Positions 1-64,000 of a stretch of DNA of 64,000 nucleotides are shown one piece after another. The DNA is from Actinomycetota bacterium. Its GTDB lineage: Bacteria > Actinomycetota > Humimicrobiia > Humimicrobiales > Humimicrobiaceae. The notes under the pieces are model-generated. The model ran no database searches and was not told where the DNA came from. It saw nothing but the letters and a program-made list of their open reading frames with translations. The stretch is taken from assembly GCA_051744345.1 (NCBI GenBank), contig JBNJCW010000001.1, forward strand, positions 9,498 through 73,497, read 5' to 3'. A program made the position numbers and the translations under genes. How positions within the stretch are numbered: position 1 is the stretch's first letter; every line of letters starts with the position of its first letter.

Positions 1-750
1 GAAACCGCGGTTAGAATGCTTGATGCAAAGGGAGCGCCTACAGGTGAAATGCCGGTGGTGATAGGCCCGGCTTTCGGGGGAGTAATTTTCCACGAAGCAT
101 GCGGCCATGGCCTTGAGGCTGACGCGGTACTGAAGGATGCCTCTGTTTTTAAAGGCAGGGTTGGCCAAAAGATAGCCTCGGATCTGGTTACGGCTGTAGA
201 TGACGGGTCAATGGAAGGGCATTGGGGCTCGTACGGTTTTGATGATGAAGGCTGTCCTCCTTCCAGGACTGTGCTTATAGAGGAGGGGAAGCTTTGCGGC
301 TACATGCATGACCTTAAATCCTCACATAAGTTAAACCAAAAGCAAACAGGCAATGGAAGAAGGCAATCGTACCGTTATCTGCCTTATCCCAGGATGAGCA
401 ATACATATATAGCCAACGGAAAACAGGAACCTGAAGATATAATAAAATCAGTGAACAGGGGAATTTATGCCAAGGAATTTGCAGGCGGCGCAGTCGATCC
501 GGCAACAGGGGACTTTGTGTTTGGCATAAGTGAAGGCTATATTATAGAGAATGGAAAAATAGGTTTCCCTATAAAGGGAGCTACCCTGATAGGCAATGGG
601 CCTAATGTGCTTAAAAAAATAGAGGCGGTGGGCAATGATTTGGATTTTGCCCCCGGATTTTGCGGCAAAAACGGCCAGTCTCTTTCCAATGAGGTGGGCC
701 AGCCTACCATAAAGGTTAGCCGGATTACCATAGGAGGTACAGAAATTTAA
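1..750 (+). CDS. tldD: Metalloprotease TldD, C-terminal part (N-terminus lies upstream of the window)
   Basis: Frame 1 is open from position 1. The HEACGHGLE zinc-binding motif and a TldD/PmbA-type C-terminal region are present. It is followed directly by pmbA. Confidence 0.85.
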   Translation, partial: ETAVRMLDAKGAPTGEMPVVIGPAFGGVIFHEACGHGLEADAVLKDASVFKGRVGQKIASDLVTAVDDGSMEGHWGSYGFDDEGCPPSRTVLIEEGKLCGYMHDLKSSHKLNQKQTGNGRRQSYRYLPYPRMSNTYIANGKQEPEDIIKSVNRGIYAKEFAGGAVDPATGDFVFGISEGYIIENGKIGFPIKGATLIGNGPNVLKKIEAVGNDLDFAPGFCGKNGQSLSNEVGQPTIKVSRITIGGTEI

Positions 751-2123
751 TGGCTGATAGTCTTGAGAAGGTAATAAAAAAGACAGCTGGCAAGATAAGC
801 AGAAGCCAGGCTGATGAGTATGAAATTTTTGGCATATCTTCAACTGAAACAGAGATTGAGGTATACGAAGGAGAAATTGAATCTCTATCATTATCTGATT
901 CCAGGGGAATTGGAATAAGGGTTATAAAGGAAGGGGCTGTAGGGTATGCTTTCACTTCTTCATTGGGGGAGAGGGATATTAGTGAATGTATAGATAAAGC
1001 GGTAACCAATGCTAAAGTTACCAGCAGGGAAGATTTAAACCTTTTGCCCAAACCGGAGGATTATTTATATAAGGATAAGCCTATTGAAGGAAACCATTTA
1101 TATGATGAACAGTTCAGCAGGTATTCTGTTGAAGATAAGGGTGACGCTGCCAAGGAACTTGAATCCATAACTCTGGGAAAAGATAAAAGAATAACCGGCG
1201 TAAACAACCTCTCTTACCACGATATGGATGTAGGCATTAATCTCTTTAACTCCATAGGTTTTAATGACGGGTACAGGAAAAGCTCATGCTTTATGTATGT
1301 AAATGCAATATCCAAGGAAAAAGAGGATACTTCTACCGGAGACTATTTTGGTTTCGGCAGGCACCTTGGTGAAATAAACCCCGAAGAGATTGCTGAAAAT
1401 GCAGCCAGAAGGTCTGTTTCGCTGCTGGGGGCAAAGAAGATTAAATCTAAAAAGGTGGACATTTTACTGGATCCCATGGTGGGAGCACAGTTTATGGGGG
1501 TTGTTGCTGATGCCCTGACTGCGGACGCAGTACAGAAGGGGAAATCTTTGTTTAAGGGGATGAGGGGTGAAAAATTAATCTCTACTGATTTAGATATATT
1601 TGATGACGGAATAATGCCCGGCGGCCTGGCGACAGCCCCGTTTGACGGCGAGGGGGTATACAAGGGAAAGACAGCAGTATTTAAAAATGGGATACTGGAT
1701 ACCTTTCTCTACAACACCTATACAGCGCGAAAAGACGGAACCAAGTCTACAGGCAATGCCAGCCGCTTCTCTTACCGATCTGTTCCTTCTGTAGGAATAA
1801 ATAATTTCTATATAAGCCCCGGAAAGAAAAGCTTTAGAGAGCTTGTCTCAAGCATAGATGAAGGTTTTTTTGTAATAGACATAATAGGCCTGCATTCCGG
1901 GGCCAATTCCATAACCGGGGACATAAGTGTAGGGGCAAAAGGGATTTGGATAGAAAACGGAGACCTGTCCTTTCCGGTAAAAGAGGTAACCATAGCCACT
2001 GATTTTAGTAGCTTTCTTAATAATATTACCGATGTAGGAGATAGCTTAAGGTTCATTCCCTCGGGGGGATTTATAGGAAGCCCCGCACTGCTGGTAAGGG
2101 AAGTAATGGTAAGCGGAGTCTAG
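750..2123 (+). CDS. pmbA: PmbA/TldE family metalloprotease modulator
   Basis: 457 aa with TldD/PmbA-family sequence features and a glycine-rich C-terminal region. Its ATG overlaps the tldD stop (taATGg), indicating an operon with tldD. Confidence 0.8.
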   Translation: MADSLEKVIKKTAGKISRSQADEYEIFGISSTETEIEVYEGEIESLSLSDSRGIGIRVIKEGAVGYAFTSSLGERDISECIDKAVTNAKVTSREDLNLLPKPEDYLYKDKPIEGNHLYDEQFSRYSVEDKGDAAKELESITLGKDKRITGVNNLSYHDMDVGINLFNSIGFNDGYRKSSCFMYVNAISKEKEDTSTGDYFGFGRHLGEINPEEIAENAARRSVSLLGAKKIKSKKVDILLDPMVGAQFMGVVADALTADAVQKGKSLFKGMRGEKLISTDLDIFDDGIMPGGLATAPFDGEGVYKGKTAVFKNGILDTFLYNTYTARKDGTKSTGNASRFSYRSVPSVGINNFYISPGKKSFRELVSSIDEGFFVIDIIGLHSGANSITGDISVGAKGIWIENGDLSFPVKEVTIATDFSSFLNNITDVGDSLRFIPSGGFIGSPALLVREVMVSGV

Positions 2124-2614
2124 GCCGCTATTATAAAGTTCACATAGCCTACCGTCTGGAAGATTACGGTTACAATTATTCCGGCTATCATCACTCCTAT
2201 GGCTATATCCAGGAGCGCTTTTCTGGGCGGAATTCCAAAAACAAATGAAATTAATGCGCCGGTCCAACCGCCGGTGACAGGAAGGGGTATGCAAACAAAG
2301 CCGATCAGGGCATAGCCGGTGTATTTTTCAAACCTTTTGTAATGTTTTTTTCTGGTCCGGTTGAAAAGCCAGGTAAAAAAACGGTCAAAGATTTTGAATT
2401 TTCTCATAAGGAATCTGGATACCGGTTCCAGTATCCAGATAATAAGCACAACTGGAACCATGTTTCCCAGTACAGAAATTATATAGGTTTCCACAATACC
2501 CATCTTATAGGTCCCCAGGGCGATAGGTATTGATGCCCTGAGCTCGCCTACAGGGAGCATGGCGGTGAAAAAAGTAGCTAACTGATAGGACAGGTTGGAA
2601 AAAGAAAGATCCAT
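2120..2614 (-). CDS. Small polytopic membrane protein, putative small multidrug export (COG2426-like) family
   Basis: 164 aa, four or more hydrophobic helices, PVGELRASIPIALG motif typical of COG2426/Sm_multidrug_ex proteins (recalled from memory). Convergent with pmbA. Confidence 0.45.
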   Translation of the reverse strand: MDLSFSNLSYQLATFFTAMLPVGELRASIPIALGTYKMGIVETYIISVLGNMVPVVLIIWILEPVSRFLMRKFKIFDRFFTWLFNRTRKKHYKRFEKYTGYALIGFVCIPLPVTGGWTGALISFVFGIPPRKALLDIAIGVMIAGIIVTVIFQTVGYVNFIIAA

Positions 2615-2690
2615 AATCTTTTAAATTTTATAGTTTTTATGTTAATATTTTCAAAGTATTTTTTAAAAAGACGGTTTACAATTATATAAG

Positions 2691-3539
2691 TTGCTTATAA
2701 TACAGTCAATAATTTTAGGAATAATCCAAGGAATCACAGAATTTTTCCCCATAAGCAGCTCTGGCCACCTGGTTGTTCTCCCCTTTATATTCAGATGGGA
2801 TTATATTCCCCTCTATTTTACAGTAACTGTACATTTCGGGACCCTTATAGCTATACTTGCTGTGTTTTACAGGGACATATACAATATATTAAAATCATTC
2901 GTAATGGCTGTGATTTTACCCAGGAGAAAAGACAGGCAAAGTTTGATGCTGGGTGTATTTATAATCATTGGAAGCATACCTGCGGCAGTTGCGGGGTTTT
3001 TAATAGCAGATATTGCTGAGAGGTTTTTTTCTAATCCGGTGATGGTTGCCTTTTTCCTTCTGCTGACTGCTTTCCTGCTGTGGACAGGAGAGGCCGTGTC
3101 TAAGAGGAGGGAAAAGCCCAACCAAACCGCAGCTTCGGTAACAAGCTCGGAGCTAAACTATGCCAGAGCATTTATCATAGGGATAGGGCAGGCCCTGGCT
3201 GTATTTCCGGGAGTATCCCGGTCAGGAGCAACCATATCCTTTGGAAGGTATGTGGGGATGGACAGGAAACAGAGTGTTAGGTTTTCATTCCTGCTGTCTG
3301 TTCCGGTAATATTAGGGTCATTTGTTTTTGAAATATACAGGCAGTGGGCGGTAATAAACGAAGGAGGGGCCGATACAGCAGTTTTCCTTTCCCTGGGATT
3401 TATTTTTTCTTTTTTAGCCGGCTTTTTTGCTATAAAATTTATGCTGAGGCTGGTTGAGAAAAAGAACTTAAACGTGTTTGCCGTATATTGCGTATGTCTG
3501 TCAGCATTGCTTTTTATCTTATATTTTATAAATAAATAA
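2691..3539 (+). CDS. uppP: Undecaprenyl-diphosphatase UppP (BacA)
   Basis: GITEFFPISSSGHL signature, multi-TM protein of 282 aa with a TTG start. Confidence 0.85.
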   Translation: MLIIQSIILGIIQGITEFFPISSSGHLVVLPFIFRWDYIPLYFTVTVHFGTLIAILAVFYRDIYNILKSFVMAVILPRRKDRQSLMLGVFIIIGSIPAAVAGFLIADIAERFFSNPVMVAFFLLLTAFLLWTGEAVSKRREKPNQTAASVTSSELNYARAFIIGIGQALAVFPGVSRSGATISFGRYVGMDRKQSVRFSFLLSVPVILGSFVFEIYRQWAVINEGGADTAVFLSLGFIFSFLAGFFAIKFMLRLVEKKNLNVFAVYCVCLSALLFILYFINK

Positions 3540-3560
3540 TACAGGGAGGATTTGTTAAAC

Positions 3561-4292
3561 ATGAAAGGTGTAATATTAGCCGGAGGGTTAGGAACAAGGT
3601 TGTGGCCATGCACCAAGGTTACCAATAAACACCTGCTGCCCGTCTATGATAAACCTATGATCTATTATCCCCTGGAAACAATGGTCAGTTCAGGGCTTAA
3701 AGACATAATGATTGTTACCGGCGGCAATTATGCCGGAGATTTTTTAAGGCTTCTGGGAAACGGCAGCGAATTTGGCTTAAAGGATATCAGCTATACCTAC
3801 CAGGAGGGAGAAGGCGGGATAGCCGATGCTCTGAAGCTGGCTGAAAACTTTGTAGATAAGGATAAGGTGTTTGTGATGCTGGGCGATAATATAATTGAAG
3901 ATGATATCAGGCCGTTTATAGAGGAATTTGAGGCAAAAGACAGGGGAGCCCATATATTCCTGAAAGAAGTGGCCGATCCCCAGAGGTTCGGAGTAGCTGA
4001 AGTTGAGGGGGGAAAGGTCATAAACATTGAAGAAAAGCCCCAAAAACCCAAAAGCAATTATGCGGTTACCGGGCTATACATGTACGATAATGAGGTTTTT
4101 GACATCATAGGGAAGCTCAAACCTTCTGACAGGGGAGAGTATGAAATTACAGACGTTAACAATCATTATATAAAAAACGGGACAATGACCTGCACCATTC
4201 TTAAGGGATGGTGGACAGATGCAGGCACATTTGAATCCCTTTACAGGGCCAGCAAGCTGGTTACTGAGAAGTTAAAGGAAAAAAACAGCTAG
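3561..4292 (+). CDS. Sugar-phosphate nucleotidyltransferase (short RmlA/glucose-1-phosphate thymidylyltransferase-like)
   Basis: GGLGTRLWPCT N-terminal nucleotidyltransferase motif. AGGGAGG RBS lies 11 nt upstream of the ATG at 3561. The ORF track's TTG at 3552 is too close to the RBS. Confidence 0.7.
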   Translation: MKGVILAGGLGTRLWPCTKVTNKHLLPVYDKPMIYYPLETMVSSGLKDIMIVTGGNYAGDFLRLLGNGSEFGLKDISYTYQEGEGGIADALKLAENFVDKDKVFVMLGDNIIEDDIRPFIEEFEAKDRGAHIFLKEVADPQRFGVAEVEGGKVINIEEKPQKPKSNYAVTGLYMYDNEVFDIIGKLKPSDRGEYEITDVNNHYIKNGTMTCTILKGWWTDAGTFESLYRASKLVTEKLKEKNS

Positions 4293-4480
4293 ACCTGTAT
4301 TATATTGTCTGATTTGCAAAAATAACATTTTTTTATAGTAAAATTCGATTCCCATCTCTTGTCCGAAATATTATAGGACCAGCTGTATTCATGGTCCTGC
4401 CTGGTGATTTCGGCAGTGCCTTTTTCAGAAGCAATCCCTTCGAACTTTTCGGTATTCCCGCAGTTAGTGCATTTATACAT
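4289..4480 (-). CDS. Small zinc-ribbon protein (two CxxC pairs), function unknown
   Basis: 63 aa with CTNCG...CYFCK, and a GGGAG RBS 6 nt upstream of the ATG. Its stop overlaps the convergent nucleotidyltransferase stop (CTAG). Confidence 0.4.
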   Translation of the reverse strand: MYKCTNCGNTEKFEGIASEKGTAEITRQDHEYSWSYNISDKRWESNFTIKKCYFCKSDNIIQV

Positions 4481-4567
4481 TGTACTCCCTTCTGTTATTA
4501 TCAGTTATTATGGCATATTATAGTATAAATTAGTTATAATTTAAATGATTTTAAAAAAAATATCTGT

Positions 4568-4596
4568 TTGACTTAAAAAAATCGCTTTGTTAATAT
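4568..4596 (+). promoter_or_regulatory. Sigma70-type promoter TTGACT-17-TAATAT upstream of the 80-aa ORF
   Basis: -35 TTGACT at 4568-4573, a 17-nt spacer, and -10 TAATAT at 4591-4596. A GGAAG RBS precedes the ATG at 4630. Confidence 0.5.
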
Positions 4597-4629
4597 TTTT
4601 CTATCTCAACATATTGGAAGACATATAAT

Positions 4630-4872
4630 ATGAAGGTAGACAGCAATAAGGTAAGGGTTAAGATTAAGACAGAATCCTTTATCGTAAAGGGAAATGTACA
4701 TACCATGGCTGGAGCCAGGCTAAGTGATTATATGACTACCCATGTAAATAAATTTATTCCCGTGACCGAAGCAGAAGTTATTTCCATTGATCCAAGGATA
4801 GATGAGGAAGCAGAGAAAAGGGAGGTAGTTTTTATAAATGTTGAGAAGATTGAAATGATAGAATATCTTTAA
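4630..4872 (+). CDS. Hypothetical 80-aa protein (possibly a small beta-rich regulator)
   Basis: Intact ORF with a strong promoter and RBS. No family recognised from memory. Confidence 0.5.
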   Translation: MKVDSNKVRVKIKTESFIVKGNVHTMAGARLSDYMTTHVNKFIPVTEAEVISIDPRIDEEAEKREVVFINVEKIEMIEYL

Positions 4873-4901
4873 TTGTTTAAAGGAACCAGAAAGGAAGACC
4901 C

Positions 4902-5225
4902 ATGGCAGATATTACCCAGCTAAGTGATTTAAACTTCGATCAGGAGGTATTACAATCAGATTTACCGGTTTTGGTGGATTTTTGGGCTGTTTGGTGCGGA
5001 CCCTGCAAGATGGTAGCTCCCGAAATTGAAAAATTGGCTGATGAAAAGAATGATGTATTAAAGTTTGCTAAACTCAACGTAGATGAAAACAGGGATACCG
5101 CAATAAAATACGGCATCAGCAGCATACCTACGCTATTGCTTTTTAAGGACGGAAAAGTGGCGAAGAAATTGGTGGGCGCTATGTCTAAAGATAAAATCAT
5201 GAATGAGATTTCATCATTTATTTGA
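4902..5225 (+). CDS. trxA: Thioredoxin
   Basis: WAVWCGPCK active site in a 107-aa protein. Confidence 0.9.
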   Translation: MADITQLSDLNFDQEVLQSDLPVLVDFWAVWCGPCKMVAPEIEKLADEKNDVLKFAKLNVDENRDTAIKYGISSIPTLLLFKDGKVAKKLVGAMSKDKIMNEISSFI

Positions 5226-6025
5226 TGGGAAAACTTTTTATAGGCACTTCCGGTTATAAATACAGCGACTGGGAGGAAGAATATTATCCTGGAGGGTTGG
5301 ACGAGAGAAAATTACTCAATTATTACAGCAGGGACTTTAATACAGTAGAGATTAATTTCACCTATTATTCTCTCCCCAACCCTTCTATTTTCCAAAATAT
5401 GGCTAAAAAGGTCGGCCATGATTTCATCTTTTCGGTAAAGGCCCCAGGCTCGGTTACGCACAGCAGAAAATACAAGCAAAAAGATATAGAAATATTCCTT
5501 GATTCTTTGCAGTTACTTTCAGAAAGCGGGCGGTTGGGCTGCATTTTGATGCAATTTCCCTGGTCTTTTAAATACAGCAGCCCAAATGTCGACTATCTCC
5601 TAAATGCAGGCAAGCTTTTTTCCGGTTACAATACCGTGGTTGAATTCAGGAACAGCAGCTGGGTAAATAGATCCTGTTTAAAACTGCTGCATGAAAACAA
5701 TATTTCCTTCTGTAATGTGGATGAGCCCCAAATCAAGGGGCTTCTGCCGCCTACAGGTATCAGTACCGCCCGGACCGGGTATATAAGGTTCCACGGGCGG
5801 AATTCTTCCCACTGGTGGAACCCTGAACATTCATACCAGAGATACGACTATTCCTACAGCCGGGAAGAACTTTCGGAATGGATTCCACGAATAAAGAAGA
5901 TAGCTGCGTCCACAGAACAGACATTCATCTATTTCAATAACCACTATAAGGCCAAAGCCGTAAAATCTGCTAAAAGACTGATTGGGCTTCTGGAAGATTA
6001 CCAGATTATTACTTCACAAAATTAG
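5222..6025 (+). CDS. DUF72 (YecE-like) family protein
   Basis: IGTSGYKYSDWEEEYYP N-terminus characteristic of DUF72. Length 267 aa. Confidence 0.8.
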   Translation: MMGKLFIGTSGYKYSDWEEEYYPGGLDERKLLNYYSRDFNTVEINFTYYSLPNPSIFQNMAKKVGHDFIFSVKAPGSVTHSRKYKQKDIEIFLDSLQLLSESGRLGCILMQFPWSFKYSSPNVDYLLNAGKLFSGYNTVVEFRNSSWVNRSCLKLLHENNISFCNVDEPQIKGLLPPTGISTARTGYIRFHGRNSSHWWNPEHSYQRYDYSYSREELSEWIPRIKKIAASTEQTFIYFNNHYKAKAVKSAKRLIGLLEDYQIITSQN

Positions 6026-6086
6026 GGTAATTATATAAAATCTACTAAGCGGTTTTGGAACTGAATAATTTTTAAGGATAGAGGAT

Positions 6087-9000
6087 TTGGCCATGTTTGA
6101 TAAAGTAGAAGGAAAAGTTAATCTGGTCCAGCTTGAAGAGAAGATACTGGACTTCTGGAGGCAGAATAAGGTTTTTGAAAAAAGCCTGGAGAAAAACAGG
6201 GGCAAAGAGAAATTTGTTTTTTATGAAGGCCCGCCTACAGCAAACGGCGCCCCCGGCGTACACCACGTCCTTTCCAGGGTATTTAAGGATATTTTTCCCA
6301 GGTATAAAACCATGAAAGGTTTCCATGTTCCCAGGAAGGCAGGATGGGATACCCACGGGCTGCCGGTGGAGCTGGAGATTGAGAAAAAGCTTAATATTAA
6401 TTCAAAAAAAGAGATAGAAGAAATAGGCATAGAGAAGTTTAACAAGCTTTGCAAAGAAAGCGTGATGCGTTATGAAGAAGACTGGAAGAAAATGACCGAA
6501 AGGATTGGCTTCTGGATCGACATGGACAATGCCTACTTCACTTTTACAAATGATTATATTGAGAGTGTATGGTGGATACTGAAATCCATATGGGAGAAAG
6601 ATCTGCTGTATCAGGACCATAAAATTGTCCCCTATTGCCCCAGATGCGGAACAGCCTTATCCTCCCATGAGATAGCGCTGGGCTACAAGGAGGTAGAAGA
6701 TAAGACCATAATTGTAAAGTTTGCTTTAAGCGGAAGAAAAAATACTTATCTTTTGGTCTGGACCACTACCCCCTGGACACTTATCTCCAATGTAGCCTGT
6801 GCGGTAAATGAGGCTGCAGCATATGTTGAGGTGGAGTTTGAAGGCCAGAATTTGATATTGGCCAAGGAACTTTTAGGAAATGTTTTCAGCGAAGATGACA
6901 GGTATAAGGTTAAACAGGAGATTAAAGGAAGCAGCCTGGCCGGCAGCACGTATGAGCCGGTATACGATTATGCCGGCCCAAACCAGGGGGCATATAAAGT
7001 GGTAATCGGAGACTTTGTATCAACCGGGGAAGGAACCGGCATTGTCCATATTGCGCCCGCTTTTGGTGAAGATGACATGAATGTGGGCAAGAAATACAAT
7101 CTGCCGGTGGTACAGATGGTAGACGAAGACGGCAAATTTAAACAGCAAGTCAAAAAATTCAGGGGCCAGCAGATTGAAGAGTCAAACCCCCTTATAGTCC
7201 AGGACCTGAAAGAAAGGGGACTTCTTTTTAGTTTTGAAAGGTACAAGCATTCATACCCCTTCTGCTGGAGGTGTGATAGGAGGCTTATATACTATGCCAA
7301 AAAAAGCTGGTATATAAAAACATCAGACATAAAAGAGGATTTAATTAAATCAAATGATCAGGTTAACTGGTATCCCCAGCATATAAAGCATGGCAGGTTC
7401 GGCAAATGGCTGGAAAATAATATTGACTGGGCACTTACCAGGGAAAGGTACTGGGGAACCCCGCTTCCCATATGGGAAGATTCAAAGGGGCACCGCCAGT
7501 GCATTGGGAGCATCCAGGAGCTGAAAGATAAATCAGTACAGGAATTTAACCACCTAGACCTGCACAGGCCGTATGTGGATCAGATAGAAATCAGATGCGA
7601 TAAGTGCGGGGAGAGCATGCACAGGGTTTCAGAGGTGATTGATGTATGGTTCGATTCCGGATCTATGCCCTATGCCCAGTTTAATTACCCTTTCCAGAAC
7701 AGGCAGCTGTTTAAAGAGAGCTTTCCAGCCGACTTTATTTGTGAAGCCATAGACCAGACCAGGGGATGGTTTTATACCCTGCTGGCTATATCTACCCTTC
7801 TGTTTAAAAAATCCTGTTACAAGAATGTATTATGCCTGGGCCTTATAAATGATGAGCACGGCCAGAAAATGAGCAAGTCAAGGGGCAATATAGTAAAGCC
7901 GTGGGAAGTTTTAAATAAGCAGGGAGCAGATGCATTAAGGTGGTATTTCTTTACTGCTGTCTCACCCTGGCTTCCCAAAAACTTCTCCAAGAAAGCTGTA
8001 GATGAAGTGATAAGGAAGTTTTTATTAACTTTATGGAACGTCTATTCATTCTTTGTGATTTATGCAAATATAGATAATTTTAATCCTGATGAGCACAGTA
8101 TAGAGGTAAGCGGCAGGTACGAGATTGACCGGTGGATTATATCCGAGCTAAACCAGACTATAGCAGAAGTAAACAGGCTGATGGATGATTTCAATGTTAC
8201 TGACAGCGGAAGGAAGATACAGAATTTCGTGGATGATCTTTCCAACTGGTATGTAAGGAGAAGCAGGAGAAGATTCTGGAAAAGCGGGGAGGATAAGGAT
8301 AAGATAAGCGCTTACCTGACCCTGTATGAATGCCTGGTAACAGTTTCCAAGCTATGCGCTCCGTATATCCCTTTCATGAGTGAGGAAATATACAAAAATC
8401 TTGTATCAGGAATAAACAAAGAGAAGATAAGCGTGCATCTTGAGGATTACCCCCGGGCAGATGAATCACTTATAGACAAGGATTTGAGTTTTAAAATGTC
8501 TGTGGCAAGGGATATCGTTGGATTGGGAAGAACCATAAGAAATAAGATAAACATTAAGACCAGACAGCCCCTTCAGGCAGCAAAGGTTTACTTTGACTCC
8601 GATGAGCGCATAAGCCAGGCTATCGATCATTTTAAAGGGATCATAAAGGAAGAGCTGAACATAAAAAAGATAGAAATACTGGAAAACAGGGAAGAGCTGG
8701 TTACTTACGACATTAAGCCGAACCTTAAGCTGGTAGGTCCAAAATACGGGCCTATGCTGCCTAAAATAAGGGAGAAGCTGGATGAGGCAAATCCGGCCGT
8801 AATAGCCCTTAAAGTCAGTAACCATAAAAAGGTATCCATGGCTGTGGATGGCAGGCATATAGACCTTGAGCCTGAAGAAATACTGGTAGAGGCCGTAAAT
8901 AAGGACGGTTATGCGATTGAAAGCGATTCGGTATTTACCATAGGAATACCCATCCAAATCCCGGAGGAATTACTGGAGGAAGGGTTTATAAGGGAATTCG

Positions 9001-9242
9001 TGCACCAGGTCCAGAACCTGCGCAAGGAAGCGGATTTTGAGATTGAAAACACCATAAATATCTATTTGGAATGCGGAGAAAGGGAGAAAAACCTTATAGA
9101 GAAGTTTAAGGATTTTATAAGAAAGGAAACCTTGACTGAGAGTTTAAACTTTAAGCCTAAAAACGATATATTTAAACGGGAGGTTGAGGTTGACGGCTCA
9201 ACCATAAAGGTAGCATTAGAGGTAGCCGGGAGCATTGTGTAA
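6087..9242 (+). CDS. ileS: Isoleucyl-tRNA synthetase, type 2 (long, eukaryote/archaeal-like form)
   Basis: 1051 aa with PPTANG...FPRYKTMKG, KMSKS, a CPRCG zinc motif and an anticodon-binding C-terminus. No T-box-sized leader: the 62-nt intergenic region is too short. Confidence 0.95.
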   Translation: MAMFDKVEGKVNLVQLEEKILDFWRQNKVFEKSLEKNRGKEKFVFYEGPPTANGAPGVHHVLSRVFKDIFPRYKTMKGFHVPRKAGWDTHGLPVELEIEKKLNINSKKEIEEIGIEKFNKLCKESVMRYEEDWKKMTERIGFWIDMDNAYFTFTNDYIESVWWILKSIWEKDLLYQDHKIVPYCPRCGTALSSHEIALGYKEVEDKTIIVKFALSGRKNTYLLVWTTTPWTLISNVACAVNEAAAYVEVEFEGQNLILAKELLGNVFSEDDRYKVKQEIKGSSLAGSTYEPVYDYAGPNQGAYKVVIGDFVSTGEGTGIVHIAPAFGEDDMNVGKKYNLPVVQMVDEDGKFKQQVKKFRGQQIEESNPLIVQDLKERGLLFSFERYKHSYPFCWRCDRRLIYYAKKSWYIKTSDIKEDLIKSNDQVNWYPQHIKHGRFGKWLENNIDWALTRERYWGTPLPIWEDSKGHRQCIGSIQELKDKSVQEFNHLDLHRPYVDQIEIRCDKCGESMHRVSEVIDVWFDSGSMPYAQFNYPFQNRQLFKESFPADFICEAIDQTRGWFYTLLAISTLLFKKSCYKNVLCLGLINDEHGQKMSKSRGNIVKPWEVLNKQGADALRWYFFTAVSPWLPKNFSKKAVDEVIRKFLLTLWNVYSFFVIYANIDNFNPDEHSIEVSGRYEIDRWIISELNQTIAEVNRLMDDFNVTDSGRKIQNFVDDLSNWYVRRSRRRFWKSGEDKDKISAYLTLYECLVTVSKLCAPYIPFMSEEIYKNLVSGINKEKISVHLEDYPRADESLIDKDLSFKMSVARDIVGLGRTIRNKINIKTRQPLQAAKVYFDSDERISQAIDHFKGIIKEELNIKKIEILENREELVTYDIKPNLKLVGPKYGPMLPKIREKLDEANPAVIALKVSNHKKVSMAVDGRHIDLEPEEILVEAVNKDGYAIESDSVFTIGIPIQIPEELLEEGFIREFVHQVQNLRKEADFEIENTINIYLECGEREKNLIEKFKDFIRKETLTESLNFKPKNDIFKREVEVDGSTIKVALEVAGSIV

Positions 9243-9725
9243 ATGAAGTCAGCTAAATTAATGAACCTTATTTTTTTCCTTACGGCAGCAATGATACTGG
9301 TCATGGACCAGTATACCAAGAGCTGGATAAAATCAACCCTGCCGGCTTCGAATTCGATGGAGGTTTTTCCTAATTTATTATACATAACCCATGTAAAAAA
9401 TACGGGCGCAGCTTTCGGCCTCTTCCAGGAAGGCACAACAGTTTTAACCATTATTTCAATGGTGGCAATTGTCCTGATTGTGATAATAAAAATTATGGTA
9501 AAGCTGAACTCCTATTTCTTTAATATTTCACTGGGCCTTATATTGGGCGGCGCCCTGGGAAATCTAATTGACCGTTTTTTTATTGGAGAAGTTACCGATT
9601 TTATCCATTTTGTTTACTTTCCGGTATTCAATGTAGCCGACAGCTCCATAGTTGTGGGCTTTATAATTGTAATCATTCTGCTTTTCAGGGAATTTTTTAA
9701 AAAAAGCGATACTGCAAGTAATTGA
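9243..9725 (+). CDS. lspA: Lipoprotein signal peptidase (signal peptidase II)
   Basis: NTGAAFG and FNVADSSI motifs in a 160-aa membrane protein. The ATG overlaps the ileS stop. Confidence 0.85.
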   Translation: MKSAKLMNLIFFLTAAMILVMDQYTKSWIKSTLPASNSMEVFPNLLYITHVKNTGAAFGLFQEGTTVLTIISMVAIVLIVIIKIMVKLNSYFFNISLGLILGGALGNLIDRFFIGEVTDFIHFVYFPVFNVADSSIVVGFIIVIILLFREFFKKSDTASN

Positions 9726-10669
9726 ACCAGGAACAATTAGAGTTCAAGGTTACTGAAGAAATTGGACAGAGGATAGACCTGTATTTATCCCTCAAGCTCC
9801 AGGGTTTTTCCCGAAGCAGGATATCAAAGCTTATTGAGCAGGGAAAAATAAAGGTAAACAGGCAGAAAACTAACAAAAGCTACCGGCTAAAGGAAGGGGA
9901 CCATATTGTTATTGCTGAAACAGAAACTGAACCTTCCTTAGATTTAAAGCCCCAGAAATTAGATATAAAGGTAATATATGAAGATAATTACCTGCTGGTA
10001 ATCTCCAAACCCGCCGGGATGGTCTGCCATCCCGGTCCTGGGCACAGCAGCCATACCCTGGTAAATGCATTGCTTTACCATTGCAGCCGGCTGTCAAACT
10101 TGTCCCAGAACCAGAGGCCGGGGCTTGTGCACAGGCTGGATAAGGATACATCCGGGCTGATAATAATTGCAAAAGATGATAGTACCTATGAGCATCTTTC
10201 TGAACTTTTTAAAAAAAGAGAAGTAAAAAAGAGCTATATTGCGCTGGCTATGGGGCTGTTTGCTGAAAAAAGGGGCAGGATAGAGCTGCCGGTATCCAGA
10301 TCCCGGAGGGATAGAAAAAAGATAAGCGTATCTGTTAACCGGGGCAGGGATGCTGTTACCCTGTTTTCGGTGCTGGAAGAATATGACAGTATCTGCAGCC
10401 TGCTGCAGATAGGCCTGCAAACAGGAAGGACACACCAGATAAGGGTACACTTAAGCTATATAGGCCATCCTGTGGTAGGAGACAGGCAATATGGCACAAA
10501 GGAATGCCTTAAGCTGGCTGATAAGATCGGCCTAAACAGGCAGTTTTTACATGCCAAAAAGCTAAAATTCATTCACCCGGTAACCAGAAAAACAGTAGAA
10601 GTAGAAGACCGGTTTCCGGATGATCTCAGCCTAAGCCTGGAGAAATTAAACAAGCTGTACAAAAAATAG
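9722..10669 (+). CDS. rluD: 23S rRNA pseudouridine synthase, RluD/RluA family with S4 domain
   Basis: HRLDKDTSGL catalytic motif and an N-terminal S4-like region. The ileS-lspA-rluD order matches Bacillus. Confidence 0.85.
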   Translation: MNQEQLEFKVTEEIGQRIDLYLSLKLQGFSRSRISKLIEQGKIKVNRQKTNKSYRLKEGDHIVIAETETEPSLDLKPQKLDIKVIYEDNYLLVISKPAGMVCHPGPGHSSHTLVNALLYHCSRLSNLSQNQRPGLVHRLDKDTSGLIIIAKDDSTYEHLSELFKKREVKKSYIALAMGLFAEKRGRIELPVSRSRRDRKKISVSVNRGRDAVTLFSVLEEYDSICSLLQIGLQTGRTHQIRVHLSYIGHPVVGDRQYGTKECLKLADKIGLNRQFLHAKKLKFIHPVTRKTVEVEDRFPDDLSLSLEKLNKLYKK

Positions 10670-10717
10670 GCTATCCCTTACAGTGGAAAAATTCTAACCT
10701 TCAATCCTTAAAAAAGA

Positions 10718-11665
10718 TTAAGTTGCCCTGATTTCCTGCTTCATAAATATTATGTAAGAGAGGGCAAAACATATTATAGCCAAAGCAATTATTGCTATCA
10801 GCTGCGGCCAAACCTGTATAAGGCTTTGTCCCAAAGAGAGAGGGCTTAAGACCATCCTTGCTAAATCTGTGGCCACGAATGCCTGGGGATTAAGCAGCAT
10901 ATGGCCGCCGGTTGGTACCAGCAGCGTAGTAATCGATTCACCAAAAAGGGTAGACGGGGAGACTCTTAATATATTACGTTCAATTACATAGTTGCTTACC
11001 TGCTCAGCAGCTGAGGCATTATCCAATGGAACAACTGTATTAGCTATCGCATTTGCGATAATGGGCAAAAAGATAGCAAGAAAAAGCCAGATAGCTATTG
11101 AGGTAAGGATTGAAGTTGCAGTTTTTTCCATTATAACTGAAAAAAGCATGGAAAGGCCCATCCAGAAAGCCCCGTATATGATGCAGATAATCACAAAGAA
11201 AAATATCCTCAGTATCTCTTCTGCAGAAGGGGGAACACCTATAGATCTAAGCCCTATTCCGGCAATTAAAAAAACTATGCTGGCTATGATTATGCTCAAG
11301 GTGGTAATACCAGCCAGGAATTTGCCGTTTATTACGCTGTCTCTGAATATCGGTTGTGAAAGCAGCCGGGAAAGGTTGCCGCTTCTCCTTTCGCTGTTTA
11401 TGGCATCAAAACCAAATATTATTCCTATGATGGGAATAAACAGGCTGATAAAAGTTATAAATGACGGGAGTATGTCCCCGGATGTAGTAAACAGCCTCAG
11501 GAAAATATTTTTATCCAGGCCGGCTGCTGCTTCCCTTATGTTCTGCAGGGATACATAAACAGCAGATAAACCTGCTACATATACCAATCCCAGCAATATA
11601 ATAAATTTTTTACTGCTGAAATAATCTGTAAGTTCTTTTCTGTATACGGTCAAAATGCTTTTCAT
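10718..11665 (-). CDS. ABC-2 type transporter permease
   Basis: 315 aa, 6-TM topology. Its start lies 2 nt after the upstream ATPase gene stop. Confidence 0.6.
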   Translation of the reverse strand: MKSILTVYRKELTDYFSSKKFIILLGLVYVAGLSAVYVSLQNIREAAAGLDKNIFLRLFTTSGDILPSFITFISLFIPIIGIIFGFDAINSERRSGNLSRLLSQPIFRDSVINGKFLAGITTLSIIIASIVFLIAGIGLRSIGVPPSAEEILRIFFFVIICIIYGAFWMGLSMLFSVIMEKTATSILTSIAIWLFLAIFLPIIANAIANTVVPLDNASAAEQVSNYVIERNILRVSPSTLFGESITTLLVPTGGHMLLNPQAFVATDLARMVLSPLSLGQSLIQVWPQLIAIIALAIICFALSYIIFMKQEIRAT

Positions 11666-11666
11666 G

Positions 11667-12599
11667 CTACTCCTCTTTAAAATATTTTAGGTAAATTTCC
11701 TCCAGGGCATAATCTTTTATGTTCATGCTGGTCAGTATCGAATCGGAGCCGGCTATTATTTTTGAAATCTCGGACCTCACGTCCCTATCGGATATAACCT
11801 GCAGCTTATTTTCCTCTTGCTCTATATCCACAATCTTATCAAGTTTTTTTATGTTATCCAGTAATTGATTGTTGACCTGTGAGACCTCTAGCTCTATCCT
11901 GAACCTTCCTCCGCCAAATAATTCCCTGCCCAGCTGGTCAATCTTTCCTTCCCCAATGAGTTTTCCCCAGGAGAGGATCCCTACCCGGTGGCAGATTTTC
12001 TGGATAAGGTTTAATTGATGGGAAGAGAGGAGAAAGGTAATTCCCTTGGTTTGGTTTAAATTAATTATTGTGTCCAGTATGCTGTTTGCTACCTTTACAT
12101 CAAGGCCTTCCGTTGGTTCATCGAATATAACCAGCCGGGGGTCTTTTATGAGCACATCAGCAATACCCAGCCTTTGTTTCATTCCCTTTGAAAACTGCTT
12201 AACCAGCTGATTCTTATTCTTGGTAAGCCCTACTGTTTCCAAGGCTTCATCTATTTTTTTTGGTATTTGTCTGTAACTTATATTATTCAGTTCAGCAGTA
12301 TAGGCCAGGTTGTCTTTAGCGGTCATATCTTCATAAAATCCTATTTTTTCGGGAAGGTATCCGGTAATCCTTTTTACCTTCAAAGGTTCCCTGGTAGAAT
12401 TAAAGCCGGCTACCATGATCTTGCCGTTGGTTGGTTCTGTAAGGCCCAGAATCATAAGTATGATGGTCGATTTTCCAGCGCCGTTTGGACCCAGGAGCCC
12501 GTATATTTCTCCCTTGTTTATGGAAAGGTTGAGCCCGTCAACAGCCACGGTGCCGTCATATTTTTTAGTAAGATTCTCAGAGATTATTATCTTTTCCAT
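11667..12599 (-). CDS. ABC transporter ATP-binding protein
   Basis: Walker A GPNGAGKST, a FSKGMKQR signature-like motif and Walker B VIFDEPTEGLD, with a roughly 90-aa C-terminal extension. Confidence 0.85.
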   Translation of the reverse strand: MEKIIISENLTKKYDGTVAVDGLNLSINKGEIYGLLGPNGAGKSTIILMILGLTEPTNGKIMVAGFNSTREPLKVKRITGYLPEKIGFYEDMTAKDNLAYTAELNNISYRQIPKKIDEALETVGLTKNKNQLVKQFSKGMKQRLGIADVLIKDPRLVIFDEPTEGLDVKVANSILDTIINLNQTKGITFLLSSHQLNLIQKICHRVGILSWGKLIGEGKIDQLGRELFGGGRFRIELEVSQVNNQLLDNIKKLDKIVDIEQEENKLQVISDRDVRSEISKIIAGSDSILTSMNIKDYALEEIYLKYFKEE

Positions 12600-12603
12600 A
12601 GAA

Positions 12604-13497
12604 TTATCTTCTTCCCAGCCTTACAAAGATTATTGCAACGCCTACGATAACTATAACTATAATTCCAATTCCAACCCAACCCCATACGGTTGGTGTAAGA
12701 ACTGTTACCCTCAGGTCGATTGAATCAGTGCTGTTGTCACTGTTGGCATTAAAGGTCAGCATATAGTCGCCGGCAATGGTTTTTTCTGGCGGTTTTATGG
12801 TTGCAGCTATCTCTTTTGTTTCTCCTGATTCGATTGTTTCTATTTCCTTATTATCAAAATCTACAGTCCATCCTTCAGGCTGGCTGGCGCTAATACTGAT
12901 GTTTTCAATAGATGCAGAACCCCTATTTTCAATTATAAGGTTGTATTTATTGTCTTTTCCTGATGTAACTTCGGTATTGAGCCTTCCTGTTTTTGTACGC
13001 AGGTCTAGCTCATAGGTAGCGGTAATGATTGCTTTAAACTGGGCTACCGCGTTTAAGCCGCTTTCCTCATCTTCCACTATGACCTCTATGTCGTATTCTG
13101 CCGGCTCCATTTTTACAAGGGGTGCCGCTATTATATTCAGGCTCTCTGTTGAGCCCGGCTCAAGCTTTACTGCTGATATTTCAGCTTGTTCATAGCTGGG
13201 CTGTACCGATACGTACCATCCTTCGGGCGCTTCCCAGAGTATGTCAAAAGTTTTGGCCTCGGTACCTACAAACATCAAATCTGCCTTAAACTGAAACTGC
13301 TCTCCAGCCTTTGCCCTTATTTCCGGATAGGATATGTCAAAACTGAGCTCTTCAGGCACTGGCTCTGGTTCCGGCTCTACAGCCTCGTCCTCTTCCTGCG
13401 CAAAAACCATTGCAGGTACTGACATGATAATTGATAGGGTGAAAATGGTCAGAAAAGTTAAAACCAATGTTTTTATTTTCTTGCTTCTGTTATTCAC
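12604..13497 (-). CDS. Exported, C-terminally membrane-anchored protein with an acidic PE-rich linker and NEW3/CARDB-like beta domains
   Basis: Signal peptide, EPEPEPVPEE linker, two repetitive beta-rich segments and a C-terminal TM plus RR. GTG start with an AAGGAG RBS. It is the first gene of an operon with the ABC ATPase and permease. Confidence 0.55.
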   Translation of the reverse strand: MNNRSKKIKTLVLTFLTIFTLSIIMSVPAMVFAQEEDEAVEPEPEPVPEELSFDISYPEIRAKAGEQFQFKADLMFVGTEAKTFDILWEAPEGWYVSVQPSYEQAEISAVKLEPGSTESLNIIAAPLVKMEPAEYDIEVIVEDEESGLNAVAQFKAIITATYELDLRTKTGRLNTEVTSGKDNKYNLIIENRGSASIENISISASQPEGWTVDFDNKEIETIESGETKEIAATIKPPEKTIAGDYMLTFNANSDNSTDSIDLRVTVLTPTVWGWVGIGIIVIVIVGVAIIFVRLGRR

Positions 13498-13555
13498 TTA
13501 ACGGACTCCTTTACTATATATTGATTTTCATCATTAATGCTTTAATGTTTAGAAA

Positions 13556-13584
13556 ATTGTAATGATTTTAAAAATTGATGTCAA
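13556..13584 (-). promoter_or_regulatory. Near-consensus sigma70 promoter (TTGACA-17-TACAAT on the minus strand) for the NEW3-ABC operon
   Basis: The minus-strand reads ctgccTTGACAtcaatttttaaaatcatTACAATttt. The TSS would lie about 50 nt upstream of the GTG at 13497. Confidence 0.55.
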
Positions 13585-13589
13585 GGCAG

Positions 13590-13617
13590 TTTCGCAAAAC
13601 AAGTCTCGCAAAGCAAG
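13590..13617. repeat. Tandem 14-bp direct repeat (minus-strand CTTGCTTTGCGAGA / CTTGTTTTGCGAAA) abutting the -35 element
   Basis: Two adjacent near-identical 14-mers (11 of 14 positions match), read directly at 13590-13603 and 13604-13617. Candidate transcription-factor binding site. Confidence 0.4.
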
Positions 13618-13649
13618 AATAAGTTGGCTATCGGGCCAGGATTAAAAGG

Positions 13650-16223
13650 CTATTTTATTATCTCTATGAATTTTTTCACCAGCTGGGGGTCAAACTGGAT
13701 ACCTGAAAACCTGAGCAGTTCATCCATTGCTTCCTTTTTGGTTACCGGTTTCTTGTAGGGCCTTCCGTTGACCATCACATCATAAGCATCAATGATACTT
13801 ATAATCCTTGAGGTTATGGGTATCTCTGTGCCCTTAAGGCCTTTGGGATAACCGCTTCCGTCCCACCATTCATGGTGGCAGAGTATGCCATTGGCTATAT
13901 GGGAGAGCTGTTTGGATGATTTGGCAATACGGTAGCCTATCTGGGTGTGAGTTTTAACCTTGCCCCATTCCTTACCCGAGAGTTTTGTGTTCTTTTCAAG
14001 TATATCCTCGGGAATGGCAATCTTTCCTATGTCATGGAGGGAGGAAAGCAGAACCAGTTCATCTATCTGATTTGAGTCAAGGCCTATAGACCTTCCCAGC
14101 CTTACCGCCAGCTTCTCCAGCCGGTGGGCATGCTCTTCTGTTTCATTGCTTTTTTCCCAAAGTGACCTTTGCAGGGAGGAAATTATTGAGCTGGATATGG
14201 ATTTTTTTTGTACCAGTTTCTGCCGGTCCATCCTCTTTTCTGCTTCCTTTATTATATCTTCTATTTTCTGCCGGGGATTTTCTTTGGTGGCGATTCCTAA
14301 AGCCAGACTGTTCTGCAGTTTCTTGTCTTTTGTTTTCTCTACCTCTCTTATTATCCTCTGTTTGATGCTTAGAGCATCGGTTCCGCTGGTACTGGAAAAA
14401 AGTATGGCAAATTCATCCCCGCCCCATCTTGCCAGTATATCGCCGTATCTGCAGACACTCCGGAGTAAATCAGCTACCTCTTTGAGCACCTGGTTACCGT
14501 ATTCAAAACCGAAGGCGTCATTGATAAGCTTAAGGCCGTTTATGTCGATTATAAAGAAGGAAAGGGGAAGATACCTTTTATAATCCAGTCTTTTTAACTC
14601 TTCTTCAAAATAAGCGCGGTTATAAAGGCCTGTCTGGTAGTCATGGAATTTAAGGTACTGTATCCTGGTCTGATCCCTGTAGCTCTTAATGGCATTGACA
14701 AAAATATTGCCGGCTACCCTTATAAGTGATTTATCTTCCGTGTTCCAGTCTTTGGTATTCCTTAGGGTTTCAAAGCCAAGACATCCCAGCAGTTTATTAC
14801 CCATATAGAGGGGCAGTATTAACAATGATTTGGTGTTTTTGCTTATTTCTTTCCTGAACCTTTCTTCTGTTTCAGAAAGGTTTTCTAATTCAAACATATC
14901 CTTTATGTCAATTTCCTCAAAACCGGATAAAAATTCAATCAGCCACCAATTTTGTGGAGATTTAATTTCCTCCAGCAGGGGGGATGCAGGCAGGTTGTTT
15001 TTTCTGTATTCCCACAGTTTGTCAATTTTTTTATTCTCCAGTAAAAAAAGATAACCCCTGTCAACACCGGTAAATATTGTTATTTTTTTTAAAGCAGAAT
15101 CAAATTCTTTATTTATATCAAAGCTTGTTCCGGCAAAATTTGCCGATATATTGGAAATTAGTTTAGAGAACTCGTACCTTTCTTTGAGAAAATTTTCAGT
15201 CTTTTTTCTTTCCGTAATGTCCCTTAGCATTATAATAGAAGCAGTTTTTTCTCCGGTGTGGTCTTTATAGTTGAAGGTATCCAGTTCATAAAATTTCTTA
15301 ATTCTTTTATTTTCTTCAACAAACACCTTCTCTATCTCTGTTTTGGGGCCAATAAGAGGCCAGATATCGGTTTTATTAAGACTTAAGCCGACTACATCCT
15401 GTTTTCTGTCAATACCTATTATTTCTTTGGCCAAGGGGTTTATATCCAAAATCCTGTATTTTTTATCGGTTACAAGTATGCCGTCCCTCATGTTTTCAAT
15501 CAGCGCATTCCTGGTAATGGGTACAATCTCCCCGAGCTTTAACCTGGTGATGCCAAGAAGCATAATTATTATGCTGCCGGTAAGGGAAAGGGGGGTGAAA
15601 TCCATATAGTTTACCGGCCCTATATTCAAGAAATAAGCTATATTGGCCGCAATGGGAAGGGTTAATATCATTAGCAAAAATACAGCCTGCCTCTTGTAAA
15701 ACTTTATGGAGGTAGCCAGAAGCCTGATAAGGTAGAAGTAGCTAACAAACATCAGAATATATATATAGGAAACCCATATCCAGAAGAAGAGACCGTAGTC
15801 TTTTCTAAGCAGCAAAAGCTCGGTTGTGGCAATAAGCTCATAGTTTGTCACTATCAGGTTATGGTAGGCATTGGTAAAATCAAGCACAACCCCTGCTGCA
15901 GGAATTATCGACAGCAATAAAATCTTACCCGGGTTTATCTTAGCAGATCTACCCGTGTATTGCAGGGTGAATATAAAAAAGGCTATCGGAACTATAGCGA
16001 TTCCAAATGATGACACCTGGTTAAAAAATATTTTCTGCCCCATACTTTTACTTGCAAGCTCCAGGGTGTTTGAGGCCAGCCAAATAAAGGCGCCGGAAGA
16101 TAGCAGAATTAGTATCCTGTAGTTAAAGGAGGGCCTGTATGCATACACATAGAGAATAAATACCAGTATGCATATGATACCCATTATCATGGGAATGATG
16201 TATGGTGAAAACTGTAATTCCAT
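13650..16223 (-). CDS. Membrane sensor protein: N-terminal 7TM domain-PAS-GAF-GGDEF diguanylate cyclase-HD-GYP phosphodiesterase
   Basis: Seven hydrophobic helices at the N-terminus, RWGGDEF (intact GGDEF), then LHDIGK ... HHEWWDGSGYP (intact HD-GYP). Length 857 aa. Confidence 0.85.
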   Translation of the reverse strand: MELQFSPYIIPMIMGIICILVFILYVYAYRPSFNYRILILLSSGAFIWLASNTLELASKSMGQKIFFNQVSSFGIAIVPIAFFIFTLQYTGRSAKINPGKILLLSIIPAAGVVLDFTNAYHNLIVTNYELIATTELLLLRKDYGLFFWIWVSYIYILMFVSYFYLIRLLATSIKFYKRQAVFLLMILTLPIAANIAYFLNIGPVNYMDFTPLSLTGSIIIMLLGITRLKLGEIVPITRNALIENMRDGILVTDKKYRILDINPLAKEIIGIDRKQDVVGLSLNKTDIWPLIGPKTEIEKVFVEENKRIKKFYELDTFNYKDHTGEKTASIIMLRDITERKKTENFLKERYEFSKLISNISANFAGTSFDINKEFDSALKKITIFTGVDRGYLFLLENKKIDKLWEYRKNNLPASPLLEEIKSPQNWWLIEFLSGFEEIDIKDMFELENLSETEERFRKEISKNTKSLLILPLYMGNKLLGCLGFETLRNTKDWNTEDKSLIRVAGNIFVNAIKSYRDQTRIQYLKFHDYQTGLYNRAYFEEELKRLDYKRYLPLSFFIIDINGLKLINDAFGFEYGNQVLKEVADLLRSVCRYGDILARWGGDEFAILFSSTSGTDALSIKQRIIREVEKTKDKKLQNSLALGIATKENPRQKIEDIIKEAEKRMDRQKLVQKKSISSSIISSLQRSLWEKSNETEEHAHRLEKLAVRLGRSIGLDSNQIDELVLLSSLHDIGKIAIPEDILEKNTKLSGKEWGKVKTHTQIGYRIAKSSKQLSHIANGILCHHEWWDGSGYPKGLKGTEIPITSRIISIIDAYDVMVNGRPYKKPVTKKEAMDELLRFSGIQFDPQLVKKFIEIIK

Positions 16224-16372
16224 ATATCAATATAATTTGATATTTATGTCTAGATTATAGTATTATTTTTATATTAAGTAAAACATACTTATATTAATCG
16301 GTTAAAATTTCAACAATTTTTGCAAACAATTTAATAATAATGCAGGAAAAAGGGGAAAATTTAAATTTGCAC

Positions 16373-16401
16373 TTGTTTTTTATTTAGAAATTTCATATAT
16401 T
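16373..16401 (+). promoter_or_regulatory. Candidate pyr operon promoter TTGTTT-17-TATATT
   Basis: Spacing read from the sequence. It lies upstream of the PyrR-box leader. Confidence 0.35.
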
Positions 16402-16430
16402 AGAAAAGGAAAAAATGTAAACCTTTAAAA

Positions 16431-16446
16431 TAGTCCAGAGAGACTA
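16431..16446 (+). promoter_or_regulatory. PyrR-binding stem-loop (anti-antiterminator) in the pyr leader
   Basis: UAGUCCAGAGAGACUA matches the PyrR box consensus (approximately ARUCCNGNGAGGYU, recalled from memory) with one mismatch. It forms a UAGUC/GACUA stem with a CAGAGA loop. Confidence 0.55.
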
Positions 16447-16478
16447 AAAAGGGAAAAAGTGGAAAATAAAATAATTAA

Positions 16479-17069
<591 letters not shown>

Positions 17070-17084
17070 GAAGGAAAGTAAACA

Positions 17085-18023
17085 GTGCTAACTGACAGGA
17101 GCCTGCTAAGGACAGAAGACCTTAGCTTGGAAGAAATAGAGCTGGTGCTAAAGAATGCGGATTCTTTTCTGGAAATAATGGAGAGGAAGGTAAAAAAAGT
17201 TCCTACATTGAGGGGCAAAACAATTGCCAATATATTTTTTGAGCCCAGCACAAGGACCCGCAATTCCTTTGAGATAGCTGCCAAAAGGCTAAGCGCTGAT
17301 ATGATTAATTTTTCTGCGTCTACCAGCAGCTTAAAAAAAGGCGAATCAATAATGGATACCATAGAGACCATTATTGCCATGAAGGTAAACCTTCTTGTAA
17401 TCCGGCATGGGCACAGCGGGGTCCTTGATTTAGTAGCTAAAAAGGTTAGCGTACCTATAATAAATGCAGGGGACGGGAAAAACCAGCATCCTACCCAGGC
17501 GCTCCTGGACATATATACCATAAAAAAAATATTCGGCAGGCTTGAAGGCCTAAAGGTAGCTATTGTTGGTGATTTTATTAACAGCAGGGTAGCCAGGTCC
17601 AATGTGGAAATGTTTTCCAGGGCGGGCATGGAGGTGGCTGTTGTTGCCCCGTCCATGCTGCTGCCACCCGAGGATACTGTGCTGGGTGTCAGGACGGCAG
17701 CAGATATAGACAGGGTGGTTGAAGATGTGGATGTCCTTTATATGTTAAGGATGCAGTTTGAAAGGCAGCAGAGGAAATTCTATCCATCGGTAAGGGAGTA
17801 TAACCGTTTTTTGGGCCTGAACCTGCAGAGATTAAACAGGATGAAAGAAGATGCGGTGGTGATGCATCCCGGACCGGTTAACCGGGGGATTGAAATAAGT
17901 GAAGAGGTAATGGATTCTGCCGGAAGGAATGGGAGGCTGGTAATACCCAACCAGGTAACCCACGGGGTAGCCATAAGGATGGCGCTTCTTTATTTAATTT
18001 TAAGCCAGCAAGAGGAATCATGA
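17085..18023 (+). CDS. pyrB: Aspartate carbamoyltransferase catalytic subunit
   Basis: STRTR and HPGP motifs, GTG start, 312 aa. Confidence 0.95.
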   Translation: MLTDRSLLRTEDLSLEEIELVLKNADSFLEIMERKVKKVPTLRGKTIANIFFEPSTRTRNSFEIAAKRLSADMINFSASTSSLKKGESIMDTIETIIAMKVNLLVIRHGHSGVLDLVAKKVSVPIINAGDGKNQHPTQALLDIYTIKKIFGRLEGLKVAIVGDFINSRVARSNVEMFSRAGMEVAVVAPSMLLPPEDTVLGVRTAADIDRVVEDVDVLYMLRMQFERQQRKFYPSVREYNRFLGLNLQRLNRMKEDAVVMHPGPVNRGIEISEEVMDSAGRNGRLVIPNQVTHGVAIRMALLYLILSQQEES

Positions 18024-19315
18024 AAAAAATACTAGGTACCAGGGATATGCTTATAAAAAATGCAGCCGTGATTGACCCCTACACCGATGGTGACTACACC
18101 TCGGATATACTGATAGAGGAGGGCCGTATAAAGGAGATAGCAGAGGGTATAAAAGAATCAAATAATGTTTTGGAAATCGATGCTTCCGGATGCATTATAT
18201 CGCCGGGGCTTGTAGATATGCATGTACACTTAAGGGATCCCGGAGATGATAAGGAGGAAGACATAGAAAGCGGGGTCAGGTCAGCCCTGGCGGGGGGCTT
18301 TGTGGCTGTTGCCACCATGCCCAATACGCAGCCGGCTGTTGACAGCCCTTCCCTGATAGAATATATACTTGGGCAGGCCGGAAAAAATGATTTTAAGATA
18401 CTTCCGGTGGCAGCTATAACCAAAGAGCTCAGGGGTCTGGAGATTACCGAGATGGGCCTTCTTTCTGAAAGAGGGGCAGCGGCCTTTTCAGATGACGGGA
18501 AATGTGTGGCTGACGCCAGGCTGATGTATGAGGCAATGCGTTACTCTGGCCAGTTTTCCTCACTCCTTATACTGCATGAAGAGGAATACGGTTTCACCCA
18601 GGACGGGCTCGTTCACGAGGGCTACTGGTCTAACAGGCTGGGCCTGGAAGGGATATCCCCGCTGGCCGAGGAGTTGATTATAGGCAGGGATATAATGCTG
18701 GCAAAAAAAACAGGGGCCAGAATCCATATAACCCACCTGAGCAGCAGGCGGTCAGTAGAAATGATAAGGCAGGCCAAAAGGCAAGGGGTTAATATAAGCT
18801 GTGATGTAACCCCCCATCACCTCTATTTTAACCACAGCTGTCTTAAAACATTTAATACCAACTTTAAGGTTAAACCCCCCATAAGGGCAGAAGAGGACCA
18901 GGCTGCGCTGGTTGAAGGGTTAAAAGACGGTACCATTGATGCTATAGCCAGTGACCACGCTCCCCATCTTCTGGAAGAAAAAAATACCACCTTCCAGGAT
19001 GCACAGTTCGGGGCAATCGGCATGGAAACAGCTTTTAAGGCAGCGTATACCAAACTCTGCAGGGATGAAGGGATGGGCTTAAAACAGCTGATTAAATTAA
19101 TGACTGCGGCCCCTTCTAGCATACTTGGCATGGAGAGCATGGCCGTAGAGGAGGGAAATGAAGCAAACCTGGTGGTAATAGATACAGCCAAAAAGGAAAA
19201 TATCAAAAAAGAGTTCTTCTCTAAAAGCAAAAACTGCCCGTTTATAGGGCAGGAGCTTTACAGCAGGGTGCTTTATACCATAAACAATGGCAAATTATCT
19301 TATGTAAGAGAGTGA
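18020..19315 (+). CDS. pyrC: Dihydroorotase
   Basis: DMHVHLRDPG metal-binding motif, 431 aa. Confidence 0.9.
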   Translation: MKKILGTRDMLIKNAAVIDPYTDGDYTSDILIEEGRIKEIAEGIKESNNVLEIDASGCIISPGLVDMHVHLRDPGDDKEEDIESGVRSALAGGFVAVATMPNTQPAVDSPSLIEYILGQAGKNDFKILPVAAITKELRGLEITEMGLLSERGAAAFSDDGKCVADARLMYEAMRYSGQFSSLLILHEEEYGFTQDGLVHEGYWSNRLGLEGISPLAEELIIGRDIMLAKKTGARIHITHLSSRRSVEMIRQAKRQGVNISCDVTPHHLYFNHSCLKTFNTNFKVKPPIRAEEDQAALVEGLKDGTIDAIASDHAPHLLEEKNTTFQDAQFGAIGMETAFKAAYTKLCRDEGMGLKQLIKLMTAAPSSILGMESMAVEEGNEANLVVIDTAKKENIKKEFFSKSKNCPFIGQELYSRVLYTINNGKLSYVRE

Positions 19316-19321
19316 TCTATA

Positions 19322-20425
19322 TTGAAAAAAAATGCTATTTTGATCTTAGAGGACGGAAAGGTATTCGAAGGTAAAGGTTTTGGGTTCAGCGGAGAGGCTG
19401 TTGGTGAGGTTGTTTTTAACACCTCAATGACCGGGTACCAGGAGATACTTACCGATCCTTCATACTGTGAGCAGATCGTTAATATGACTTATCCTTTGAT
19501 TGGAAATTATGGAATAAACAGCAAGGACATAGAATCAAAAAAAATACAGGCTAAAGGTTTTATAGTAAGGGAGTACAGCGAAACCTACAGCAACTGGCGG
19601 GCTGAAAGGAGCCTCCAGCAATACCTGGAGGAATCGAAAATAGTGGGCATAACCGAAGTTGATACCCGCCAGATTACCAGGCATGTAAGGGAGGAAGGGG
19701 CCATGAAGGGAATAATTTCTACCCAGACCGATGATGTGGCCAGCCTAAGGGCAAAGATTGACCGCCATCCGGATATGATTGGGCGGGACCTGGCAGATTA
19801 CGTAACCTGCAGCAAGCCGTATGTATATAATCCTAGGAAAAAAGATTATAAATACAGGGCAGTGGTATTGGATTACGGGGTGAAATTAAATATAATGAGG
19901 CACCTGTCAAATATTGGTTTTCACCTGACTGTAGTTCCTGCCCGTACCAGCCCGGAAAAGGTACTGGCATATGAGCCGGATGGGATTGTACTTTCAAACG
20001 GACCGGGGGATCCTTCAGCAGTTAGCTATGCTATTGAAAATATAAAGAAACTTATATCCAAAAAGCCTATATTTGGAATATGCCTGGGCCATCAGCTGCT
20101 GGCTCTTGCCCTGGGTGGCAAAACCTATAAGCTTAAATTCGGCCATCATGGGGCCAACCATCCGGTTAAGAATCTGGAAACCGGGAGGGTTGAAATTACT
20201 ACCCAGAATCATGGCTTTTCCCTGGATATTGATTCACTTTCCAATATAAAGGAAACCGAGCACAGGATTACCCACATTAACTTAAATGATCAGACCATGG
20301 AAGGGGTGGATTATCCCGGCTTGAGCGCCTTTGCGGTGCAGTACCACCCGGAAGAAGGCCCGGGGCCCCACGACGGCCGCTATATCTTTGAAAAATTTGT
20401 AAATATTATTGACAATTTCAAATAG
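19322..20425 (+). CDS. carA: Carbamoyl-phosphate synthase small (glutaminase) subunit
   Basis: GICLGHQ catalytic triad region, TTG start. Confidence 0.95.
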
Positions 20426-20433
20426 GAAGGTTT

Positions 20434-23400
20434 ATGCCTAAGAGAAAAGACTTAAAAAAGATTATGATAATAGGTTCCGGCCCCATAATAATTGGGCAGG
20501 CATGCGAGTTTGACTATTCCGGTACCCAGGGGTGCAAGGTTTTAAAGGAAGAGGGTTATAAGGTGGTGCTGGTAAACAGCAATCCGGCAACCATAATGAC
20601 TGATCCGGAATTTGCTGATAAAACCTATATAGAACCCCTTACTGTTGATTTTGTAAGAAAAATCATAAAGAAGGAAAGGCCTGACGGCCTGCTTCCAACC
20701 TTGGGCGGCCAGACAGGCTTAAATATTGCGGTAGCGCTGGATGAGCAGGGGGATCTGGACAGGTATGGAGTGGAGCTTTTGGGAGCAAATACAGAGGTTA
20801 TAAATAAAGCGGAGGATAGAAAGCTATTCAAGCAGGCCATGAGAGGCATAGGGCTGCATGTGCCTCCCAGCGGTTATGCCCACAGCCTGGAAGAGGCGCT
20901 TGCTTTCAGCCGCAAGCTTAAGTTTCCATTGGTGGTCAGGCCCAGCTTTACCCTGGGGGGACTGGGCGGCGGTGTTGCTTTTAATAAGGAAGAGTTTACA
21001 GAAACGGTTATAAGGGGCCTTGACCTGTCTCCCATAGGGAGGGTGCTTATTGAAAAGTCTGTAGCAGGATGGAAAGAGTTTGAGCTGGAAGTAATGAGGG
21101 ATAAGGCAGATAATGTGGTTATCGTATGTTCCATTGAGAACTTTGACCCCATGGGGGTACACACCGGAGACAGCATAACTGTAGCTCCTGCACAGACCCT
21201 TACAGATAAAGAGTACCAGGAGATGCGCAATGCTTCATTGAAGATTATGAGGGAGATAGGTGTGGAGACCGGGGGTTCAAATATCCAGTTTGCCATCAAC
21301 CCTAAAAATGGTAAGCTGGCTGTAATTGAGATGAACCCGAGGGTGTCCAGAAGCAGCGCTCTGGCTTCAAAAGCAACAGGTTTTCCCATTGCCAAAATTG
21401 CTGCAAAACTGGCTATAGGATATACTCTGGATGAGATACCCAATGATATAACCAAAAAGACCCCTGCATGTTTTGAGCCTTCCATAGACTATGTGGTAGT
21501 AAAATTCCCGCGGTGGGCATTTGAAAAATTTCCTGAAACTGACCCCACGCTTACCACCAGAATGAAATCGGTGGGAGAGGCCATGGCTATAGGCAGGACC
21601 TTTAAAGAGGCTCTGCAGAAGGCAATCAGGTCGCTGGAAATTGACCGTTACGGGTTGGGTGCTGACGGATACAACAATATTGTAGGGGAGCTTCTAAATG
21701 ATAAGCTCTCCGTTCCCAACCAGGACCGTATATTCTATATAAAGCATGCTTTTGAGATAGGCAAAAGCATTGAAGAAATTTTCAGTTATACCAAGATAGA
21801 CCCGTGGTTCCTTTATAATATTAAGCAGCTGGTAGAGTTTGAGAAACAATTTATCCAAAAAGGCATAAAAGGATTAACCAGGGAAGGTCTCTGGGAAGCC
21901 AAAAGGATGGGGTATTCGGATATACAGATAGCCAGCCTCCTGGGGAGCTCAGAAGACAAGGTCCGGAGCCTCAGAAAACAGATGGGCATAAATACCACTT
22001 TTAAGACCGTGGATACCTGTGCTGCCGAATTTGAGGCTTATACCCCTTACTACTATTCAACCTATGAGACAGAAGATGAGATAAAGGATTCCAAAAAGGA
22101 TAAAATAGTCATACTGGGCAGCGGCCCTAACAGGATAGGGCAGGGCATAGAATTTGACTACTGTTGCGTGCATGCCTCTTTTGCCCTTCACGAGGACGGT
22201 TACGAGACCATAATGGTAAACTGTAATCCGGAAACGGTAAGTACGGACTACGACACATCTGACCGCCTTTATTTTGAGCCTTTAACCTTTGAGGATGTGA
22301 TGAATGTAATTGAAGCCGAAAAGCCTTACGGGGTAATAGTTCAGTTTGGAGGCCAGACTCCATTGAAGCTGGCCATAAGGCTCCAGGAGGCAGGAGTAAA
22401 TATACTGGGCACTTCCCCTGACAGCATAGACCTTGCTGAGGACAGGAAAAGGTTCGGCGCCATGCTGCAGGATATGGGCATACCCCAGCCGGACAATGGA
22501 ACTGCATTAAATATAGAAGAGGCCAAAGAGATTGGAAAAAAGATAGGGTACCCTGTGCTGGTGAGGCCGTCATATGTTTTGGGGGGAAGGGCAATGAGCA
22601 TAGTCTATAATGAAAGCTCCCTTATAGATTATGTAAGGAATGCGGCGCTGGTTTCGCCTGACAAGCCAATACTGGTGGACAAATTCCTGGAGAGGGCTAT
22701 TGAGGTTGATGTGGATGCTGTGTTTGATGGAGAGGAGATCTTTATAGGGGGGATAATGGAGCATATAGAAGAAGCAGGCATACACTCAGGAGACAGCGCC
22801 TGTGTTATTCCGCCTTTTACCTTGAGCGATGATACTATAGGCCTGCTAAGGGATTATACGTACAGGATAGCTAAGAAACTGGGGGTAAGAGGGCTGATAA
22901 ACATCCAGTATGCTATAAAAAATTCAGAGGTTTATGTATTGGAAGCTAACCCCAGGGCCTCAAGGACAATACCTTTTATCAGTAAATCCATAAATATTCC
23001 CCTGGCCAAGATTGCCTCCAGGGTTATGACCGGGAAAAAATTGAGCGAGCTTGATTTTGAGCGAAAGGATTCCACCAAGCTTGACTATTTCAGCATAAAA
23101 GAAGCGGTAATGCCGTTTAACCGTTTTCCGGGCATAGACACTGTGCTTGGCCCTGAAATGAAATCAACGGGTGAGGTAATGGGAATAGATACCAATTTCG
23201 GGGTAGCCTTTGCCAAATCCCAGATTGCCACCAACCAGAAATTCCCTACCTGTGGAACGGTGTTTATAAGCGTAAGCGACAGGGACAAGGAACATATTGT
23301 GGATATAGCTAAAAGCTTTATGGACATGAATTTTAAAATAATTACCACCAAGGGCACCGGCGATTATCTGGAAAGCAAGCAGATTAAGTGTGATTCGGTT

Positions 23401-23646
23401 CTAAAAATAAGGGAAGGGCGGCCAAACGTAATGGACCTTATAAAAAATGGGGAAGTGGACCTTATAATAAATACGCCGGAGGGAAGCAGCGCCAGAAGCG
23501 ACGGTTATTTTCTAAGGACTGCAGCAGTTCTGCATAATGTGCCTTCCATTACCACCATTTCCGGAGCCGCAGCTGCCATTCAGGGAATAAGGGAACTAAG
23601 GACCAATACCAATATAAGGGTTAAAGCCATACAGGACTATAAATGA
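20434..23646 (+). CDS. carB: Carbamoyl-phosphate synthase large subunit
   Basis: 1070 aa with duplicated ATP-grasp halves and an MGS-like C-terminus. Confidence 0.95.
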
Positions 23647-24428
23647 AATCTTCAACCGGAGAAATCATAAGCAATTCCAGGGTAGGGGAAGACCTTTACA
23701 AGCTTGAATTTTTTTCCCCTTCCGTATGCAGGAGTGCTGAACCCGGCCAGTTTCTAAATATAAGGTGCTCAGGCCCTGACCAGCTGGATCCTTTGCTGAG
23801 GAGGCCGTTTAGCATTTATGATACAGATGAAAATTTCAATGTGGCAACCATCCTTTACCTGGTAAGGGGAAAAGGCACCAGGTTCCTGTCCCGGCTGGCC
23901 AGGGGAGATATTCTTGATTTCTGCGGCCCGCTTGGCAACCCCGTGCAGCCAGCAGGAGATAAGGTGCTTCTGGTTGCGGGAGGCATAGGCATTGCACCCC
24001 TTCTTTTTTTGGCCAAAGTCTGTATACAGCAAAAAAAAGAGGTATACATGCTGGCGGGGTTTAAGGACCAAAGGTATATGCTGGTGGAAAAGGATATGAT
24101 GAGGCTAAACTTAAATTATATGATATATTGTGAACAGGACAGGTGGGCTAACAGGGGCCTGGTAACTGATGGCATCAGCAATATGTCAAAGTATAGCGGT
24201 TATGAAATATACTGCTGCGGGCCGCTAGAGATGTTAAAGAGTCTTCAGGCAAAACTTGCCGGGGCAAGCAATAAAATTGTGGCCCTTCTTGAGGAAAGGA
24301 TGGCTTGCGGTGTAGGAGTGTGCGACGGTTGCGCGGTAAAGGTAAGGGAGGGCCGGGATGGTTTTGGCTACCTTAAGGTATGCAGTGACGGGCCTGCATT
24401 TAATCTGATGGAGGTTGTCTTTGAGTGA
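23643..24428 (+). CDS. pyrK: Dihydroorotate dehydrogenase electron-transfer subunit
   Basis: FAD/NAD-binding fold and a C-terminal CGVGVCDGC 2Fe-2S cluster motif. Confidence 0.9.
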
Positions 24429-25350
24429 TGCATCTTACCCCCGTCTGGAGGTAAAGCTGGGGGATATAGAGCTCAAAAATCCGGTTATTGCCTGTTCGGG
24501 AACTTTTGGCAGCGGGATAGAGTACTCTGATTTTTATAATACAGCTTTGCTGGGGGCGGTAACCACCAAAAGCTTTTCACTCCATAAGCGGCAGGGGAAT
24601 CCCCCTCCAAGGATTTTTGAAACTGCTTGCGGGATGCTTAATTCTGTCGGGCTGCAGAACGGGGGTATAGATGATTTTTTACACAATCACCTGCCGGCTA
24701 TAAGGAAGTTAAACATAAAACCCATACTTTCCATATTTGGAGAAAATATAGAGGAGTTTGAAAAAATTTCTCTGGCAGTAGCGGATATAACCGCAGAACT
24801 TCTGGCAATAGAGCTTAACCTTTCCTGCCCCAATGTGGAAAAAGGGGGAATGGCTTTTTGCAGTCTGCCGCAGGAGGTAGAGGCGGTTACGTCAAAAGTT
24901 AAGCAGACAGTAAAAATTCCTGTCATTGTTAAGCTAAGCCCGAATACAGGGCAGATGGAGCCGGCTGCTGCTGCAGCCAGGGACGGCGGAGCCAGCGCAT
25001 TATCTGTAATTAATACCCTGGTGGGGACAGCTTTTGATATACATACCTTCAAACCCAGGCTTGGGAATATAATGGGAGGCCTTTCCGGTCCGGCCATAAA
25101 ACCTGTAGCCCTGGCCAGGGTTTATGAGCTGTGCAGCAAAAAGATCCTCCCGGTTATAGGGATGGGGGGAATCTTTAGCTGGGAAGATGCGGTGGAATTT
25201 TTAATAGCAGGTGCTGAAGCGGTAGGGATAGGGACGGCTAATTTTGTTGATTACCATGCAGCAGAAAAAATAATTGAGGGCATAGCCGGATACTTAAGGC
25301 AGAAAAATATTGATGATGTTAATAAAATAATAGGAAAGGCATTAAATTGA
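24415..25350 (+). CDS. pyrD: Dihydroorotate dehydrogenase 1B catalytic subunit
   Basis: IACSGTFG motif. TTG start at 24415 or 24421 (GGAGG RBS at 24408-24413). Confidence 0.9.
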   Translation: MSLSDASYPRLEVKLGDIELKNPVIACSGTFGSGIEYSDFYNTALLGAVTTKSFSLHKRQGNPPPRIFETACGMLNSVGLQNGGIDDFLHNHLPAIRKLNIKPILSIFGENIEEFEKISLAVADITAELLAIELNLSCPNVEKGGMAFCSLPQEVEAVTSKVKQTVKIPVIVKLSPNTGQMEPAAAAARDGGASALSVINTLVGTAFDIHTFKPRLGNIMGGLSGPAIKPVALARVYELCSKKILPVIGMGGIFSWEDAVEFLIAGAEAVGIGTANFVDYHAAEKIIEGIAGYLRQKNIDDVNKIIGKALN

Positions 25351-26078
25351 GCAGCAAGAATATAAAATTAGCTGACCGCCTTATAATATCCATCGATGTT
25401 TCCCAGAAACAGCAGGTAACAGAGATGTGCAGGAAGATTTCAGGCAAGGTAAGTACTTTAAAAATCGGCCTGGAGCTTATATACAGCCAGGGGCTTTCCA
25501 TAGTGGATACGATAAAAAGCTTCGGGTATAAGGTAATGCTTGATTCAAAACTTCATGATATACCCAATACAGTATCCGGCGCCTGCAGGGCAATAACCTC
25601 TCTGGGGGTCTCGGCGGTAACTGTCCATACCTTGGGAGGTCCCGGGATGATCGGGGATGCCAGAAAGGCAATTGCCGACAGGTCTGAAAAGATGGGGGTT
25701 TTTGCCCCGCTTCTTATGGGGGTTACTGTACTCACCAGCCTGGATGACAGGGATATGGGCATGATGGGGTTTGGAGACGGCTATATGGATACGGTTGCCT
25801 GTCTTGCCTCAATGGGTATTTCAGCCGGTTTGGACGGGATAGTATGTTCACCCAGGGAGGTAAAGGTATTAAGGCAGAAGCTGGGTTCTGATTTTTATAT
25901 TGCAACTCCGGGTATCAGGCTAAAAGAGGATAGCAGTGATGACCAGAAAAGGGCAGCCACCCCCCAGCAGGCTTTAGCAGATGGGGCGGATTTTCTGGTG
26001 GTAGGCCGCTCCATAACCGCCAAGAAAGATATCCCGGGTACAATAGACAAATACTTGCATATATTGGGAGGATTTTAA
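25347..26078 (+). CDS. pyrF: Orotidine-5'-phosphate decarboxylase
   Basis: ISIDV..LKIGLEL and DxKxxDIPNT motifs, TTG start. Confidence 0.9.
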   Translation: MSSKNIKLADRLIISIDVSQKQQVTEMCRKISGKVSTLKIGLELIYSQGLSIVDTIKSFGYKVMLDSKLHDIPNTVSGACRAITSLGVSAVTVHTLGGPGMIGDARKAIADRSEKMGVFAPLLMGVTVLTSLDDRDMGMMGFGDGYMDTVACLASMGISAGLDGIVCSPREVKVLRQKLGSDFYIATPGIRLKEDSSDDQKRAATPQQALADGADFLVVGRSITAKKDIPGTIDKYLHILGGF

Positions 26079-26079
26079 T

Positions 26080-26679
26080 ATGCTGAAAGTAATAAAACAG
26101 AGCAAAAACATAAACGTATTAGAAATGCTGGAGAGTTCAGGGGCAATACTGGAGGGCCATTTCAAGCTTACTTCCGGGTACCACAGCGCCTATTACCTCC
26201 AGTGCGCCAAACTTCTTATGCATCCGGACCTTACCCGCAAGCTTGCTGATGAAAGCAGGCGCATGCTGGCAGAGTCGATAAACCTGGATGATATAGACCT
26301 GGTGGTCTCACCTGCCATGGGAGGTATACTGTTTGGTTATATGCTTGCTTACAGATTAGGCAAGGATATGATTTATACAGAGAGGAAAAAAGAGAAAATG
26401 GAGCTCAGGAGGGGATTTAAGTTAAGCGAAGGGCAGAAAGTTGTTATTGCTGAAGACGTAATTACCACCGGCGGCTCGGTAAAAGAGGTGATTGAAATAT
26501 GCAGGCAGAACAAGGCAGAGGTTCTGGCTGTTGTATCCATAGTAGACAGGTCAGAGGGGATTGATTTCAAACTTTTCTATAATTTCCTCATCAAGCTTGA
26601 AATTGATAAATTTTTATCTCAGGAATGCACAATGTGCAGGCAGGGCAAGGCAATAGATACCCCGGGAAGCAGTAAATAG
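26080..26679 (+). CDS. pyrE: Orotate phosphoribosyltransferase
   Basis: PRTase motif VVIAEDVITTGGS. Last gene of the pyr operon. Confidence 0.9.
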   Translation: MLKVIKQSKNINVLEMLESSGAILEGHFKLTSGYHSAYYLQCAKLLMHPDLTRKLADESRRMLAESINLDDIDLVVSPAMGGILFGYMLAYRLGKDMIYTERKKEKMELRRGFKLSEGQKVVIAEDVITTGGSVKEVIEICRQNKAEVLAVVSIVDRSEGIDFKLFYNFLIKLEIDKFLSQECTMCRQGKAIDTPGSSK

Positions 26680-26748
26680 GCTCCGCCCAGATTGTAATTA
26701 CCCTATTTTATTGTATACTTTTATAAGCTATGGCAGGGAAAGCAGACA

Positions 26749-27069
26749 ATGTCTTTTAAGAACTTAAGCAAAGAGTCAAGGGAAAAAGCTCTTGTAAAAG
26801 CCAGGCAGATAAGGAAGAGCCGGGCAGAGCTAAAAAAATCCCTGAAGAAGGGAAGAACTGATCTAAAATCTATATTTTTTGATGAAAGAATTTTTAAGCA
26901 AATCGCTAATATGAAGCTGGTGGAACTGGTAAGCTCCCTTCCGGGAATGGGAAGGGAGAGGGCAGAGCGCATCCTGGTTCAGGAGCTTGGCATAAGCCTG
27001 TCCAAAAGGGCGGGCGGATTGGGGAAAAAACAGAGGCAGCGGTTTTTAAATTATTTTAAAATAAGCTAG
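26749..27069 (+). CDS. Integration host factor-like DNA-binding protein (actinobacterial mIHF type)
   Basis: RAELKKSLKKGRTDL...LPGMGRERAERIL...GLGKKQRQRFL resembles mIHF as recalled from mycobacteria. It sits immediately upstream of gmk-rpoZ, as mIHF does. Candidate promoter TTGTAA-16-TATACT at 26692-26719. Confidence 0.6.
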   Translation: MSFKNLSKESREKALVKARQIRKSRAELKKSLKKGRTDLKSIFFDERIFKQIANMKLVELVSSLPGMGRERAERILVQELGISLSKRAGGLGKKQRQRFLNYFKIS

Positions 27070-27071
27070 TT

Positions 27072-27647
27072 ATGTCAAAAAAAGGAAGATTGTTTATAAT
27101 ATCCGGACCTTCAGGAGCAGGCAAGAGCACCCTTATAGGTGAGAGCCTGAAAGATTTAAAGGATTTTGAAAAATCTATTTCCTGTACCACCCGCCCCGTC
27201 AGGAGGAATGAGGAAAAAGGGAAACATTACCGGTTTGTGACCGAAGAAAAGTTTAAGGAGATGATAGAAGAGGGAAAGTTGCTGGAATGGGCCAGTTACT
27301 GTGATTACCTCTACGGAACTCCTGCTGATTTTGTTAACCGGAAACTGCAGGAAGGGATAAACGTCATACTGGAAATAGATGTGCAGGGCGCAATGCAGGT
27401 AAAGGAAAAGGCAGGGGATGCCTATATGATATTTATAGCCCCCACCTCTTTATCCGAGGCAAGGCAAAGGCTTATGGGGAGAGGAACAGATATTGCACCG
27501 GAAATTGAAAAAAGGCTCGCTGTCGCCGAACAGGAAATGAAATACAAAAAGTACTATGATTGCATAATTGTAAATAACAATTATAATGAAGCTTTGTTAA
27601 ATTTAAAGGAAGTGCTAAACAGAGAAAAGGGGAGGAAAAGACCTTGA
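27072..27647 (+). CDS. gmk: Guanylate kinase
   Basis: GPSGAGKST P-loop, 191 aa. Confidence 0.9.
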   Translation: MSKKGRLFIISGPSGAGKSTLIGESLKDLKDFEKSISCTTRPVRRNEEKGKHYRFVTEEKFKEMIEEGKLLEWASYCDYLYGTPADFVNRKLQEGINVILEIDVQGAMQVKEKAGDAYMIFIAPTSLSEARQRLMGRGTDIAPEIEKRLAVAEQEMKYKKYYDCIIVNNNYNEALLNLKEVLNREKGRKRP

Positions 27648-27880
27648 CTAAGATACCATATGTGGATACCTATATAGAGAGAATAGATAATAAATACACT
27701 TTATGCATAGCAGTAGCCAAAAGGGCCAGAGAGCTGGGAAACTACTTTGCTGCCAAGAGGAATATGGAAAGGGTGAATGTAGTACCCCCGCTTGTAGATA
27801 TTGAAAGTAAAGACCCTTTGGAGATAGCATTAAATGAATTTAGAGCAAAAAGTGTAAGTTATATCAGGGCTGGCAGATAA
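27644..27880 (+). CDS. rpoZ: DNA-directed RNA polymerase subunit omega
   Basis: 78 aa with an LCIAVAKRAREL core. Conserved gmk-rpoZ pair. Confidence 0.8.
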   Translation: MTKIPYVDTYIERIDNKYTLCIAVAKRARELGNYFAAKRNMERVNVVPPLVDIESKDPLEIALNEFRAKSVSYIRAGR

Positions 27881-27883
27881 TAG

Positions 27884-29104
27884 ATGTCTTCTGTATTTAA
27901 TGGAAAAAATATTATTCTTGCTGTAACCGGTTCAATTGCCGCATACAAGGCTGCACAGCTGTGCAGCCTGCTAAAAAAAAAGGGATCGGAAATCTATCCT
28001 GTAATGACGCCGGATGCGGCCAATTTCATCGGTCCGCTGACTCTAAGCTCCATTGCCGGCAATAAAACCATAATAAGCCAGTATGAGCAGGGTGAAAAAA
28101 TTTATCATATCTCACTGGCCCATAGCGCAGATGCCATGGTTATTGCGCCTGCCAGCGCTAATACTATATCCAAGCTTGCCTGTGGAATTTGCGATAATTT
28201 CCTAACCACCACAGCAATCTCTGCCCGGTGCCCGGTGCTAATGGCACCGGCTATGAACCAGAGCATGTATTTGGAGAAATCTGTGCAAAAAAACATAGAA
28301 GACCTAAAATCATCAGGAAAATATTTTTTTATTGGTCCCTTACAAGGGAGGCTTGCCTGCGGAGAGAAGGGCACGGGAAAGATGGCTGATCCGGCAATTA
28401 TTGCAGAAGAGATTGGCTTTCTCCTACATTACAGTAACCAGCTGAAAGGCAAAAAGGTACTGGTTACTGCCGGAGGAACCAGAGAATACATAGATCCTGT
28501 TCGCTTTATATCCAATCTCTCCAGCGGAAAGATGGGAGCTGCTTTAGCTGAAGAAGCAGAACTTAGGGGAGCAGAAAAGGTTGTACTGGTTACTGCCGGC
28601 CAGGATACCGTCTCCGGTAAGGTGAAAGGGGTTTATGTCCAGACATCGGCACAGATGAAAGAAAAGATACTTGAGGTTTTTGACGACATGGACATTATAA
28701 TAATGGCTGCGGCAGTAAGCGATATAGTGCCGGAGAAAACTTATGACTATAAGTTGAAAAAAAAAGATGATATATTATCAAAAATAAGCTTTAGGATAAA
28801 TGAAAATATCCTAAAGCTTCTGGCTGAAAAGAAGGAAAAAGGGCAGCTTTTGATTGGTTTTGCAGCTGAATACGGGCCGGATATGAAAAATGTATCGGAA
28901 AGGATAAGCGGCAAAAATATAGATGCCGTTATAGCTAATGATATATCCCGGCCGGATATAGGCATGGGCAGCGACTATAACCAGGTTACAATAGTAACCA
29001 GGCAAGGAAAAGAAATAGAGCTTAAAAAAGCAAAAAAAAGGCTGATAGCCAGGCAGATATGGGATCAGCTGATTGAAATTTTTATGGATAAGCAAAAGAG
29101 TTAA
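27884..29104 (+). CDS. coaBC: Bifunctional phosphopantothenoylcysteine decarboxylase / phosphopantothenate-cysteine ligase
   Basis: N-terminal flavoprotein (ILAVTGSIAAYKA) plus a C-terminal DFP domain, 406 aa. Confidence 0.9.
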   Translation: MSSVFNGKNIILAVTGSIAAYKAAQLCSLLKKKGSEIYPVMTPDAANFIGPLTLSSIAGNKTIISQYEQGEKIYHISLAHSADAMVIAPASANTISKLACGICDNFLTTTAISARCPVLMAPAMNQSMYLEKSVQKNIEDLKSSGKYFFIGPLQGRLACGEKGTGKMADPAIIAEEIGFLLHYSNQLKGKKVLVTAGGTREYIDPVRFISNLSSGKMGAALAEEAELRGAEKVVLVTAGQDTVSGKVKGVYVQTSAQMKEKILEVFDDMDIIIMAAAVSDIVPEKTYDYKLKKKDDILSKISFRINENILKLLAEKKEKGQLLIGFAAEYGPDMKNVSERISGKNIDAVIANDISRPDIGMGSDYNQVTIVTRQGKEIELKKAKKRLIARQIWDQLIEIFMDKQKS

Positions 29105-29116
29105 CAGGGGGCAAAC

Positions 29117-30322
29117 ATGTCAAAAAAGGGTTCTTACTTGTTTACATCAGAGTCAGTAACTGAAGGCCATCCGGATAAAATGGCAGACCAGATATCAGAT
29201 GCCATACTGGATTCAATAATAGCAGAAGACCCAAAATGCAGGACAGCTATAGAAACACTTTTAAAAACCGGCCTGGTGATGGTAGCAGGGGAAGTAACCA
29301 CTGAAACTTATGTGGAAATACCGGATATAGTGAGGGAAACCGTCAAGGAAATCGGTTATACAAGGGCAAAATACGGCTTTGATTATGAAACCTGCGGAGT
29401 GGTGGTTTCCATAGGCAGGCAGTCTAAAAATATAGCGCAGGGCGTGGATAAAGCATACGAAGCAAGGATGGGCAATGGCTATGAGGACGAAATTGATTAT
29501 CAAGGTGCGGGAGACCAGGGAATGATGTTCGGTTATGCATGCAATGAGACCGAAGAATACATGCCTTTGCCCATACTGCTGGCCCACAAGCTTGCCCACA
29601 GGCTTTCAGAGGTAAGGAAAGCTGGAATACTACCCTACCTCAGGCCGGACGGCAAATCCCAGGTAAGTGTACGGTATGAAAACGGAAAGCCGGTTTATGT
29701 GGAGACCATCGTGCTATCCACCCAGCATGCCCCCAATATTGATATTGAAACCCAGATAAAACCGGACCTGAAGGAGTTTGTGGTAAAGCCTATTATAGCG
29801 GACAGCCTTCTGTCCAAACAGGTAAAATTATATGTTAACCCTACCGGAGAATTCACTATAGGAGGGCCCATGGGCGATACAGGGCTTACGGGAAGGAAAA
29901 TAATAGTGGATACATATGGAGGGGCAGCCAGGCACGGAGGAGGTGCTTTTTCCGGAAAAGACCCTTCCAAGGTAGACCGTTCTGCAACTTATGCAGCAAG
30001 GCATGTGGCCAAAAACCTGGTTGCAGCAGGGGCAGCAGAAAAACTGGAGATCGAAATTGCCTATGCTATCGGTGTATCCCATCCGGTTTCCATAATGGTG
30101 GAAACATTTGGTACTGAAAAGGTGGATACCAACAAGATAGAGAAGGCGGTAAATGAAATTTTTGATTTAAGGCCCGGAGCTATTGTAAGGGATCTGGATC
30201 TGCTCAGGCCTATTTACAAAAAAACGGCAAAATACGGGCATTTTGGGCAGCATGACCGGGACTTTACATGGGAAAAGCTGGATAAGGTAGATGCAGTAAA
30301 AGAAATGCTGGGATTAAAATAA
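29117..30322 (+). CDS. metK: S-adenosylmethionine synthetase
   Basis: [16 protein letters not shown] and GHPDK motifs, 401 aa. Confidence 0.95.
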
Positions 30323-30340
30323 GGTATACCCACCCCATGT

Positions 30341-32740
30341 ATGAATAAAAAAAATCTATATGCTGAAGTAATATTAAGTCTGGAAAGTCTGGAGCTGGAC
30401 CATCCGTTTGATTACCTTATCCCTGAAAAGCTGGTCAAGGAAGTATCCACAGGCTCCATAGTCCTGGTACCTTTTAGGTCCCGTCAGGAAACAGGGTATG
30501 TGGTTAGGGTTAAAACTGCCACAAGGATAGCTCCCAGGCAAATAAAGGAAATAAAGCAGATTGTAATAGGCACCCCCATCTTTAACCAGGACAGGCTCAA
30601 GCTCATATACTGGATGTCTTTTTATTACATGCAGCCTTTGGGAAGCGTGGCCAGGCTTTTCCTTCCCCCCGGGGGAAAGATAAAAACAGAAAGGGCATGG
30701 GTTCCAGTAAAAGAGGATGCAGCCGGGCACCTGGACTTGACCTTCCCTCTGAGGGTCAGCAAAGCAGAAAAAAACCCCGGGCTAAAGCTTAAGCTGGACA
30801 GTCTTGAAAAAAAGGGGCACATACGCTGCGTCTATGTCCTCACCAAACCCGGGGCAAAACTAAGGTATGAGGATATTATCCACATAAACCATAAGCGTTT
30901 AGAGGAGCTGAAATCAGGGATTAACTGGAAAAAAAATGCTGCGCAGAAAAGAATTATAGAGTATCTGCAGAAGCAGGGTCCGTGCCCCAGAAGGAAGGTG
31001 CTAAAGGAGTCAAAGTCAAGTTACGGAAGCTTAAGGCCCCTTGTAGATAAAAGTATTCTGGTTATAAAAAAAGAAAGGCTTAAAAGGAGCTTCAGGTATG
31101 AAAGCCTTGAAGAGGAAGAAGAGTTTACCCCCAACCCTTACCAGGAAAAATGTCTGAAAAAAATAATCGATAAAATAGATAGGGAAAAATTCGGCGCTTT
31201 CTTGATTGAAGGGATTGCGGGAAGCGGAAAGACCAAAGTATATATAGATGCCTGCCGCGAAGTATTAAAAAAAGGCAAAAGGGCGCTTGTTTTAACCCCG
31301 GAGATTTCCCTCACCCCACAGCTTTTTGGCAGGTTTGAAAAAGAATTCAAAGGTGAGGTATCCATATACCATTCCAATATGGGTATTGCTGAACGCTATG
31401 AAAACTGGATAGAGATTGGGCAAGGCAGCTACAAGGTGGTAATCGGAACCAGATCTGCTGTTTTTACTCCCATTAAGGATTTGGGCATTATAATCCTGGA
31501 TGAGGAGCATGATCCCTCTTACAAGGAGAATTCAAAAGTCAGGTATAATACCCAGGATGTGGCCTTGAGGCTGGGAAAAATATTGAACATACCGGTAGTG
31601 TTTGGAAGTGCTACCCCTTCTGTTTGTTCAAGGTATAAGTCAGAGCATGATAGTGATTTTGAGCTATTGAAGATACCAGTAAAGGCCAGCCCTTCCCCGG
31701 ATGCCCAAAAGGAAGCTATAGACTTGCGGAAGCTGGATTCCTTTAAACAGAGCTCTGTTATATCCAACCGGCTGCATGCAGCCATAAAAGAAGAAATTGA
31801 CAGAAAAAACAAGGTAATAATTTTTCTGAACAAAAGGGGCTACAGCAATTTTGTCATATGCAATTCATGTGGAAATGTACCCAAATGCCCGGCCTGCAAC
31901 CTTTCCTTCAAGTACCATATAGGGCCCAACCTGCTCCGCTGTCACCACTGCGGGAGGGAGATGGCATTCAGCAAAAAATGCATAAAATGCGGAAAAGACA
32001 ATATAGTTTTAAAAGGCACCGGTATACAGAGGGTTGAAAGGCAGCTGAATCTAAGGTTTGAGGACGTGCCGGTTATAAGGATGGACTCGGATGTTACCAC
32101 TTCAAGAAAGTCACATCAGAAAATACTTAACCAGTTTATTTCTTGTTCGCCGGCTATACTGCTGGGCACACAGATGATAGCCAAGGGACTGGATATAGGG
32201 GATGTTACCCTGGTGGGTATAATCAATGCCGATTCGATGCTTGAATTGCCCGATTATCATATGTATGAAAGGGCCTATCAGCTTATCTGCCAGGTAGCCG
32301 GAAGAGCAGGGAGAAAAGACAAGAAGGGGAGGGTTCTCATTCAAACCTATAATCCGCAGCATGAGGTAATAAGGTGTTTTCTAAAAGAAAGTTATGAGAG
32401 CTTTTATGCTATGGAGCTGGATAACAGGAAAGAGCTTTCCTACCCTCCATATTCTAATATAATAAATATAATAGTGTCAGGGACCAGGGAGGAAAAAGTT
32501 AAACAGGATTGCCAAAAATTCTTTACAGAAGCAGGCAAAATAATTAAAATTGATGATAGCCTGTTAGGTCCGGCACCTTCACCTTTTTACCGGATTAACC
32601 GTTATTACCGGTGGCATGTTATAATTAAAACCGGCCACATAAACAGGACCATTGCAAGGCTAAACAAGCTTATTAAAAGCTTCAGGAAGGATGAAGGGAA
32701 TAAACTTATAGTAGATGTGGATCCTGCCTGGATACTATAA
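30341..32740 (+). CDS. priA: Primosomal protein N' (replication restart helicase)
   Basis: Walker A GIAGSGKT, DEEH box and a Cys4-Cys4 zinc-binding insertion, 799 aa. Confidence 0.9.
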   Translation: MNKKNLYAEVILSLESLELDHPFDYLIPEKLVKEVSTGSIVLVPFRSRQETGYVVRVKTATRIAPRQIKEIKQIVIGTPIFNQDRLKLIYWMSFYYMQPLGSVARLFLPPGGKIKTERAWVPVKEDAAGHLDLTFPLRVSKAEKNPGLKLKLDSLEKKGHIRCVYVLTKPGAKLRYEDIIHINHKRLEELKSGINWKKNAAQKRIIEYLQKQGPCPRRKVLKESKSSYGSLRPLVDKSILVIKKERLKRSFRYESLEEEEEFTPNPYQEKCLKKIIDKIDREKFGAFLIEGIAGSGKTKVYIDACREVLKKGKRALVLTPEISLTPQLFGRFEKEFKGEVSIYHSNMGIAERYENWIEIGQGSYKVVIGTRSAVFTPIKDLGIIILDEEHDPSYKENSKVRYNTQDVALRLGKILNIPVVFGSATPSVCSRYKSEHDSDFELLKIPVKASPSPDAQKEAIDLRKLDSFKQSSVISNRLHAAIKEEIDRKNKVIIFLNKRGYSNFVICNSCGNVPKCPACNLSFKYHIGPNLLRCHHCGREMAFSKKCIKCGKDNIVLKGTGIQRVERQLNLRFEDVPVIRMDSDVTTSRKSHQKILNQFISCSPAILLGTQMIAKGLDIGDVTLVGIINADSMLELPDYHMYERAYQLICQVAGRAGRKDKKGRVLIQTYNPQHEVIRCFLKESYESFYAMELDNRKELSYPPYSNIINIIVSGTREEKVKQDCQKFFTEAGKIIKIDDSLLGPAPSPFYRINRYYRWHVIIKTGHINRTIARLNKLIKSFRKDEGNKLIVDVDPAWIL

Positions 32741-32755
32741 ACGGATGGAAAAATT

Positions 32756-33262
32756 ATGGCATTGAGAAAAATAAGGGTACTTGGAGACCCGGTATTAAGG
32801 GAAAAAAGCCAGTTGGTGGAAAAAATTGATGAAAGCATCATTGGCCTGGCCAATGATTTGATTGATTCTATAAATTGTGGGTATCAGCCCGGGGTTGGGC
32901 TGGCAGCGCCGCAGATAGGGGTTTCCAGGAGGGTTATTGTATTAAATTATGAAGGGGATATTGAGACCTACATTAATCCCCGCATAGAGGTTTTGGATTC
33001 CGGCCAGGAAACCGAAGAAGAGGGATGCTTGAGCATACCCAACCTAAGGGCAGAGGTAAAAAGAGCCAGTAAAATAAGGTTTACGGCCTTAAAATTGGAC
33101 GGCGGGGAGGTAAAAATTGAGGCTGAAGGCATGCAGGCAAGGATATTCCAACATGAGGTAGACCATCTGGAAGGCCTGTTGTTTATTGACAGGGTAGATA
33201 AGAAAACAAAAAGAAGGCTTATAATGGAGTACAGCCAGCAGGGCAAGGAAAAGGTTGATTGA
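32756..33262 (+). CDS. def: Peptide deformylase
   Basis: GVGLAAPQIG, EGCLSIP and QHEVDHLEG motifs. Confidence 0.9.
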   Translation: MALRKIRVLGDPVLREKSQLVEKIDESIIGLANDLIDSINCGYQPGVGLAAPQIGVSRRVIVLNYEGDIETYINPRIEVLDSGQETEEEGCLSIPNLRAEVKRASKIRFTALKLDGGEVKIEAEGMQARIFQHEVDHLEGLLFIDRVDKKTKRRLIMEYSQQGKEKVD

Positions 33263-34199
33263 GATGAATTTGGTTTTTTTGGGCTCTTCAGCTTTTTCGG
33301 TTCCTTTTCTTGATTCGCTTTATTGTTCTGTCCATAATATACCATTGGTTATCACCAATCCCGATGCCCCGGCGGGTAGGGGAAAGAAACTCAGACCCAA
33401 TCCGGTAAAGATAAAAGCGATGGACTTAAACATACGGGTGGTTGAAGCTACAATCATTGATGACAGCATAATGAGGGCTTTAGCAATGGAGGATTTGGAT
33501 GGAGCGGTGGTGGTTTCATTTGGAAAGATACTGCCGGAGGAGTTCCTTGTTTATTTTCATGGACAGTGCATTAATATACACCCCTCGCTGCTTCCAGAAT
33601 ACCGGGGCCCTACTCCCATAACTTCGGTTCTTGAAAATGGTGAAAAGCTGACCGGTATCTCCATCATGAAAATGAGTCCTGAGATGGATGCAGGCCCTGT
33701 CTATGTCCAGGCAAAGTTCGGGATAGGAGAGGATGATAATAAAGACAGCCTTGAAGAAAAGATGATAAGGATTGGGAGCAGTTTGCTGGAGACGACCCTA
33801 AACCTTATTGAAGACAGGAGTCTTGAGCCTTTTCTGCAGAATGAAGAAGGAGCCACCTATACCAAATTAACTGATAAAAAGGATTTAAGGCTGAACTGGT
33901 CGGAGGCAGCAGAAAAAATCGCTAACCGGATCAGGGCTTACAGTTCTATGCCGGGCTGTTACAGTTTCTATAAAGGCAAGAGAGTTAAACTACTGAAAGC
34001 AAAAGCTGTCCCGTGGAAAAAAGACAGTAATATTGCTCCGGGTACTGTAGCAGGGGTTGATAAACAGAAAGGTTTCTTTATAAAATGCGGCAGCAGTGCT
34101 CTTTTGGTAGAGATTTTACAGCCGGCAGGCAAAAAACCTTTAAGTTCAGTTGCTTTTCTAAACGGGTATAAACTCAAGCCTGGTGAGAAGTTTGAATGA
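33255..34199 (+). CDS. fmt: Methionyl-tRNA formyltransferase
   Basis: VFLGSSAFSV and INIHPSLLPEYRG motifs. The start may be the ATG at 33264. Confidence 0.9.
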   Translation: MIEMNLVFLGSSAFSVPFLDSLYCSVHNIPLVITNPDAPAGRGKKLRPNPVKIKAMDLNIRVVEATIIDDSIMRALAMEDLDGAVVVSFGKILPEEFLVYFHGQCINIHPSLLPEYRGPTPITSVLENGEKLTGISIMKMSPEMDAGPVYVQAKFGIGEDDNKDSLEEKMIRIGSSLLETTLNLIEDRSLEPFLQNEEGATYTKLTDKKDLRLNWSEAAEKIANRIRAYSSMPGCYSFYKGKRVKLLKAKAVPWKKDSNIAPGTVAGVDKQKGFFIKCGSSALLVEILQPAGKKPLSSVAFLNGYKLKPGEKFE

Positions 34200-35571
34200 A
34201 AACAACAGCCGGCTGGTAGCATATCATATAATAAGGCAATACCTGGATACAAAAAAACCCCTAAAGCAAATAATATACAGGCATCTGGATGCTTCAATCT
34301 CAAGGATAGACCGCAATTTCATATACAATATGGCCAAAGGCACTATAAGGTACCTCATGTTTTTTGACTATGGCATCAGCCTGTTTTCCAATAAAAACAT
34401 TGGAAAAATTGACCCTGAGGTCCTGGCCATATTAAGGCTTGCTGCCTACCAGCTTATGTTTATGGCAAAGGTTCCCTCTTATTCTATTGTAGACCAGGCT
34501 GTGGAGATGACCAAGAAACTGGTTAATCCGGGAGCTGCCAAGTTTGTAAATGCTTTGCTGAGGAAGATGAGCCAAAAAGATGAGCTGAAAAACTATGTTT
34601 TTAACAAGATTTTAACCTCCGGATACAGGCAGGAAAAAAGAATAAGCCTGGCCTATTCATATCCCCAGTGGCTGGTTACATACTGGGCCGGATTTTACGG
34701 AATAAAGGAGACTGAAAAACTCTGCGATTCCCTTAACCGTAACCCCTGTCTGTTTTTAAGGATTAATTCAGGCAAGGTAGACCGGGGGCAGGTGTTAAGG
34801 ATTTTAGGTATAAACGAAGACCAAAAAGAGATGTGTACAGATTTGCCTGAATCTCTATCAAAAATCAATTTCAGGCTCTCCTCTTTGGGAGAGGTTGGAA
34901 ACAGCAGCCTAATAAAGGAAGGATTGGCAGGCATACAGGATCTCTCTTCCCAGATTGCGGTAAGATATTTCCTTGATCCCGGGCCGGGGGATAGCATACT
35001 GGATGTATGTGCAGCTCCCGGGGGAAAAACAATGTTTGCCTATGAGCTAATGAAGGGGGAGGGTTCCATAACCTCGGTAGATATCAGTATCGGCAAAGCA
35101 AAAAAGATGGAGAAGAATTTAAAAAAGTATGGCGCCGGTAATGTAAAAATTGTAGTTGATGATGCCACCCGGCTGGACAAACTAAATAAAGGCATGCTGT
35201 TTGACAAGATCCTTATAGACGCACCCTGCAGCGCACTGGGCACCATCTCTAAAAACCCGGATGTTAAATACAATAAGAGAAAAGAGGATATGGGCAGGTT
35301 AGCTTCCAATTCACTAAAAATATTGGACAGCTCTGTGCGCTTTCTTAAGCCGGGAGGGGAAATAACCTATTACACCTGCACGCTTTCTCCAGTAGAAAAC
35401 CAGCAGGTAATAGAAAAATTCATAAAGGAAAATCCTGCTTATTCGGTCTGCAATAATATCTCCGGGGAGCTGAAAAATATCGCTGCCTCAAAGTATATGG
35501 AAATAAAACCTTATTATTTTGGCAGTGAGGGCGGATTTGCATGCACGCTCAGAAAAGCGGGTAAGCCTTAA
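34183..35571 (+). CDS. rsmB: 16S rRNA (cytosine967-C5)-methyltransferase RsmB (Sun) with N-terminal NusB-like domain
   Basis: DAPCSALGT and the PCT..S catalytic Cys region. GTG or TTG start at 34183 or 34192. Confidence 0.85.
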
Positions 35572-35759
35572 ACCACCTTTTTTACTTTATTGGATTTAAG
35601 GCACCTTGAGCATATATTTATATTCTTAACCTTGCCGCCGATTTCTGCTTTTATCTTCTGTATATTAGGCTTAAAAACCCTTCTTGTTTTTTTATGGGAA
35701 TGGCTTACATTATTGCCAAACATCGGGCCTTTCCCACATACATAACATTTGCCGGACAT
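35568..35759 (-). CDS. rpmB: 50S ribosomal protein L28
   Basis: [34 protein letters not shown] matches L28. GGAGA RBS. The ORF-track N-terminal extension to 35834 is rejected. Candidate promoter TTGATA-17-TATATT upstream on the minus strand. Confidence 0.85.
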
Positions 35760-35975
35760 CTGCTGTCTCCTGATATATAAAATTGTCAAATTTAGGACAG
35801 ATAGAAATATAGCATTATATTTTTTAATTATCAAGAAAAAGTAATTTTTGCAGGAAACTATTTTTTAAAAAAATAGTCAATAACATTGCGGATAGTGAAC
35901 ATATTCTATTATTATTGTATACTTGTTTATTGAATTATCTAAGTAATGTAATAAAAATACAAAGGTGAAAGTTTA

Positions 35976-37682
35976 ATGTATGGGAAGCTAGACAGGGATG
36001 CAGTAAAAAAAACATTAGATATTATGCTGGAAACCTTCAAGCAGTCAGAAGAAAATATAAATAACCTAAATGTTTTTCCGGTACCGGATGGAGATACAGG
36101 CACCAATATGCTGCTTACCTTAAAAGCAATTACCGAGGAAATTAATAAGCTAAAAAGCTACAGCCTAAAAAACCTGTCAGAATCAGCTTCCTTCGGTGCC
36201 CTTATGGGTGCAAGAGGCAATTCAGGGGTTATATTGTCACAAATCCTGAAAGGGTTCTTCGACATTATAATGGAACAGGAGGAGCTTGATTTGAATATTT
36301 TAAGGAATGCGCTGGCCTCATCCAGGGAGCTGGCTTACAGCTCGGTACAGAACCCTACAGAAGGAACCATGCTTACCACCATCAAAGATATTCATCAGCT
36401 GGTGGAAGAAATGGCAAATGGAGACGGAGACAGTATAGACTTTTCCAGCTTAATGGATGATATTATCCAGGAAACAGAAAAATCAGTTACCAGAACAACA
36501 TACCTTTTGCCGGTGCTCAAACAGGCAGATGTGGTGGATGCGGGTGCAAAAGGGCTCCTGGTTATAATAAAGGGCTTAAGAAAAGCCCTGCAGGAGATGG
36601 ATGCCATAAAAGGCAGCCTGGTTAAGAGAAAGGGCAAAGAAAAGGCAGTAGCTTCCAGCACAAAAGAAAAAGAACCCCAAAATGCTGCGGTTAACCGTGG
36701 GGAAAACCCCGCCGAGGAATACAGGAATCTGGGGGAGCTGAATGTTTCTTCTGATATAAAATATACTTATTGTACCGAACTTATAGTAAAAGGGGATGGT
36801 ATTAATGTTGAAAGGCTCAAGGAAGCTATTGGAAGTTATGGAGACAGCGCGATGGTGGTAGGGGATAAAAAGCTGGTTAAGATACATGTTCACACCAACC
36901 ATCCCCATAAGGTGCTGCAGAGGTCCCTGAAGGAAGGCACCCTGCATGACATACAGATAAATAATATGGTAGAGCAGAGCAAGCAGGCAAAGGTAGGAGA
37001 AGGCAGGGAGGAAGAGAAGCCGGTTAAAAAAACCAGCATAATGGCGGTGGCTAACGGCGAAGGGCTTTCAGAGATATTTAAAAGTATCGGCACAGACTAT
37101 ATTATTAGCGGTGGCCAGACCATGAATCCTTCAACCTATGACCTGGTGAAGGCAATAAATAATATAAAGGCAGACCGGGTTATAATATTTCCCAATAATA
37201 AAAATATAGTCCCCACTTCCAAGCAGGCAAAAAGGATAGCCAAGAATGAGGTAGTGATAATACCCTCTGAAACAATAGTGCAGGGAATAGCAGCGCTGCT
37301 GAACTTCAACCCTGACCTGGAACTTGATGAAAACATCCATAATATGAATGAAGCCATAAAAACGGTTAAGAGCGGAGAGGTTACCGTAGCTGTAAGGGAT
37401 GCCAACCTGGTGGTTGGGGAGATTAAAAAGGGTGAGTATATCGGTTTGCATGATGGTAAGGTAAGGGTGATTTCAGATAATGTTGTAGATGCTACCCTTG
37501 ACCTTGTAAGGGATATGATTGACGGAGAAGAGGAAGTTCTAACCTTTTATACGGGAAAAGACAGCAAGAAAGAAGAAAGTGAGAGGATAAAGGAAAGGAT
37601 TGGCAAAAATTTTCCCGACCTGGAGATAGAATTCCACAACGGCGGACAGCCTTTATACCCATACATATTTTCTATAGAATAA
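35976..37682 (+). CDS. yloV: DAK2 domain fusion protein YloV (dihydroxyacetone kinase-like)
   Basis: DGDTGTNM Dak2 motif at the N-terminus, 568 aa. Divergent from rpmB as in Bacillus. Confidence 0.85.
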   Translation: MYGKLDRDAVKKTLDIMLETFKQSEENINNLNVFPVPDGDTGTNMLLTLKAITEEINKLKSYSLKNLSESASFGALMGARGNSGVILSQILKGFFDIIMEQEELDLNILRNALASSRELAYSSVQNPTEGTMLTTIKDIHQLVEEMANGDGDSIDFSSLMDDIIQETEKSVTRTTYLLPVLKQADVVDAGAKGLLVIIKGLRKALQEMDAIKGSLVKRKGKEKAVASSTKEKEPQNAAVNRGENPAEEYRNLGELNVSSDIKYTYCTELIVKGDGINVERLKEAIGSYGDSAMVVGDKKLVKIHVHTNHPHKVLQRSLKEGTLHDIQINNMVEQSKQAKVGEGREEEKPVKKTSIMAVANGEGLSEIFKSIGTDYIISGGQTMNPSTYDLVKAINNIKADRVIIFPNNKNIVPTSKQAKRIAKNEVVIIPSETIVQGIAALLNFNPDLELDENIHNMNEAIKTVKSGEVTVAVRDANLVVGEIKKGEYIGLHDGKVRVISDNVVDATLDLVRDMIDGEEEVLTFYTGKDSKKEESERIKERIGKNFPDLEIEFHNGGQPLYPYIFSIE

Positions 37683-37699
37683 TAAACCGGTGGTAAGAA

Positions 37700-38251
37700 A
37701 TTAGAATAATTTCCGGCAAGTTTAAAGGCAGAAAACTAAAGATTCCTTCAAGCCTGGATATAAGGCCCACCCAGGACCGGGTAAAAGAGAGTATTTTCAA
37801 TGTTATAGGTAGAGATATATGCGGAAAGAAGGTGCTGGACCTGTTTGCAGGAAGTGGTTCGCTGGGCCTGGAATCTTTAAGCAGGGGAGCCCAGTTAGTC
37901 TATTTTACCGACAGAAGCCTTAAAGCAGTAAAACTTATAAGGTATAATATTAATAGTTTCCATATCGGCAGCAATAATTATAAAATAATTAGGGAAGATG
38001 CAGTAAGATTTCTGGAGAAGTTCACCGATATCAGGTGGGATATTGTTTTTGTAGACCCTCCATACAGGGTGGCAGAGGGGGTTATGGAAAAAGTCTTTGA
38101 AAGGCTGGCTGAAAAAAGGGTAACTTCTTCCCGGACACTTATTGTCTATCAGTATTTTTTTAAAAAAAATATAGACCTGGAAATAAAAAAGCTTAATATA
38201 GTAAAAGAATCTTCTTTCGGGGACAAGAAGGTCACATATTTAACACCTTAA
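37700..38251 (+). CDS. rsmD: 16S rRNA (guanine966-N2)-methyltransferase RsmD; no in-frame ATG/GTG/TTG start (probable ATT start)
   Basis: The frame is open from 37697. Translation (I)RIISGKFKGRKLKIPSSLDIRPTQDRVKESIFN...LDLFAGSGSLG matches the RsmD N-terminus. The ORF-track GTG at 37832 would delete about 44 conserved residues. Confidence 0.75.
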   Translation: MRIISGKFKGRKLKIPSSLDIRPTQDRVKESIFNVIGRDICGKKVLDLFAGSGSLGLESLSRGAQLVYFTDRSLKAVKLIRYNINSFHIGSNNYKIIREDAVRFLEKFTDIRWDIVFVDPPYRVAEGVMEKVFERLAEKRVTSSRTLIVYQYFFKKNIDLEIKKLNIVKESSFGDKKVTYLTP

Positions 38252-38263
38252 AGAAAGGGCTTT

Positions 38264-38758
38264 ATGGAAAAGATTGCAATCTGCCCCGGCACATATGACC
38301 CTATAACCGAAGGACACAGGGATATAATAGTCAGGTGTTCAAAGATATTTTACCGGGTTATAGTAGCGGTTTCCAATAACAGGAGGAAAAGGCCCCTTTA
38401 TTCTGTGGAAAAAAGGATTCATTTTGTAAAGAAGGCTCTTGGTAATATGGAGCGGGTACAGGTTTTGGCTTTTGACCAGCTGCTGGTGGAACTGGCCAGG
38501 GAGGTTAATGCCAGGGTCATTGTAAAAGGCCTTAGGGCAATATCGGATTTTGAATATGAATTTCAAATGGCCCAGATAAATAAAAAGCTAAACCGGGAGG
38601 CGGAGACCATGTTTCTTATGACCAACCCCAAATATGCATACTTAAGTTCCAGCGCAGTAAAGGAAATAGCGGCATTAGGGGGTTGCATTAAAGGCCTGGT
38701 TCCTCCTGAAATTGAGGGTGAGATAATCAATTCTTTTAAAAACAATAAATTTGATTAA
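38264..38758 (+). CDS. coaD: Phosphopantetheine adenylyltransferase
   Basis: AICPGTYDPITEGHRDII nucleotidyltransferase motif, 164 aa. Confidence 0.9.
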   Translation: MEKIAICPGTYDPITEGHRDIIVRCSKIFYRVIVAVSNNRRKRPLYSVEKRIHFVKKALGNMERVQVLAFDQLLVELAREVNARVIVKGLRAISDFEYEFQMAQINKKLNREAETMFLMTNPKYAYLSSSAVKEIAALGGCIKGLVPPEIEGEIINSFKNNKFD

Positions 38759-38777
38759 GGAAAATGGAGTGTGAGGT

Positions 38778-39236
38778 ATGGATGCTTTGGAAATGATAGA
38801 TAAGATTGAGGAAATGGTGGAAAAGAGTAAGAAACTTCCCTTCTCGTCAAATGCCATAATCAATGAGAATGAAATATACGATCTGCTTGATGAGCTCCGC
38901 AGCGTTTTACCGGAAGAGCTTAAGCAGGCAAGGTGGATTGTAAAGGAAAGGGAGGGAATGATAGAAGAGGCAAAAAGGCAGTCTTTAAGCATAGTAAAAG
39001 AAGCCGAAGAAAGGGGCAGAACCCTGGTTAGCGAAACAGAGGTTTTAAAGAACGCAAACAAGAAAGCCGAAGAACTTATGGCAATGGTTGAAGCCAAGGC
39101 CAGGACCATAAGGCTTGAGGCTGAGGATTACGCAGATGAAAAACTGGCTAATCTGGAAGCAGTCCTGCATAAACTCCTGTCTGCGGTAGAGAAGGGCAGG
39201 GAGCAATTCAAGGCTACCCTCAAGTCAGAAAACTAA
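38778..39236 (+). CDS. Hypothetical coiled-coil protein (ATPase b/E-subunit-like or DivIVA-like low-complexity helix)
   Basis: 152 aa, predominantly a charged heptad-like helix. It occupies the position upstream of rpmF where a YceD/DUF177 gene is usual. Confidence 0.5.
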   Translation: MDALEMIDKIEEMVEKSKKLPFSSNAIINENEIYDLLDELRSVLPEELKQARWIVKEREGMIEEAKRQSLSIVKEAEERGRTLVSETEVLKNANKKAEELMAMVEAKARTIRLEAEDYADEKLANLEAVLHKLLSAVEKGREQFKATLKSEN

Positions 39237-39327
39237 GATTGAATTAATAATTTTTTATGTTATAGTATTATGTTTGTTTGTGCTTATAACAAGTTTGTAA
39301 CATTTCATACTAGGAGGTATTAATAAA

Positions 39328-39516
39328 ATGGCGGTTCCTAAAAGAAGGACAAGCAGCAGCAAAAGGGATAAGCGGAGGAGCCACGATGGTTTAAAGGCTG
39401 TAAATATAGTAGATTGTCCCCGTTGCCACAGCAAGAAACTGGCACATCATGTGTGTGAAAGTTGCGGGTATTACAATAATCAGGAAATAATAGAATTGGA
39501 AACAGAGAAAAAATAA
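39328..39516 (+). CDS. rpmF: 50S ribosomal protein L32
   Basis: MAVPKRRTSSSKRDKRRSH... with a CPRCH..CESCG zinc ribbon. GGAGG RBS. Confidence 0.9.
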   Translation: MAVPKRRTSSSKRDKRRSHDGLKAVNIVDCPRCHSKKLAHHVCESCGYYNNQEIIELETEKK

Positions 39517-39541
39517 TATATTTTTATGTAACTGGAGGTAG

Positions 39542-41650
39542 ATGGTGAGTTTGGATAGTTTATTTTGCCCCTCTTCTGTGGCTGTAATAGGAGCTTCGAG
39601 GGAAAGTGGAAAAGTAGGCAATACCATCCTTAACAATATCATAAACTCTCAGTTTGAAGGTAAAATATTTCCCATAAACCCCAAGTCAGATATAGTCCAT
39701 GGATTAAAATGCTACAGCTCAATTTTGGATGTTCCCCAGGATGTCGACCTTGCAGTTATTGTAATCCCGGGCAAATATGTTCTGCCTGTACTGGATGAAT
39801 GCTCAAAAAAAAATGTGAAGGCGGCGATAATTATTTCTGCCGGCTTTAAGGAGGTCGGTAGAGAGGGAGCAAGACTGGAAATGGAGCTGGTCAAAAAGGC
39901 CAAAGAATACGGAATAAGGGTGCTGGGACCTAATTGCCTGGGGATGATTGATACCTCATGCCCCCTGGATGCCTCATTTTCCCCTACTTTTCCCGGCCCA
40001 GGCGCTATAAGCTTTATATCACAGTCTGGTGCCCTGGGCACTTCTGTGCTGGACTGGGCTAAATTTGCCAATATAGGAATCTCCAAATTCGTATCCCTGG
40101 GAAACAAATCAGATATTTCAGAAAATGACTGTATCAAATACATGAAAGATGATGACAGCTGCAGGGTGATTACCGCATACATTGAAGGGGTAAAGGACGG
40201 AAGGGATTTTATAGATATTTGCAAGGAGGTTTCCAAACATAAACCCATAATTGTGGTAAAGGCAGGAAACACCAGCGCAGGAGCAAAGGCGGTATCTTCA
40301 CATACCGGCACACTGGCGGGTTCGGGAGCGGCCTATACGGCGTCCTTTAAACAGTCCGGCATCATAAGGGCTAATACCATAAAAAATCTGTTTGATTATG
40401 CCAATACTTTTGCAAATCAACCATTGCCTAATGGCAAAAAAGTTGCAATAATAACAAATGCAGGGGGACCAGGAATAATGGCCACTGATGCTTGTGAGGA
40501 AAGAGATATTCCGCTGGCTACTTTGGATAAGGAAACTATAGAAAAGTTGAAAGGGTTCCTACCGGCTGCAGCCAATTTCTATAACCCGGTAGATGTTCTG
40601 GGAGATGCAGGTCCAGACAGGTACCAGAAAACCCTGGAGGTTGTTTTAGATGATAAAAGTGTGGAAGCGGTGATAGTTATATTGACCCCGCAGGCAGTTA
40701 CCCAGCCATACAAGACGGCGCAGGCTATTGTTGAGGAACTTGAAGACTGCAAGGAAAAGGTCCCGCTGATAACCTGTTTTATGGGAGGTTCAGCCGTACA
40801 GAAAGGAATAAAATACCTTAGGGACAACGGCATACCAAACTATGATATTCCCGAATCAGCGGTGGGAACGTTAAGGGTTATGTTTGAATACAGTGAATGG
40901 AAAAACAAAAAAACCGCTGCGGTTAAAGAATTTAAAGCCGACAGGCAGAAGGTAAGAGACCTTTTTAAGCAAAGGATAGAGGAAGGAAGATACGATCTGG
41001 GGGAAATGGAAGCAAGGACAGTTCTTGAAGCTTACAGCATTGCCATACCAAAAGCGGAGCTTGCAAGAGATATAGACGAAGCCAAAAAGATAGCGGAAAA
41101 AATTGGCTTTCCGGTGGTTTTAAAGATTGTATCTCCAAATATACTGCACAAAACAGATGTTGGCGGCATCAAGGTAGGCATAAATAGCCAGGAGGAGCTA
41201 GTCGAGGAATTCGAACAGATGCTGTGGAATGTAAAAAGGTATATGCCTGATGCCAACATCAAGGGAATTTTAGTACAGGAAATGATCCAGTCAAAGAAGG
41301 AGACAATTATAGGCATAAACAATGATCCTCAGTTCGGCCCTATGATAATGTTCGGGCTGGGGGGAATATATGTTGAAGTGCTAAAGGATGTTTCATTCAG
41401 GATTGCTCCCATTACCAACGATGATGCAGTGGAGATGATTAATGAGATAAAGGCTGTAAAACTGCTTAGAGGTGCAAGGGGGGAGACTCCTTCTGATATT
41501 GACAGCATTGTTGATGTGCTTGTGAGGATTTCTCAGCTGGTAATGGATTTTCCTGAAATTATTGAAATGGATATAAATCCGCTGTTTGTAAAGAAAAAAG
41601 GCGAGGGCTCAATAGCTGGTGATGTTAGAATAAGAATAGGTGAAAATTAA
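39542..41650 (+). CDS. Acetyl-CoA synthetase (ADP-forming), fused alpha/beta (NDP-forming acyl-CoA synthetase)
   Basis: The N-terminal CoA-binding domain starts VAVIGASRESGKVG. A succinyl-CoA-synthetase-like flavodoxin domain and a C-terminal ATP-grasp domain follow. Length 702 aa. Confidence 0.8.
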   Translation: MVSLDSLFCPSSVAVIGASRESGKVGNTILNNIINSQFEGKIFPINPKSDIVHGLKCYSSILDVPQDVDLAVIVIPGKYVLPVLDECSKKNVKAAIIISAGFKEVGREGARLEMELVKKAKEYGIRVLGPNCLGMIDTSCPLDASFSPTFPGPGAISFISQSGALGTSVLDWAKFANIGISKFVSLGNKSDISENDCIKYMKDDDSCRVITAYIEGVKDGRDFIDICKEVSKHKPIIVVKAGNTSAGAKAVSSHTGTLAGSGAAYTASFKQSGIIRANTIKNLFDYANTFANQPLPNGKKVAIITNAGGPGIMATDACEERDIPLATLDKETIEKLKGFLPAAANFYNPVDVLGDAGPDRYQKTLEVVLDDKSVEAVIVILTPQAVTQPYKTAQAIVEELEDCKEKVPLITCFMGGSAVQKGIKYLRDNGIPNYDIPESAVGTLRVMFEYSEWKNKKTAAVKEFKADRQKVRDLFKQRIEEGRYDLGEMEARTVLEAYSIAIPKAELARDIDEAKKIAEKIGFPVVLKIVSPNILHKTDVGGIKVGINSQEELVEEFEQMLWNVKRYMPDANIKGILVQEMIQSKKETIIGINNDPQFGPMIMFGLGGIYVEVLKDVSFRIAPITNDDAVEMINEIKAVKLLRGARGETPSDIDSIVDVLVRISQLVMDFPEIIEMDINPLFVKKKGEGSIAGDVRIRIGEN

Positions 41651-41664
41651 GAGAGGAGGCAAAT

Positions 41665-42729
41665 ATGTTCCCTTTGTTTTTCATTTCGAATAAGCCTTAT
41701 TCCGGTAAGAGTTCAATGTGCGTGGGATTGGGCAAAAAGTTTGCGGCTGACGGCCTGAAGGTGGGCTATATGAAACCTGTCGGTACTTTACCCATCAGGG
41801 AAGGGGGAATTACTACCGATGAAGATGCCCAGTACATTTCAGGGATTCTGAATGTAAAAGATGACCTGGAAAACATTTCACCTATTGTGATGACCCAGCA
41901 GTATATAAGGCAGGGCCTCAGGGAAAACAAATTTGGGGAAGATTTTCTGGATACCATACATAAGTCATATCAGCAGATAAGCAAGAATAAGGACGTTGTC
42001 GTTTTAGAAGGGGCAAAAAGTGTAGAGGACGGCTACTTCTTAGGTGTTTCATCACGGGAGATCTGCTGCAGGCTGGGAGCAAAAGCCATACTGGTTATGA
42101 GGTATTGCTCGGAGATAATTGACCAGATACTTTATGCCAGAGAGTTTTTAAATGATTGTTTCGGGGGAGTTATAATAAACTGGGTTCCCCGGAGCCAGAT
42201 TGAATTTTTAACAGAGCTTGTATTGCCCTTCCTTAAGAAGAAGTCGGTTAATGTATATGGGTATATACCCTCTAACAAAATACTTTCTTCGGTAAGCATA
42301 AGAGAGATGTCCCAGCATCTGGACGGCCAGATTATATGTGCTGAGGACAAGATTGATGAACTGGTAGAATCCTTTATGGTTGGGGCTATGGGCCAGGAAC
42401 AGGCCTTAAAATTTTTCAGGAGAAAGGCCAATAAGGCTGTAATTACCGGAGGAGATAGAGCGGATGTACAATTGGCTGCACTTGAAACTCCGACCAAATG
42501 CCTGATACTTACCGGAAATTTCCAGCCCAGCAGCGTGGTTCTAGGACGTGCAGAGGAACTGGGCATCCCTATGATACTGGTAAATTATGATACCCTTACC
42601 GCAGTGGAGAAGGTCGAAGAAATAATAGGGCATGTTAGATTCCATGAAATCAAAAAAATTGATAAAATAGTTGAAGTAATAAAAGAGTGCATAGATACAG
42701 AAGCCCTGCTGCAGCTGGCAAAAAAATAA
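41665..42729 (+). CDS. DRTGG domain protein resembling the N-terminal regulatory half of class II phosphotransacetylase (BioD/CobQ-like P-loop fold plus DRTGG)
   Basis: The N-terminus NKPYSGKSSMCVGL resembles a dethiobiotin-synthetase-like nucleotide-binding fold. AVITGGDRADVQLAA matches the DRTGG motif. There is no PTA_PTB catalytic domain. Length 354 aa. Confidence 0.65.
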   Translation: MFPLFFISNKPYSGKSSMCVGLGKKFAADGLKVGYMKPVGTLPIREGGITTDEDAQYISGILNVKDDLENISPIVMTQQYIRQGLRENKFGEDFLDTIHKSYQQISKNKDVVVLEGAKSVEDGYFLGVSSREICCRLGAKAILVMRYCSEIIDQILYAREFLNDCFGGVIINWVPRSQIEFLTELVLPFLKKKSVNVYGYIPSNKILSSVSIREMSQHLDGQIICAEDKIDELVESFMVGAMGQEQALKFFRRKANKAVITGGDRADVQLAALETPTKCLILTGNFQPSSVVLGRAEELGIPMILVNYDTLTAVEKVEEIIGHVRFHEIKKIDKIVEVIKECIDTEALLQLAKK

Positions 42730-42750
42730 TTTGGAAAGGTTAAACTGTAG

Positions 42751-43758
42751 GTGGAATCTGGTAAGTACAGCATAGTAATAGATGCCATGGGTGGAGACTA
42801 TGCACCCCATGAGGTCATAAAGGGCGCAGATAAGGCTGCCTCCCTGGATGATGTCGAGGTACTGTTGGCGGGAAACAGGCAGAAAATAGAGAAGGCTGCA
42901 TCTGAATTAGGCATATCCCTGGATAAAATGAAAATAATAGAGGCTGGCCAGGAAATATCCATGGACCAGTCCCCTTCCTACGTTCTAAAGCACGGTAAGG
43001 ATTCATCCATTTTTAAAGGTACTGCAGCTGTTGCCGGGCTGGGCAGCGGCGCATTCCTTTCAGCAGGAAACACCGGGGCAGTAATGGCCTGTTCTCTCTT
43101 TAATATGAAGAGGATTGAAGGGGTGTTAAGGCCGGCAATTGCGGTGGTTATCCCCATAGGAATAAAAAACCTGGTTTTACTGGATGCGGGAGCTAATGTT
43201 GACTGCAAGCCCCAGTACCTGGAACAGTTTGCCCTTATGGGCAAGATTTATGCACAGAATATTATAGGCCTACAGGATCCTGCGGTTGGGCTTCTAAATA
43301 TTGGGTCTGAAGAAAAAAAGGGTAATGAATTAACCATTGAGGCTTACAAACTGCTAAAACAGGCAGATATTAATTTTACTGGAAATGTGGAAGGCAGGGA
43401 TTTGTTTGAGGGTGCTGTAGATATTGCAATTTGTGATGGATTTATTGGCAATATACTATTAAAATCTATAGAAGGACTGGCAGGACTTCTTTTCAGCGAG
43501 CTAAAAAGTGTGCTGACCAAGAATATAATTAATAAACTGATGGCCCTGGGCCTGAAGAAATCGCTCAAGGGAATGAAAAAGAAGTTTGACTATGAAGAGT
43601 ATGGAGGGGCTTATCTTTTGGGAATAAATGGAATAACCATAATATCTCATGGCAGTTCCAAGGAAAAAGCTATATATAATGCGGCAAAAGTTGCTTACGG
43701 AGGAATAAAGGCAGACCTGGTAGGCAAATTAAAACAGGAAATAAAAAGTAAATCATAA
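42751..43758 (+). CDS. plsX: Phosphate acyltransferase PlsX
   Basis: IVIDAMGGDYAP N-terminus, GTG start, 335 aa. Confidence 0.9.
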   Translation: MESGKYSIVIDAMGGDYAPHEVIKGADKAASLDDVEVLLAGNRQKIEKAASELGISLDKMKIIEAGQEISMDQSPSYVLKHGKDSSIFKGTAAVAGLGSGAFLSAGNTGAVMACSLFNMKRIEGVLRPAIAVVIPIGIKNLVLLDAGANVDCKPQYLEQFALMGKIYAQNIIGLQDPAVGLLNIGSEEKKGNELTIEAYKLLKQADINFTGNVEGRDLFEGAVDIAICDGFIGNILLKSIEGLAGLLFSELKSVLTKNIINKLMALGLKKSLKGMKKKFDYEEYGGAYLLGINGITIISHGSSKEKAIYNAAKVAYGGIKADLVGKLKQEIKSKS

Positions 43759-43770
43759 TCGGGAGGTATA

Positions 43771-44004
43771 ATGGAGAATTTCGAAAAACTGAAGGAAATA
43801 CTTGTTGATGTTTTGGGGGCAAAGGAAGAGGATGTAACCCCGGAAAGCAAGTTTGTGGATGACCTTGGTGCAGATTCTCTTGATCTTGTGGAACTTATAA
43901 TGTCTTTTGAAGACAAGTTTGGTATTGAAATAAGTGATGAGGAAGCTGAAAAGCTGGAGGCAGTCCAGGATGCCTTAAACTACATAGATAAGCATGCAAA
44001 ATAA
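43771..44004 (+). CDS. acpP: Acyl carrier protein
   Basis: [14 protein letters not shown] phosphopantetheine attachment site. Confidence 0.9.
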
Positions 44005-44741
44005 TGAAGGTGTCTATTATTGGAATGGAAGAAGTAGGTGTACTAAGAACAAGAATAAGTCAATGGCTTAAAAGCATAGGTATAGGTACAGAAGATTTAA
44101 AAATATACATACAAAGCCTTACCCACCGCTCTTTTGCCAGGGAAATAAATGTCGAGTCCCGCGGGAACGAGCAGCTGGAGTTTCTGGGGGATAGTGTCCT
44201 CTCATTTATAGTAACTTCCTATCTTTATAAAAACTACGGCAATTATACAGAAGGAAAGCTGGCCAAGATAAGGGCCATTCTGGTAAATGAGAAAACTCTG
44301 GCCAGGATAGCCAGGGAAGTTGGCGTTGATAAAGAAATCCTTTTGAGTGAAAACGAAGAAAGCTGTCAGGGCAGAAGCAAGGATTCTATACTGGCTGACA
44401 GTTTTGAAGCTTTTATTGGCGCCATTTATATCGACAAAGGGATTGAGTTTGCAAGTAACTGGCTTCTGGAAAGGTTTGAAGACAAGATAGAAGAAAAGGT
44501 ATTTAGGCCAAAAATAACAGACTACAAGACCTATCTTCAGGAAGCGGTACAGGCAGATTATGCCAAACTGGTGAAGTACAAAATGATAAAGTCAGACGGG
44601 CCGGATCACCAGAAGCTTTTCCACTCAGTGTCTATGATTGATAATAAAATTATTGGCAGGGGAGAAGGCAGGAGCAAGAAAAAATCAGAACAGGCAGCTG
44701 CAAAAGATGCATTGGTAAAATTATTTAATATAGAAGTTTAG
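44004..44741 (+). CDS. rnc: Ribonuclease III
   Basis: ERLEFLGDSVL catalytic motif and a C-terminal dsRBD. Confidence 0.9.
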   Translation: MKVSIIGMEEVGVLRTRISQWLKSIGIGTEDLKIYIQSLTHRSFAREINVESRGNEQLEFLGDSVLSFIVTSYLYKNYGNYTEGKLAKIRAILVNEKTLARIAREVGVDKEILLSENEESCQGRSKDSILADSFEAFIGAIYIDKGIEFASNWLLERFEDKIEEKVFRPKITDYKTYLQEAVQADYAKLVKYKMIKSDGPDHQKLFHSVSMIDNKIIGRGEGRSKKKSEQAAAKDALVKLFNIEV

Positions 44742-44750
44742 GTCGGGAAA

Positions 44751-46961
44751 TTGTATTTAAAGACTATTACTCTCCGCGGTTTTAAATCATTTAAATCTAA
44801 AAGCACTCTTACCTTTGAGCCGGGCATAAGCGTGGTTGTGGGCCCTAACGGCAGCGGCAAAAGCAATATTGCCGATGCAATATCCTGGGTTTTAGGGGAA
44901 CAAAGCCCCAAATCCCTTAGGGGGAGCAGCATGGGTGATGTAATTTTTAGAAACAGGCAGGAAGAGATGGGGATAGCAGAAGTATCCCTTGTTTTTGATA
45001 ACCGGGACAGGACCATAGATCTTGATTTTAGTGATGTGAGGATTACGCGCAGGGTTTATTTGGAGGGCGGCAGTGACTACTTTATAAACAGCTCTCCCAC
45101 CAGGCTTATGGATATCCAGGATTTGCTTGCTGCCACCGGTATAGGCAAGGGGCTTTATACAATAATAAATCAGGGACAGATAAATGAAATAGCAATGCTC
45201 AAACCGGTTGAAAGAAAATTGATAATTGATGAAGTGGTGGGTATCGCCAAGCACAAGAACAGGAGGGATAAGGCCCTTTTAAAGCTGGGAAGGGTAAAAG
45301 AGGATATTGGCCGTATTGATGATTTGCTGGAAGAGATAAAGAGGACCATGGTTCCCCTGGAAGTGGAAGCCGGCAAGGCCAGGGAGTATTCAGGGGTATT
45401 AAACCAGCTAAAGAGTGAGGAGATATCCTTTTTTATGAGTGAGTTGAACCGGCTTAATGAAGCCTGGAAAGAAAAGAACGAAGAAGAGGCAAGCCTGAGG
45501 AAAAAGCAGGAGGAATCAGGGGAGGAACTGGCCAGGCAGACAGAAAAGTATAATAATTACAAAAATGAAATCTCAGAGAAACTCAGCCAGTACCGTTATT
45601 GGGAGAATACGGTCAGCAGGCTGGAACATGAAACAGGGCGCCTTGATAATATGCTGGAGCTTATCTTTAGCAAGGTTAATGTATTTTCCACCCTGTCTAA
45701 TATGTTTGATAGAAAGACAGCAACCCCGGAACAAAAAAAAGGTGATTCCGTATACCGGAGGCTGAAGGATTTACAGATGCTGGTGCATGATTATACTGGC
45801 AAGGTTGCAAAGATTCTTTCCGGATACAATAGAGCCGGAGAAATTGACAGCCAGGCAAGAGATATCCACCAGAAAATTAACCAGCTGCTGGATTTATTCC
45901 GAGAGGACATGCAAAAAGAACAGAAAAAAGAAGAAAGGCAAAAGATAAACCTTGTATTCAGGCAGGCCTGCATTAAGAATTTAAAAAAAGCCAAAAAACT
46001 TTTAGGGATTGTAGAGGCTTTCAAAAAGAGGGCGCACAGCCTGGAAGAAAGAATTTATCCGCATTTTAAGGAGGTAAAAAAAGATGTTGAACAGGAAAGG
46101 GCATTAATTGATCAGCTGGGAAAAAAACTTAATGAAATAAGGATGGAGAATAACAGCATAGAAAACAAGCTTTACAGGCACAAGCTGGATAAGGAACAGA
46201 TAAAGGAAAAAACCGAAAACATAACTACCTACATTGTGGACAACTATAATCTTTCTATTGACTACATACTTAAAAATTACGAGGCCTCCGGGGATATTGA
46301 GAGGAGCCAGAGGAATATAAGCAGGCTTAAAAAAAAGGTTAAGGAATTCGGGAACATAAACCCCAATGCATCCATTGAATATGAGAGGATAAAAAAAAGG
46401 TACGATTTTTTAAACAGCCAAAGAAATGACCTGGTGGAAAGTAAAGGCAAGCTTGAAAAATTAATAGAGGATGTAGAGAAGCAGATAATGGAGGCTTTCC
46501 TGCAGAAATTCGAGCAGATTAATAAAAGTTTTAGCTATTATTTTAAGATACTGTTCCCTGTTGGGGAGGGAGAACTCATGCTGCTGTCAGAAGATGGCGG
46601 CAGCGAGTTTGGAGTTGACCTTAAAGTAGATATAGGTAATAATAAATTTGTTCCGTTATCATTGTTATCAGGTGGTGAGAAGACTTTAGTTTCCATAGCT
46701 TTTTTATTTTCCATATTTTCAACAAATTTATCCCCATTTTATGTTTTTGATGAAGCAGATGCTGCGCTGGATGATGTAAATATTGACCGGTTCCTGTCTC
46801 TGGTAAGAAAATTTGCTGAAAGGCAGCAAATAATACTGATAACCCACCAGAAAAAAACAATGGAAATAGCAGATACTATTTATGGGGTTAGCATGCAGTC
46901 AGACGGGGTATCAAAGATAGTGTCTGAGAAGATAAGTGATAATTATGCAAAAACTAATTAA
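44751..46961 (+). CDS. smc: SMC-family chromosome partition protein, unusually short (736 aa) with no recognisable hinge
   Basis: Canonical SMC N-head (LRGFKSFKSK...VVGPNGSGKSNIADAISWVLGEQS), C-head LSGGEKTLVSIAFLFSIF and Walker B FYVFDEADAALD. Canonical rnc-smc-ftsY position. TTG start. Confidence 0.75.
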   Translation: MYLKTITLRGFKSFKSKSTLTFEPGISVVVGPNGSGKSNIADAISWVLGEQSPKSLRGSSMGDVIFRNRQEEMGIAEVSLVFDNRDRTIDLDFSDVRITRRVYLEGGSDYFINSSPTRLMDIQDLLAATGIGKGLYTIINQGQINEIAMLKPVERKLIIDEVVGIAKHKNRRDKALLKLGRVKEDIGRIDDLLEEIKRTMVPLEVEAGKAREYSGVLNQLKSEEISFFMSELNRLNEAWKEKNEEEASLRKKQEESGEELARQTEKYNNYKNEISEKLSQYRYWENTVSRLEHETGRLDNMLELIFSKVNVFSTLSNMFDRKTATPEQKKGDSVYRRLKDLQMLVHDYTGKVAKILSGYNRAGEIDSQARDIHQKINQLLDLFREDMQKEQKKEERQKINLVFRQACIKNLKKAKKLLGIVEAFKKRAHSLEERIYPHFKEVKKDVEQERALIDQLGKKLNEIRMENNSIENKLYRHKLDKEQIKEKTENITTYIVDNYNLSIDYILKNYEASGDIERSQRNISRLKKKVKEFGNINPNASIEYERIKKRYDFLNSQRNDLVESKGKLEKLIEDVEKQIMEAFLQKFEQINKSFSYYFKILFPVGEGELMLLSEDGGSEFGVDLKVDIGNNKFVPLSLLSGGEKTLVSIAFLFSIFSTNLSPFYVFDEADAALDDVNIDRFLSLVRKFAERQQIILITHQKKTMEIADTIYGVSMQSDGVSKIVSEKISDNYAKTN

Positions 46962-47817
46962 AAATTTTAACTATTTTATAGGCAAAATAAAAAATAATGA
47001 CCGGGATGTCTGGGATGAGCTTGAAGAGCAGCTGGTTTTAAGTGATGTGAATGCAGCCTGTGCGCAAAGGTTAATTGGTGAGATAAAATCCGAGATCTAT
47101 TCCAGTAAATTAAGCGGCGGGGATGCTGTAAAAGGGCTGCTTAAGCAAAAGATAGCGGAAATGCTTTCCAGCAATAATGAAGGTATGCTGAAAGTCTCAG
47201 GCCAAAAGCCCACGGTTTACCTGATAGTGGGGGTAAACGGGGTAGGCAAAACATCCACTCTGGCTAAAATAGCCAATATGTTGCAATGTCAGGGAAAAAA
47301 AGTTTTAATTGCAGCTGCAGATACATACAGGGCGGCGGCGGCAGAACAGGTACAATCATATGCAGAAAGGATGGGGGTTGAGGTTGTACGGCACCAGAGG
47401 AATTCCGATCCGGGGGCGGTTGTCTATGACAGTATTGAAAAAGCAGCAGCCAGGGACATAGACTTTGTTCTGGTGGATACGGCCGGGAGGATGCAGACCT
47501 CCTATAACCTGATGGAGGAACTTAAAAAAATCAAAAGAGTGGTAAATAAAAAGATAGGCAGGGAACCTGATGAAATACTGATGGTAATAGATTCTACTAC
47601 CGGCCAGAATGCGATAATGCAGGCAAATACCTTCAATAAAGCTTTAGGCCTTAGCGGCATAGTCCTTACAAAGACTGATGGGACCTCCAAAGGAGGTATT
47701 ATCCTAAGCTTGAAAGAGCAGCTGGGCTTGCCCATAAAACTGGTAACCTTCGGGGAAAAGCTTGAGGATATATCCCTTTTTGACCCTAAAAATTATACTG
47801 ATATGCTGATAAACTGA
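46936..47817 (+). CDS. ftsY: Signal recognition particle receptor FtsY (NG domain only)
   Basis: GVNGVGKTSTLAKIA and DTAGR motifs. Overlaps the smc 3' end by 26 nt. The start may be the ATG at 46945. Confidence 0.9.
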   Translation: MIIMQKLIKNFNYFIGKIKNNDRDVWDELEEQLVLSDVNAACAQRLIGEIKSEIYSSKLSGGDAVKGLLKQKIAEMLSSNNEGMLKVSGQKPTVYLIVGVNGVGKTSTLAKIANMLQCQGKKVLIAAADTYRAAAAEQVQSYAERMGVEVVRHQRNSDPGAVVYDSIEKAAARDIDFVLVDTAGRMQTSYNLMEELKKIKRVVNKKIGREPDEILMVIDSTTGQNAIMQANTFNKALGLSGIVLTKTDGTSKGGIILSLKEQLGLPIKLVTFGEKLEDISLFDPKNYTDMLIN

Positions 47818-47835
47818 TGATGAGGTGAATGGATT

Positions 47836-49167
47836 ATGTTTGACTTTTTAACTTCTAAATTTGAGGACTTATTCTATAAAATCAGGAATAAGGGCAAATT
47901 AAGCCCTAGTGACCTGGATAGTTCGTTCAGGGAGATAAAGCTGGCCCTGCTGGAAGCTGATGTTAATTTTAAGGTGGTAAAGGAATTTTTGGAAAACATA
48001 AAGCAGAAAGCAATAGGCAACCAGGTTACCGAAAGCCTGACCCCCTACCAGCAAATAGTAAAGATTGTAAATGACGAGATTATAAATATGCTGGGAAGCT
48101 CATCGGCAAAACTAAATTTTTCCAGCAAGCCCCCCACGGTGATAATGATGGTCGGCCTGCAGGGAACGGGAAAGACTTCAGCAGTGGTAAAGCTTGCCAA
48201 TTTTTTAAAAAATGAATACGGCAAAAAAGTCTCTGTTGTTGCTTCAGACATATACAGGCCGGCAGCTGTGGATCAGCTCAAGGATATGTCCCAGTCAATT
48301 GGCGTTGAGGTTTACTGGGAGAACAATTCGGAACCGGTGAAGATATCTGAAAGGGGAGTGCAGAAGTTCAGAAAGCAGGGAAGTGATGTAGTTATTATCG
48401 ATACCGCAGGAAGGCTGCATATAGACAATAATATGATGGATGAGGTTGCAAACATAAAAAAAAGGGTAAAGCCGCATCAGGTTTACCTGGTCCTTGATGC
48501 CATGACCGGCCAGGAAGCAGTAAATATTGCTTCAAGCTTTAATTCCAGGGTAGAGTGTGATGGCATAATACTTACCAAACTGGATAGCGATACCAGGGGC
48601 GGTGCAGCCCTGTCGGTTTATTATGTAACCAAAAAACCCATAAAATTTATGTCTACTGGAGAAAAGGTTTCTGATTTTGAAGTATTCCATCCGGACCGGG
48701 TAGCCTCAAGGATACTGGGCATGGGTGATATAATGACCCTGGTTGAGAATGCGGAGAAAAATATTGATGAGAAAAAAGCCAAAAAATTTGAAGAGAAAAT
48801 AAGGAAGAATGAATTAAATTTCGAAGATTTTGTGGATCAGATAAAAAGCATAAAGAAAATAGGCTCCCTGGATAAAGTATTTTCCATGCTTCCGGTAGCA
48901 GGCAAGAACAAAATGTTTAAAAATGTCAACCTTGATGACTCGCAGCTTAAACCGGTTGAAGCCATTATTGGGTCAATGACCAAGGAGGAAAGGAGAAAAC
49001 CTCAAATAATTAATGGAAGCAGGAAAAGGAGAATAGCTAAGGGAAGCGGAACATCGGTTGCTGAAGTAAACAGGCTTCTTAAACAGTTTGAAAACACGAA
49101 AAAGATGCTAAAACAGTTTTCAGGCCTGGAACAGGATTCAGGATCTTTGTTTAGTAAAATGAAGTAA
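47836..49167 (+). CDS. ffh: Signal recognition particle protein Ffh
   Basis: MVGLQGTGKTS and DTAGRL motifs with a Met-rich M domain, 443 aa. Confidence 0.95.
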   Translation: MFDFLTSKFEDLFYKIRNKGKLSPSDLDSSFREIKLALLEADVNFKVVKEFLENIKQKAIGNQVTESLTPYQQIVKIVNDEIINMLGSSSAKLNFSSKPPTVIMMVGLQGTGKTSAVVKLANFLKNEYGKKVSVVASDIYRPAAVDQLKDMSQSIGVEVYWENNSEPVKISERGVQKFRKQGSDVVIIDTAGRLHIDNNMMDEVANIKKRVKPHQVYLVLDAMTGQEAVNIASSFNSRVECDGIILTKLDSDTRGGAALSVYYVTKKPIKFMSTGEKVSDFEVFHPDRVASRILGMGDIMTLVENAEKNIDEKKAKKFEEKIRKNELNFEDFVDQIKSIKKIGSLDKVFSMLPVAGKNKMFKNVNLDDSQLKPVEAIIGSMTKEERRKPQIINGSRKRRIAKGSGTSVAEVNRLLKQFENTKKMLKQFSGLEQDSGSLFSKMK

Positions 49168-49177
49168 TAAAAAAATT

Positions 49178-49206
49178 TTGCAAGATGTTAATAAAAATAT
49201 ATAATA
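49178..49206 (+). promoter_or_regulatory. Sigma70-type promoter TTGCAA-16/17-TATAAT for the rpsP-rimM-trmD-rplS cluster
   Basis: Read directly from the sequence. A GGAGG RBS precedes the TTG start of rpsP. Confidence 0.45.
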
Positions 49207-49246
49207 ATTAGACAATCGCAATGAACTGTGATAGGAGGTTAAAGTA

Positions 49247-49504
49247 TTGAGTGTAAAAATTAGGTTGACCAGGATAGGTTTTAAGAAAAAGCCATTTTAC
49301 AGAATTGTGGTGGCTGACAGCAGGTCTCCAAGGGATAGTAAGATAATTGATAATATTGGAACTTACGATCCCAAAACGGATCCTTCAACTGTGGAAATCG
49401 ATAAGGAAAAGGCTTTAGACTGGATTAAGAAAGGAGCAAAACCTACCAATACGGTGCAGAAGCTTTTTGAGAAGCTCAATTTAATCAGTAGTGACAACAA
49501 ATAA
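49247..49504 (+). CDS. rpsP: 30S ribosomal protein S16
   Basis: [31 protein letters not shown] start. Confidence 0.9.
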
Positions 49505-49519
49505 AACTGGAGGTCAATT

Positions 49520-49753
49520 GTGAAAGAACTACTTGAGTACATGGTAAAAGAACTAGTAGACAATCCTGATGATGTTCAAATTACTGAAGAGGAGGAAGAC
49601 GAGAAAACAGTTATATTTAAACTAAAGGTAGCCGAAGAGGACCTGGGTAAGGTAATTGGCAAAAAAGGTAGGACTGCTAATGCTTTACGGGTTATTATGA
49701 GGGCAGCTTCTGCAAAAAGAGGAAAATCTTCAATTGTAAAGATATTAGATTGA
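49520..49753 (+). CDS. KH-domain RNA-binding protein (YlqC/UPF0109 family)
   Basis: VIGKKGRTANALR GXXG KH motif, GTG start. Conserved rpsP-KH-rimM order. Confidence 0.8.
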   Translation: MKELLEYMVKELVDNPDDVQITEEEEDEKTVIFKLKVAEEDLGKVIGKKGRTANALRVIMRAASAKRGKSSIVKILD

Positions 49754-49798
49754 CGTTAAATATTTAATTTTAAATATAATTAACTTAGGCATTTCAAG

Positions 49799-50308
49799 AT
49801 GTCTCTAAGGATTGTTGGGATAATCGGAAAACCGCATGGGACCAGGGGAGAAGTAATGGTCAGGTGGGTAACCGATTATCCCAAAACTATTAATAAAGGG
49901 GATATACTTTATACAGATAGTGGCAATAAGGAGCTTACAGTGGAAAGCATCAGGGAAAAGCAGGCAAAGGGAAGAAGGATAACCCTGATAAAATTTGCCC
50001 AATTCAATCAGCCGGAGGAACTTGAAAAATACAGGGGGGATTATTTATCCAGGTCCCCGGAATCAGGACCGAGTTTGGAAAAGGATCACTACTGGCTAGA
50101 TGATCTTGAGGGCTGTGTAGTCTATGAAGGGGATAGGTTCATAGGTACAGTTGCGCAGGCACTTGACTATCCGGCAAATCAGGTGCTGGTAGTAGATATC
50201 GAGTCAACCGGAAGTTCGGTGATGGTTCCCTTTGTAGAGACATATATTAAAAAAGTTGACCTGGATAAACGTAAGATATTCCTAAAGCAGTTGCCACAGT
50301 ATATGTAA
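49799..50308 (+). CDS. rimM: 16S rRNA processing protein RimM
   Basis: GKPHGTRGEV N-terminal motif and a PRC-barrel C-terminus. Confidence 0.85.
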   Translation: MSLRIVGIIGKPHGTRGEVMVRWVTDYPKTINKGDILYTDSGNKELTVESIREKQAKGRRITLIKFAQFNQPEELEKYRGDYLSRSPESGPSLEKDHYWLDDLEGCVVYEGDRFIGTVAQALDYPANQVLVVDIESTGSSVMVPFVETYIKKVDLDKRKIFLKQLPQYM

Positions 50309-50311
50309 GGC

Positions 50312-51019
50312 TTGGATAGCATGATTACCATTGATATAATAACCATATTCCCCGATTATTTTTCTAATCTATTCGAATATGGAATATTAAAGGAAGCTTT
50401 TTCAAAAAACCTTTGCCGGGTAAATATCTATAATTTAAGGGACTTTAGCGCAGACAAGCACAGGAAGGTTGATGACCGGCCATACGGCGGGGGAGCTGGC
50501 ATGGTATTGATGCCGGAACCGCTGGACAGGGCCATACATTTCATAAAATCTAAAAACAGTATAGGAAAAAACATGCAAAAGGTCGTATTGCTGACCCCGA
50601 AAGGCAAGGTTCTTAAGCAGAAAATGCTAAAAGAGATGGTTACGCTGGAAAACATAATACTTATTTGCGGAAGATACGAGGGTGTGGATCAGAGGGTAAT
50701 CGACCTTGACATTGATACAGAGATTTCTATCGGGGATTATATACTTTCTGGCGGGGAAATCCCCGCGATGGTTATTACTGACGGCCTGATAAGGCTTCTT
50801 CCGGGGGTTGTGGGGAGGAAGGAATCGTTGGTTTCTGAATCTTTTGAAGATAACCTTCTTGATTACCCGCAGTACACCAGGCCGCCTGAATTTAAAAGTC
50901 TTAAGGTCCCCCGGGTATTATTAAGCGGGGACCATCAGAAGATAAAGCAGTGGAGAGGGGAAAAATCGGTGGAGATTACCAGAAAAAGGAGACCTGATTT
51001 ATTTGACAAAAAAAGTTAA
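50312..51019 (+). CDS. trmD: tRNA (guanine37-N1)-methyltransferase
   Basis: ITIFPDYF and a SPOUT-fold glycine-rich loop. The start is probably the ATG at 50321. Confidence 0.9.
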   Translation: MDSMITIDIITIFPDYFSNLFEYGILKEAFSKNLCRVNIYNLRDFSADKHRKVDDRPYGGGAGMVLMPEPLDRAIHFIKSKNSIGKNMQKVVLLTPKGKVLKQKMLKEMVTLENIILICGRYEGVDQRVIDLDIDTEISIGDYILSGGEIPAMVITDGLIRLLPGVVGRKESLVSESFEDNLLDYPQYTRPPEFKSLKVPRVLLSGDHQKIKQWRGEKSVEITRKRRPDLFDKKS

Positions 51020-51081
51020 ATTTCTTATATTTGTTTAGTTTCGATTAAAACATAACACATTTAAATACAGGTTGGTGAAAA

Positions 51082-51426
51082 ATGAATACTCTTGATAAGC
51101 TGGAAAACAAATATATAAAAGCGGATTTGCCTGATTTTAAGCCTGGGGATAAAATTCAGGTTAGCATAAAGATCAGCGAAGAAAAGAAGGACAGGATACA
51201 GGTTTTTGAAGGAATAGTTATTAAAAAGCAGGGAAGCGGATTAAATGAGACATTTACCGTCAGAAAGATTTCTTTTAATAATATAGGGGTAGAAAGGACT
51301 TTCCTTCTAAATTCCCCGATAATACAATCCATAACCAAGCTGCAGGAAGGTATAGTAAGAAGGGCTAAACTCTATTACCTAAGGGAGAAAATTGGGAAAA
51401 AATCCAAGGTTAAGTATAAAAAGTAG
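51082..51426 (+). CDS. rplS: 50S ribosomal protein L19
   Basis: 114 aa matching L19, with a GGTGA RBS. Confidence 0.9.
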   Translation: MNTLDKLENKYIKADLPDFKPGDKIQVSIKISEEKKDRIQVFEGIVIKKQGSGLNETFTVRKISFNNIGVERTFLLNSPIIQSITKLQEGIVRRAKLYYLREKIGKKSKVKYKK

Positions 51427-51432
51427 CTTGTA

Positions 51433-51963
51433 TTGATGACCAAAAAGAATTTGCTTAAAGAGTTTGTAAGCTATCTGGTTGTTATTGTTGCTGCGGTAGC
51501 CTTTTCACTGATTATAAGGATCTTTATATTTGAACCCTATATTGTTCCTACCCCTTCCATGGAAGACGTGCTGTTGATTGAAGATAAGGTAATTGTCAAC
51601 AAGCTGGCATACAGGTTCGGCTCTGTAGAAAGGGAGGATCTGGTTGTTTTCCATTCCCCGACCGAGTCGGGTAAAGAGCTGGTTAAAAGGGCTATAGGCC
51701 TGCCGGGAGATGAGATTACCCTGACCAACGAAGGCCGGATTTATGTAAATGGCGAATTGCTGGATGAGGGTTACGTTACCGCAAATTCAGAAATAATCTA
51801 CGAGAACAAAACGGTAGTCCTTTCCTCTGATGAATATTTTGTGATGGGTGATAACCGTAACAACAGCCTGGACAGCAGATATTTCGGGCCCATAAGGGAA
51901 AAAGATATTTTTGGCAAATTGGTTTTTATATACTGGCCGCCCCAGAGAATAAAGAGGTTATAA
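51433..51963 (+). CDS. lepB: Signal peptidase I
   Basis: SM catalytic motif (PTPSMEDVL), K box (VKRAIGLPGD) and GDNRNNSLDSRYFG. Confidence 0.85.
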   Translation: MMTKKNLLKEFVSYLVVIVAAVAFSLIIRIFIFEPYIVPTPSMEDVLLIEDKVIVNKLAYRFGSVEREDLVVFHSPTESGKELVKRAIGLPGDEITLTNEGRIYVNGELLDEGYVTANSEIIYENKTVVLSSDEYFVMGDNRNNSLDSRYFGPIREKDIFGKLVFIYWPPQRIKRL

Positions 51964-51971
51964 TCTATTTA

Positions 51972-52592
51972 ATGGATTTCAAAGAGGTAAAAAGGCTCCA
52001 GAATATCTGTGTCTATGAAGACGAGCTTTATTGTTCAGGTTACCGTTATATAGCAGGTCTGGATGAGGTGGGAAGGGGCTCGCTTGCAGGGCCGCTGGTG
52101 GCAGCTGCTGTCATACTGGATAGGAAAAAATTAATTGAAAAGATAGATGATTCAAAAAAAATGGATGCTACCACCAGAAAAAGAGTATACGGAAAGATAG
52201 TTAAGAGCTGTATCAGCTGGTCAATAGCGGAGGTTTCTGCCCGGGAAATCGATGATATCAATATTGCCAATGCGAATGTGCTGGCTTTCAAAAAAGCAGT
52301 TTCTAAGCTGGGAATAAAACCGGAAATAGTACTTGCGGACTCACTGGAAGCCGATATTGGTGTTGAAACGATACCCCTGGTTAAAGGAGAGAGCCTAAGC
52401 GTTTCAATAGCTGCTGCTTCTATCGTAGCCAAGGTTACCAGAGACAATATGATGATAGGGCTGGGGGAATCATACCCGGAGTACGGCTTTGGTTACAATA
52501 AGGGTTATGCTACCAAAAAACACCTGCTTTCCCTGCAGAAATATGGGCCATGTGATATACACAGGCTAAGCTATACAGGAGTATTAAACTAA
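51972..52592 (+). CDS. rnhB: Ribonuclease HII
   Basis: AGLDEVGRGSLAGPLV active-site motif. Confidence 0.9.
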   Translation: MDFKEVKRLQNICVYEDELYCSGYRYIAGLDEVGRGSLAGPLVAAAVILDRKKLIEKIDDSKKMDATTRKRVYGKIVKSCISWSIAEVSAREIDDINIANANVLAFKKAVSKLGIKPEIVLADSLEADIGVETIPLVKGESLSVSIAAASIVAKVTRDNMMIGLGESYPEYGFGYNKGYATKKHLLSLQKYGPCDIHRLSYTGVLN

Positions 52593-52635
52593 ATATTCAT
52601 TTGACTAAATACTTATTTGCTATTATTATTTTCCT

Positions 52636-53481
52636 ATGTGTTTTTCTCTCCTGGATAAAAAGCTGATATATATAATACATGTATTGGGTGTAGGCACCGG
52701 ATTGTTCAGCCGGGTGTACAGGGAAAATAATCTGGATCTATCCAAAACACTGAAGTGTTTTTTAAAAAAACCATTGCCCATAAAAAACGGCCGCCTGGAA
52801 AGAATTCTGGAGAGCATGGAAGAAAACGGTATAAAAGTTCTGAATATAGCAGATAAAAGATACCCCCGGGCGCTTAAACACATTGGCACTATTGCCCCTG
52901 TCTTATTCTATAAAGGTGAAAAAATTCTTAAGGATATGCCCAGGATAGCAGTGGTTGGCACAAGGAATGCTACCGCTTACGGAAGGCAGGCGGCAGACTA
53001 TTTCGGCCGGCAGCTTTCAGGAGCAAAAATTACTGTAATAAGCGGCATGGCAAAGGGTATAGACGGGTATGCCCAGAAGGCAGCCCTTAAGAAAGAAGGG
53101 GGGACAATTGGGGTTTTGGGCTGCGGGCTCTGCCATATATACCCTAAATCAAACCTTTCCCTTTACGGTGATATTTTAAAAAACGGCAGCATGGTATCAG
53201 AATACCTTCCCTGGGAACCTCCCCAGAAGAAAAATTTCCCCCAGAGAAACAGGATTATAAGCGGGCTTTCAAGCGGGGTAGTAGTGATTGAAAGCGACAG
53301 CAGGGGCGGGGCGCTTATAACTGCTGGTTTTGCCCTGGATCAGGGCAGGGAAGTTTTTGCCGTTCCCGGAAATATTTTTAGCAGAAGCAGCAGGGGGACA
53401 AACCACCTTATAAAGCAGGGGGCAAAACTTGTGACCGGGATAGACGATGTGCTGAACGAGATAAGTTGCCTGTGGGCATAA
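52636..53481 (+). CDS. dprA: DNA processing protein DprA (Rossmann-fold DNA-uptake/recombination mediator)
   Basis: GMAKGIDGYAQKAALK...GVLGCGL motif region. Short N-terminal SAM-like segment. Length 281 aa. Confidence 0.85.
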   Translation: MCFSLLDKKLIYIIHVLGVGTGLFSRVYRENNLDLSKTLKCFLKKPLPIKNGRLERILESMEENGIKVLNIADKRYPRALKHIGTIAPVLFYKGEKILKDMPRIAVVGTRNATAYGRQAADYFGRQLSGAKITVISGMAKGIDGYAQKAALKKEGGTIGVLGCGLCHIYPKSNLSLYGDILKNGSMVSEYLPWEPPQKKNFPQRNRIISGLSSGVVVIESDSRGGALITAGFALDQGREVFAVPGNIFSRSSRGTNHLIKQGAKLVTGIDDVLNEISCLWA

Positions 53482-53549
53482 ATTATATGTTTATATAATG
53501 GTTAAGCTGTTATATCATATACATTAAAAAGACAGACAGGGGTTGGGGT

Positions 53550-53969
53550 ATGGGACTGTTTAGAAGAAAAAAAGTTGAAAAACCAAAAAATCCGCTGGGA
53601 ATAGCTGTTTATAAATTCGATAATATCCTTAAGGGGAAACTGGGGAAAATAGTTAAAGCGATGCAGGCTGGAAAAACCCTGAACCCGTCCCGGACAAAAG
53701 CGGTATTGGATGAATACTTCTACAAACTAGATTATATACTGGAGGACATATCCAAGGAAAACCTGAAAATAGATTACCGGTCTGACAAGGTGAGGTATAA
53801 GGTTATAGGGATGGTCCGGGAGCTGAAGAACTACCTCCAGGCAGCAGCAGAGTTGGAATTTGACTACAAAAAGATTGAAAGAAAGCAGATTGGAAGCCCC
53901 GATAGCATTCTTTTAAAAAGGGAGAAGTTAAAAAAAGACTTAAAAGACATACAGAGCGATTATGTTTAA
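53550..53969 (+). CDS. Hypothetical soluble protein (139 aa, lysine-rich, no recognised motif)
   Basis: Intact ORF with a GGGGTTGGGG purine-rich RBS-like stretch upstream. It sits between dprA and xerC/D, where topA is found in Bacillus-type synteny. Confidence 0.45.
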   Translation: MGLFRRKKVEKPKNPLGIAVYKFDNILKGKLGKIVKAMQAGKTLNPSRTKAVLDEYFYKLDYILEDISKENLKIDYRSDKVRYKVIGMVRELKNYLQAAAELEFDYKKIERKQIGSPDSILLKREKLKKDLKDIQSDYV

Positions 53970-53971
53970 AT

Positions 53972-54877
53972 ATGGAATTTGAAAAAGCTTTAAAAAAATA
54001 CATTGATTTCTTAAGGTATGAAAAAAACCTTTCCCCCAATACAATCAACTCCTATACCAGGGATCTGAAGCACTTTTTGGGTTATTTAAAGAAGACGGGT
54101 AAGGGAAATGTCGGCAGCATTGAACTTTCGGATTTCAGGAAATACATTAAGTTTTTGGATAATTTCGGATACTCAAACAGTTCCCTGATAAGAAAATATT
54201 CTTCCTATGTTAATTTCTTCAGGTTTCTGGAGAAAAACGGGTATATGAAGAAGAATTTAAGCCAGCATATTTTACCGCCAAAAAAGAAGCAGAGATTTTT
54301 TAGTTTTCTATCCCAACAGGAAACCGGACGGCTTCTGGATTCAATACAGGAGGACAGCGATCAGGGCAGGCGCAATAAGGCGATATTTGAACTCATGTAC
54401 TCAACCGGTGCCAGGGTAAGCGAAATAGCTGGCATAAGGATGGAAGACCTGGATATGGAAAATAGCCAGATAAAGGTTACCGGCAAGGGAAACAAGCAGA
54501 GAATTGTTTATATAAACAGCAGGGCAGCAGATGCTCTGGCAGGGTATATGGAAATCAGGCATAATTTTTTGCATTCAAAACGTGGATATAAGAAAAGCCC
54601 CTACCTTTTTCTGAATAAAAACGGAGAAAGGCTTTCTACAAGGAGTATAAGTTCCCTGGTTAAGAGGTATGTGGCCGGAACACAGATAAAAAAAGATATA
54701 ACCCCCCACAGTCTGAGGCATAGTTTTGCCAGCCATATGCTTCAGGAGGGAGCAAATATTAGGGAGATACAGGAACTTTTGGGCCATGAAAATATATCAA
54801 CCACCCAGATATATGCTCATCTTAATATCAAAAAGATTAAGCAGGATTACCGAAACTATCATCCCCGGGCAAAATAG
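53972..54877 (+). CDS. Tyrosine recombinase XerC/XerD family
   Basis: R..H.LRHSFASHML...GH.....T..Y catalytic residues with the nucleophilic Tyr in IYAHL, plus an N-terminal SAM-like core-binding domain. Confidence 0.85.
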   Translation: MEFEKALKKYIDFLRYEKNLSPNTINSYTRDLKHFLGYLKKTGKGNVGSIELSDFRKYIKFLDNFGYSNSSLIRKYSSYVNFFRFLEKNGYMKKNLSQHILPPKKKQRFFSFLSQQETGRLLDSIQEDSDQGRRNKAIFELMYSTGARVSEIAGIRMEDLDMENSQIKVTGKGNKQRIVYINSRAADALAGYMEIRHNFLHSKRGYKKSPYLFLNKNGERLSTRSISSLVKRYVAGTQIKKDITPHSLRHSFASHMLQEGANIREIQELLGHENISTTQIYAHLNIKKIKQDYRNYHPRAK

Positions 54878-55012
54878 GTTTAATATGTTTGCTCAATAAA
54901 ATACTTTATGCTAAACTTGGTGATTGAATAAATACACACACCACTTGCAGCATTATGGTGTCACCTAACAGTTAAAGTGGTGGAGGAATAACCATAAGAG
55001 GGAGGAAATATT

Positions 55013-55801
55013 TTGAGTATCGTAACCATGAAACAACTTCTGGAAGTGGGGGTTCATTTCGGCCATCAGACCCGTAAATGGAACCCTAAAATGAAGAAAT
55101 ATATATATACCTCAAAAAACGGTATATATATAATTGATTTGCAGCAGACCATGCAGTTTATAATGGATGCCTATGATTTTGTTAAAAATCTGGCCAGTGA
55201 CGGGGGAACTGTTCTTTTTGTGGGAACAAAGAAACAGACCCAGGATACCATCGAAAATTATGCTAAGGACTGCGGTATGCCGTATGTAAAGAACCGCTGG
55301 TTAGGGGGCACGCTGACCAATTTTGAGACCATAAGCAAAAGGACAAAGAGGCTGCTGGAAATTGAGGAGATGGAAAAAGAGGGGGTATTTGACAAGCTCC
55401 CCAAAAAAGAGGTTCTGGGCATCAGAAAGGAATATGAAAAACTGCTGTACAATATAGGGGGGATAAGGGATTTAAAAAGGCTTCCCGAAGCCCTGTATAT
55501 TGTTGATCCCAACAAAGAAGCCATTGCGGTAAATGAAGCAAAAAAGCTTGGCATCCCCATAATAGCCATTACCGATACAAACTGCGATCCCGATGACATA
55601 GACTATATAATACCGGGAAATGATGATGCCATACGTTCGTGCAGCTTAATTACCAGCATAATTGCTGATGCAGTGAAAAAAGGAAAACAGGAAAAAGTAA
55701 AAATTGAAACAAGCCCAGAGGAAAAAGAGGCCAAAAAACTTGAAAAGGAAGTTCCGGAAGGCGAGCTCGAGGAAAAGCCTGAAGATAATGTATGGGTATA
55801 G
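55013..55801 (+). CDS. rpsB: 30S ribosomal protein S2
   Basis: [22 protein letters not shown] motif. TTG start with a GGAGG RBS 7 nt upstream. Confidence 0.95.
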
Positions 55802-55822
55802 CAATAGAGGGAGTAGGATAAA

Positions 55823-56422
55823 ATGGAAATAAAAGCGGATTTAGTAAAGGAATTGAGAGAAAAATCTGGCGTTGGTATGATGGATTGCAAGAAAGCTCTG
55901 CTTGAAAGCAAGGGAGACCTGAAGAAGGCCGAGAAACTTTTAAGGGAAAAAGGCCTAGCAAAAGCGACCAAGAAGGCTGCCAGGGCAACAAAAGAAGGTA
56001 TCATAGACAGCTATATACATCTGGGGGCCAAGGTGGGAGTTCTGGTAGAAGCTAATTGTGAAACAGACTTTGTGGCAAAAAATGAAATGTTTAAGTCATT
56101 TGTCCATGATATAGCTCTGCATATTGCGGCAGCTGCCCCGGTTTATGTTTCCAAAGAAGATGTTCCTGAAGAAATAGTGGGAAAGGAAAAGGAAATATAT
56201 ATAAAGCAGGCCTTAAATGAAGGAAAGCCTGAAAATATTGCGGATAGAATTGCCGAAGGTAAAATTAAAAAATTCTTTGAAGAATACTGCCTTTACCAGC
56301 AGCCATTCGTAAAGGACAATGATATTACGGTGGGTGATCTGGTGAAACAGACCATAGCCAAAATAGGAGAAAACATAAAAATAAAGAGGTTTGCCCGTTT
56401 TGTGCTTGGTGAAGAATCCTAG
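55823..56422 (+). CDS. tsf: Elongation factor Ts (short form)
   Basis: LVKELREKSGVGMMDCKKAL UBA-like N-terminus, 199 aa. Confidence 0.9.
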   Translation: MEIKADLVKELREKSGVGMMDCKKALLESKGDLKKAEKLLREKGLAKATKKAARATKEGIIDSYIHLGAKVGVLVEANCETDFVAKNEMFKSFVHDIALHIAAAAPVYVSKEDVPEEIVGKEKEIYIKQALNEGKPENIADRIAEGKIKKFFEEYCLYQQPFVKDNDITVGDLVKQTIAKIGENIKIKRFARFVLGEES

Positions 56423-56429
56423 AAAATAG

Positions 56430-57149
<720 letters not shown>

Positions 57150-57152
57150 GTC

Positions 57153-57710
57153 ATGAGAGATAAAATATTCAAGGATGCTGAAAAAAGTATGGAGCAGGCT
57201 GTAGAAAAGACACACCATGAATTTAATACCATCAGGACAGGACGGGCGTCTGCTTCACTGCTGGACGAAATACATATAGACTATTATGGCACAAAGACTC
57301 CTTTAAAGCATATTGCGAACATAAGCATACCGGAAGCAAGGACGATGCTCATAGCCCCTTACGAGCCAAAATTTTTAAAGGAAATTGAAAAACAGATACT
57401 TGCTTCTGATATAGGCATAACCCCCAATAATGATGGAAAGATTATAAGGCTGAACATCCCTCCTTTAAATGAAGAAAGGAGAAAGGAACTGGTAAGGGTT
57501 ATAAAAAAGATTGCTGAGGAAGGCAGAATATCCGTAAGGAATGTCAGGCGGGATTTGAATGAAGAACTTAAGAAGATGGAAACCGACGGGGACATAACTG
57601 AGGATGACCATATACATATGCAGAAGGAAGCTCAGGAATTAACTGATGAATTTATAGAAAAAATCAACAGTGCCTTATCAAATAAAGAAAAGGAAATAAT
57701 GGAAGTGTAG
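57153..57710 (+). CDS. frr: Ribosome recycling factor
   Basis: 185 aa in the pyrH-frr order, with the RRF signature RNVRRD. Confidence 0.9.
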   Translation: MRDKIFKDAEKSMEQAVEKTHHEFNTIRTGRASASLLDEIHIDYYGTKTPLKHIANISIPEARTMLIAPYEPKFLKEIEKQILASDIGITPNNDGKIIRLNIPPLNEERRKELVRVIKKIAEEGRISVRNVRRDLNEELKKMETDGDITEDDHIHMQKEAQELTDEFIEKINSALSNKEKEIMEV

Positions 57711-57720
57711 GTAGGCTGTA

Positions 57721-58482
57721 TTGAATTTTATTTCTTCCTTTCTTTATTCTATACAAACTCCAAATGCCGAGACTCTAAAAAAAGGAAACATACCCGGACA
57801 TGTGGGAATAATAATGGACGGTAATGGGAGATGGGCTGCCAGGAGGAATCTGCCCAGGGTAATGGGGCATAGGGCAGGAGTAGAGTCTTTGAGACAGGTT
57901 ATAAAAACTTCAGTCGAGGTGGGGGTAAAGCACCTTACCGTGTTTGCTTTCTCCAGCGAGAACTGGGACCGGCCAAAAAATGAGGTTAATTTCCTGATGG
58001 AGCTTTTTGTAGATTGCCTGCAAAAGGAGCTTGAGTCCCTGAACAGCAATGGGGTAAAAATAAAAATAATTGGGGAGAGGGATAAATCTCCAAAGGAGGT
58101 TATGGACAGTTTCAGGCATGCAGAGAAGGTAACCGAGAATAATCGTAAAATGGTGTTCAGTATAGCCTTCAACTACGGCTCGCGGCAGGAAATAATAAAT
58201 GCGGCTAAAAATATATGTAAAGATTTTAAGAACAAAAAGCTGGATATGGAGAGGTTGGATGAAAATATCTTTTCGGGCTTTCTCTACACAAGGGGCTGCC
58301 CGGATCCCGACCTTATTATCAGGACCAGCGGCGAATACAGGATAAGTAATTTTTTGCTTTGGCAGAGCGCTTATGCAGAATTTTATTTTACCAGGACTCT
58401 TTGGCCTGATTTCAGCAGGAGCCACTACCTGAAAGCAATACGCAGTTATCAGAAAAGAAACCGCAGGTTCGGCAGAGTATAA
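57721..58482 (+). CDS. uppS: Undecaprenyl diphosphate synthase
   Basis: HVGIIMDGNGRWA and FSSENW motifs. TTG start at 57721 (start uncertain). Confidence 0.9.
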   Translation: MNFISSFLYSIQTPNAETLKKGNIPGHVGIIMDGNGRWAARRNLPRVMGHRAGVESLRQVIKTSVEVGVKHLTVFAFSSENWDRPKNEVNFLMELFVDCLQKELESLNSNGVKIKIIGERDKSPKEVMDSFRHAEKVTENNRKMVFSIAFNYGSRQEIINAAKNICKDFKNKKLDMERLDENIFSGFLYTRGCPDPDLIIRTSGEYRISNFLLWQSAYAEFYFTRTLWPDFSRSHYLKAIRSYQKRNRRFGRV

Positions 58483-58486
58483 TATT

Positions 58487-59551
58487 ATGAATAATTTAAC
58501 GATAATACTGCAGTATATCCTGGCCATACTTGGTTTTTCTTTCATAGTGCTTGTTCATGAATTTGGGCATTTTTTAATGGCCAAGTTAAACGGCATACAT
58601 GTAGAGGAATTCTTTATAGGCCTTGGCCCCAAACTGCTGAAGTTTAAATCAAAAGGTGGAACTACATGGGGGCTCAGCGCCATACCGGTTGGCGGCTATA
58701 ATAAGATACTGGGCATGGACAGGGATGCTGAGGTGCCGCAAGAAATGGAAGATAAGTCCTATGCCAAGAAACCGTTATACAGGAAATTTCTGGTAATTAT
58801 TGGGGGAGTAAGCTTAAATGCCGTATTTGCGGTTTTGTTAATAGCCGTATTCTTGAGTATGGGCGTTTTTGCTCCTACCACCACCATAGGTTATATCGAA
58901 CCGGATTCGCCTGCAGACCGGTACGGCTTTAAAACAGGGGATAAGGTGGTGGCCTTAAACAGCCAGGAGGTTGATAGTTGGGATGAATTTGCACAGGCTA
59001 CAAGGGAACACCCGGAAGATACTGCCCGGTATAAAGTAATAAGGGACGGCAGGGAGGCCACCATCCAGGTAGAGCTTGAAGAAAGGGAAGGGGGAAGGTA
59101 TTTGGGGATAGGCCCGGAAGTTGTAAAGGAGTACCTTTCTTTTGGACAGGTTATAAAAGAGAGCTTTGTGATGACCGGGGATATTATCAGGACCTATTTC
59201 ATGCTTTTCGGGATGCTTTTCAGCGGCCAGCTTTCTTTTACTGAAGCAAGGCCTGTATCTCCGGTAGGAGTAGTAAGCATATTTCAGCAATCTGCGGCAA
59301 TGGGTTTTCAGAATTTCATACTTTTTGTAGCCCTTGTATCCCTGCTTTTAGTTTTTGGGAACCTGCTGCCTATACTGCCGTTGGACGGCGGGCACCTGCT
59401 TGTGCTGGCAATAGAGGGTTTCAGGAAAAAACCTTTGTCCAAACGTGCGCTGGAAATTTTCAATACCATAGGTATTATTCTTCTGGTTTCGCTTCTAATA
59501 ATCGGTTTTGTTTATGATATAATAAGTCCGTTTAACCTACAGAACATGTAG
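58487..59551 (+). CDS. rseP: RIP site-2 zinc metalloprotease RseP
   Basis: HEFGHFLMA HExxH motif, a PDZ domain and the LPILPLDGGH motif. Confidence 0.85.
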   Translation: MNNLTIILQYILAILGFSFIVLVHEFGHFLMAKLNGIHVEEFFIGLGPKLLKFKSKGGTTWGLSAIPVGGYNKILGMDRDAEVPQEMEDKSYAKKPLYRKFLVIIGGVSLNAVFAVLLIAVFLSMGVFAPTTTIGYIEPDSPADRYGFKTGDKVVALNSQEVDSWDEFAQATREHPEDTARYKVIRDGREATIQVELEEREGGRYLGIGPEVVKEYLSFGQVIKESFVMTGDIIRTYFMLFGMLFSGQLSFTEARPVSPVGVVSIFQQSAAMGFQNFILFVALVSLLLVFGNLLPILPLDGGHLLVLAIEGFRKKPLSKRALEIFNTIGIILLVSLLIIGFVYDIISPFNLQNM

Positions 59552-59553
59552 CT

Positions 59554-60624
59554 ATGGAAATAAAGAGAAAAAAGACCAGACAGATAAAAGTGGGAAATGT
59601 TGCCGTAGGGGCAAACAGCCCCATAACCGTACAGTCGATGACCAAGTCCAAGCTGGACAACCGCCGGGCCATTGTAAGGGAAATAGAATCTCTTATCGGT
59701 TGCGGTTGCGAGATTATAAGGGTGGCCGTTCCTGACAGGGAATCCGTAGCACGGCTTAAGTCCCTTATCGCTGAAGGGGTGTTTGGTATACCCCTGGTGG
59801 CGGATATCCAGTTCGATTACCGCCTTGCTCTGGATTGTTTGGACATCGGTGTGGACTGTGTTAGGGTAAATCCGGGGAATATAGGCAGGGAAGAAGGTCT
59901 GTACAAAATTATAAAAAAGGCTTCAAAGAGCAATGCCGCGATAAGGATAGGGGTAAACTCGGGATCAATCGAAAAGGACATACTTAAGGCAAATGATGGA
60001 AACATTGTTGATTCAATGGTGGAGAGCACTTTAAGGGGTGTGGCTTTTTTTGAAAAACATAATTTCAGCAATTTTAAGATTTCTGCAAAAGCTTCTTCTG
60101 TGCTGGATACAATAGATGTTTACCGGAAAATATCTGAAAAGGTTGACTACCCCCTTCACCTGGGAGTAACCGAGGCCGGACCTCTGATGCAGGGAAGCAT
60201 AAAGTCTTCCCTGGGCCTGGGAATACTTTTATCTGAAGGCATTGGTGACACCATAAGGGTTTCCCTTACTGACAGCTCGCTGCAGGAAGTAAGGGCCGGT
60301 TATCTGATACTCAATAACCTGGGATTGAGAAACTACGGGGTGGATATAGTTTCCTGCCCTACTTGCGGGAGAACCAATACAGACCTTAAAGGTCTGGCCA
60401 AAGAAGTGGAAAAAATTACCCAGAATATCAAAAAACCGCTCAAGATTGCAGTAATGGGCTGCGTGGTTAATGGTCCCGGTGAAGCAAGGGATTCTGATCT
60501 GGGCATAGCTATGGGCAAAAGCAAGGCAGCAATTTTTTTAAAAGGCAGGGTTATTAAAAGGGTTGAAATTAATTCAATCCTGGATGAATTTAACAGGCAA
60601 TTACAAACATTGCTGGATAGGTGA
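59554..60624 (+). CDS. ispG: 4-hydroxy-3-methylbut-2-en-1-yl diphosphate synthase (flavodoxin)
   Basis: 356 aa of the GcpE family with the C-terminal CPTCGR...GCVVNGPGE 4Fe-4S motif. Confidence 0.95.
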   Translation: MEIKRKKTRQIKVGNVAVGANSPITVQSMTKSKLDNRRAIVREIESLIGCGCEIIRVAVPDRESVARLKSLIAEGVFGIPLVADIQFDYRLALDCLDIGVDCVRVNPGNIGREEGLYKIIKKASKSNAAIRIGVNSGSIEKDILKANDGNIVDSMVESTLRGVAFFEKHNFSNFKISAKASSVLDTIDVYRKISEKVDYPLHLGVTEAGPLMQGSIKSSLGLGILLSEGIGDTIRVSLTDSSLQEVRAGYLILNNLGLRNYGVDIVSCPTCGRTNTDLKGLAKEVEKITQNIKKPLKIAVMGCVVNGPGEARDSDLGIAMGKSKAAIFLKGRVIKRVEINSILDEFNRQLQTLLDR

Positions 60625-60627
60625 CCG

Positions 60628-62319
60628 ATGAGATTCTCAAAATTTTATATCCCCACCCTAAAGGAAGAGCCAAGCAGCTCGGAGATAAAGAGCCATGCCT
60701 TAAGCTTGAGGGCAGGCCTGGTAAGGAAGGTGGCTGCAGGTATTTATGCATACCTTCCCCTGGGACTTAAGGTTCTTAGGAAAATAGAAGATATTGTAAG
60801 GGAGGAGATGAACAGGGCTGAAGCCATAGAGCTGGTACTCTCCATAATGCAGCCTTCGGACCTGTGGGAAAAATCCGGCAGGTGGAACCAGTATGGCCCG
60901 GAAATGTTCAGGCTAAAGGACAGGAATGAGAGGAATTTTTGCCTGGGCCCCACCCATGAAGAGCTTATAACCTATCTGGCTTATCTGGATATTAAGTCTT
61001 ATAAGGAACTGCCCATAAACCTGTACCAGATACATGTAAAGTTCAGGGACGAGATAAGGCCAAGGTATGGTATTTTAAGGGCCAGGGAATTTATTATGAA
61101 AGATGCCTATAGTTTTTGCAGAAATGAGGAAGAGCTTGAGCAAATCTACCAAAAGATGTATCAGGCCTATTGCAGGATTACCGAAAGGCTTGGCTTGGAA
61201 TATATGGTAGTGGAGGCTGATACCGGCTTAATAGGGGGCAAGGTTTCCCATGAATTTATAATAATGGCAGAGGATGGCGAAGAGGTTGTGGTCCAGTGCA
61301 GCTGCGGATATTCGGCCAAGCAGGAAAATGCCAGGTTCAGGCCGGCAGGGGTTAAAAAAGAAGAGCCGAAAGATTTAAAAAAGATACACACTCCGGGAGC
61401 AAAAACCATTGAAGAGGTATCAGATTTTTTAAAAGTACCGGTAACCGGCATTGTTAAATCCATGGTGCTTAATGGAGAAGACGGTAAACTTTATGCTTTC
61501 CTGTTAAGCGGAGAAAGGGAGCTGGACCTGGAAAGGGCAGCCGGGGCAGCTAAAACCCCTCTAGCATTGATACAGGACCAGGATTTAGCGGGAGAGCTGA
61601 ACCTGGGTTTCTTTGGCCCTGTAGGGCCGGCAAAAGAGGTAAAAATCTTTTCCGATTACTCAATTGAAGGCAAGTCCAATTTGGCGGTTGGGGCTAACCA
61701 GAAAGACTACCATTATATTAACGCTAACTATCCCAGGGATTTTAGTACCGGCCAGTGGGGTAATTTTTCCTATCCGGTAAAGGGAGATTTATGCGGGGAA
61801 TGCGGAAATGAATTGGATTTTAAAAAAGGTATAGAAATCGGCCATATATTCAAGCTTGGTGAAAAATACAGCAAAGCGCTTGAAGCAAAATTTTTGGATG
61901 AAGACGGGAAACAGAAAACATTTCAGATGGGTTGCTACGGCATAGGCATAAGCAGGATAATGTCTGCTTCCATCGAGCAGTTGAGCGACCGGGACAGGAT
62001 TGTATGGCCTGAGAGCATAGCACCTTTTAAAGCCATTATAATTGCCACCAATACCCAGGACAGTAAAATCCGGGATGCAGCAGACAAGATTTACAGAATG
62101 CTGCTGGATTTGGGGGTTGATGTACTTTATGATGATAGGAATGTAAGGGCAGGGGTAAAATTCAAGGACGCAGACCTTATCGGCATACCCCTAAGGCTTA
62201 TAATCGGAAAGAACTATTTGGCTAAAGGTTTGATTGAAGCAGAATTCAGCAAAGACGGGGCAAAAAAAGAGGTTGCCCTAAAAGATATACCGGAATTTCT
62301 GGACAATTTTAAACATTAA
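60628..62319 (+). CDS. proS: Prolyl-tRNA synthetase (bacterial type with INS editing domain)
   Basis: Class II motifs, 563 aa. Bacillus/Clostridia position after rseP/ispG. Confidence 0.95.
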   Translation: MRFSKFYIPTLKEEPSSSEIKSHALSLRAGLVRKVAAGIYAYLPLGLKVLRKIEDIVREEMNRAEAIELVLSIMQPSDLWEKSGRWNQYGPEMFRLKDRNERNFCLGPTHEELITYLAYLDIKSYKELPINLYQIHVKFRDEIRPRYGILRAREFIMKDAYSFCRNEEELEQIYQKMYQAYCRITERLGLEYMVVEADTGLIGGKVSHEFIIMAEDGEEVVVQCSCGYSAKQENARFRPAGVKKEEPKDLKKIHTPGAKTIEEVSDFLKVPVTGIVKSMVLNGEDGKLYAFLLSGERELDLERAAGAAKTPLALIQDQDLAGELNLGFFGPVGPAKEVKIFSDYSIEGKSNLAVGANQKDYHYINANYPRDFSTGQWGNFSYPVKGDLCGECGNELDFKKGIEIGHIFKLGEKYSKALEAKFLDEDGKQKTFQMGCYGIGISRIMSASIEQLSDRDRIVWPESIAPFKAIIIATNTQDSKIRDAADKIYRMLLDLGVDVLYDDRNVRAGVKFKDADLIGIPLRLIIGKNYLAKGLIEAEFSKDGAKKEVALKDIPEFLDNFKH

Positions 62320-62324
62320 ACTCC

Positions 62325-64000
62325 ATGGAGAAATTAAACACCGAAACTATCTGCGGAACCCTGGAAAGGATAATTTACAGCAACCCGGAAACCAATTTTT
62401 TTGTAGGCAAGCTCAGGAGGGATAACCAGGCCCAGCTTATAACCATCGTAGGCAATATAAATAATATGGATTGCGGGCAGAGGGTTGAGATTACCGGCCA
62501 CTGGTATGAGGATGCAAAATACGGCAGCCAGTTTAAAATAGAGGATGTAAAATATATTGAACCCCAAACCACCGAAGGCATAGAAAAATACCTTGGTTCT
62601 GGATTAATAAAGGGGATAGGGCCTGCAATGGCCAAAAAGATTGTTTTGCGTTTCAAGCTGGATACTTTAAAAATCCTGGATCAGGATCCCCAGAAACTTA
62701 CCCAGATAGAGGGCTTTGGCCAAAAAAGGGTAAAAATGGTAATGGATGCTTACCATGAGCACAGGGATCAGAGGGATGCCCTTATATTTCTAAAAACCTA
62801 CGGGCTGGGTAATGCGCTCTCCCTTAAGGTGTTCAAGCATTACGGTAAAGAGGCCATAAACATATTAAAAGAGAATCCATACCGACTCTGTGAAGATATT
62901 TTTGGGATAGGTTTTAAGACTGCAGACCGCATTGCCCAGAATATAGGAATAGACAGGAACTCTATTTTCAGGGCTAAAGCCGGAATAATATACCTGCTTA
63001 AGGATATGGAAAATGCAGGCCACTGTTACTGTCCCTGCCAGAAGCTGAGGGAGATGGCTGTAGATTTTCTTCAAATAGAGCTGGACATAGCCAATAAGGC
63101 CTTAAATGATCTAGAAAACGAAAAAAGGATTATAACTGCCGGCGGATATGAAGAAAAGGTTTACCTCAGGGATTTGTATGAGGCAGAGGTTTATGTTTCC
63201 AGAAAGTTAAAAAAAATCCATGATTACGGGGTGGTAGATAAATCCCGGCAGGTAAAATCCATACAGTCATTTATAGAAGAGCTTTCCGCAAGGAATAATG
63301 TGGTGCTTGACCAGGCCCAGAAAGAGGCAATAGTAGGGGCAGTGACCAAAAAGATACTTATAATCACCGGAAGCCCGGGTACCGGCAAGAGTACAATATT
63401 AAATTTTGTACTCATGCTTCTGGAATCCTGGAATAAAAAGGTACTGCTGGCAGCGCCTACGGGAAGGGCTTCAAAAAGATTAAGTGAGGCAACCGGAAAG
63501 GAAGCTAAAACCATACACAGGCTTCTAAAATACAACCCTAAGCGCAATTGTTTCCTAAAAAATGAAAAAAACCGGCTTGATGCCGATACCCTGATTATAG
63601 ATGAGGCTTCCATGATTGATATAAGGCTTTTAAGCTCGCTGCTTAAGGCGGTAAAAGAGTCAACCAGCCTTATTCTTGTGGGAGATGCTGACCAGTTGCC
63701 TTCAGTAGGGCCGGGGAATATATTAAATGATATAATAGATTCCAGGCAGTTTCCGGTTATAATTCTAAAAAAGATATACAGGCAGCAGGGACAGAGCCTC
63801 ATAATCTATAATGCCCACAAGGTAAGGGACGGGATATTTCCGTATATCGGCAAGCCCAAGGAGGATGATTTTTTCTTTATCGAAAAAAATGACCCCCACA
63901 AGGTTGTTAGCCTTGTGCTAGATCTGGTGGGCAAAAAAATCCCCCAGAGTTTTGGTTTGGACCCTTTAAATGACATACAGGTGCTGGTCCCCACAAACAA
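62325..64000 (+). CDS. recD2: RecD2-like SF1 ATP-dependent DNA helicase, N-terminal ~558 aa (continues beyond the window)
   Basis: Not in the ORF track because no stop falls within the window. ATG at 62325 follows a CTCC RBS-like sequence. Has an N-terminal HhH region, Walker A GSPGTGKST and Walker B LIIDEASM. Confidence 0.85.
   Translation, partial: MEKLNTETICGTLERIIYSNPETNFFVGKLRRDNQAQLITIVGNINNMDCGQRVEITGHWYEDAKYGSQFKIEDVKYIEPQTTEGIEKYLGSGLIKGIGPAMAKKIVLRFKLDTLKILDQDPQKLTQIEGFGQKRVKMVMDAYHEHRDQRDALIFLKTYGLGNALSLKVFKHYGKEAINILKENPYRLCEDIFGIGFKTADRIAQNIGIDRNSIFRAKAGIIYLLKDMENAGHCYCPCQKLREMAVDFLQIELDIANKALNDLENEKRIITAGGYEEKVYLRDLYEAEVYVSRKLKKIHDYGVVDKSRQVKSIQSFIEELSARNNVVLDQAQKEAIVGAVTKKILIITGSPGTGKSTILNFVLMLLESWNKKVLLAAPTGRASKRLSEATGKEAKTIHRLLKYNPKRNCFLKNEKNRLDADTLIIDEASMIDIRLLSSLLKAVKESTSLILVGDADQLPSVGPGNILNDIIDSRQFPVIILKKIYRQQGQSLIIYNAHKVRDGIFPYIGKPKEDDFFFIEKNDPHKVVSLVLDLVGKKIPQSFGLDPLNDIQVLVPTN

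Follow-up and report, generated by a model that had tools for sequence, protein, structure and literature searches.

A stand-alone protein resembling the N-terminal region of phosphotransacetylase forms a conserved two-gene module with ADP-forming acetyl-CoA synthetase

ADP-forming acetyl-CoA synthetase, abbreviated ACS or ACD, provides a single-step, ATP-conserving exit from acetyl-CoA in many archaea, Chloroflexus, anammox bacteria and subsurface Actinomycetota without Pta-AckA. To our knowledge, the enzyme has always been studied as a stand-alone protein, and we know of no regulation of it. In the window analysed here, a 64,000-nt stretch of DNA from an Actinomycetota bacterium, an ACS gene is followed by a gene for a 354-aa protein that resembles the N-terminal region of phosphotransacetylase (Pta), and the two lie between rpmF and plsX, a widespread ancestral gene pair. 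This raises the question of what such a protein does beside an enzyme that is not homologous to Pta. An earlier note on this DNA stated that the pairing was not known to have been characterised, and our literature search likewise found no paper on ACS paired with a stand-alone DRTGG protein. The locus contains the following features.

39239..39271, + strand: promoter-like sites in the intergenic stretch upstream of rpmF (TTGAAT-16-TATAGT extended by TG, plus a second site overlapping it), a weak consensus match only
39328..39516, + strand: rpmF, ribosomal protein L32, 62 aa (Ribosomal_L32p, 9.1e-26), the upstream anchor of the cluster
39542..41650, + strand: fused alpha-beta ADP-forming acyl/acetyl-CoA synthetase (ACD/ACS), 702 aa, assigned with domain profiles
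41651..41664, + strand: ACS-DRTGG spacer, 14 nt, carrying the Shine-Dalgarno GAGAGGAGG for the DRTGG gene
41665..42729, + strand: stand-alone Pta-N-terminal-like (PtaN-like) protein, 354 aa, with BioD-like P-loop and DRTGG domains
41680..42288, + strand: BioD-like (AAA_26) nucleotide-binding domain, aa 6-208 (AAA_26, 1.2e-18)
41701-41712, + strand: P-loop S13-G14-K15-S16 of the 354-aa protein, within the AAA_26 domain
42310..42621, + strand: DRTGG domain, aa 216-319 (PF07085, 102.8 bits against a cutoff of 25.2, 1.1e-29)
42751..43758, + strand: plsX, phosphate acyltransferase, 335 aa (FA_synthesis, 8.7e-98; TIGR00182, 335.6 bits, cutoff 243.4)

By ORF coordinates, rpmF, the ACS gene, the DRTGG gene and plsX all lie on the + strand with successive gaps of 25, 14 and 21 nt, and acpP, rnc, smc and ftsY follow plsX on the same strand. 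The ORFs were recovered exactly where the earlier note had placed them, as was its 14-nt gap. No terminator-like hairpins were detected in the rpmF/ACS/DRTGG/plsX junctions, with every terminator-like match being intragenic. In this Actinomycetota branch, the two genes are inside the rpmF-plsX-acpP cluster and probably are co-transcribed with it.

Using domain profiles, aa 12-699 of the 702-aa protein were covered by CoA_binding_2 (8.5e-25), Succ_CoA_lig (2.9e-53), Ligase_CoA_2 (1.4e-14) and ATP-grasp_5 (4.1e-85), and the protein scored 608.8 bits against TIGR02717 (AcCoA-syn-alpha, the acetate--CoA ligase alpha region; cutoff 567.15), confirming the fused alpha/beta ADP-forming ACS that had been called from the letters alone. 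The substrate signals were mixed: the protein passes this acetate-type model, yet the nearest sequence is 4-hydroxybutyrate-CoA ligase, and the score against the corresponding model NF045493 (735.7 bits) is below its cutoff of 1300, as are the scores against the 3-hydroxypropionate and Archaeoglobus acetate equivalog models below theirs. The closest solved structure is 8wzu (Nmar_0206; 2.5e-181). Alignment placed SSHTGTLAG on the loop of 8wzu H256 and ILHKTDVGG on H535, the swinging-loop and ATP-grasp histidines, respectively (PMC11494057), so both catalytic phosphohistidines are present. These two residues and the five-subdomain organisation are shared with the characterised ACDs of Nmar_0206 (8WZU), Ca. 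Korarchaeum (4XYL) and C. aurantiacus (Schmidt & Schonheit 2013, cited in PMC7414198), which were studied alone, with no partner protein mentioned in these studies. Judged by sequence, ACS is a catalytically competent ADP-forming acetyl/acyl-CoA synthetase with intact catalytic histidines. The A. fulgidus and C. aurantiacus ACDs show activity as recombinant enzymes with no partner present, and the 354-aa protein would therefore be dispensable for catalysis. Of the 665 positions in the Archaeoglobus model NF045494, the alpha region of the window ACS matches 218-663 alone, consistent with the domain order of the A. fulgidus enzyme, which we take to be opposite to that of the window ACS.

Of the 708 positions in the Pta model NF004167, the 354-aa protein matched only 5-369 (121 bits; cutoff 418); it is colinear with E. 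coli Pta from approximately aa 1 to 385 and ends at the point at which the Pta catalytic domain would start. No PTA_PTB domain was matched in the protein by the profile search, and no match to the E. coli Pta catalytic domain or to AckA was found by tblastn within the 64-kb window. Because the PTA_PTB domain is absent, the protein is not a Pta, in agreement with the initial assignment as Pta-N-like without a PTA domain. Nor is it a BioD, since it scored 28.4 bits against the BioD model TIGR00347, below the cutoff of 83.3, and has only the nucleotide-site framework in common with that enzyme. Foldseek searches with an AF2 model (pLDDT 81) matched 2ioj (AF1212 DRTGG; 42% identity, 2.5e-10, TMt 0.83), BioD (1dts and 3of5), the E. 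coli Pta N-domain 7t85 (TMt 0.69) and the SIMIBI ATPases MinD, FleN and HypB, and 2ioj AF_1212 also was the best match of the DRTGG half among the sequences of solved structures (8e-30). A match restricted to the N-terminal half of this model is what a truncated class II pta pseudogene would give, and an ORF beside ACS by chance was also considered. Both readings are refuted and keep practically no probability: there is no PTA_PTB remnant downstream or in the window, as the earlier note had reported for the downstream sequence, plsX starts 21 nt past the stop codon, relatives are 350-360 aa long in nearly all of the best 150 of 452 clusters (50% identity, E<1e-30), the motifs are invariant across phyla, and ACS is a recurrent neighbour, as described below.

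To examine the pair in other species, we used 80 species-level genomes or loci chosen solely by similarity to the 354-aa protein, 73 of which were testable for the upstream neighbour. In 68 of the 73, the immediate upstream neighbour was a full-length ACS gene of the same strand, and at two more loci it was one or two genes away from the DRTGG gene. The median gap was 21 nt, with 11 of 53 pairs overlapping by at least 1 nt, mostly by 4 nt. The bacterial pairs came from Actinomycetota, Chloroflexota (including Chloroflexus, Chloroploca and Oscillochloris; Chloroflexus-group loci L081, L082 and L072-L076), Planctomycetota/Brocadia, Armatimonadota, Elusimicrobia, Acidobacteriota and Poribacteria, and the archaeal pairs from Methanosarcinales. 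ACS was the only neighbour cluster common to several phyla (68 loci compared to at most 19 for every other cluster), and no third conserved gene was found beside the pair in any phylum sampled. None of the 68 pairs is fused, which gives no Rosetta-stone support. Pairwise distances of ACS and the DRTGG protein were correlated (Pearson 0.89, Spearman only 0.54), partly due to shared phylogeny, and in the Planctomycetota pairs the nearest out-groups were identical for both genes. Conservation of the neighbours had been set beforehand as the refuting check, and the pair was kept across several phyla and in archaea. Chance juxtaposition is excluded because the pair recurs in this many testable loci of other species. 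The ACS gene and the gene for the 354-aa protein are a conserved two-gene module. With its 354 aa, its AAA_26 and DRTGG domains and the fused ACS 14 nt upstream, the window protein belongs to the orthologous group of ACS-linked, stand-alone PtaN-like proteins ('phosphotransacetylase family protein').

The gene plsX is a lineage-specific neighbour outside this module. In 24 of 74 loci, each of them from Actinomycetota, it immediately followed the DRTGG gene, and 24 Actinomycetota loci had the order rpmF-ACS-DRTGG, with rpmF lying 2.1-2.3 kb upstream of the DRTGG gene. The insertion between rpmF and plsX described in the earlier note is thus present but not unique to this genome, as 24 species-level Actinomycetota genomes with several different class-level labels have the module at this position. 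PlsX shares a Pta-like fold and weakly matches phosphate acetyl/butyryl-transferase models, and the true partner of the PtaN-like protein might be PlsX, the two acting as a split analogue of class II Pta with ACS being incidental. The DRTGG-plsX adjacency also survives in two loci that have lost ACS (L002 and L017). However, the Chloroflexota, Planctomycetota, archaeal and other loci have no such adjacency and keep ACS, rpmF-ACS-DRTGG is found without plsX in L019-L021, and neither ACS nor plsX is adjacent in L078. Where the adjacency exists, it is explained by the insertion of the module between rpmF and plsX. This distribution largely refutes PlsX as the partner, a reading that we consider very improbable.

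We next asked which residues of the 354-aa protein are conserved over 48 ACS-linked orthologues. G14, K15, K37, D54 and N172 were invariant (48/48), S/T16 was present in 43 and E115 in 40, with R, G or D replacing E115 in the other eight; D52 and G116 are further residues of the AAA_26 domain. With hhalign (probability 94.8%, E 5e-8), K15/S16/K37/D54/E115/N172 aligned to K15/T16/K37/D54/E115/N175 of E. coli BioD, which we take to be the P-loop, Lys37 and the Mg/phosphate ligands Asp54 and Glu115 of that enzyme. In the DRTGG domain, T261-G-G-D-R265, D267, T283 and G284 were invariant in 48/48. At the level of the aligned sequences, this shows that the residues of the nucleotide site and of the DRTGG motif are under purifying selection. 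The P-loop reads YSGKSS in the 354-aa protein compared to SVGLTS in E. coli Pta, where the lysine is lost. The analogy to the E. coli Pta sensor thus holds for the colinear N-terminal architecture but not for the nucleotide site, which is intact here, and the 354-aa protein may be one that binds or hydrolyses ATP and not a sensor of NADH, pyruvate or PEP.

Three lineages (L002, L017 and L078) have independently lost ACS with the DRTGG gene left intact. Two of them retain a 3´ remnant of ACS, and in all three DRTGG proteins the 16 key residues checked are present. That the DRTGG gene outlived the loss suggests that its role does not depend strictly on the neighbouring ACS; a regulator strictly dedicated to ACS would not obviously predict this retention. 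Among more distant stand-alone relatives, the cyanobacterial genes are located after ebsA, and DVU3031 of Desulfovibrio vulgaris is beside pta-ack in a lactate operon (PMC4481167).

Several known systems share parts of this architecture. The N-terminal region of class IIa Pta (E. coli/Salmonella; 7T85) has the same BioD-like P-loop domain followed by DRTGG, colinear throughout, and, like the 354-aa protein, is tied to an acetyl-CoA enzyme of the acetate node; it is regulatory and needed for oligomerisation (PMC12724200). The 354-aa protein differs in being free-standing, without PTA_PTB and beside the non-homologous ACD, and the sequence similarity is low. AF_1212 of A. fulgidus (PDB 2IOJ), a structural-genomics DRTGG protein, matches the DRTGG half better than any other solved structure, though the deposited chain is 139 aa of DRTGG only, in contrast to the two-domain 354-aa protein. 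AF_1211 is one of the A. fulgidus acetate-CoA ligases (PMC8359953), and the consecutive locus tags suggest that the two are neighbours, as in the ACS-DRTGG pair. DVU3031 has the same stand-alone AAA + DRTGG architecture without PTA_PTB and is experimentally uncharacterised apart from a fitness defect on L-lactate (PMC10102598). Its neighbours are pta, ack, PFOR and lactate dehydrogenases, without the ADP-forming ACS found beside the window protein (PMC4481167), and this deltaproteobacterial protein belongs to a different subfamily, outside the 80 best relatives of the 354-aa protein. The regulatory insert of CBS-pyrophosphatase (3L2B/3L31) has the same DRTGG fold inside an adenine-nucleotide-responsive module, but the nucleotides are on the CBS domains rather than on DRTGG, a BioD-like domain is absent, and the module forms part of the enzyme chain. 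In related clades of Actinomycetota, the published genomes are without pta/ack and mostly have acd (PMC7325909).

Given this module, a helper or regulatory role of the 354-aa protein for ACS is plausible. On balance, we think it probable that the second gene encodes a dedicated accessory protein that oligomerises, binds nucleotide, associates with ACS and tunes it. ACS would interconvert acetyl-CoA + ADP + Pi and acetate + ATP + CoA via its two phosphohistidines. The 354-aa protein would oligomerise through its DRTGG domain, bind an adenine nucleotide in the intact BioD-type P-loop site and associate with ACS, so that the rate or direction of acetate/ATP formation is tuned, in a trans version of the action of the fused N-terminal domain on Pta. 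We infer the physical interaction, the ligand and the sign of any regulatory effect, and found no report in the searchable literature testing interaction, ligand binding or a kinetic effect of the pair. In a more active form of partnership, which we put forward only tentatively and hold to be unlikely, the PtaN-like protein, instead of being a passive allosteric sensor, would gate ACS as a partner driven by nucleotide, either a BioD/SIMIBI-type ATPase or a phosphotransfer protein. For example, it might determine whether ACS runs towards acetate formation, with a yield of ATP, or towards acetate activation, or ATP-dependent assembly might switch ACS on.

The intact nucleotide site also bears on readings in which the protein does not regulate ACS. 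It could be an autonomous ATP-using enzyme of the BioD/CobQ/PyrG class, in which phosphoryl transfer serves to activate a carboxyl-type group. Such an enzyme would share a pathway with ACS and might, for example, use an acyl or acyl-phosphate metabolite belonging to the acetate node. The (near-)invariance of the catalytic and metal residues aligned to their BioD counterparts, the loss of the P-loop lysine in E. coli Pta, where the domain is regulatory, the intact gene after three independent ACS losses and the L-lactate phenotype of the paralogue DVU3031 (PMC10102598) are consistent with this. We nevertheless regard it as doubtful, given that the BioD model score is below cutoff, that E115 is replaced in 8 of 48 orthologues, that no candidate substrate or second-substrate pocket was identified in the 354-aa protein, and that elsewhere DRTGG is known only in regions serving regulation or oligomerisation (CBS-PPase and Pta); tight operon coupling with ACS alone suits a subunit-like role equally well. 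The fold matches to MinD, FleN and HypB, which are nucleotide-dependent dimer switches, instead point to a scaffold or assembly factor, in which the nucleotide site would not sense metabolism but switch dimerisation as in SIMIBI proteins, and the protein would tether ACS to, for example, an acetyl-CoA-producing oxidoreductase or set its oligomeric state. Such a role would fit the requirement of the Pta N-terminal region for oligomerisation (PMC12724200) and the dimer interfaces made by the DRTGG domains of CBS-PPase. The pair is without a third conserved gene in any phylum, however, and no membrane or partner-binding motif was seen in the 354-aa protein, making a scaffold quite improbable.

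The presence of the partner gene in at least seven bacterial phyla and in Methanosarcinales suggests an overlooked layer of control or assembly at a step that is key to conserving energy in anaerobic carbon flow. The function of the BioD-like and DRTGG region of Pta has been obscure for decades because the region is fused to its enzyme, and a free-standing orthologue with an intact nucleotide site, together with a well-behaved recombinant enzyme, offers a simple two-protein system for this question. If the PtaN-like protein is indeed a nucleotide-driven partner of ACS, it would reveal the ancestral, still-catalytic function of the DRTGG domain and of the N-terminal domain of class II Pta, which has long lacked an explanation.

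In the window, the ORF table places the genes for a fused alpha/beta ADP-forming acetyl/acyl-CoA synthetase (ACS) and for a stand-alone BioD-like P-loop and DRTGG protein (PtaN-like) between rpmF and plsX, confirming the arrangement described in an earlier note on this DNA:

39328-39516, + strand, rpmF
39542-41650, + strand, ACS, 702 aa
41665-42729, + strand, PtaN-like gene, 354 aa
42751-43758, + strand, plsX
43771-44004, + strand, acpP, followed by rnc, smc and ftsY, also on the + strand

The gaps are short (25 nt for rpmF/ACS, 14 nt for ACS/PtaN-like and 21 nt for PtaN-like/plsX), with a purine-rich ribosome-binding sequence ahead of every downstream start (ACS, PtaN-like and plsX) and no terminator-like hairpins within these junctions. 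Promoter-like sites were found directly 5´ of rpmF, and the G+C content does not shift along the cluster region. A FakA-like gene, rsmD, coaD and a gene for a 152-aa protein without a family match lie 5´ of the cluster. The 152-aa protein (38778-39236), which has no Pfam match, is encoded directly 5´ of rpmF, and 17 Actinomycetota loci keep it in this place (neighbour cluster 4); in many bacteria, YceD/DUF177 is encoded here. The lipid and CoA genes flanking the module (35976-39236 and 42751-44004), namely coaD, plsX, acpP and the gene for a fatty-acid kinase subunit of FakA-like type, hint at a possible link of acetyl-CoA supply with lipid synthesis in this lineage; the plsX-acpP interval lacks fabD and fabG. 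Farther downstream, the SMC homologue (44751-46961), whose gene overlaps the ftsY start at 46936, is just 736 aa. A typical bacterial SMC is ~1,180 aa, the homologues in L001 and L002, two loci from other genomes, are 772 and 785 aa, and a third such locus, L078, has a 1,125-aa ORF at the matching position. The SMC coiled coil may be much shortened in the window's lineage.

Domain searches bore out the earlier assignment of both proteins. The ACS carries CoA_binding_2, Succ_CoA_lig, Ligase_CoA_2 and ATP-grasp_5, the full set of an NDP-forming acyl-CoA synthetase, and passes the TIGR02717 (acetate--CoA ligase alpha) cutoff (608.8 bits versus 567). Among solved structures, the closest to it is that of Nmar_0206, an ADP-forming 4-hydroxybutyrate-CoA ligase (8wzu, 2.5e-181); the cutoff for the 4-hydroxybutyrate-CoA ligase equivalog is missed (735.7 versus 1300). 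The histidines in SSHTGTLAG and ILHKTDVGG align with H256 and H535, such that both phosphohistidines of the ACD mechanism (PMC11494057) are kept. Given the domain set, the TIGR02717 match and these histidines, we conclude that the ACS is a catalytically competent ACD, for which acetate is the most likely, putative substrate. In a survey of the related clades UBA1414, UBA9087 and RBG-13-55-18, pta and ack were absent and nearly every genome had acd (PMC7325909), which would fit ACS standing in for Pta-AckA in this lineage. Neither pta nor ackA was detected in the 64-kb window.

The PtaN-like protein is composed of AAA_26 (aa 6-208) and DRTGG (aa 216-319), covers only positions 5-369 of the 708 in the Pta model, and is colinear with E. 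coli Pta from residue 1 to about 385, ending where the catalytic domain starts. As the earlier note had read from the downstream sequence, no PTA_PTB domain or remnant was found in the protein or the window. Structures matched by the AlphaFold model (pLDDT 81) were that of DRTGG from A. fulgidus AF1212 (2ioj, 42% identity), those of dethiobiotin synthetases and that of the E. coli Pta N-domain (7t85). The PtaN-like protein is neither a Pta, as it lacks the catalytic domain, nor a BioD, as its score falls under the BioD model cutoff. Family labels are 'phosphotransacetylase family protein' (NCBI) and 'BioD-like phosphotransacetylase family protein' (JGI), and the nearest homologues carry the names Candidatus Hydromicrobium, Humimicrobiaceae or 'Actinomycetota bacterium', by which the window is assigned to the class Candidatus Humimicrobiia. 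An exhaustive profile-free search (E<1e-30) gave 452 clusters of relatives at 50% identity, and among the best 150 of these almost all lengths were 350-360 aa. This uniform length, together with the lack of a PTA_PTB remnant, refutes a truncated pta pseudogene. No relatives were found on viral contigs.

For the locus search, an alignment of 66 sequences (A2) was too divergent, so an alignment of 24 relatives (A3) was used as the seed, and the best 80 of 574 relatives were retained with one genome per GTDB species; the 80 loci were thus picked solely by similarity to the 354-aa protein. Of the 73 loci whose upstream sequence was 600 nt or longer, 68 had a full-length ACS gene directly 5´ of the PtaN-like gene, on the same strand and no more than 700 nt away. 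The median intergenic gap was 21 nt, and 11 of 53 pairs overlapped, mostly by the 4 nt typical of translational coupling. When neighbouring ORFs were clustered across the 80 loci, ACS was the sole neighbour common to several phyla, present in 68 loci compared with at most 19 for any other cluster; the other clusters were lineage-specific housekeeping genes, and no third conserved gene was found with the pair. The arrangement was seen in Actinomycetota, Chloroflexota (including Chloroflexus, Chloroploca and Oscillochloris), Planctomycetota (Brocadia), Armatimonadota, Elusimicrobia, Acidobacteriota, Poribacteria, a deltaproteobacterium and six Methanosarcinales/Methanobacteriota archaea. No ACS-DRTGG fusions were found among the pairs, and none of the 80 loci contained pta or ackA homologues. 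Pairwise distances for the two proteins were correlated (Pearson 0.89, Spearman 0.54). In a comparison for co-transfer, the nearest out-groups of the Planctomycetota pairs were identical for both genes, while the identities of the archaeal pairs to all bacterial groups were flat. The earlier note's concern that the genes might not be neighbours in other genomes is therefore dispelled: conservation of the pair is strongly supported, and there is a strong case that ACS and the PtaN-like gene share a function.

Several loci depart from this arrangement. One or two unrelated genes, resembling by eye only a membrane protease and a transporter, separate ACS from the PtaN-like gene in an Elusimicrobia locus (L033, 8215-9834) and an Acidobacteriota locus (L075, 4314-5982), with orientation kept. 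At an Anaerolineae contig edge (L042), two PtaN-like copies are in tandem (26-1201 and 1450-2586), and any upstream ACS would be off the contig.

The rpmF-ACS-DRTGG order was present in 24 Actinomycetota species-level genomes, with labels including Humimicrobiaceae, Coriobacteriia, Anaerosomatales, Geothermincolia and Acidimicrobiales, and plsX was directly 3´ of the PtaN-like gene in 24 of 74 loci, all from Actinomycetota. From this distribution we conclude that the module entered the rpmF-plsX cluster at an early point in this part of the phylum. A recent insertion of ACS in the window's genome was rejected, given that the arrangement is common to the 24 Actinomycetota and that relatives without ACS reflect secondary losses. 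Three such relatives were found: L002 (SRR27370455), L017 (CAYZUS010000001.1) and L078 (JAQUKT010000012.1). The rpmF-DRTGG spacer of L002 retains the last 39-44 ACS codons (7865-7981; e.g., ...DIIEMKINSL...GDVRIRI*), that of L017 a shorter 3´ remnant (about 8838-8909), and L078 has no remnant. L014, the closest relative of L002 (DRTGG protein 84% identical), still has ACS, indicating that the losses were independent. In all three, the PtaN-like ORF is full length with all 16 key residues checked kept, so that either another ACS is encoded elsewhere in these genomes or the PtaN-like protein has an ACS-independent role. The rpmF-DRTGG-plsX order of L002 had raised the possibility that PlsX is the true partner, in a split Pta-like arrangement. 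This reading is largely refuted by the restriction of the adjacency to Actinomycetota and by the vestige of the deleted ACS in L002, and PlsX lies outside the conserved unit. We also noted that the rpmF products of L002 (7559-7855, 98 aa) and L017 (8307-8696, 129 aa) have a long Lys/Ala/Glu-rich C-terminal extension; the window product is 62 aa.

The nucleotide site of the PtaN-like protein is well preserved. Every one of the 48 ACS-linked orthologues, which come from all phyla, has G14, K15, K37, D54 and N172; T261-G-G-D-R265, D267, T283 and G284 of the DRTGG motif were likewise invariant, and S/T16 was kept in 43 and E115 in 40 of the 48. Profile comparison (probability 94.8%) aligned the site with E. 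coli BioD at K15, T16, K37, D54, E115 and N175, residues that in BioD belong to the P-loop, bind phosphate/carbamate, ligate Mg and contact adenine. The P-loop reads YSGKSS, whereas E. coli Pta has SVGLTS at the same place. These BioD-type residues suggest that the stand-alone protein probably binds, and may hydrolyse, nucleotide, different from the NADH, pyruvate and PEP sensing described for enterobacterial Pta.

Other family members offer a comparison. AF_1212, which among solved structures matches the DRTGG half best, has a locus tag next to that of AF_1211, one of two A. fulgidus acetate-CoA ligases (PMC8359953), with the adjacency read from the tags only. DVU3031 of D. vulgaris, encoded beside pta and ack in the lactate operon (PMC4481167), was the only experimentally examined stand-alone member that we found. 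The short or split AAA_26/DRTGG genes of cyanobacterial type came after ebsA (T4P_EbsA) in all four loci (L085, 3095-4593; L088, 5256-6567; L090, 4855-6378; L091, 755-2223). An acetyl-CoA synthetase of the AMP-forming type (Acs) was nearby in L085 only, and this lack of recurrence led us to reject a general sensor of the acetate node with Acs as a further partner. Given the contexts of DVU3031 and the cyanobacterial relatives, the ACS link belongs to this PtaN-like subfamily rather than to the family as a whole. Searches of full-text literature found nothing describing the pair, in which the Pta N-terminal module occurs as a protein of its own, linked to a non-homologous enzyme of the acetate node.

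The best-supported reading is that the PtaN-like protein is a dedicated accessory partner of ACS, with its probably regulatory nature inferred. In a plausible mechanism, DRTGG would mediate oligomerisation of the protein, the BioD-like site would take up an adenine nucleotide, and the protein would modulate ACS in trans. The intact site and the retention of the gene after ACS loss call for this regulator idea to be refined, and the same two observations, of intact catalytic residues and of survival without ACS, speak for an ATP-using acetate-node enzyme that works on its own, a reading that we regard as rather unlikely. A nucleotide-switch scaffold or assembly factor appears quite improbable. 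The ACS and PtaN-like pair, as partner enzyme and probable regulator, is a simple system of two proteins in which to address a question of long standing.

Follow-up and report, generated by a model that had tools for sequence, protein, structure and literature searches.

Known SMC Proteins and the Role of the Hinge

The hinge is regarded as a hallmark of SMC proteins and has been proposed to serve as a DNA entry gate, as a DNA-binding site, and, recently, as an obstacle-bypass gate. The closest described systems comprise (i) an engineered Smc from B. subtilis, in which the hinge is swapped for the unrelated Rad50 zinc hook with normal growth preserved, reported together with a distribution of natural Smc arm lengths in which 163 aa forms a minor mode (Burmann 2017, PMC5344682); and (ii) an oceanic clade recovered from open-ocean metagenomes, the first hinge-less SMCs to be reported, which is assigned to the 'class Actinomycetes' with the lineage left unresolved (Environ Microbiome 2025, PMC12153180). 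The report on the oceanic clade mentions no regular SMC alongside the hinge-less protein and contains no analysis of synteny, tip anatomy, or arm length (PMC12153180).

The stretch of DNA analyzed here (64,000 nucleotides, hereafter the window) contains at 44751..46961 a gene that is the ortholog of smc by both position and sequence, and a true chromosomal gene of a member of Candidatus Humimicrobiia (Actinomycetota). The features of the locus are collected in Table 1.

Table 1. Features of the smc locus, in nucleotide positions of the window and residues of the encoded protein
Feature	Position	Strand	Residues	Description	Basis
rnc (RNase III)	44004..44741	+		directly upstream of smc; marks the canonical rnc-smc-ftsY position	ORF
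smc ortholog	44751..46961	+		TTG start, 736 aa, hinge-less, short-armed	ORF, TIGR02168, Pfam SMC_N
N-terminal half of ABC ATPase head	44751..45245	+	1-165		
N-terminal arm helix	45246..45704	+	166-318	neck 166-215, then ascending coiled-coil strand	
Conserved arm-end motif	45660..45710	+	304-320	L304-x2-S-K-x-N-V-F-S-T-L-x2-M-F-D	
Linker 1	45705..45749	+	319-333	disordered	
Apical mini-hairpin	45750..45893	+	334-381	helix 334-355, turn 356-360, beginning of return helix	
Descending arm helix	45900..46247	+	384-499	Cys407 (nt 45969-45971), Y436-P437	
Joint region	46230..46355	+	494-535	conserved IxDxYNxSxxY motif	
C-terminal neck and head C-half	46356..46958	+	536-736	neck 536-575; head 576-736	
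ftsY	46936..47817	+		overlaps smc 3' end	ORF

Genomic Position and Family Assignment

The open reading frame coincides exactly with the gene of only 736 aa that the original prediction had placed at the rnc-smc-ftsY position, starting 9 nt past the rnc stop codon and overlapping ftsY by 26 nt at its 3' end. In the window, smc is flanked upstream by plsX-acpP-rnc and downstream by ftsY-ffh-rpsP-KH-rimM. The flanking gene order was compared in three family members (L001, L003, and L004), and the order plsX-acpP-rnc-smc-ftsY-ffh-rpsP is retained, at 52-64% identity, in assemblies from ENA, Logan, and NCBI. The rnc orthologs located 5' of the short smc in these three loci display Ribonuclease_3 and dsrm Pfam matches, and the ftsY genes of the orthologous loci display SRP54_N and SRP54 matches.

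The family assignment relies on several profiles: the protein passes the cut-off of TIGR02168, the NCBIfam SMC equivalog (624.6 bits against 567.35), and stays below that of TIGR02169 (374.8 bits against 729.4); the Pfam SMC_N domain spans residues 2-721 (3e-66), and Smc heads from the PDB match the 736-aa protein at 4e-101. An identical protein (P0001) is present in an NCBI MAG; the label given to such proteins in NCBI MAGs is often just 'AAA family ATPase'.

A specialized SMC-like paralog of the RecN, SbcC, Rad50, LmuB, JetC, or mad3 type, with the true condensin encoded elsewhere, is improbable. A hinge-less head with a coiled coil does resemble RecN and Rad50, but the SMC equivalog is passed, whereas the RecN and Rad50/SbcC family cut-offs are not reached by the profile scores (RecN, TIGR00634, 38 bits against 407.85; Rad50, 81 against 700), and the protein has no CxxC and a single Cys. 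PADLOC returns matches to mad3 (212 bits) and LmuB (87 bits), yet these are confined to the generic head, the mad3 profile covering 374 positions. The heads lie on a long branch and a second SMC may be encoded elsewhere in these genomes; nevertheless, the housekeeping rnc-smc-ftsY-ffh position is occupied in all three family members with flanks examined, no nuclease, methylase, or other defense gene is adjacent, and the genome scan, which is weak evidence here, finds one match per Humimicrobiia assembly. An assignment as a defense ATPase (LmuB, mad3, or JetC) was dropped on the same head-only PADLOC matches, with rnc, ftsY, ffh, and rpsP as neighbors. The RecN-like architecture that had been proposed for the protein applies loosely, to the combination of a head with a short hinge-less coiled coil, but fails at the level of the family profile (38 of the 408 bits required for RecN) and of the tip, which matches no RecN or Rad50 apex.

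Distribution across Candidatus Humimicrobiia

Homologs of 730-790 aa were collected from four data sources (n = 120); the same architecture recurs, with in-frame indels, in more than 115 homologs that were assembled independently and are 50-80% identical. About 34 GTDB species representatives, belonging to three families of the class Ca. Humimicrobiia, share the short hinge-less form, with complete genes in the class encoding 730-816 aa; one copy resides on a 982-kb contig (CAWKAO010000002.1, MAG MFD09779), and one family protein (P0006) is found on 8 contigs from different samples. Judged by how the MAGs and isolates are named, the sources include subsurface, sediment, hot-spring, and fen samples. 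The family collapses to one representative at 50% identity, after which scores fall from 797 to 451 bits.

An assembly or binning artifact, in which about 1.2 kb of coiled-coil DNA would have collapsed from a true smc of ~1,180 aa, might be suspected a priori from the ~1,150-1,200 aa expected of an SMC and from the origin of the sequence in a MAG contig. Its probability becomes negligible in view of (i) the same short form in more than 115 independent homologs with in-frame indels, (ii) its presence in the genomes of ~34 GTDB species, including the 982-kb contig, and on the 8 contigs carrying P0006, (iii) the smc gene itself, in which tandem repeats are absent and no direct repeat exceeds 27 nt, and (iv) the junction region, which bears its own conserved motif. 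The collapse of repetitive coiled-coil DNA that the original prediction had left as its alternative is refuted by these observations, and alignment to the nearest relatives reveals proteins that are equally short and hinge-less.

The ATPase Head, Neck, and Joint

The N-terminal half of the head is 45% identical to that of B. subtilis Smc and comprises the FKSF motif (residues 11-14), the Walker A motif GPNGSGKS (residues 31-38; nt 44841-44864), R57, and the Q-loop (residues 140-143). The C-terminal half is 40% identical to its B. subtilis counterpart and contains the signature LSGGEK (residues 639-644; nt 46665-46682), Walker B FYVFDE (residues 663-668), the D-loop DAALD (residues 670-674; Walker B and D-loop together, nt 46737-46772), and H699. 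Every head motif quoted in the earlier reading (FKSF, Walker A, signature, Walker B, and D-loop) is present, and the ATPase motifs are intact and invariant across the family. In the joint region the AF2 helices are broken at residues 500-502, 510-515, and 533-539, and the joint motif is well preserved among 30 species, with Y499 invariant, D497 and N500 conserved at 90%, and I495 at 87%. The top structural match returned by Foldseek is 5xei, a Pyrococcus Smc head together with its coiled coil and joint.

Mean column conservation among 30 species follows a gradient from the heads (0.8) through the necks (0.75), the arm end (0.67-0.70), and the arms (0.45) to the mini-hairpin (0.36); the individual values are 0.82 for the N-terminal and 0.78 for the C-terminal half of the head, and 0.73 for the C-terminal neck. 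Judged from this pattern, the short hinge-less smc is under strong purifying selection. On the other hand, the heads share no more than 50% identity with any other SMC representative, and this long branch could reflect an altered function.

That smc is decaying in reduced genomes and survives there without function, as might be suggested by the disappearance of a domain held to be essential and by the accelerated divergence of the heads, is very improbable, given that the open reading frame is intact in about 30 species, the catalytic motifs are invariant, the heads and necks retain ~75-82% mean column conservation (30 species), and the tip carries its own conserved motif. The proposal of a genuinely minimized condensin stands, as far as it is testable, on the equivalog score, the preserved gene order, the signs of strong purifying selection, and the class-wide occurrence of the form.

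Absence of the Hinge

The hinge is absent from this SMC. The SMC_hinge domain (PF06470) is not detected by Pfam in the 736-aa protein even at E<=10, and a hinge HMM of 257 positions, built from 113 canonical SMC relatives and run with --max, yields zero matches in the window protein, the 120 homologs, and the 34 GTDB orthologs; the same HMM recovers the hinges of short positive controls, such as an SMC of 822 aa (P0131) at 4e-27. In addition, residues 166-601 are purely helical in two AlphaFold models. The hinge-less character first read from the sequence is thereby upheld by Pfam, by the custom HMM, and by both models. Two substitutes were considered and dropped: a degenerate Gly-rich hinge, as residues 160-580 contain only 16 Gly, none of them clustered, and a zinc hook, as there is no CxxC, C407 being the single Cys in the protein.

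Besides the Humimicrobiia family, other hinge-negative smc orthologs exist (P0163 and P0128 among them), so that hinge loss among smc orthologs looks recurrent. An exact mapping of the deletion onto canonical SMC by profile alignment was abandoned, because coiled coils align degenerately and the profile ranges overlap; reliable colinearity with canonical SMC is limited to the outer ~310 and ~275 residues.

Architecture of the Arm and Tip

The two strands form an antiparallel arm of ~155-165 aa, about 22 nm in length, which fits the 163-aa minor mode of natural Smc arms. The ascending strand is modeled by AF2 as two helices (residues 166-273 and 275-318; pLDDT 85-92), with conservation of 0.76 in the N-terminal neck versus 0.49 in the mid-arm. 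The descending helix extends over residues 384-499 in the AF2 model and is continuous from 361 to 467 in the tip model; it includes C407, conserved at 90% (30 species), and, at residues ~385-393, the linker-2 insertion site, where 0-45 aa are inserted in relatives. The arm-end segment of residues 297-320 is placed opposite residues 400-428, a pairing that, as with the register of the arm (residue 318 opposite ~408), derives from helix lengths and not from coordinates.

The end of the N-terminal arm helix carries the motif L304..SKxNVFSTLxNMF (short form), which is invariant or nearly so in the 120 homologs: L304, K308, F312, T314, and M318 are conserved at 90% or above and S307 at 87% (30 species). 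Residues 304-320 are the most conserved motif outside the heads. Per heptad, the arm end displays 2.6 large hydrophobic and 2.3 conserved positions, compared with 1.3 and 0.4, respectively, in the mid-arm, and its helices show a second conserved stripe, formed by the small polar residues S307, N310, T314, and N317. Linker 1 follows, with pLDDT below 50 in both models and a length that varies in the class alignment; in relatives it is an insertion site for 15-90 aa of low-complexity sequence. The apical mini-hairpin is modeled with a pLDDT of 86 in the AF2 tip model and is poorly conserved (0.36).

No PDB structure matches the tip specifically, and neither a RecN nor a Rad50 apex occurs among the matches. 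A tip HMM gives no significant match in 149 other SMC representatives; the one match at E=1e-4 falls in the neck coiled coil of P0245 and was set aside as composition noise. Residues ~300-420, earlier described as ordinary charged coiled coil, in fact hold the 304-320 motif, the loop at 319-333, the turn at 356-360, and Cys407. The conserved tip module had escaped the first reading of the sequence.

Proposed Dimerization and Mechanism

Taken as a whole, the locus is best explained, with good confidence, by a genuine Humimicrobiia smc that has lost its hinge, shortened its arms, and probably operates as a tip-joined minimal SMC. The lineage has lost a hinge of about 170-245 residues, and either strand of the coiled coil has been cut to roughly half its length. 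The remaining protein comprises (i) a complete ABC head, predicted to be catalytically competent, (ii) the neck and the joint, (iii) the ~155-165-residue arm, and (iv) an all-helical tip with four elements, namely the conserved arm end, a flexible break, the apical hairpin of residues 334-381, and the return helix. ATP-driven SMC action would be kept, with a kleisin probably attached to the neck and cap, both of which are conserved. Conservation and hydrophobic patterns suggest that the protomers dimerize through their tips: the conserved helices of the arm ends would pack together in a bundle with more than two members, and the mini-hairpin, which is tethered, may dock either in cis or in trans. 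The outcome would be a ring or rod of reduced size that takes over the function of hinge dimerization.

The kleisin partners were searched with ScpA and ScpB HMMs (PDB seeds) in six-frame open reading frames of the window and of 84 loci (1.53 Mb), and no matches were found, the canonical actinobacterial loci being equally blank. As scpA and scpB are not expected beside smc and the canonical loci are blank as well, this search is uninformative on their genome-wide presence.

A true Smc ortholog devoid of distal dimerization, in which the protomers meet only by ATP-dependent head engagement, kleisin bridging, or arm-arm zipping, is a doubtful but serious contender. The arm-end motif would then contact a different partner, be it a loader, DNA, or a hinge substitute in trans, or would only cap the coiled coil in cis. 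The poor conservation of the apical hairpin (0.36) and its plain two-helix structure, which displays no known dimerization fold, speak for this possibility, and the tethered mini-hairpin could satisfy the extra hydrophobic face of the arm end in cis, although a cis cap by itself hardly accounts for the conserved exposed polar residues S307, N310, T314, and N317. To our knowledge, all characterized SMC, Rad50, MukB, and RecN proteins possess a distal dimerization element, which argues against its loss here. In Mini-Smc, head engagement rises as the arms shorten (PMC5344682), a behavior compatible with dispensing with the distal contact, but the hinge replacement of Burmann 2017 showed the fold of the element to be irrelevant, not the element to be dispensable.

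Beyond the tip-joined minimal SMC, a more specific scenario is put forward tentatively, combining recurrent hinge loss in deep-branching Actinomycetota smc with a ~22 nm Humimicrobiia motor whose protomers would be joined by an undescribed, metal-free helical arm-end interface (L..SKxNVFSTLxNMF and the Cys407 helix), possibly latched in trans by the mini-hairpin.

Significance

The novelty of the finding is limited, given that hinge-less SMCs were published in 2025 (PMC12153180); added beyond that oceanic report are a named lineage, orthology established by gene order, and a conserved tip motif amenable to mutation. A class-wide smc under strong selection, with no hinge and with half-length arms, supports the engineering result that an SMC can do without the hinge fold (Burmann 2017, PMC5344682), and offers a natural small model (~85 kDa per protomer) in which structural and single-molecule studies could address what a minimal SMC needs. 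If true, a tip-joined minimal motor would test which activities, including loading, DNA entrapment, and loop extrusion, require the hinge and long arms. On the practical side, annotation pipelines that require a hinge throw such proteins out.

Comparison with Known Systems

Compared with the oceanic clade, by description only, the Humimicrobiia protein shares an SMC-type head, an antiparallel coiled coil, the lack of both hinge and CxxC, and an actinobacterial origin; the family here belongs to Humimicrobiia, and the habitats differ, being open ocean there. The two may be one clade or independent ones. Canonical Smc, as represented by B. subtilis and TIGR02168, has in common the ATPase motifs, the neck, the joint, the intramolecular antiparallel coiled coil, and the rnc-smc-ftsY position, whereas the Humimicrobiia protein is ~450 residues shorter, has no hinge, displays an arm of ~155-165 rather than ~340 aa, and bears at its tip a helical hairpin and a motif specific to the clade. 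The short-armed P0131 (822 aa) belongs to the same arm length class and is colinear from residue 1 to 310 and across the final ~275 residues, but retains a hinge at residues 321-523, which the hinge HMM recovers at 4e-27 and Pfam at 48 bits.

The engineered Smc(Zh) and Mini-Smc proteins demonstrate that a non-hinge dimerizer and arms cut to specific lengths can work in that setting (PMC5344682); Smc(Zh) relies on a strong Zn hook as dimerizer, whereas the Humimicrobiia SMC is natural and carries no metal-binding motif. On the other hand, RecN, Rad50, and SbcC likewise associate an SMC-like head with a hinge-less antiparallel coiled coil; the protein described here scores far under their cut-offs, has no CxxC hook, and is distinguished from them by an SMC-type head and a housekeeping rather than a repair context.

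Gene Position and Head Domain

The window encodes a 736-aa SMC (Table) whose gene starts 9 nt past the end of rnc and overlaps ftsY by 26 nt at its 3′ end, with plsX-acpP-rnc upstream and ftsY-ffh-rpsP-KH-rimM-trmD-rplS downstream. The protein preserves the complete set of SMC-head catalytic motifs, SMC_N extends over residues 2-721 (3e-66), the NCBIfam SMC equivalog TIGR02168 scores 624.6 bits, above its cut-off of 567.35, and both head halves match crystal structures of the B. subtilis Smc head (4e-101; 45% and 40% identity). The assignment to the SMC family is thus clear, and the original prediction of a 736-aa smc with both SMC head halves at the rnc-smc-ftsY position agrees with the ORF, the motifs, SMC_N, and TIGR02168. 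RecN and Rad50 identities were also considered and rejected, scoring 38 bits against a cut-off of 408 and 81 bits against 700, respectively. A role as a defence ATPase is unlikely: PADLOC matches do exist, but they are confined to the generic head, and the neighbours of smc are housekeeping genes.

The longest ftsY ORF opens with a GTG at 46936, giving an overlap of 46936-46961; the overlap recurs in the orthologous pairs of two related loci (L003 and L004), which suggests translational coupling of smc and ftsY. An internal ATG four codons downstream of the GTG offers an alternative ftsY start. In NCBI MAGs many family members are named only "AAA family ATPase", though the window protein scores above the SMC equivalog cut-off.

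Table. Coordinates of the smc genes, head motifs, and tip elements (residues refer to the window protein)
Feature	Location	Strand	Remarks
smc ORF	44751-46961	+	TTG start, 736 aa
FKSF	residues 11-14		SMC head
Walker A	residues 31-38		SMC head
R57	residue 57		SMC head
Q-loop	residues 140-143		SMC head
Signature LSGGEK	residues 639-644		SMC head
Walker B	residues 663-668		SMC head
D-loop	residues 670-674		SMC head
H699	residue 699		SMC head
Disordered linker	residues 319-333		15-90 low-complexity residues in relatives
Short helix	residues 334-355		tip model and alignments
Turn	after helix 334-355		five residues; tip model and alignments
Long descending helix	from residue 361		single; tip model and alignments
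P0163 smc	L085:6001-8577		rnc-(1 gene)-smc-ftsY...ffh-rpsP-KH-rimM-trmD
P0128 smc	L086:6001-8751		rnc-(1 gene)-smc-ftsY...ffh-rpsP-KH-rimM-trmD

Distribution of the Short Form

An assembly collapse of the coiled-coil DNA, raised earlier as a possible cause of the short gene, is refuted by homologs from multiple sources, GTDB species, conserved gene order, and a repeat-free gene. Searched against 5.8 billion proteins, the window SMC has an identical counterpart in an NCBI MAG ("Actinomycetota bacterium", 93.6-kb contig); the remaining 119 among the matches listed, from NCBI, JGI, ENA, and Logan assemblies, are all 730-790 aa long, share 50-80% identity with the window SMC, and include none with a precomputed hinge annotation. 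In a protein library clustered at 50% identity, the entire short-SMC family collapses into one representative (797 bits), the next score being 451 bits, where ordinary SMCs of ~1,180 aa begin. Two homologs from independent assemblies, P0088 (780 aa) and P0006 (736 aa, on 8 contigs), keep the plsX-acpP-rnc-smc-ftsY-ffh order. Among GTDB species genomes, ~34 species carry a full-length relative with a coding span of only 2.2-2.5 kb (complete ORFs, 730-816 aa), one of them on a 982-kb contig, and the named carriers represent the families Humimicrobiaceae, Hydromicrobiaceae, and Calidifonticultoraceae, all three within the class Candidatus Humimicrobiia. The window smc is free of tandem repeats and of direct repeats >27 nt.

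Other Loci of the Window

Two ORFs without Pfam match, 38778-39236 (+; 152 aa, between coaD and rpmF/acs-like genes) and 53550-53969 (+; 139 aa, between dprA and xerC), keep their positions in the related loci L001, L003, and L004, likewise without Pfam match. In the otherwise plus-strand window, four minus-strand genes form a block (10718-16223) where the positive GC skew is locally lost; they encode two ABC-transporter-like proteins (judged by eye), a CARDB/NEW3-domain protein, and an 857-aa 7TM-PAS-GAF-GGDEF-HD-GYP signalling protein.

Absence of the Hinge and Arm Length

As originally suspected, the protein lacks a hinge; the domain is truly absent rather than merely divergent, with three lines of analysis in agreement: (i) SMC_hinge gives no Pfam match in the window protein even at E≤10; (ii) a 257-position hinge HMM, built from 113 canonical SMCs and run without filters, finds nothing in the window protein, its 120 homologs, or the GTDB orthologs (top score 5 bits), while detecting the short positive controls P0131 (822 aa, 4e-27), P0140, P0162, and P0216; and (iii) the full-length AlphaFold2 model (120-sequence alignment; pLDDT 75, arms 85-92) predicts nothing but helices between residues 166 and 601, its closest PDB match being 5xei, a Pyrococcus Smc head that includes coiled coil and joint. 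SMCs of this type would be overlooked by any pipeline that demands a hinge.

Short arms are already known as a natural class, with arm-length modes of 163, 238, 341, 423, and 515 aa obtained by a pipeline that needed a recognisable hinge (Burmann et al. 2017). The N strand of the two-stranded arm spans ~153 residues and the C strand an estimated ~168, taking residue 318 as opposite ~408 in a register drawn from helix lengths rather than coordinates; both lie near the 163-aa mode. P0131, with its hinge at residues 321-523, is colinear with the Humimicrobiia family over residues 1-310 and its final ~275 residues. The Humimicrobiia tip in effect occupies the place of the P0131 hinge, and what sets the family apart is thus the replacement of the hinge.

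Tip Anatomy and Proposed Mechanism

Family and class alignments and a dedicated prediction of residues 258-468 (pLDDT 86) give a consistent anatomy of the tip. The ascending helix ends at residue 318 and is closed by the arm-end motif L304-x2-S-K-x-N-V-F-S-T-L-x2-M-F-D, the best-conserved non-head segment (mean column conservation 0.67-0.70 versus ~0.45 in the adjoining arm). The apical mini-hairpin is poorly conserved (0.36). Cys407, which lies on the descending helix, shows 90% conservation. In relatives a further low-complexity stretch of 0-45 aa is inserted at ~residues 385-393; both linkers are shortest in the window protein, the minimal member of the family. The tip yields no PDB match in Foldseek at E≤1e-3 and, as an HMM, no counterpart among 149 other SMC representatives; the window protein lacks a CxxC motif.

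The arm-end helices (297-320, 400-428) present 2.2-2.6 large-hydrophobic positions per heptad versus 1.3-1.7 in mid-arm, and the N-arm end (297-320) 2.3 conserved positions versus 0.4 in the mid N-arm, with a conserved small polar stripe (S307, N310, T314, N317), a pattern expected where three or more helices pack together. We favour a distal closure in which the two conserved arm ends would associate into a helical bundle, with possible docking of the tethered mini-hairpin in cis or trans. A serious, if rather unlikely, rival dispenses with distal dimerisation altogether, the arm-end motif binding another partner or only capping the coil. Regarding distal closure, B. subtilis Smc stays functional with an unrelated Rad50 zinc hook instead of its hinge (Burmann et al. 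2017), making an alternative dimeriser plausible by analogy.

The intact motifs and a conservation gradient from heads (~0.8) through necks (~0.75) to the joint (0.59) point to an active SMC ATPase. The kleisin-binding surfaces of B. subtilis Smc are the neck and the C-terminal cap (3ZGX, 4I99). Both are conserved in the Humimicrobiia family, which would be compatible with continued kleisin binding. An ScpA/ScpB HMM scan gave no match in the window and 84 loci, canonical actinobacterial loci likewise being without match, so that this negative carries no information on the genome.

Comparison with Other Hinge-less SMCs

The concept of a hinge-less SMC is already published, since an abundant oceanic clade, assigned to Actinomycetes, lacks both the hinge and CxxC and does not co-occur with a regular SMC in single-cell genomes; its lineage, gene context, and tip were left unresolved (PMC12153180, 2025; preprint 2024). 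The comparison with the Humimicrobiia SMC is by description, the supplements holding no sequences. Of the 149 SMC representatives nearest the window protein, 14 are hinge-negative; by head domain, most of these have a hinge-bearing SMC as nearest neighbour (60-78% identity). Two are well supported, P0163 (858 aa, a cluster of 17 members from several sources) and P0128 (916 aa, Actinomycetota MAGs), both from unrelated clusters and in the same orthologous smc slot; hinge loss thus appears recurrent in true smc orthologs.

Hinge-negative lengths fall into groups, 730-816 aa in Humimicrobiia and 838-945 and 1003-1129 aa in the other representatives, which by eye look roughly like the arm modes of ~100-aa period (Burmann et al. 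2017) without a hinge. The Humimicrobiia heads (44751-45245, 46476-46958) sit on a long branch, with ≤50% identity to every other SMC representative, whereas pairs of canonical SMCs within that set commonly reach 60-78%; the long branch goes along with hinge loss. Within the analysed set, the Humimicrobiia SMC is the shortest hinge-negative form, and its tip is clade-specific.
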